The translations under genes and the position numbers were made by a program. This document shows, piece after piece, positions 1 through 20,000 of a stretch of 20,000 nucleotides of DNA (position 1 is the first letter of the stretch; every line of letters starts with the position of its first letter). The notes under the pieces were generated by a model that had not been told where the DNA came from, ran no database searches, and saw nothing but the letters and a program-made list of their open reading frames with translations. Source of the stretch: an uncultured virus (IMG/VR IMGVR_UViG_3300006072_000005) (Duplodnaviria; Heunggongvirae; Uroviricota; Caudoviricetes); the IMG/VR virus record IMGVR_UViG_3300006072_000005, one strand, 5' to 3'.

Positions 1-517
1 CTTTAATAATGAACTGCTCTGGTTTCTTACCTTCGCTTTCATTTACAATAACTTTAATAATTTGTGCAGAATCGACCCAATTCCATTTTTGATTTTCTGG
101 ATCACGTACAAAGAATGCATCTCCGTATTTGAATGTGTTACGCACAATACGGAACATGCGAGTATCAAACTGTTGTAGCTTGTTCCATTGCTGTAGATAT
201 TCACCTAAGATTTTAATTTCAGCGTTAGTTGCTTTGTTGCGCCATTTAATAGCAAATGGACTCTTAGAATCTTTTAATTTTTGTGTGCAGAATTCTGCAA
301 GAATATCTAGTGCCGCATTAACTTCTGGATCGCTATCCATGACTTCGTATTGAGCATAACGTTCAATACGGTTTGGACTACCAGTGTACACATCTGGCAA
401 ATAGCTGGAATAATTTGTACGTGCTGGTCCTGGACGGTTTCCGCTAGATTGCCCGCTGATAGGGCTTAGTAACTGACCGTTAACAGGGACGGGTGTAAAA
501 TATTTTTTCCAACTCAT
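1..517 (-). CDS. Portal vertex protein (T4 gp20-like), N-terminal part; continues beyond the left edge of the window
   Basis: Absent from the ORF track because there is no stop in the window. ATG at 517, preceded by AAGGA, reads MSWKKYFTPVPVNGQLLSP...RIERYAQYEVMDSDPEVNAALDILAEFCTQ...FRIVRNTFKYGDAFFVRDPE. The Y..M..DPEV..A.D.I and ..YGD.F motifs match gp20-family portals. Confidence 0.85.
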   Translation of the reverse strand, partial: MSWKKYFTPVPVNGQLLSPISGQSSGNRPGPARTNYSSYLPDVYTGSPNRIERYAQYEVMDSDPEVNAALDILAEFCTQKLKDSKSPFAIKWRNKATNAEIKILGEYLQQWNKLQQFDTRMFRIVRNTFKYGDAFFVRDPENQKWNWVDSAQIIKVIVNESEGKKPEQFIIK

Positions 518-527
518 CGATTATCCT

Positions 528-2453
528 TTAGGCGTGAAGATCTGGATGCAGATCTTTTAAGGCACGTATTTGTTTATCAGTATTGCTGGCAATTTCAGGC
601 AAATGTGACATAAATGTATTTAACTGTCCTAGCAGTTGTTTGATATCAGTTAAATGAGCATCATTGAGTTGATTAACTTGAGCTCCGGCAGTATTACTAT
701 TAGTTTTTTGAATATCGCTTGAAATATTCATTGCAGTTCCGGCAACACTATTGATAATATTAGAAAATTGGGCTTCGGTGACCACTGCTTCTCGACCGTC
801 TAACTGATGCAGTTCACCGTTAGTATTAAAGTCGTGAAATAGTTCTCCCCACACTCCCATAGTTCCAGTTGCATGGGGTTTTACATTTCCAGTTAATTTA
901 TCTGAAGCCCAATCGAATGCTGATTTACCATATTTTGCAATAATGTCTGTAGCATTTTCTAAGCCTTTAACAAATCCAGCAGGCATAGTTTTACCTACAG
1001 CATCTGTTATTGCATTAAAAATCTCCTCGGTCTTACGCTGTATGTTGTCAGGGTTAAATGTATTAGGACTACCGTCCGGTTTTTGTTGATTTAATTTACT
1101 CGATATATCATATTTCAAAGCTTCAGAACCTAATTTATTTGCTCCTACTTTTAATAACTCACCTAGTAGTATTGTATTCTGTTGATTTAATATCTGTTGT
1201 CCACGAAGCATGTCTTTTGATAATTCTTCCTGAGCTTTTCTTTCTTTTTTCTGCTCTTCTGTTTCATTTTTTCTTTGTTCTTCGTCTTTTTCTACTTTTT
1301 TCGTATATGCCTGTATTATAGAAGTTACACTTGCATTTTTGTCTCCGCCTTCTTTTGATCGTTCGGCACGAATAGCTTCGTTAATGTTTCGATTAGCGGC
1401 AGATACTTTTGAAGAAAATTCTCCCACTTGGCTGCCTGCATCTGTGTAAAACTGTTGATATCTTACTCTGTCTTGAAATTCTTTAGTTTTTGTTAATTCG
1501 TTAATGCCTTGTTCAGCCGCTCTTAAATCGGCTTTTGCTTTTTCTTTGACCGCAGGTTCTGCATCTGACGCCATGGTCTTAGTATAATTTAATAATGCAT
1601 CTCTAAATTGAATACCAGGTGCACCTAACACAGCCAGTTGTTCTGATTGTTTTTGTGTTAAATTACCGTTTTGTGCTACAATCGCTTTGCTAATGTCTCC
1701 GACACCAAATGCTTTTAATTCACTTTCCATAGATTCAAAAGCGGCTCTCGCTCCTTCACCTAATTGATCGTATGCTACTTGTAAGGCCTCATTCTCTCTG
1801 GATTTTTGTATTTCTTCCATCTGGGCTTTTCTACTTTCGCCGGTCAGTTCAGCAACTAAAGATAATTGTTGCCCTAAATCACGTGTTGCTTGAAGAGTCC
1901 GATCGATGCCATCAGGACCTAGTCTACCCATTTTAGAATTTAATGCTCCAAATTGTGTAGCCGATATGGCTAGCAACTCATTGTAACCTTCTGTGTCATA
2001 TCCTAGATCTCTCAACTGTGTTGCAAAATCGCTCTTAGAAAGATCTTTACTCAATTGAGCAAATGCTTTTGTACTTTCCTCCATGCCGCCACCGAGTCCA
2101 GTAAAGCCAATTTTATTTTTATTGATTACTTTAACAAAGTCTTCTGTAGACAACATAGTTTGCAAAACTGCAATGTTGAAACCTACAAGATTTTTTGTAA
2201 ATGTTACGCCGGTATCGGACGCTTGTTGAAAATTTGTTATTAACTGTTCTGATGCTTTTGCAATAGATTGAAACGCACTTGCTACTAATTTTGCCGAGGT
2301 TACTACAGTACCAAACGTTCCACTTAGTAGTCCCATATTACCAATTAAATTTGTAATATTTCCACTTCCACTTCCAGCTCCAGAGCCAAAAGAGCTTCCG
2401 GCACTTTTGAATCCGTCTTTGATTGCGGCAATGATTTCGTCTTTATCTGACAT
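528..2453 (-). CDS. Probable tail tape measure protein (641 aa)
   Basis: Helical, Ala/Gly/Gln/Lys-rich sequence with a C-terminal HATGT..G...F......L.G.EAVVT motif like tape-measure C-termini. It is adjacent to the chaperone-like genes and has a late-promoter-like element upstream. Confidence 0.7.
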   Translation of the reverse strand: MSDKDEIIAAIKDGFKSAGSSFGSGAGSGSGNITNLIGNMGLLSGTFGTVVTSAKLVASAFQSIAKASEQLITNFQQASDTGVTFTKNLVGFNIAVLQTMLSTEDFVKVINKNKIGFTGLGGGMEESTKAFAQLSKDLSKSDFATQLRDLGYDTEGYNELLAISATQFGALNSKMGRLGPDGIDRTLQATRDLGQQLSLVAELTGESRKAQMEEIQKSRENEALQVAYDQLGEGARAAFESMESELKAFGVGDISKAIVAQNGNLTQKQSEQLAVLGAPGIQFRDALLNYTKTMASDAEPAVKEKAKADLRAAEQGINELTKTKEFQDRVRYQQFYTDAGSQVGEFSSKVSAANRNINEAIRAERSKEGGDKNASVTSIIQAYTKKVEKDEEQRKNETEEQKKERKAQEELSKDMLRGQQILNQQNTILLGELLKVGANKLGSEALKYDISSKLNQQKPDGSPNTFNPDNIQRKTEEIFNAITDAVGKTMPAGFVKGLENATDIIAKYGKSAFDWASDKLTGNVKPHATGTMGVWGELFHDFNTNGELHQLDGREAVVTEAQFSNIINSVAGTAMNISSDIQKTNSNTAGAQVNQLNDAHLTDIKQLLGQLNTFMSHLPEIASNTDKQIRALKDLHPDLHA

Positions 2454-2478
2454 AAAAAAAATCCTGAAAATATGCGTA

Positions 2479-2486
2479 TATAAATA
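2479..2486 (+). promoter_or_regulatory. T4-type late promoter TATAAATA
   Basis: Exact T4 late consensus about 30 nt upstream of ATG 2516; AGGAG ribosome-binding site at 2505-2509. Confidence 0.75.
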
Positions 2487-2496
2487 CTGTACACTA

Positions 2497-2504
2497 TATT
2501 TATC
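2497..2504 (-). promoter_or_regulatory. Late-promoter-like GATAAATA for the tape measure/portal genes
   Basis: Plus-strand TATTTATC; the same octamer occurs upstream of other structural genes at 4461-4468 and 14971-14978. Confidence 0.6.
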
Positions 2505-2515
2505 AGGAGCCTAAA

Positions 2516-3340
2516 ATGGCAGAAAACAACCCTTTACAGCAATACTTTAGACAACCAAAAATATTTGTAGATTTACCTTCTAAAGGGATCTATAATAAGC
2601 CCGGTTCTTTAAACAAACACAGTAATCTAGCTGTATATGGATTAACCGGCATGGATGAAATCATTTTAAAGACACCTGATGCTTTACTGTCAGGCGAAGC
2701 AATTACACGAACTGTTAAAAGTTGTTGTCCAGATATTACAGATCCTTATGAATTACCCAGTATGGATATAGAAATGCTAGTGGTGGCTATTAGAGTAGCA
2801 ACCTATGGCAATAGTATATCACTGACCCATACATGTAAAAAATGTCAATCAGAAAATGATTATGATGCAGATTTAGGAATTATTTTAGAACATTATAAAC
2901 ATGCGTCATTCTCTAACAAAATCAAAGAAGATGAAATTGTTATAAATGTAAGACCGTTATCATACAAAGAATCAAACAAATTCAACATAGAAACTTTTAA
3001 CCTTCAAAGAAGATTATTTCAAATAAACAATGTTCCAGAAGCTGATCAAGAAGGATTCTTGCGTGAAATATATGAATCGCTTGGAGTAATACAAACAAAC
3101 ATGATGTTTGAAAGCATTGAAAGCATTGAATTACCTGACACTGTGGTAGTTGAAAGAGAATTCATTAAAGAATTTGTAGAGAAATGTGACCGAGCTGTTT
3201 TTCAATCACTTAAAACACAGTTTGAAAATAATATTAAAAATATGAAGTATCCAGATATTGATATAGTTTGCTCTTCTTGCGATACAGCTGACAAAATTTT
3301 ATTGGAGTTAAATCAGACAAATTTTTTCGTTGGCGCCTAA
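2516..3340 (+). CDS. T4 gp26-like baseplate hub / tail assembly chaperone (274 aa)
   Basis: NPLQQYFRQP...LPSKG N-terminus, T..DEI.LKTPDALL.G and D...L..AIR.ATYG motifs, two CxxC pairs (CKKC, CSSC), and an NFF near the C-terminus. Confidence 0.8.
   Translation: MAENNPLQQYFRQPKIFVDLPSKGIYNKPGSLNKHSNLAVYGLTGMDEIILKTPDALLSGEAITRTVKSCCPDITDPYELPSMDIEMLVVAIRVATYGNSISLTHTCKKCQSENDYDADLGIILEHYKHASFSNKIKEDEIVINVRPLSYKESNKFNIETFNLQRRLFQINNVPEADQEGFLREIYESLGVIQTNMMFESIESIELPDTVVVEREFIKEFVEKCDRAVFQSLKTQFENNIKNMKYPDIDIVCSSCDTADKILLELNQTNFFVGA
3319..3328 (+). promoter_or_regulatory. Putative -1 programmed ribosomal frameshift site (A AAT TTT / T TTT TTC)
   Basis: Two overlapping in-phase X XXY YYZ heptamers. 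The -1 frame is stop-free and continuous with the 3346..3561 ORF. Confidence 0.7.
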
Positions 3341-3345
3341 CAAAG

Positions 3346-3561
3346 ATGACTAACGAAGATATTAAAGATTATCTTGTTAGGCTAGAAAAAGAAGTTTTAG
3401 ATTTTAAAGAAGAATTATTTAGAATAAGTTGGTTCATGCGTGGTGGAGTGAATATAAACGATTTATTTCACACGTACAGTCATGAAGATATCAAGTTGAT
3501 TTCAGAAATAATTAAGGGTAATACAGAAGCTACTAAGAATTCAGGCCTGCCACTGATTTAA
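3346..3561 (+). CDS. gp51-like small chaperone ORF (71 aa), probably the C-terminal extension of a frameshifted product
   Basis: Follows the gp26-like gene in its -1 frame; ISWFMRGG motif; no convincing Shine-Dalgarno before ATG 3346. Confidence 0.65.
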   Translation: MTNEDIKDYLVRLEKEVLDFKEELFRISWFMRGGVNINDLFHTYSHEDIKLISEIIKGNTEATKNSGLPLI

Positions 3562-4442
3562 TTCTTTTGCCAAGGATTTCCGTATTTTTTAGCAAACGCA
3601 TTGTCTGATGTATAGTTGGCAGGATCATGTAATAGTTTATCCGTGTCAAGACCATTGCCCGAAGCTGAAGTAGCGTTGATTGATGCATTAGGAGTTGAAC
3701 TGCCAGCTGTAGTATCTTTACTGTTAGAACTTGTGGCATCTACACCCAATGCTGTGCCAGCAGTGCCTGCCAAACCGTTAAGTTTGTTTGAAATTTTATC
3801 GCCGATATCGCCAGGTCCTAATTTCTTATCGTATCCAGCTTGGCCTTTGCTACTTAAGTCTTTTAGTTTGCCAGCAAATGTGCCTGGTCCTAAATCCCAT
3901 AATACTTTTACACCTGGATCGACCAAGTGTAGTACAACATAGGCCACGCATTGTTGACCTTCTTTGGTAGCTAGCCATTTTTGCAAATACAATGCCGCGG
4001 CTTCTTGAGCCAACAATAAAGCAATACTTTCTGGAGCAAGTATGCCCCCGGTAAAAATACCAGCGGCAGTTCCAACTACGCCAGTTGCAATTCTACCAAC
4101 TAAAAATATTCTAAAGAAAAATTGAATAACACGCAGTATAGCACCGCTTGCTATCATAGACACCACCATCTTTTCAGCTTCAAGACGCATGGCCACAGGA
4201 TAGTCTTCTTTTTCTAGCTCTCCAGCTTGAATCATCTTTTCAATGACCATTCTGTGTTGCATGAACTGATAGATAAAAGTGGCAAGATTCAAATACTTGA
4301 TGATTTTTAAATAACCACCAAGAACTTTTTCTGTTTTAAGTGTAACAGCTTTGCCGGAAATAGGTGTAGTACTGGCAAATTTATCAATAGCTGCCAATAT
4401 ACTACTGCCAGTTCCTTCTGAGATTATTTCATAAACTTTCAT
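3558..4442 (-). CDS. Hypothetical protein with hydrophobic segments, possibly head-packaged (294 aa)
   Basis: MKVYEIISE N-terminus, central hydrophobic Gly/Ala-rich helices, Ser/Thr-rich tail; CAGGA ribosome-binding site and GATAAATA upstream. Confidence 0.7.
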   Translation of the reverse strand: MKVYEIISEGTGSSILAAIDKFASTTPISGKAVTLKTEKVLGGYLKIIKYLNLATFIYQFMQHRMVIEKMIQAGELEKEDYPVAMRLEAEKMVVSMIASGAILRVIQFFFRIFLVGRIATGVVGTAAGIFTGGILAPESIALLLAQEAAALYLQKWLATKEGQQCVAYVVLHLVDPGVKVLWDLGPGTFAGKLKDLSSKGQAGYDKKLGPGDIGDKISNKLNGLAGTAGTALGVDATSSNSKDTTAGSSTPNASINATSASGNGLDTDKLLHDPANYTSDNAFAKKYGNPWQKN

Positions 4443-4460
4443 TATTCAATTCCTGTAAGA

Positions 4461-4468
4461 TATTTATC
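4461..4468 (-). promoter_or_regulatory. Late-promoter-like GATAAATA
   Basis: Plus-strand TATTTATC, 19 nt upstream of ATG 4442. Confidence 0.6.
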
Positions 4469-4478
4469 AAGTCATTTA

Positions 4479-4498
4479 AGAAGAACTTGCGTTCTTCT
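4479..4498 (-). other. Perfect 8-bp hairpin with GCAA loop (possible terminator or RNA 3' end)
   Basis: Minus strand reads AGAAGAAC-GCAA-GTTCTTCT; there is no long U-tract after it. Confidence 0.5.
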
Positions 4499-4562
4499 AT
4501 TCTTCGCTTTCGCTCGAACTATTAAGGATTAGTTAACAACACTTATAACGCGAAGCGTTTAA

Positions 4563-4935
4563 GATATTATCCAGATCGTTCAGTCACACTTTGCCCTGGC
4601 GGGCAAAATGACAAACATTATCCGAGTCGAACATGCTCACTCTTACGTTTTGGCATTACAGTGGCGGTCATCCGGTACCACGAGCCAAGTCTTTATATGA
4701 CGGCAGTCTAATAAACAACGTAAAACGTTTATTAAACCCGAGGTTTCTCTCCTCTCTTTTAGCCTGTAAAATATATTTTCTTGCTGATCAAACGGGTTTA
4801 TTCATAGGCATATCCCATCCGCGTCCTGTAAAGGATAGTGATCCAGCTACTCTGCGCCAAGCAGAGATTCCTTGCCGCCACACATCAGAGCGGATTCAGG
4901 GCACAATACTATCGCCTGTGCGGGCTTATTTGGCG
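4563..4935 (-). ncRNA. Candidate large structured non-coding RNA, family not recognised
   Basis: GC-richer intergenic region with about ten stems found by eye and two possible loop pseudoknots. Stem extensions work as G-U pairs only on the minus strand. Boundaries are approximate. Confidence 0.6.
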
Positions 4936-5379
4936 TTATTTTGCCTGGTTTTCTTGAAGTTTGCGAATATGCGAACCATGTACACGCACTTGAATATGAC
5001 CATTATAATAGTCATTTGATTCTAAAACTCTGCGTGAAAATTGTTCTCTAGCCTCTATATAACTGCATTCTGCCTTGCTTCGACAGAGAAACAGTATCTC
5101 TCTTGTAAAATTTTCTGTGCCTAATGCCGTAACATCCTTGCTTAATTCTGGGCTTGAACCATAATATTCCCGCCAGTCTGAGTCAATTTTGCTACGAATT
5201 TTCTTTTTTTTCTTGTTGCCGTTCTTTAATTTTACTGTCTTGTATGTGGTTTTTGAGAATTTAGCTAGTTTTTTGCCTATGTACATGCGACCGTTAGTAG
5301 TGTTTGTTATGATATAAACAAATCCTATACAGTCTTCTGGTAGTGTTTCTATTGGTTGAGATTGATAAGTCCAAGACAT
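4936..5379 (-). CDS. Short single-domain GIY-YIG endonuclease (endonuclease II/Seg-like, 147 aa)
   Basis: GFVYIITNTTNGRMYIGKK motif, Y.GSS, F.REIL, a catalytic-type Glu in YIEAREQ and a YYN motif. Confidence 0.9.
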   Translation of the reverse strand: MSWTYQSQPIETLPEDCIGFVYIITNTTNGRMYIGKKLAKFSKTTYKTVKLKNGNKKKKKIRSKIDSDWREYYGSSPELSKDVTALGTENFTREILFLCRSKAECSYIEAREQFSRRVLESNDYYNGHIQVRVHGSHIRKLQENQAK

Positions 5380-5391
5380 TAACTATGTAGT

Positions 5392-5661
5392 TTATTCGGA
5401 CTCACCCTCCCCTGCCTTTTGATTTGCCTTGCGTTCTGCCTTGTTTTTATCTAACCATACGCGATACTGTTGCACATGTTCCCTGCGTTCCCGGGCAATA
5501 ATGCGTATTTGTGCCAGCCAGTATCGCATGTTTTCCCCAGCACGACGAGTCCCACGAGCTTGCCATTTTTGATTTTCTTTAAAGTATTCCTTAAAAGCAT
5601 GCATCAAACGCTCATGTGACTCTTCATTTTGATAGGGACTGGGTTCTACGTGTCTACTCAT
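5392..5661 (-). CDS. Small basic helical protein, possibly histone H1-like (Hc1-type) DNA-binding
   Basis: 89 aa, Arg/Lys-rich; the RGTRRAGENMRYWLAQI....RERR segment resembles the G.KAAG.RARK.L..I....K..R pattern. It overlaps the end of gp46. Confidence 0.5.
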   Translation of the reverse strand: MSRHVEPSPYQNEESHERLMHAFKEYFKENQKWQARGTRRAGENMRYWLAQIRIIARERREHVQQYRVWLDKNKAERKANQKAGEGESE

Positions 5662-7432
5662 GTATCTCTAAATCGTTTGCATAGCTGGTAAAACCGTTTT
5701 CTTTGATAACTCTCAGTACATTGTTTACACGGCCTATCAGCTCTTCCTTGTGACTGATCAAGAATATGTTTTTCTTGCGTTCACGACCCATCTTTTTCAG
5801 TATGCCCAGGGCACCTTCTACTCCTGAAGGATCTAGTCCGTTGTCTATGAGCTCGTCAACAAACAGCAAATTAATACTTTGATATAGACTTTCCCATACA
5901 TCACGGAAAGCCCACGACAAGCCCAGTATGAGTCTATTGCGTTCGCCTCGACTTAGATTATCAAAATCTAAATCTTGCCCCAGCTGTGTGATTAAGACCG
6001 TCAAGTCGTTTTGGAATGTAACTGTGTGTGGTAACCCCAGCTTGTCCAAGTAATAGGTCAAGCGATTGTTTAAGTATGCTAGGTTTTGATCTATAATCTT
6101 TTTGCGAATAAATGAATCTTTTGATGTCAGCAATTTCAACAAGAACTCTTGATGATCCTTCAAGCGAGTCAGCTCATTGACCAAGTCCCAAGAAATTTCC
6201 TGCATGGCAGTCATACGCAGTTCTTCAATTTGCTCTTGATACGGATCAGTTTCACCCGCTTTGATAGTCAACTGTGTTTCAAGAGTTTTTAAGTTGTTTT
6301 GATGTTTAAGAGTCTGCTCCACGCTGTCATAGTACGTTGAAGGACGTTGAGTCAGCTCACCCAGGGTAGCAATTTCGGCTTGTATTTTTGACAAATCCTT
6401 AGTGACCTTGTCGAAATACTTTCGGGCCTCGTCAAGGTGCCCTTGTGCTGTTGATGTCATTTCTTCATGCTTGTGATCATGTAGCTCTTGTTCACATGCG
6501 TGACAGGTCTTGTTAGCCAACTTGACGAGCTCGCCGTCGTACTTCGTGACGCTTCGCTCCGCTTGTGCTATCGCACTTTCGAGCGTTGCACGCTCTTTAT
6601 TTAGGCTTTTCAGCTTCGCTGACTTCTCGTCATACACTTTGAGCTCCGCATGCTTCGCAAGCTCAGCGTCAATATCTACGTCCTCCAATTCGACAATGGC
6701 TCTGCCCATCTTTTCTAGCTCTTGAGTATGTTGATTACCCCAAGCCATTTGTTTGGTTAGCAAACTATCAATACTTAATTGTATTTTTTCGTTGCTTTTC
6801 TTTGTAGCTTCGAGATTGGCAGTCTCTTGTGTAATAGCATCTTTAGTTTCTTTAACTTGTTCTTTAAGAGTTTCTGCTTTTTCACTTAGTAATGTAATAC
6901 CCAACAACTGTTCAATGATAGCACGTTGGTCGTTAGCCCGCATACTTAAGAAAGGTTCTGTATAAGTGTTAAGAGCAACAATATGTTTGAACATATCGTG
7001 GCTCATGCCCAGCAAGTCATCTAAGTCCTTCTGGGTTTCACGCATATCTCCTTGAGCATCGTCTGTTTCGTCTGTTTCTTGCTCTTGGTCATCAATAAAA
7101 AACTTTAATATGTTAGGTTTACGCCCACGTTCTATACGATAGAGAACACCATTTTTTTCAAATGTAAGTGTAACCAACATACCTTTGGCGTTAATCTTAT
7201 TGATAAGATTATCTTTTTTAATGTTAGTGAGTGCAATACCGTAAAGTGCATAACTTAAAGCATTTACAATGGTTGTCTTACCTGTACCGTTACGACTTCC
7301 GCTATCATCACCGCCTTGATCTAAATTCTCACCTAATACGAGTGTTAAATTTTCTTTACCAAAGTCTACAGCTTGAGTCTGGTTGCCCACACTCATGAAG
7401 TTACGTACTGTTAGTTCTTTTATTATAATCAT
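5654..7432 (-). CDS. Recombination endonuclease ATPase subunit, T4 gp46 / SbcC / Rad50 family
   Basis: VRNFMS N-terminus, Walker A NGTGKTT, coiled coil with CHAC zinc hook, LSRGE signature, Walker B LLFVDE, and ISH H-loop. Confidence 0.95.
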   Translation of the reverse strand: MIIIKELTVRNFMSVGNQTQAVDFGKENLTLVLGENLDQGGDDSGSRNGTGKTTIVNALSYALYGIALTNIKKDNLINKINAKGMLVTLTFEKNGVLYRIERGRKPNILKFFIDDQEQETDETDDAQGDMRETQKDLDDLLGMSHDMFKHIVALNTYTEPFLSMRANDQRAIIEQLLGITLLSEKAETLKEQVKETKDAITQETANLEATKKSNEKIQLSIDSLLTKQMAWGNQHTQELEKMGRAIVELEDVDIDAELAKHAELKVYDEKSAKLKSLNKERATLESAIAQAERSVTKYDGELVKLANKTCHACEQELHDHKHEEMTSTAQGHLDEARKYFDKVTKDLSKIQAEIATLGELTQRPSTYYDSVEQTLKHQNNLKTLETQLTIKAGETDPYQEQIEELRMTAMQEISWDLVNELTRLKDHQEFLLKLLTSKDSFIRKKIIDQNLAYLNNRLTYYLDKLGLPHTVTFQNDLTVLITQLGQDLDFDNLSRGERNRLILGLSWAFRDVWESLYQSINLLFVDELIDNGLDPSGVEGALGILKKMGRERKKNIFLISHKEELIGRVNNVLRVIKENGFTSYANDLEIHE

Positions 7433-8442
7433 AGGTTACTGTAAATCGATAGTAGTGTATTTTTGTCGTAGGTGTCTGAATCAATGCTGACAATTTGATT
7501 ACTGACAATTTGATCAACACTTTCAAAACTTTGAATATCTATATTAGTGTTAATTTCGATTTCTTTCTTTTCAGCTATCAATGTAAGTTCTCTGATATTG
7601 TAGTCTGCAATGAATTTTTCTTTGATAAAACTTGCTTCTTCAAAACTAATATCAATGTCTAATGCAACACGAAGATGTTGTCTAGGCAGAATAATTTCAT
7701 CGGCACGATCAATCAGTTCACTTAATTTAAGAGTTCGATATGTAGGTTGTCCAGGCCAGCTATGATATACAGGTTGTCCACCCCACTCCAATATCATCAT
7801 ACCACGTTCATCATCCCATGCATCCGAATAGTTGTGCGGGAACGCATTGCCAATATAAACCATGTTTTCATTTTGTTGACGTTTGTGGAAATGTCCACTA
7901 AACCCTAATTCAAAACCTTTAAATGCGTCAACTTGTAGTTCTCCGTGATCCGGCATTTGCACCATGGCATTCATAAAAAATTTAGGAAGTTCAAAATGTC
8001 CAAAGCAATATTTGCCTGTACGTTTGTTTATGTTTTTCCATTCTTCTCCCACCAACCACGGATAAAGGGTGACATCTCCAATAGTAGTAGGCTCGTGTAT
8101 GACAGTAACACCAGGAATGTATTTTCCAAATTCCACAGAGTGTATGTCTCGTTTGTCTTTGTAATACAAATCATGATTACCAGGAAAGAAATAGAAGTTG
8201 TTAAACGCCTGACCCAACTTTTCCAAGGCCCTAAGGCTATAATCCATTGTAGTAATGTTAAGGCTATTACGGTTATGGTGCCAATCACCCATAAAGATAC
8301 CTGTATCACAACCTTCCTCCTTTGCTTTAGCGATATACCAATCCACAAATTCCTCACAATCTTGATTGTGAATTGATGAATTACTTTTAAGACCAAAATG
8401 TATGTCAGTAAAAGCGGCAATCTTTTTAAACATATTACTCAC
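7429..8442 (-). CDS. Recombination endonuclease nuclease subunit, T4 gp47 / SbcD / Mre11 family
   Basis: Metallophosphoesterase motifs DIHFG, GDWHH, GNHD and SGHFH; ATGA overlap with gp46. Confidence 0.95.
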   Translation of the reverse strand: MSNMFKKIAAFTDIHFGLKSNSSIHNQDCEEFVDWYIAKAKEEGCDTGIFMGDWHHNRNSLNITTMDYSLRALEKLGQAFNNFYFFPGNHDLYYKDKRDIHSVEFGKYIPGVTVIHEPTTIGDVTLYPWLVGEEWKNINKRTGKYCFGHFELPKFFMNAMVQMPDHGELQVDAFKGFELGFSGHFHKRQQNENMVYIGNAFPHNYSDAWDDERGMMILEWGGQPVYHSWPGQPTYRTLKLSELIDRADEIILPRQHLRVALDIDISFEEASFIKEKFIADYNIRELTLIAEKKEIEINTNIDIQSFESVDQIVSNQIVSIDSDTYDKNTLLSIYSNL

Positions 8443-9283
8443 TAGCAGTATCCTCGTTGTGTCGTTTTAATGCGTTTGCATGTTCACCTGCGCCAGTACG
8501 GCTATAACTAGGATTCATTCCGTTGATTTCCAGTATGTCGTCACGGATATTTTGATTGCGTTTTTCTATATTAATAACACGAACAAAGCTATTAGTAACA
8601 GCCGCAGTAAAATACGCAAAAGGATTGTCTGATTTCGATTCATCAAATTGTAGTCCTATCTGTGTAAGTTGCAAAATAGCCTGACCTTTCATTTCGTCAT
8701 TATATGTGTACCCACGAACGTTACCCCGAGTAGCATAACGCTCACATAATTTTAACATCATACGAGCTAAGGTGTTAGTTATTTGGCCCGCATTTTTGTC
8801 AAAATGACCAGTCTTCAATCCACCTTTCCAATGACTTTTACCAACACATATGAGTTCATCTTCGTCATTAAATTTCCAATGTTGGAAAGGAGGAAAATTA
8901 ACCTTATCACGGTGATCTGCAAGACTCTTTGGATTTTTCTTACGTGTATTGTTAAGTGGAATATGATCAAATGTCATGATCCTGAAGACTACATCTGTCT
9001 TTGGAATTTTTTTATAATCAATTTCGCAGTCGGCTTGTTTAATTTTTTCTCCGCCCTTTTTACGAGCGGCATAATCGGTGTCTCCAATACGTTTGGCACG
9101 ATTACGTTTGGCTTCTGCAATAGTTCTAATATTAATTTTATCTACGCTGGGCAGGATTATATCGTATTGATGATATTCTGGTTTGGAAAATACACAATAA
9201 CTACTTTTTGATTTGTGTATTTCGGCCAACATGTCTTTGTTGTTTAAGTAATTTACTTTGGGCGGGTTTGCTGGTATTGTCAT
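8435..9283 (-). CDS. Late-transcription sigma factor, T4 gp55-like (282 aa)
   Basis: NYLNNKDML N-terminus and N.RGYTY.DEM......L......FD..KS.NPFAYFT....NSF...I..EK motif. Its position upstream of gp47-gp46 matches T4-like phages. Confidence 0.88.
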   Translation of the reverse strand: MTIPANPPKVNYLNNKDMLAEIHKSKSSYCVFSKPEYHQYDIILPSVDKINIRTIAEAKRNRAKRIGDTDYAARKKGGEKIKQADCEIDYKKIPKTDVVFRIMTFDHIPLNNTRKKNPKSLADHRDKVNFPPFQHWKFNDEDELICVGKSHWKGGLKTGHFDKNAGQITNTLARMMLKLCERYATRGNVRGYTYNDEMKGQAILQLTQIGLQFDESKSDNPFAYFTAAVTNSFVRVINIEKRNQNIRDDILEINGMNPSYSRTGAGEHANALKRHNEDTASE

Positions 9284-9306
9284 CCTTAAGAGTCCTCTAA
9301 TGGTTA

Positions 9307-9335
9307 ATTATAAACTACGCACTTTATAAAGTCAA
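9307..9335 (-). promoter_or_regulatory. Host sigma70-type promoter TTGACT-N17-TATAAT for the gp55-gp47-gp46 operon
   Basis: -35 is plus-strand AGTCAA at 9330-9335, -10 is plus-strand ATTATA at 9307-9312, with a 17-nt spacer. Confidence 0.8.
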
Positions 9336-9342
9336 CTAAATA
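9335..9342 (+). promoter_or_regulatory. Late-promoter-like ACTAAATA for the baseplate operon
   Basis: TAAATA core about 24 nt upstream of ATG 9366, with an AAGGA ribosome-binding site in between. Confidence 0.6.
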
Positions 9343-9365
9343 TTATACCAAAAAGGAATAATATT

Positions 9366-10355
9366 ATGGCCGTAACAGGAGCAACAGCACAGGTACAACA
9401 AGGCGCAAGTGCTAATTCGATTGGATCTGCTATCAATAAAGCAGGTAAAATCACTGCATTGGCAGGAGCGGTGGGTAATGCCGCCAATTTATTAAGTTCT
9501 GTACGTTCGATAAGTTTACCAACTGCTGGTGAATCAGTAGGCGATATATACGCCGCTTCGGCCGCTTTTACTGATTTGGAAGGCGCCCATGAATGGCGTG
9601 TTCGTTTAAGCATACCTACCTGGCCTAGTTTTAGAACCAGTGTAGTAATGAAACCATTAATCGATGCAGGCGGCATGATTTTTCCTTACACTCCAGACAT
9701 TAATATAACTGCACAGGCAAAGTACACACCTTTGAATATTCCGCATACAAATTACAATTTCCATGCATATCAAAATAGTGATCCTGGACAAATTCAGATT
9801 ACTGCTCCAATGTATGTTGAGGATCAAACACAAGGCTTGTACTGGATTGCAGCCATGCATTATTTAAGAAGTCTTACCAAAATGTTTAACGGAAATGATC
9901 CAAAGGCTGGCAATCCTCCACCGATTGTAAATTTTAATGCGTATGGTCAGTATGTGTTTAACAATGTACCAGTTGCAGTTACATCATTTCAAACTCAGTT
10001 GGCAAAAGATTGTGATTATATCAGTGTACCAGTAGTCAACAGTGCCGCTAGTATAGCACAAGGTGCCGCAGATGCAGTCGGTGGAATAACAGATGCACTT
10101 GGTTCAATCTTTCCAGGAGCGGGAGATGTTACTGCCGGAATAGGAAGTATTGCAGGCGGTGTTGGACAAGTGGCCGCCCTTGCAGGATTATTTGGAACTG
10201 GCGGGTCTATCCCAGGAGGATATACTCATGTTCCTGTAAAAAGTACATTTACAGTTACACTACAGCCAATGTATGCAAGAAATACAAGTCAAAGATTTAG
10301 CCTTGACAGATTTGTTGAAGGCGGATATCTAAACACAACTCCGGGATACATTTAA
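9366..10355 (+). CDS. Probable baseplate/tail-tube initiator (gp48/gp54-like tube fold)
   Basis: IFPYTP.I......Y......H.NY....Y..S and G.PPP...F..YG......VP..V motifs typical of contractile-tail tube initiators; first gene of the baseplate cluster, before a LysM-type gene. Confidence 0.65.
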   Translation: MAVTGATAQVQQGASANSIGSAINKAGKITALAGAVGNAANLLSSVRSISLPTAGESVGDIYAASAAFTDLEGAHEWRVRLSIPTWPSFRTSVVMKPLIDAGGMIFPYTPDINITAQAKYTPLNIPHTNYNFHAYQNSDPGQIQITAPMYVEDQTQGLYWIAAMHYLRSLTKMFNGNDPKAGNPPPIVNFNAYGQYVFNNVPVAVTSFQTQLAKDCDYISVPVVNSAASIAQGAADAVGGITDALGSIFPGAGDVTAGIGSIAGGVGQVAALAGLFGTGGSIPGGYTHVPVKSTFTVTLQPMYARNTSQRFSLDRFVEGGYLNTTPGYI

Positions 10356-10356
10356 A

Positions 10357-10659
10357 ATGCAAGCAGATTATTCTACAAGTAGTCCTTGGTACTTGACATC
10401 TATTACAAATAACTATCTAGACATTTTAAATATCAGACCTGTCAGTGCAAATCCAGACGATTTTTTATATACTATTGAACCGCAATATACCTATAGACCA
10501 GACCTACTGGCATTTGACTTATACGGCGATGCTAATTTATGGTGGGTTTTCATTCAACGAAATTTAGATGTATTACAAGATCCTATTTTAGATTTTATTC
10601 CAGGAACACAAATATATATTTGTAAATTAAGCGAATTAACACAAGCATTGGGAATATAA
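10357..10659 (+). CDS. Baseplate wedge LysM-type protein (gp53-like)
   Basis: YRPDLLAFDLYGDANLWWVF..RN......P......G..I motif. Confidence 0.85.
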   Translation: MQADYSTSSPWYLTSITNNYLDILNIRPVSANPDDFLYTIEPQYTYRPDLLAFDLYGDANLWWVFIQRNLDVLQDPILDFIPGTQIYICKLSELTQALGI

Positions 10660-10660
10660 T

Positions 10661-12859
10661 ATGGCTTCTGTATTATCTAATCTTGGATCTGCAATATCGG
10701 ATGCCTTTACAAAATTTTCTTTGCCTAGACCAAATGTCTTGAGCAGTTATGCATCTTACGATTATGTGTTTGGTCTTTATTGTTTAGATCCTGCAAGTTA
10801 TAATTTTCCAAATTCATCATACCTTGCAGGACAACTACCGACTGCAATTTTAAAAAGTGCTGGTGCGAATCCTGACAACAGATTTATTATCGGCGGCACT
10901 AAATTTGAATTTTATATGACTGAACTTACAGTCAATAGTACAGTTTCATTCACACCTAAATTGACTAACACAAGCAATTTAACTTTAGAATTTAAAATAG
11001 TTGAGCCATACAGCATGTGCGGATTTCCTACAGCATTATCTGGTGCGGCAGGGCTAGCTGGGTATCAAAATTATAATGATGCTGTTTATTTGATTACTAT
11101 TGATTTTAGGGGAAACACGGAAGGCGGAGCAATTTCATCAATACCATCTACTTCAAAATATATTCCGTTTAAATTTACAAAAATTGATATGAAAATGACT
11201 CCCGCTGGCGCAACGTATGACTGTGCAGGCTATGTTGCCAACGGAGAATCTTTAAAAGATGAATATCTTGCTCTTAAAACAAACGTAAATTTTTCAGGCC
11301 TTACTGTACAAGAAGCCTTGCAAAGCGGTGCTCATAGTTTGCAAGCTGCCTTGAACAAGTACTATGATAATTTAAAGAAAGACGGTGGTGCAGATCAACC
11401 CGAAAGAATTTATATAGTTTTTCCATCCACTTTGCAAACAGGTAAATCTGGATCACAAACTCCAAATGCTTCCAGCAAATACAATGTATCATCTGCCACA
11501 GTAAGTAAAATTACATCAGGTACAGATGCAAGTTTTTTAAAAAGTATAGGATTAAAAACAGCAGATCAGCAACAGGCAATTGCACAACAAGATACTAGTA
11601 CTGTAAATAAAATTGGATCTTCAGAGTTTGACGGTGAGACAATAAAAGCAGCCAATAAACCTTTTGCAAAATCGGTAGTAGATCCTAATACCGGAGAAGT
11701 AAACAAAGCATCTACGCAGGTTGTAGATCCAAAATCGATTGAATTTGAATTTCCACAAGGCACTAGCATTATTGATATGATTAATAAAGTGTTATTTGTT
11801 AGCAAATATGCGGTTAATAATCTTAAAAGTAGTGCAGTTGATGCCGACGGATTTAGAACATGGTGGCGAGTTGATACACAAGTTTATCATATAAATTCTG
11901 ATGACAATATAAAATCAAAAGGAAGACTACCTAAGATTGTTGTATACAGAGTTTGCGAATACAAATCGCACGTTGCATGGAGTCTAGCAACTAACGTAGT
12001 TCCTCCTGGTCTAGATAGTCTTAGAAAAAAAGTAGCAAAAGTTTACAACTATATCTACACAGGATTAAACACGGAAATTTTAAATTTTAATATTGAAATT
12101 AAAAATGCATTCATTATGAGAATGGCTCCTGATTTGTTTAAAAATACACAAAGTGAACTTTTACAAAATAGAAACGATTTTGCTAGTGAAGCAAATAAGG
12201 ATGCTAAAAAAGATGAAGTTCAAGTCAACGACAATGGTGCAAAAGTTAACAAGGGCAATGTAAATGCCGCTCAGACTTTGCGTTATACAGGAACTGAAAC
12301 ATCTTTAGGTAGGATAGGAGGTACATACGGAGCCGCTCAAACAGCACAAGCCGCGGCTTGGTACCATGATGTAATTAATACTCCTTACGACATGTCTAAT
12401 GCTAACATAACAATTATGGGAGACCCTTACTATATTTCTAATTCTGGAATGGGCAACTATACAGCAAACGTCAGTAGCCAGGTTAATATAACATCAGACG
12501 GAGATATGAATTATCAAGGAGGAGAAGTTTCTTTTATTGTTAATTTTAAATCACCTAACGATATAAATCAGTCAACTGGACTGTATGACTTCTCATCAAA
12601 TAAGACAGCATATCAATGGCAAGGACTGTATAAATTAACTACAGTTAAGAGTACATTTAAAGACGGCAAATTTACACAAGTACTCAACGGTATTAGATTA
12701 CCAAATCAGCCACCGCCAAATTCAGTAACTTCAAGTTCTGGCTTGAAACCTGGACAAGCTATTGGTACAGACAAACAATCTCCAGCTGCCGCTCAACCGG
12801 CACCCGGCACTCCCGAATACACAGCCGCATATAATCGTGGCGATATACCGCAGGTTTAA
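10661..12859 (+). CDS. Baseplate hub protein (gp27-like / tail protein D-like, 732 aa)
   Basis: Lies between gp53 and gp5; I.EPY, ITIMGDPY and GLY....V.S.F..G.FTQ.L motifs. Confidence 0.7.
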   Translation: MASVLSNLGSAISDAFTKFSLPRPNVLSSYASYDYVFGLYCLDPASYNFPNSSYLAGQLPTAILKSAGANPDNRFIIGGTKFEFYMTELTVNSTVSFTPKLTNTSNLTLEFKIVEPYSMCGFPTALSGAAGLAGYQNYNDAVYLITIDFRGNTEGGAISSIPSTSKYIPFKFTKIDMKMTPAGATYDCAGYVANGESLKDEYLALKTNVNFSGLTVQEALQSGAHSLQAALNKYYDNLKKDGGADQPERIYIVFPSTLQTGKSGSQTPNASSKYNVSSATVSKITSGTDASFLKSIGLKTADQQQAIAQQDTSTVNKIGSSEFDGETIKAANKPFAKSVVDPNTGEVNKASTQVVDPKSIEFEFPQGTSIIDMINKVLFVSKYAVNNLKSSAVDADGFRTWWRVDTQVYHINSDDNIKSKGRLPKIVVYRVCEYKSHVAWSLATNVVPPGLDSLRKKVAKVYNYIYTGLNTEILNFNIEIKNAFIMRMAPDLFKNTQSELLQNRNDFASEANKDAKKDEVQVNDNGAKVNKGNVNAAQTLRYTGTETSLGRIGGTYGAAQTAQAAAWYHDVINTPYDMSNANITIMGDPYYISNSGMGNYTANVSSQVNITSDGDMNYQGGEVSFIVNFKSPNDINQSTGLYDFSSNKTAYQWQGLYKLTTVKSTFKDGKFTQVLNGIRLPNQPPPNSVTSSSGLKPGQAIGTDKQSPAAAQPAPGTPEYTAAYNRGDIPQV

Positions 12860-12861
12860 TA

Positions 12862-14490
12862 ATGACAGGTACCATATCCAGAATAGATACAGCTAAAGGT
12901 TCAGGCGGACAAAAAGCACCCGAAGTCCCTAGACTAGCCATAGTAGAAGGTCATCTTGACAGCAAATTCATGGGAGGTCTTAAAGTACGAATCTTAAGAG
13001 AAGCAGGCGACTCTAGATTTGACAATCAATCATTCCAAGTAAAAGCTATGTTTCCTTTTGCAGGGCAAACTAATGCTGACTTTGTTGGTAATAATAATGA
13101 CTATGACGGAACACAAAAAAGTTACGGTATGTGGTTTGTACCACCGGATGTGGGGACACAAGTAGTTGTAATTTTTATCAATGGCGATCCATCTCGTGGA
13201 TTTTGGATAGGATGTGTTCCTGATACCGAAAGTAACTTTATGGTTCCCGGAATGCCTTCAACAGAATTTACTGTTGAGCAAGGAACTACTCCAAGCGGAC
13301 AACCATTAAGGGCTCCTACATCGGAATATAATAAAGTAATTGCAAATACGGATACTGCTAATGCATCTAAACCAGCAACACAAATTCCTAAACCTACTCA
13401 CAAATATTTTTCACAAATACTAACAAATCAAGGATTAAATCTTGACGATATCAGAGGAATTACAACTAGCGGTGCAAGGAGAGAAGCACCTAGTACTGTA
13501 TTTGGAATTAGTACTCCTGGCCCAGTAGATAAAACACCAGGTGCTCCAACAGGCAAAGTTGGCTTGGATTCCCTTAATAATAATCCAATAGTCCAGCCAA
13601 TCAGCAGACTTGGCGGAACAACATTTGTAATGGATGATGGCGATTCTGGATTTAGAAGAAAAAAGAACGCTAGCGAAGGTCCTCCTGATTATGCAAGTTT
13701 TCAAGCAGGCGATAAATCTGGAGATCCTACTCTACCTCACAACGAGATGGTTAGAATTCGTACACGTACCGGACATCAGATATTATTGCATAACAGTGAA
13801 GATTTAATTTACATTGGAAATGCCTCAGGTACTAGTTGGATAGAAATGTCTAGCATGGGAAAAATTGATATATTTGCTTCGGACAGTGTCAGCATCCATA
13901 CAAAAGCAGATATGAATTTTTATGCTGACCGAGATATTAATATGGAAGCTGGACGTAGTATTAATATGAAATCTACGACACAAACACAATTAGAATCAGG
14001 CGGCGACTTTAATTTTATTGTTAACGGAAATTATAAAGTAAAAGTAACAGGCGATTATATTAATGTAGTTAAAGATTTTAATGTTAGTGCAAGTACATCA
14101 GTAAATTTAACTAGCGTTAATACAAATTTAAACAGCAGTAACAATTTAATAATAACTGCATCAAGTGTCCTTGGTATAAACGGTGCAGGAGTTGCATCAA
14201 AGGCATTAACAACTGCTCCTAAACCTTTGCCAACATTTAATAATATTTACGACACTAACGGTAGTCAAATAGTGAGTATTATGAAGCGTATTCCTAATCA
14301 TGAACCTTGGCCTCAGCACGAAAATTTAGATCCAAAATCGATGGCAGCTTCGCAGACAGATATAACATCGACTTCGCCAATAACATTTAGTAATGGAAAA
14401 ACTACAGCACCAGATTTTTATTTAAAGTATACTACAGCAACAGACACGTTTAACTTTATTCCACCAAGTTCAAACCAATCTGCAAAGTAA
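12862..14490 (+). CDS. Baseplate central spike, gp5/VgrG-like (OB fold plus beta-helix, 542 aa)
   Basis: D....G.LKVRI, SYGMWFVPPDVGTQVVVIF..GD...GFWIG OB-fold motif, RTRTGHQI, and beta-helix-like repeats. Confidence 0.88.
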   Translation: MTGTISRIDTAKGSGGQKAPEVPRLAIVEGHLDSKFMGGLKVRILREAGDSRFDNQSFQVKAMFPFAGQTNADFVGNNNDYDGTQKSYGMWFVPPDVGTQVVVIFINGDPSRGFWIGCVPDTESNFMVPGMPSTEFTVEQGTTPSGQPLRAPTSEYNKVIANTDTANASKPATQIPKPTHKYFSQILTNQGLNLDDIRGITTSGARREAPSTVFGISTPGPVDKTPGAPTGKVGLDSLNNNPIVQPISRLGGTTFVMDDGDSGFRRKKNASEGPPDYASFQAGDKSGDPTLPHNEMVRIRTRTGHQILLHNSEDLIYIGNASGTSWIEMSSMGKIDIFASDSVSIHTKADMNFYADRDINMEAGRSINMKSTTQTQLESGGDFNFIVNGNYKVKVTGDYINVVKDFNVSASTSVNLTSVNTNLNSSNNLIITASSVLGINGAGVASKALTTAPKPLPTFNNIYDTNGSQIVSIMKRIPNHEPWPQHENLDPKSMAASQTDITSTSPITFSNGKTTAPDFYLKYTTATDTFNFIPPSSNQSAK

Positions 14491-14502
14491 CGGAGACCTA
14501 AC

Positions 14503-14946
14503 ATGGCAAACAGTTTATACACAAAAACAAATCTTACAACAAAATCGAACATTAATAACAAGCCAACTTCTCGTTTGTACAGAGGATTCAGCACAGTTAA
14601 TACAAATAGTAAAAATTTTGCATTGTATGATTTTGAACTAATCAAACAAGACTTGCTAAACAGTTTTTATGTACGTCAGGGCGAAAGACTCATGAATCCA
14701 GCTTACGGTTGTATAATATGGGACTTGTTGTTTGAACCTTTGACAGAAAACATAAAGGAACTATTATTGCAGAATGTCAATGCAATCGTAAATGCAGATC
14801 CTAGGGTTCAGGCAACCAATGTAATCATATCTCAGTATGATACAGGACTACAAATTGAGTTTAGATTGACATATTCAGCGTACAATCTTAGTGAAAATCT
14901 GCAATTAAAATTCGATCAAAACAACGGTCTAGTATCAAATATCTAA
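14503..14946 (+). CDS. Baseplate wedge / sheath initiator, T4 gp25-like
   Basis: IKQDLLN....RQGERLMNP.YG..IWDLLFEP and DPRV motifs. Confidence 0.92.
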   Translation: MANSLYTKTNLTTKSNINNKPTSRLYRGFSTVNTNSKNFALYDFELIKQDLLNSFYVRQGERLMNPAYGCIIWDLLFEPLTENIKELLLQNVNAIVNADPRVQATNVIISQYDTGLQIEFRLTYSAYNLSENLQLKFDQNNGLVSNI

Positions 14947-14970
14947 TAAAATACGCATATAATTTTGTTC

Positions 14971-14978
14971 GATAAATA
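14971..14978 (+). promoter_or_regulatory. Late-promoter-like GATAAATA
   Basis: 19 nt upstream of ATG 14997, with an AGGA ribosome-binding site in between. Confidence 0.6.
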
Positions 14979-14996
14979 TTAATATTAGGATAAATC

Positions 14997-17900
14997 ATGA
15001 GTTCAACTACTAGACAAAATAATCTACTACTAGCAGAAGATTGGCAAAAGATATATCAAACTTTTAGCAATGCAAATTTCCAAAGCTACGATTTTGATAA
15101 TCTACGCCGTACAATGATTGATTATATCCGTACAAATTTTCCTGAAGATTTTAATGATTATATTGAATCTAGTGAGTATCTAGCTCTTATTGACCTGATT
15201 GCTTTTGTAGGACAAAGTATTGCATTTCGTGTAGATCTAAATGCTCGTGAAAATTTTATTGAAACGGCAGAACGTCGTAGTAGTCTTATCAACCTGGCAC
15301 AACTTGTTAGTTATGTTCCTAGTAGATGTGTTAGTGCTAGCGGATTGTTAAAAGTTGCCACGGTTTCTACAACTGAAAATGTTTTAGATTCTAATTCAAG
15401 AGATTTGTCAGGACAAGTTATTGCATGGAACGATCCTAGTAATACTAATTGGTATGATCAATTTATTAGAATTATCAACGCGGCACTTCCACAAAATCAA
15501 CAATTTGGAAATCCATCCGATAGTGCAACAATTTACAATATCCCAACAGCACAATATCGATTTAATGCTGTAGCCGCAAATCTTCCTGTGTATTCTTTTA
15601 GTTCTTCGGTAGCTGGCAGATCGATGGACTTTGATATTACTAGTACAACTTTTAATGCACAGACGTACATATACGAAGAAACTCCAAAAATTGGAAATCA
15701 AGTAGCATGTGTTTACACTGATGACGGATACGGCGCCGGTAGTCCAGGCACAGGTTTTTTCTTTCGATTCACGCAAGGTACATTGAACAATGCAACATTT
15801 ACAGTTACTACTCCAAGTACTAACATGCAAATTAACATTGACACACCTAATATAAACAATACAGATGTTTGGTTATGGCAATTAGATTCTAACGGAAATG
15901 AAAGTGTTTTGTGGACAAAGATTCCAGCACTTACCGGTAATAATATTATATACAACAGTTTGAATCAAAATGTGACAACAATTTATAGTGTTACAACACA
16001 AACTAACGATTCTATTATATTAAATTTTGCAGACGGTATATTTGGTCAGATGCCTCTTGGTACTTTTAGAGTATACTACAGAATTAGTAACGGATTGTCT
16101 TACGTTATTAACTCGACGGATATTAATAACGTTTCAATTTCTGTTCCTTATATCTCTGCTAATAATGCACCAGAAGTTATAACATTGACATTATCTTTAA
16201 AAACGTCAGTAATTAATGCAACCACAACTGAATCCAATGCAAGCATAAAACAAAATGCTCCTCAAACATACTACACACAAAATCGTATGATCACAGGAGA
16301 AGATTATAATATTAGTCCGTTGAGTGCAAGTTTACAAGTGGCAAAAGTTAAAGCTATTAATAGAACATCAAGCGGAATTAGTCGATATTTTGACCTGACA
16401 GACCCAACCGGAAAATATTCATCAACAAATTTATTTGCTGATGATGGTATACTATATCAACAATTATTCAATACTGGAACAACATTTACCTATGTAACAC
16501 AAACAGATATTCAAGGAGTTATTGATAATAAAATTCTTCCAATATTAGAAGATCCTAACATTAGAAATTTCTTTTATAGCAATTTTATTAACTTTATTTC
16601 AAAGAGTGTTAGTGCTAATTGGTATTCTAAAACTATTGATAACAACAGTTCTACTGGATATGTTGGTGCAATTGACCAAACGCCGTTAGCAGTTGGATAC
16701 AATAATACATCAAATGCGTTACTGTATCTTGGAGTAGGGGCTTTGATTAAGTTTACAGCACCGACCGGATATTATTTTAATACCTTGCAAAAAAATATAC
16801 TAACTGCTATACCTGCTTCGGGAGTTTTGCCATCAGGGGGTATTACTTATTTGTGGGCGACAGTTGAATCTGTGTCAGGTGACGGAACAACCGCTACGCT
16901 GTCTAATGGTCAAGGTCCAATTACATTAAGTAAACCTGTAAGTACTTTGTTTAATAGTTTAGGAGCAATAACAGCCACTCCGTTACTAACACAAATTATT
17001 CCAGCATTTTCAACAGCATTAACCTCGAGCGTACAAACACAAATAATTGATTTAATTTTTAATAATCAATCTTTTGGTTTGAGATATGACAGCCCAACCC
17101 AGACATGGCAAATTATATTTGAAAATAATCTTAATACTACAGGTTCTTTTAGTCTAACAAATCAAGGAGATGTTTCTAGTACACAATTAGATGCTAGCTG
17201 GTTTTTATTGTTTACAACAGATAATCAAACTTATACAATTACACAGCGATCTTTAAGATATGTTTTTGAAAGTGATGCAGAAGTTTCATTTTACTTTGAC
17301 GATAGTGTAAAAATTTACGATATAGTATCAAGTTCAACAATTTCAGATATCATTAAAGTACTAAGCATTAATACACAGCCATTATCGACATCTGCATTCA
17401 CAACTGATTACTCATGGCAAGTTGTAAATGAATATTTTGGACAAGACGGATACATTGATCCTAAAAAAGTTATAATTACTTTTGCAGATCCATTAAACAA
17501 TGGTAGTGTTGACAACCCTCAGGGATTCATAGATATTGTTGACCCTTCATTACCAACATCTTATATTGTACAGAAAAAGTATTCTATTTCTCAAGGACAA
17601 GAAGATTACAAATATGTCTATAATGATCCTGCGATTGGCGGAGCTGGACCAGTTACAATTTTAGCTTCACAAAGTTTGGCTTATCCGTTATCACAATGGA
17701 CTGACGGACAGTATTTTTATTTTATAGATACACAAATAGTAGTTCAGTATACCGTGGCAAGCGGAATATTAAATCCAACATTAGACTATAAAGTTTATGT
17801 CGGCCGCGACGGATTAAAATTTCAATATACTCATAGTGCAGATTATAATTCAAGAATTGACCCAGGCGCAAGTAATATTATAGATGTTTATATCTTAACT

Positions 17901-18497
17901 AAGAGTTACGATACTGCATTTAGACAATGGGTGGATGGCGGAACGACAGGCACTGAACCATTGCCCCCAAGTCAGGATGAGTTGAATAATTTATTAGCAC
18001 CAAATCTTAACATAATTAAATCAATCTCAGACGAAATAATCTATCATCCAGTAAATTATACATTACTGTTCGGAGCGGCAGCTGATCCAGGTCTTCAAGC
18101 TGTGTTTGAAGTTATTATTAATCCTAGTTCGGCAGTATCTAATGCCAATGTTACTGCACGTATTCTAACAGCTATCAATCAATTCTTTGCTTTAGAAAAT
18201 TGGAATTTTGGAGATACATTCTATTTTACTGAATTATCAACTTATGTAATGCAACAATTAGCACCAGATATTATTAGTTTCGTTATAGTTCCAACACAAT
18301 CTGGTCAGTATTTTGGAAGTTTATTTGAAATAACATGTGCAAGTGATAGTATTTTCTTAAGCTGTGCTACATTTAGCAATATCCAAGTAGTATCTGGACT
18401 AACTCCAAGTAACCTTAAGACAGTTACAGGTACTGCATTATCTTCAACAGCAAATCTTCAACAAATAACAAGTGCAAATTATGGGGCAAATAGTTAA
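14997..18497 (+). CDS. Baseplate wedge subunit, T4 gp6-like (1166 aa)
   Basis: DFD.L...M..Y......F.DY..SS....LID..A, ENFIETA..R.S...LA....Y.P, F.DG.FG..P and ES...IK..AP..Y..QNR.IT..DY motifs; follows gp25. Confidence 0.9.
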   Translation: MSSTTRQNNLLLAEDWQKIYQTFSNANFQSYDFDNLRRTMIDYIRTNFPEDFNDYIESSEYLALIDLIAFVGQSIAFRVDLNARENFIETAERRSSLINLAQLVSYVPSRCVSASGLLKVATVSTTENVLDSNSRDLSGQVIAWNDPSNTNWYDQFIRIINAALPQNQQFGNPSDSATIYNIPTAQYRFNAVAANLPVYSFSSSVAGRSMDFDITSTTFNAQTYIYEETPKIGNQVACVYTDDGYGAGSPGTGFFFRFTQGTLNNATFTVTTPSTNMQINIDTPNINNTDVWLWQLDSNGNESVLWTKIPALTGNNIIYNSLNQNVTTIYSVTTQTNDSIILNFADGIFGQMPLGTFRVYYRISNGLSYVINSTDINNVSISVPYISANNAPEVITLTLSLKTSVINATTTESNASIKQNAPQTYYTQNRMITGEDYNISPLSASLQVAKVKAINRTSSGISRYFDLTDPTGKYSSTNLFADDGILYQQLFNTGTTFTYVTQTDIQGVIDNKILPILEDPNIRNFFYSNFINFISKSVSANWYSKTIDNNSSTGYVGAIDQTPLAVGYNNTSNALLYLGVGALIKFTAPTGYYFNTLQKNILTAIPASGVLPSGGITYLWATVESVSGDGTTATLSNGQGPITLSKPVSTLFNSLGAITATPLLTQIIPAFSTALTSSVQTQIIDLIFNNQSFGLRYDSPTQTWQIIFENNLNTTGSFSLTNQGDVSSTQLDASWFLLFTTDNQTYTITQRSLRYVFESDAEVSFYFDDSVKIYDIVSSSTISDIIKVLSINTQPLSTSAFTTDYSWQVVNEYFGQDGYIDPKKVIITFADPLNNGSVDNPQGFIDIVDPSLPTSYIVQKKYSISQGQEDYKYVYNDPAIGGAGPVTILASQSLAYPLSQWTDGQYFYFIDTQIVVQYTVASGILNPTLDYKVYVGRDGLKFQYTHSADYNSRIDPGASNIIDVYILTKSYDTAFRQWVDGGTTGTEPLPPSQDELNNLLAPNLNIIKSISDEIIYHPVNYTLLFGAAADPGLQAVFEVIINPSSAVSNANVTARILTAINQFFALENWNFGDTFYFTELSTYVMQQLAPDIISFVIVPTQSGQYFGSLFEITCASDSIFLSCATFSNIQVVSGLTPSNLKTVTGTALSSTANLQQITSANYGANS

Positions 18498-20000
18498 TGG
18501 CCAATAGTAATATTCCAACCGGCAACACTGGTCTAGGTGTTAATTTTCTTCCTGATTTTTATCAGACTATTGCAAATAAAAAGTTTTTGCAATCGACGAT
18601 TGATCAGTTATATCAACCTGGTACAATAACAAAAACTAGTGGATTTATTGGTCGTAAAAATGCAAAAGCCGCAACTGGTAAAGATGTTTATGTTACTGCG
18701 GCAGATAATACTAGACAGAATTATCAATTAGAGCCAGGATTTACAGTAACAGATGCGTTAGGCAATGTTACATTCTTTAAAGATTATATTGACTATATCA
18801 ATCAGTTAGGAGTGTTTGGAGCCAACACAAAAAATCATAACAGATTAAACAATCAAGAATTCTATAGTTGGGATCCTCATATCGATTGGGACAAATTTGT
18901 AAACTTTCAAGATTACTATTGGTTACCATACGGCCCTGACACTATTACAATTTACGGTCAGCAACTAGGTACGAATAGTACTTACAATGTTGCAATACAG
19001 GCTGAAGGTAATACAAATGAATATTTGTTTACACCTGACGGACTAACTTTAAATCCTGTATTAAAATTATATAGAGGTCAAACCTACAATTTTAATATTG
19101 TAAGCCCGGGTAATCCTTTTAGTTTTATGACTGAACGTAGTATAGAACAAGGGTATCTATATAAAGAAGGAGTTAGTGATCATAGCGTAGAGTTAGGAAC
19201 AATAACATTTACAGTACCGCTTAATGCTCCTAGTTTAATATTTTATCAAAGCGAAACTGATATTAATTTAGGCGGCGCTATTGAAATTTTTGACATTGTA
19301 GATAATACATTTCTTGACGTAGATAAAGAAATTATTGGAAAACAAACATACACCCTTTCAGACGGAACTGCATTAAGTAACGGGATGAAAGTAAATTTTG
19401 GTGGAAATGTAGCTCCATCGCAATATGCTGTTGGTAGCTATTATGTTGAAGGAGTTGGCGTTGCAATTAAATTAGTTTCTGAAAAATTACTAGAGATATT
19501 GAGTCCTTATACTTCCAATTTATCAGTCGAATTTGATTCTTCACCATTTGCTTCGTTGCCCTTTGATGATTCAACAGGCTATGCAAATGTTAAAGATTAT
19601 ATAGTAATTAATCGTGCAAGTACTGATCATAATCCTTGGTCTAGGATCAATCGTTGGTTTCATAAAGATGTTATTATAGCTAGTGCAAATTATAATAAAG
19701 ATGTTCCTTCATTAGATCAAACAGCAAGAGCTAACAGACCTATTATTGAATTTGAAGCTGGTTTAAAATTATTTAATACAGGAACGATATCAATAGCAGA
19801 TGTGGATTTAGTTGATACATACACAACTGATGTCTTTAATGTAATTGAAGGGTCGTTAGGATATACGATTGATGGTATTTCATTAGCCGATGGGCAACGC
19901 ATATTGTTTACAAATGCAAATGCCGATCCTTTAGTGCGAGGAAATATATATCAAGTAAGTTTTGTAAACATTCAAGGTCGCAATCAAATACAGTTAACTC
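18497..20000 (+). CDS. Large baseplate/virion structural protein (gp7-like position), N-terminal ~500 aa; continues beyond the right edge
   Basis: Absent from the ORF track because there is no stop in the window. TAATG coupling to gp6; reads MANSNIPTGNTGLGVNFLPDFYQTIANKKFLQSTIDQL...RQNYQLEPG...YSWDPHIDWDKFVNFQDYYWLPYGP; the same frame is open at the window end. Confidence 0.8.
   Translation, partial: MANSNIPTGNTGLGVNFLPDFYQTIANKKFLQSTIDQLYQPGTITKTSGFIGRKNAKAATGKDVYVTAADNTRQNYQLEPGFTVTDALGNVTFFKDYIDYINQLGVFGANTKNHNRLNNQEFYSWDPHIDWDKFVNFQDYYWLPYGPDTITIYGQQLGTNSTYNVAIQAEGNTNEYLFTPDGLTLNPVLKLYRGQTYNFNIVSPGNPFSFMTERSIEQGYLYKEGVSDHSVELGTITFTVPLNAPSLIFYQSETDINLGGAIEIFDIVDNTFLDVDKEIIGKQTYTLSDGTALSNGMKVNFGGNVAPSQYAVGSYYVEGVGVAIKLVSEKLLEILSPYTSNLSVEFDSSPFASLPFDDSTGYANVKDYIVINRASTDHNPWSRINRWFHKDVIIASANYNKDVPSLDQTARANRPIIEFEAGLKLFNTGTISIADVDLVDTYTTDVFNVIEGSLGYTIDGISLADGQRILFTNANADPLVRGNIYQVSFVNIQGRNQIQLT

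Follow-up and report, generated by a model that had tools for sequence, protein, structure and literature searches.

The DNA analysed here (the window) is a stretch of 20,000 nucleotides taken from an IMG/VR record of 153.7 kb, which has 37.7% GC and is 42% complete. Pfam and PHROG assignments show that the window is a part of a T4-like phage, with a portal, gp46/gp47-like recombination nucleases, a late sigma factor and baseplate proteins. Lake water is the source of the phage, and the segment 4443-5379 is listed in 20 runs, all of them DNA from lakes or freshwater and none of them RNA. A single long gap lies in the window between the gene of a small GIY-YIG nuclease of 147 aa and an ORF of 294 aa, both encoded on the minus strand. 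The initial annotation had described this region as the only long non-coding gap and as richer in GC, and both statements hold: 493 nt separate the long ORFs (4443-4935), the runner-up gap being 82 nt, and the GC fraction is 0.461 for 4563-4935 against 0.366 for the window. A plus-strand ORF of 128 aa that spans the gap was without a family match in Pfam or PHROG. The features of the locus are collected in the table below.

Table. Features at the RNA locus, in the order of the minus-strand transcript (window positions; paired strands separated by a slash).
Feature	Position	Strand	Remarks
Small GIY-YIG nuclease gene, 147 aa	4936..5379	-	PF19835 SegE_GIY-YIG, E 1e-34; phrog_447
PK2 5' strand	4930..4934	-	pairs with P3 loop 4856-4860; outside Rfam model
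5' domain (RF01718 core)	4781..4926	-	cmscan, complementarity in the window, compensatory changes
P1	4901-06/4916-21	-	5' domain
P2	4875-78/4890-93	-	5' domain
P3	4850-55/4861-66	-	5' domain
P4	4784-89/4840-46	-	5' domain
P5	4824-26/4833-35	-	5' domain
P6	4791-96/4814-19	-	5' domain
Phage-type 3' domain	4642..4765	-	in 2010 seed alignment, including pseudoknot line; RNAalifold pairs
AGGCUAA	4759-4765	-	3' domain
HpA	4740-43/4751-54	-	3' domain; 30 distinct complementary stem variants
HpB	4705-16/4727-38	-	3' domain
PK3 (published pseudoknot)	4718-24 with 4642-48	-	3' domain
GUC/GAC stem	4699-4701/4689-91	-	3' domain
P7	4684-88/4650-54	-	3' domain
P8	4678-81/4661-64	-	3' domain
P9	4672-74/4665-67	-	3' domain
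Twin block 1 (ACUC+X; ACUCGGAUAAUG)	4616..4627	-	GUGA before block; in loop of hairpin 4633-38/4613-18
H11 (UUUGCCC-GCCA-GGGCAAA)	4590..4607	-	between twin blocks
Twin block 3 (AUCU+X; AUCUGGAUAAUA)	4565..4576	-	GUGUGAC before block; 51 nt after block 1
Hairpin AACGC-UUC-GCGUU	4547-4559	-	by eye
GAGCGAAAGCGAA hairpin	~4500-4519	-	by eye
AGAAGAAC-GCAA-GUUCUUCU	4479-4498	-	by eye
GATAAATA	4461..4468	-	about 20 nt 5' of the ATG of the next gene; read from sequence
Downstream ORF, 294 aa	3558..4442	-	without Pfam/PHROG match

The family of the element was found with cmscan. The region matches RF01718 (Polynucleobacter-1) from 4926 to 4781 on the minus strand with 69.5 bits against a gathering score of 37 (E 3e-13), the match spans the whole model (positions 1-141 of 141), and it is the only match of the Rfam scan at the gathering score; at E<=10 there were otherwise two chance-level matches, CRISPR-DR57 and STnc390, with E of about 0.5. 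The initial annotation had called the element unrecognised and had named a strong Rfam match as the outcome that would remove its novelty, and with this match the label is wrong. It could not match the region by eye to tRNA, tmRNA, RNase P or group I/II introns; the Rfam scan gave no match to these either, and ARAGORN found no tRNA or tmRNA in the window and no tRNA in the 153.7-kb record.

The Polynucleobacter-1 motif was described by Weinberg et al. 2010 (Genome Biol 11:R31; PMC2864571), where the row of Table 1 gives RNA 'y', cis-regulatory 'y' and switch '?', with the taxa 'Burkholderiales, fresh water/estuary'. The seed alignment published there (PMC2864571) has 16 sequences, most of which reach far past the 141 positions of the Rfam model; the long members go on with AGGCUAA, two hairpins and a pseudoknot between the loop of the second hairpin and the 3' tail, and they end in nested GGUACCGG...ACCGCC.CUGUAAUGC stems. 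The window carries every one of these long-form elements down to about 4642. The 5' domain thus fits the full covariance model, the 3' domain and its pseudoknot fit the long seed members, and the freshwater habitat is common to both. The differences are that the Rfam model covers 141 of roughly 460 conserved nt, that PK2 and the twin-block tail are absent from the structure line of Rfam and from the structure lines given with the seed, and that a T4-like phage context and a nuclease neighbour are not stated in the Table 1 row or the seed alignment of the 2010 paper. A literature search by the name 'Polynucleobacter-1' found only that paper.

Relatives were collected from IMG/VR, where a 26-nt motif of the 3' part occurs in at least 120 contigs. 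From these, 112 elements were extracted (111 loci and the window), of which 103 are unique, with a median identity of 57% to the window. RF01718 matched over its full model in all nine metagenomic relatives tested, with 60-120 bits, and a blastn search of the gap against 50,697 phage records was without a match. In a large clade of T4-like phages from freshwater the long form is thus present as a rule, at a fixed place after the nuclease gene.

For the analysis of structure, 55 copies less than 80% identical were aligned by MAFFT, which ignores structure. RNAalifold recovers P1, P3-P6, HpB and three nested 3' stems from this alignment, and 34 of its 51 pairs show changes on both sides. The six helices P1-P6 of RF01718 are all complementary in the window and covary in the 55 homologs; the junction motifs CCCU.AA, GGAA and CACUAUCC..GGA are nearly invariant among the homologs, and invariant unpaired bases are numerous throughout the aligned architecture. 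Since MAFFT shifts the clade of the window by one column in places, a register-free duplex test was also run, in which the own duplex of each sequence was compared with the duplexes formed with the partner segment of other sequences and was counted as better at a gain of >0.5 kcal/mol. The own duplex was better in 52 of 54 sequences for P1, 55 of 55 for P4, 54 of 55 for P7, 54 of 54 for PK3 and 50 of 55 for H11, and the three control segment pairs stayed flat (12/53, 20/55 and 21/52). By column counts, P2 has 83.5% of its cells paired with 8/8 pairs changed on both sides, and PK3 has 98.1% paired with 7/7 pairs compensatory. The covariation observed for PK2, PK3 and P2 was reached by 0 of 500 shuffles, and 73.8% of the cells were paired in the tested structure against 28-40% in slid controls.

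Two pseudoknots had been proposed from hairpin loops with distant complements, and the homologs separate them. The pairing of 4930-4934 with 4856-4860 (PK2) has a mean own duplex energy of -7.60 kcal/mol against -4.62 for cross duplexes and is better in 46 of 53 sequences (p 9e-10), with 71.7% of the cells paired and 4 of 5 pairs changed on both sides; it also covaries in bacterial copies of the RNA, where CUACUG/CAGUAG and CUACCG/CGGUAG were seen by eye. The pairing of 4908-4913 with 4834-4839 gains nothing (own -1.26, cross -1.34; better in 8 of 54), with 35.1% of the cells paired and 1 of 6 pairs changed on both sides. A suggested alternative pairing, 4733-4740 with 4793-4800, shows no gain either, its own duplex being better in 16 of 55, and both of these pairings are taken as coincidences specific to this window.

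The nine stems listed by the initial annotation are all complementary in the window and each matches a helix kept in the homologs, namely P1, the base of P2, P3, P4 (given there as 4783-90/4839-47), HpA, HpB, P7, P8 and H11. For the last of these, drawn as 4583-96/4601-12, the 7-bp core 4590-96/4601-07 is conserved and the rest of the stem is not. P5, P6, P9, the GUC/GAC stem, PK3 and the 3' elements down to about 4475 were absent from that list. The minus strand had been named as the RNA strand, with which the strand of the Rfam match and the folding z-scores (minus -2.96, plus -2.32) agree. The wider claim of a functional structured minus-strand RNA is supported by its recurrence in more than 120 contigs, by the compensatory changes in the RNAalifold pairs and by the shuffling result.

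The RNA had been placed immediately downstream of the GIY-YIG gene, and the stop codon of that gene (4936-4938) in fact lies 1 nt before the first pairing strand. An upstream flank of 700 nt or more is available for 73 loci, and in 70 of these a GIY-YIG homolog of 141-159 aa (55-90% identical) stands immediately 5' of the RNA and on its strand. Measured from the 3' motif, its ORF ends at a median of -252 (interquartile range -260 to -243); in the window PK2 occupies -255 to -251 and P1 starts at -242, so that the ORF stops at, or runs into, the strands of the RNA that pair first. The other three loci have a PD-(D/E)XK endonuclease gene (PF24608) upstream instead, which abuts the RNA in L013 and is followed in L009 and L070 by an RNase H gene and a gap of 390 nt. 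A sigma-70 scan gave 2 sites against 2.6 expected, neither of them beside the start of the RNA; there was no sigma-70-like site between the GIY-YIG ORF and the RNA, and no terminator-like site in the region.

On the strength of sequence comparison, the element is a member of RF01718 on the minus strand of a T4-like phage from freshwater; it probably forms a stable folded RNA and is unlikely to serve as a 5' leader. Its core, from 4934 to about 4642, falls into two domains of several helices, and a covarying pseudoknot locks each of them. A conserved tail of hairpins with two matched blocks follows down to about 4475. Most likely the RNA is transcribed as a 3' continuation of the nuclease mRNA, since its first pairing strand lies at or over the stop codon and no promoter-like site stands between. 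It is also most likely a stable, folded RNA with a function of its own, be it catalysis or service as a scaffold that binds a protein or a ligand. That the adjacency to the nuclease, seen within one phage clade, could be plain synteny is a point against this reading.

A different role, that of a cis-regulatory leader (riboswitch or attenuator) for the gene downstream, goes back to the published scoring of the motif as a likely cis-regulator (PMC2864571), which also weighs against a stable RNA acting on its own. The complex architecture with its many invariant unpaired bases would suit such a leader. Among 64 unique loci, the first downstream ORF of 140 aa or more runs in the direction of the RNA in 35, a count which favours a leader and tells against the stable RNA, but it is convergent in 26 and absent in 3, so that the 5'-UTR position proposed for Polynucleobacter-1, which does not define the family, does not hold for these loci. 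The downstream proteins fall into 15 unrelated clusters, and the 294-aa ORF of the window recurs only in the near-identical contig L020 and does not accompany the RNA in general. Downstream genes that run in the direction of the RNA have an ATAAATA of their own at this place after the tail; in the window this is GATAAATA (4461..4468), which presumably resembles a T4-type late promoter. As the downstream gene varies and is convergent in so many loci, and with no terminator-like site in the region, a leader role is improbable.

The upstream nuclease was examined in the window and in isolated phages. The Pfam catalytic domain covers residues 3-129 of the window protein, which consists of the catalytic domain only. 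Free-standing Seg-type homing endonucleases are marked by sporadic presence and by a DNA-binding domain after the catalytic one, and neither was found: the gene is seldom missing and its product has no domain besides the catalytic one, which sets it apart from a typical homing endonuclease. In the PDB sequences, 3r3p ('Mobile intron protein') was the only match, a weak one with E 0.02-0.04. Relatives less than 60% identical occur in 429 isolated phages, mostly Kyanoviridae, where they are often labelled 'NAD synthetase', and in 6 of 9 isolates inspected the gene follows the ribonucleotide reductase genes (nrdAB). In T4, denA stands at this position after nrdAB; identity with T4 endonuclease II (DenA) was set aside, its position in the isolates being the one point in its favour. 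Three isolate loci (Melnitz, ACP17 and S-SM2) gave no RF01718 match in an Rfam scan, and because these have the protein without the RNA, nuclease and RNA are not universally linked. A general rule of a GIY-YIG gene followed by RNA genes was also rejected, as tRNAs lie downstream in 2 of the 9 isolates (S-SM2 and S-H38). Literature searches on GIY-YIG with structured RNA and phage, and on tyrosine recombinase with bridge RNA, had nothing on this RNA among the matches listed.

Beyond the published 3' end a further 170 nt or so are conserved, to about 4475. The order in this tail is GUGA..ACUC+X, H11, GUGUGAC..AUCU+X and three more hairpins, where X is a word common to both blocks, in the phages RGAURAW with four variable positions. 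The G-U pairs of H11 fall on the minus (RNA-sense) strand. The hairpin drawn around block 1 (4633-38/4613-18) is weakly supported, its own duplex being better in 30 of 55, and the hairpins of 4475..4559 were seen by eye in most of 40 loci, whichever strand the next gene has.

The two blocks follow a rule of sameness, which is the most unusual observation of the analysis. In the 92 unique sequences with both blocks, they agree at the four variable positions of X in 92, 92, 92 and 91, where 47-84 agreements are expected if the blocks were independent, and among 100 homologs the variable positions of block 1 and block 3 are identical in 98-99. The difference of CUC and UCU beside X is fixed in 92 of 92. 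At position R the mutual information is 1.00 with the twin position, and no other column between -262 and +300 exceeds 0.20. When changes at R are counted on a neighbour-joining tree built from the upstream RNA, block 1 has 27 and block 3 has 26, a typical variable column having 23; even so, R is identical in both blocks in 99 of 100 sequences. The contigs L036 and L105 are 99.3% identical upstream, yet have R as G/G and A/A respectively. The twin blocks of the tail are not accounted for by a stable folded RNA of the kind preferred here, which counts against it.

Several simple roles of the blocks were considered and rejected. A general promoter does not fit a motif that is essentially found at this locus alone in the 153.7-kb record, and a small ORF or a translational bypass over the blocks is at odds with the stop codons, of which every frame has 3.2-3.8 per 40 codons. 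A cis pairing partner would have appeared as mutual information, which stays at or below 0.20, or as a reverse complement at a consistent place, which was not seen. The pairing of block 1 with block 3 that RNAalifold draws arises only from the near-palindromic nature of the motif and does not account for their identity. A 16-nt exact complement lies in the tail sheath gene of the window's own record; the sheath mRNA as a target in trans was dropped, as the complement is absent (allowing up to 4 mismatches) in all four other phages in which the sheath locus was found, a fifth record being without a sheath match.

The tail (about 4475-4640), or the twin blocks together with H11, might instead work as DNA, as repeated protein-binding or recombination sites whose identity is kept by short-tract conversion. 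Sameness without complementarity is what one would expect of crossover regions or of direct repeats to which a single protein binds. The inverted repeat with its short spacer and flanking direct repeats resembles a recombinase site, and bacterial copies of the RNA adjoin a tyrosine recombinase. The chances of this are small, however: the fixed CUC and UCU beside X argue against simple conversion, H11 keeps its G-U pairs on the RNA-sense strand, no recombinase was found in the phage loci examined, and the tail directly continues a covarying RNA.

Bacterial relatives were searched with a motif from the published short forms. There are 38 copies in genomes of freshwater Betaproteobacteria (Polynucleobacter, Limnohabitans, Comamonadaceae and Burkholderiaceae), some genomes having two. 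The bacterial RNA is conserved over about 500 nt and has the 5' domain, PK2 and the twin-block module in common with the phage form. Its 3' module reads GAACUC+X, a hairpin, GAAUCU+X and a GAGCG..GCGAA hairpin, with X as A[G/U]CGAAAG, alike in both blocks; a few of 25 loci show a deviation, either at a single position or at the 3' end. The tightest neighbour is a divergent DUF6641 gene, upstream in 36 of 38 loci, and a tyrosine recombinase of 188-195 aa, consisting of the catalytic domain only, lies downstream in 15 of the 24 loci with enough flank. A hidden nuclease in DUF6641 was looked for and rejected: hhalign against the GIY-YIG alignment gave 0.6% probability, no PDB sequence matched with E below 0.29, and a predicted model (pLDDT 85.8) had no Foldseek match at E<=0.001. 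A literature search by the name 'DUF6641' found nothing.

These bacterial copies raise the possibility that the phage RNA is a captured or shared copy from integrative elements of its presumed hosts, freshwater Betaproteobacteria, with a role in conflict between the phage and host or element, for example by mimicking or titrating the RNA partner of the element. The 5' domain, PK2 and twin blocks common to the phage and the 38 bacterial copies, the integrase and DUF6641 beside the latter, and the lake-water origin of the phage would agree with this. Such an origin is nevertheless unlikely, as its basis is purely contextual, the middle domains differ, the 3'-domain motif of the phages is in 0 of the 38 bacterial copies, and a DUF6641 gene was not found in the phage record, which is 42% complete.

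The nature of the neighbours also suggests that the RNA could be a scaffold or address partner of the adjacent small DNA enzymes, with X matching nucleic-acid sites. These enzymes are without DNA-binding domains, and a nuclease gene is upstream in all 73 phage loci (GIY-YIG, abutting, in 70; PD-(D/E)XK in 3, abutting in L013), while the related RNA of bacteria is followed by the recombinase in the majority of loci given above. The word X, identical in both blocks and changed some 26-27 times at R on the tree, each time in both blocks, with L036 and L105 differing as a pair over nearly the same upstream sequence, would be expected of a changeable address. We give this only a slim chance: no complement or extra copy of X at a consistent place was found within +/-3 kb in 51 phage loci or within +/-4 kb in 25 bacterial loci, the sheath-gene complement does not recur in the other phages, L013 retains the twin blocks despite its different nuclease, the GIY-YIG relatives of isolated phages stand mostly after nrdAB, with no RF01718 in the three loci scanned, and the tightest bacterial neighbour, DUF6641, has no likeness to a nuclease. 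Bolder still, and very doubtful, is a modular address RNA for whichever minimal DNA enzyme adjoins, in which the twin blocks would be two matched read-outs of a programmable word X of 7-8 nt, identical at the two sites that are cut or exchanged. The enzymes may then be GIY-YIG or PD-(D/E)XK nucleases in T4-like phages and a tyrosine recombinase in bacterial integrative elements, and in a structural variant of the idea the two copies of X may pair as a parallel strand of like-with-like base pairs.

Returning to the stable folded RNA, which we prefer, some known systems can be compared with it. GOLLD and ROOL are large, multi-domain, pseudoknotted RNAs carried by phages. The likeness is one of analogy only, in that a large pseudoknotted multi-domain RNA is found in a phage; neither family matched at the gathering score or at E<=10, and the RNA here is smaller and has no tRNA nearby. 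With the HEARO/IscB omega RNA, the TnpB omega RNA and the IS110 bridge RNA it shares the position of a structured RNA directly beside a compact nuclease or recombinase gene. In bridge RNA two loops share a core, and the two segments here that must carry the same core recall those loops. Membership in these classes is not claimed. The enzymes here are GIY-YIG, PD-(D/E)XK and tyrosine recombinase, the searched flanks gave no guide-target match, and each phage has a single copy in a set position. Matched sites are also required in recombination overlap regions and by the take-off and landing codons of the T4 gene 60 bypass, to which the two identical, changeable sites about 50 nt apart flanking a hairpin are similar; no ORF spans the blocks here, and the phage loci examined are without a recombinase.

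Polynucleobacter-1 has been in Rfam since 2010 with a doubtful 'cis-regulatory' label. What the present analysis adds is a covarying PK2 that ties the 5' end of the RNA to the stop-codon region of the nuclease gene, a conserved RNA about three times longer than the Rfam model, and a module shared by the phage and bacterial forms that requires the same variable word in two blocks. A constraint of sameness of this kind is invisible to ordinary tools for base-pair covariation. The twin blocks also provide a precise experimental handle on a class of RNA that had until now been inaccessible, as X can be altered in one block or in both. Among the natural sequences, L036 and L105, which differ as G/G and A/A at R, also show a compensatory double change in PK3.

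The conserved tail of the RNA carries twin blocks which share a variable core word, X, and whose positions are given in the table. Among 100 phage homologs, 98-99 have an identical X in their ACUC+X and AUCU+X blocks, and the CUC/UCU difference beside it is fixed although X itself varies; the coupling of the blocks is one of identity and not of complementarity. The same twin-block module is common to the phage RNA and to the short-form Polynucleobacter-1 RNAs of freshwater Betaproteobacteria (loci L137-L174). These bacterial copies are found inside a non-coding stretch of approximately 1 kb, which is flanked on opposite sides by a divergent DUF6641 gene and a gene for a tyrosine recombinase of 188-195 aa, and in some genomes two RNA copies are located 9-18 kb apart.

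A possible target of block 3 was considered in the phage's own record, where the tail sheath gene (1146 aa) contains, on the same strand, a 16-nt exact complement of this block along with the spacer. Conservation of the complement does not extend to 4 other phages, and the match is therefore likely due to chance.

Features in the window and in related records
Feature	Position	Strand	Remark
Twin block 1, ACUC+X	4616-4627	minus	51 nt from block 3
Twin block 3, AUCU+X	4565-4576	minus	51 nt from block 1
16-nt complement of block 3 + spacer	G000:C1 ~114693 (L131:2694-2709)		Outside window, within sheath gene
Late-transcription sigma factor homolog (phrog_12791)	8435-9283	minus	282 aa
ORF	9332-9676	minus	114 aa
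Structural gene	9366-10355	plus	329 aa
wcaG RNA (RF01761)	L124 6129-6224		93 bits; Synechococcus phage S-SM2

Variant arrangements also occur among the phage contigs. The RNAs of L009 and L070 have neither the twin blocks nor hairpin H11, and at both loci the RNA comes after genes for a PD-(D/E)XK endonuclease and an RNase H, together with a non-coding gap of about 390 nt. In L065 an additional segment of about 40 nt, GGCGGGGUUUUCACCAGGGGUGUGAUAAAUCC, is inserted in the linker between the two RNA domains. The GIY-YIG ORF of L018 ends approximately 1 kb farther upstream than usual, so that some insertion separates this gene from the RNA.

Many GenBank phage records, and PHROG 447 as well, label the small GIY-YIG family (window 4936-5379; isolate loci L122-L130) as 'NAD synthetase'. 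Its gene usually comes after nrdA/nrdB in Kyanoviridae, the position of T4 denA. One of these isolates, S-SM2, carries a wcaG RNA, and the Rfam tRNA matches lie 55 nt before the tRNA coordinates annotated in the record.

Elsewhere in the window, the 114-aa ORF overlaps the start of the structural gene on the other strand and gave no family match; one of these two ORFs is probably not a gene. The sigma factor homolog is longer than T4 gp55.

Follow-up and report, generated by a model that had tools for sequence, protein, structure and literature searches.

Does the coding sequence of a phage recombination gene carry a second, structural message, and if so, which process reads it? The question is raised by a cluster of mini-hairpins inside the gp46 gene of an uncultured virus. 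The window, i.e., the whole stretch of 20,000 nucleotides that was analyzed, comes from the minus strand of a virus record of 153.7 kb (IMGVR_UViG_3300006072_000005), positions 42,489-62,488. Genes for the late sigma factor, gp47, and gp46 are located on one strand of the window and baseplate genes on the other. Additionally, a gp26-like gene with a short ORF close behind it was found at 2516-3561. The gp46 gene (5654..7432, minus strand) encodes a 592-aa SbcC/Rad50-like ATPase (phrog_77, E 2e-102, ORF list and codon map), and the codon map places its zinc hook, CHAC, at 6494-6505 on the same strand. A sigma-70-like promoter upstream of the late-sigma, gp47, and gp46 genes (9307..9335, minus strand) was predicted from 11 of 12 consensus matches only. 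A gene for a SegE-type GIY-YIG nuclease (4936..5379, minus strand; PF19835, E 1e-34) lies between gp46 and a non-coding region. This region contains the Polynucleobacter-1 RNA motif (Rfam RF01718; 4781..4926, minus strand; 69.5 bits, gathering score 37), also present in 5 of 6 freshwater relatives tested. Together with the sequence down to about 4560, the motif may form a longer RNA, possibly a replication primer.

By gp46, the nearest cultured phages are the Pseudomonas phage PA5oct and its kin, with 50% identity. Contigs of relatives include 128 kb rated 35% complete and one of 356 kb rated 96% complete; by arithmetic from these ratings, the record represents about 42% of a genome. Genes for SSB, UvsX, UvsY, a DNA helicase, a short polymerase fragment, a primase, and a DnaB-like helicase were found in the record. 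The polymerase fragment is a stand-alone one (189 aa, record positions 135,141-135,710) and adjoins the primase and helicase genes.

The first-pass annotation had described nine hairpins and an outer stem on the minus strand of gp46, and all of them read as described on this strand, which is the coding one. Two further GCGGAGC units were found in the cluster, at 6643-6649 and 6556-6562. Three of the nine GCGAAGC words of the record fall within one 110-nt stretch of gp46, and the highest density of C-GNA-G hairpins in the whole 153.7-kb record is that of the cluster (6 hairpins per 150 nt vs. 3 in the next-best window). The units follow the Hirao rule for stable DNA mini-hairpins, GC-G(N)1-2A-GC, being represented by five GCGNAGC words and one GCGATAGC. 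When the whole gp46 gene was shuffled synonymously, none of 3000 shuffles reached 6 hairpins (mean 0.6), the density thus exceeding a codon-shuffled expectation. Six hairpins were reached in 3 of 3000 shuffles of the 266-nt region alone (mean 2.0) and in 46 of 3000 shuffles of the 150-nt core alone (mean 3.3). In a record-wide shuffle of 84 ORFs, 6 hairpins were reached nowhere in 300 replicates, the maximum being 4.

The position of the cluster required correction. The proposed extent, 6405-6670, narrows to about 6527-6660 on the coding strand of gp46, and the signal stops before the zinc hook. The cluster sits just N-terminal to the CHAC motif and not around it, the hook part itself not being enriched (2 hairpins observed vs. 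3.1 expected). In codons 255-305, GC3 reaches 0.65, vs. 0.37 in gp46 outside codons 255-345. The global fold of the cluster is not unusual (z -1.27 as DNA and -1.60 as RNA). According to PMC13037366, nearest-neighbor models fail to explain mini-hairpin structures. No match over 6405-6670 was found in Rfam 15, BLAST of the cluster gave only chance-level hits (best E 2 in phages and 0.4 in plasmids), and the degenerate core pattern had no matches in 185,579 prokaryote genomes.

For analysis of conservation, the best 80 of 612 gp46 relatives were fetched, and removal of near-duplicates left 76 of 81 rows, the window included. A clade of 19 rows with 79-100% identity shares a common nucleotide motif. 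The conserved core (6549..6577, minus strand), recognized by frozen silent sites and by unit counts in relatives, is a chain of four overlapping GC-G(N)1-2A-GC units at 6567-6574, 6561-6568, 6556-6562, and 6551-6557. In the clade, freezing of silent sites across codons 286-294 preserves this four-unit chain; 13 of the 19 rows keep four units, five keep three, and one keeps two. Silent divergence in codons 286-300 is 0.39 of expectation in the 19 clade rows vs. 0.96 in 20 sister rows. The best 20-codon value in the clade was matched by none of 5000 column permutations, so the synonymous-constraint scan bore out the predicted constraint, and selection acts here on silent sites. A second, weaker dip in silent divergence (0.64) was found in the same clade, and not in sister rows, at gp46 codons 181-200 (window 6833-6892).

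The letters that are frozen are those needed by the mini-hairpin rule. The loop middles vary, codon 288 being Ile or Thr (14 and 14 of 30 rows) and GAA being replaced by GTA in 2 of 30 rows, and the loop G and A stay. Core stems are 2-4 bp long, and neighboring units share bases and therefore cannot all fold simultaneously. The window's own genome keeps three of the four units, unit 6561-6568 being broken by an A at 6566. This A pairs with a T at 6575 in a 4-bp stem, 6565-6576. The double change at 6575/6566 is rare, found in 2 of 76 rows vs. three mismatched rows and one row with T-G.

The 19 rows were chosen by eye after the motif had been seen; because this choice is circular, conservation was also counted in two other sets. 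The first, independent set contained metagenome loci picked only by a conserved non-coding linker 2 kb away, which yielded 39 gp46 matches. At ≥70% identity, 21 rows were available, and one with a truncated alignment was dropped; 13 of the remaining 20 keep four units, six keep three, and one keeps none. The core is absent in all 18 rows below 70% identity. The second set included 35 close rows not selected on the core. Three or four units are kept in 28 of these rows, and five rows miss the core or have at most one unit. The core is therefore dispensable or replaceable, being lost in 5 of 35 close rows and absent in 18 of 18 rows under 70% identity. The exact 19-base core pattern had at least 120 viral matches, and 79 of the 80 that were fetched fall in the gp46 frame; in the 96%-complete relative, the four-unit chain is present once. 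No chain was found in gp46 of the linked cultured phages. Even the two-unit chain pattern had no match in PA5oct or Atu_ph07 and few matches in GAP32 and Phosso, all of them outside gp46.

Outside the core, the listed hairpins differ in their conservation. Pairing is intact in 18 of the 19 clade rows for 6551-6557, in 17 for 6565-6576, in 11 for 6613-6619, in eight for 6652-6658, and in six for 6541-6547. The hairpins at 6621-6631 and 6412-6424 and the outer stem turned out not to be conserved (intact in three, two, and three rows, respectively). Satellite mini-hairpins were found upstream of the core on the minus strand. The first (6610..6622), selected and not fixed, contains GCGAAGC at 6613-6619, with GCG AAG used in 29 of 60 rows having Ala-Lys. 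Two others (6643..6658) include units at 6652-6658, with GCG AAG in 25 of 46 Ala-Lys rows, and at 6643-6649, found in 11 of 76 rows. Elsewhere in gp46, none of 29 Ala-Lys pairs is encoded by GCG AAG. The counts 25/46 and 29/60 include rows found by the core pattern and the rows are related, so the independence of these counts is overstated.

The satellites are also strand-specific. In codons 255-284 of the clade, 23 hairpins were found on the coding strand vs. 4.2 ± 1.8 after shuffling, and four on the template strand vs. 2.2 ± 1.4; in sister rows, one hairpin was found vs. 1.8. Sister rows with the same residues lack the hairpin-forming codons. On the 81-row tree, the two sites with GCGAAGC change 14 and 20 times, vs. 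24 and 26 for shuffled labels, and because of these numbers of changes they are considered to be gained or lost repeatedly; the clade trees are poorly resolved, and the gain and loss figures are rough counts. The two upstream GCGAAGC satellites are selected and not a by-product. An upstream stem-loop (6581..6595, minus strand) is supported by covariation of the silent pair 6593/6583, the strongest of 164 Glu/Leu column pairs. In 76 rows this pair is A-T in 28, G-C in 23, G-T in 24, and A-C in one. Variable hairpins downstream (6524..6547, minus strand), including 6541-6547, are weakly supported (6 observed vs. 1.9 ± 1.3 shuffled) and occur as two main haplotypes. The cluster hairpins are genuine and under selection. 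The idea of a second, nucleotide-level code laid over the coiled coil is thus supported by the frozen silent sites, the selected satellites, and one covarying stem.

A scan of the flanks revealed a partner of this cluster. Beyond the GIY-YIG gene and the Polynucleobacter-1 RNA, the non-coding DNA was found to hold a pair of mini-hairpins, minus strand and then plus strand. It belongs to a family-wide, non-coding element with hairpins on both strands (4461..4625), herein referred to as the two-stranded element, located 2 kb downstream of the gp46 cluster and defined by an HMM and by the linker-picked loci. In the direction of gp46 transcription, it includes a GC-rich hairpin (4593-4604), the conserved linker, a GAA-loop stem-loop on the plus strand (4547-4559), an AT-rich gap, a GC-GAAA-GC unit on the minus strand (4506-4513), a further hairpin (4481-4496), and finally a late-promoter-like word (4461-4468). 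The element is single-copy in the record. With the HMM, for which 30 loci were used, the element was detected in 54 of 80 loci, the lowest gp46 identity among them being 59%. Among the 26 loci missed, 22 hold less than 1.4 kb downstream of gp46, one has a weak match, and three have none.

In total, 72 distinct linker-picked loci were compared. In 70 of them, the C-GNA-G loop of the best first hairpin lies opposite gp46, on the other strand (69 GAA and one GTA), and the same first hairpin can be seen by eye in the other two; stems vary widely across loci, being 4-8 bp long in this plus-strand hairpin, and the stems of the element covary. The AT-rich gap is 8-43 nt long; by contrast, the gp46 cluster is GC-rich. 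After the gap, a GC-GNNA-GC unit on the gp46 strand was found in 46 of 72 loci, and 15 of these 46 loops are not GNRA. BLAST of the element against phages and plasmids gave only chance-level hits (best E 0.5 in phages); no Rfam 15 family scored above gathering over 4461-4625. In PA5oct, Phosso, and GAP32, a long non-coding stretch is located at the syntenic place (near 76.5-77.9 kb in PA5oct), and the HMM does not match it. In Phosso, a ribonuclease HI gene (7425-7764 of the stretch examined) directly follows the 1-kb non-coding stretch downstream of gp46.

The closest known structures are the mini-hairpins d(GCGNAGC) and d(GCGNNAGC) described by Hirao (PMC13037366). Every consensus unit found here is a listed stable variant, with Tm of 71-76°C, and the preferred loop here is also the most stable one, GAA; the corresponding r(GCGAAAGC) melts at 39°C (PMC13037366). 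Unlike those molecules, the units here overlap in a chain, lie inside a coding gene of a dsDNA phage, and are kept via silent sites. Tandem mini-hairpins bind SSB poorly and are found at the priming sites of G4 and RSF1010 (PMC13037366). In the complementary-strand origins of G4, St-1, and alpha3 and in RSF1010 ssiA, a mini-hairpin is located at a proposed SSB-free priming site (PMC13037366), and the G4-type word GCGAAAGC is carried here by the two-stranded element. As at the ssi sites of G4 and RSF1010, where the hairpin with a mini-hairpin cap is strand-specific, the coding strand is enriched here and the template strand is not. G4, St-1, alpha3, and RSF1010 differ in being origins of ssDNA phages or plasmids, with longer stems and demonstrated priming.

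The promoters of the N4 virion RNA polymerase have a C-GNA-G loop on a short stem and, according to PMC4496689, are extruded when the DNA is supercoiled and withstand SSB on only one of the strands. Loops and short stems of this kind are also seen here. A stem of ~5 bp with a C-GNA-G loop on the template strand, as in these promoters, was seen in the plus-strand hairpin of the two-stranded element and not in the gp46 core, which has stems of 2-4 bp on the non-template strand. PA5oct is described as having no RNA polymerase of its own (PMC7318152). As for T4-type R-loop origins, T4-like replication and recombination genes are present here, and a transcribed region adjoins the AT-rich gap. T4 origins are not known to contain a chain of mini-hairpins. 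Priming and promoter sites with mini-hairpins have been described before. No published account of a selected in-gene chain with a two-stranded, family-wide partner was found in the literature searched, and the supplements of PMC10690425 may list either motif.

These comparisons suggest that the gp46 element probably acts as folded single-stranded DNA, its loop letters fitting the DNA rule better than the RNA rule. A more specific reading, to which we assign slightly less than an even chance, is that the element is an SSB-excluding signal for priming or loading and is accessory to the two-stranded element. Folding in vivo, a binding partner, and any role in replication are what we infer from the sequence features described above. 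In the proposed mechanism, the coding strand of gp46 would become single-stranded in the wake of a helicase or through displacement by a transcription R-loop. The satellites and every other unit of the chain would then fold into mini-hairpins and resist coating by SSB, and the SSB-free patch could be where the phage primase or helicase, or a host restart factor, lands. The SSB, UvsX, UvsY, primase, and DnaB-like helicase genes of the phage agree with this reading. Speaking against it are the skew results given below, the loss of the core in several close relatives and its absence from gp46 of the cultured ones, the short core stems with their shared bases, and the rarity of the double change at 6575/6566. 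The gp46 cluster would be an accessory priming or restart site of an initiation region whose main part would be the element at 4461-4625. A fork leaving the latter towards gp46 would use the coding strand as its leading template and would meet transcription of the operon head-on, which would make a restart pad in gp46 plausible.

The two-stranded element fits an origin, if one exists here, better than the gp46 cluster does. Hairpins on both strands around an AT-rich gap would be the expected look of a melted origin with two priming or loading sites. This arrangement is one that we take to resemble that of RSF1010 ssiA and ssiB. The cumulative GC skew, proposed as a guide to the origin, did not serve this purpose: its minimum (window about 8880) arises because the gene strand switches there, and coding-corrected skew locates no origin. 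Break points anywhere between 48 and 132 kb fit the skew of the record similarly well, with a weak co-orientation effect that is not localized, and no skew flip was found in 16 sampled stretches of the 96%-complete relative. No mapped replication origin for this jumbo-phage group was found in the literature searched. The full model holds that freshwater jumbo phages related to PA5oct initiate replication at an origin shared by the family, with opposite-strand mini-hairpins around an AT-rich gap, and that one clade has added a priming or restart pad in the silent codon positions of gp46, mid-operon, where the fork would meet transcription head-on. This model is put forward tentatively and is less likely than not. 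If it is true, chains of mini-hairpins with mixed loops would make SSB-free sites generally recognizable in the genomes of dsDNA phages. The two-stranded element is a short, sequence-defined, family-wide origin candidate with a coding-embedded satellite, and experiments with oligonucleotides and a small number of purified proteins could address the question. The gp46 cluster itself offers a clear example from nature of DNA structure being under selection within a protein-coding gene, and silent recoding of such genes may not be neutral.

The likeliest of the alternatives is an element acting in mRNA, namely a small stem with purine-rich repeats to which a protein would bind, adjusting mRNA stability or translation for the gp46 operon or for genes downstream. 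The coding strand is also the mRNA strand, and therefore strand bias alone cannot separate DNA from RNA. In favor of RNA, the cluster has the sense of the transcript and follows a strong promoter-like site, and 24 of 76 rows have G-T at the covarying pair, as is common in RNA. In addition, one unit has a GCAA loop, i.e., a GNRA tetraloop. Because of the G-T pair and the mRNA-sense location, a role in RNA retains a real, if small, probability, and we consider it unlikely: known stable RNA motifs do not include GNA triloops or GAYA loops on 2-bp stems, the consensus fold is weak (-5.2 kcal/mol, with the single-sequence z of -1.6), and the two-stranded element keeps its GNA loop on the opposite strand.

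A second alternative, which seems improbable, is a double-stranded binding site, in which short AGCG repeats would be read by a phage initiator, the terminase small subunit, or a regulator that also binds an A-tract array near the end of the record. The core can indeed be read as five AGCG words, and such an array exists: a third array, at 151,470-151,535 in a GC-richer end region of the record, repeats a unit of GCGAAGC, AGCG, and an A-tract. The AGCG words of the core are irregularly spaced (8, 6, 5, and 5 bases), however, the third base of codon 287 is frozen in 29 of 30 rows although it lies outside these words, and covariation of the stems in the two-stranded element also speaks against a duplex site. 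When the windows of the record are ranked by plus-strand hairpins, the gp46 cluster, the two-stranded element, and the third array all fall within the first four. The pattern of the third array had 105 viral matches, and 71 of the 80 fetched hold at least two same-strand hairpins; matches sharing genes with the record amounted to 13 of 80 and 9 of 80. This array could mark a terminal-repeat boundary or a packaging site. No array resembling it was found at the terminal-repeat boundary of PA5oct, near 39,080.

Another possibility, to which we attach little credence, is a barrier to nucleases or recombination, where the hairpins would stall resection or steer strand exchange beside the GIY-YIG gene and the non-coding region. 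Mini-hairpins resist exonucleases, as stated in PMC13037366, and the element sits in a recombination module consisting of gp47, gp46, and then the nuclease, at whose place the cultured relatives have a resolvase. Against a barrier tied to this nuclease, the GIY-YIG gene also adjoins gp46 in one relative examined.

It is very unlikely that the hairpins arise only as a side effect of local GC richness, of the encoded protein, or of an overlapping gene, and for the core this reading is already largely refuted. The locally high GC3 agrees with it, as does the result that shuffling inside the core leaves half of the hairpins (mean 3.3 of 6). It does not account for the silent freeze at codons 286-300 in the clade, for the rare-codon choice at the two Ala-Lys sites compared with its absence elsewhere in gp46, or for the sister rows that have the same residues without these codons. 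An overlapping gene was rejected, all five other frames carrying stops in 10-19 of the 19 rows. For 6412-6424, 6621-6631, and the outer stem, the by-product reading may hold. Least credible of all is a programmed -1 frameshift. In its favor, many relatives have an A-run behind the core (12 of the 19 clade rows encode Lys-Lys by A-runs at codons 296-297), flanked by an upstream GGAG word and a downstream hairpin in a layout presumably resembling that of dnaX. Against it, the A-run is missing from the window's genome and from roughly one-third of the clade, in which the core is nevertheless kept.

Chains of mini-hairpins were also found beyond this phage group. Five-unit chains occur in 64 viral stretches, and one control pattern in 36; loop letters are mixed in 37 of 56 distinct chains vs. 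9 of 33 distinct ones for the control. Four-unit chains lie near contig ends in 15 of 58 cases vs. 5.8 expected by chance, a bias that breaks in the assemblies may explain. Taken together, these counts are modest evidence for recurrence of the mini-hairpin motif under selection in unrelated phages. The crAssphage chain was considered as support for an origin function and rejected, since the predicted origins in PMC10983915 are placed at the other repL. This chain, a non-coding four-unit one, is located in prototype crAssphage (BK010471.1, about 28,190) about 530 nt upstream of a RepL gene, and similar chains were found in other low-GC gut phage contigs.
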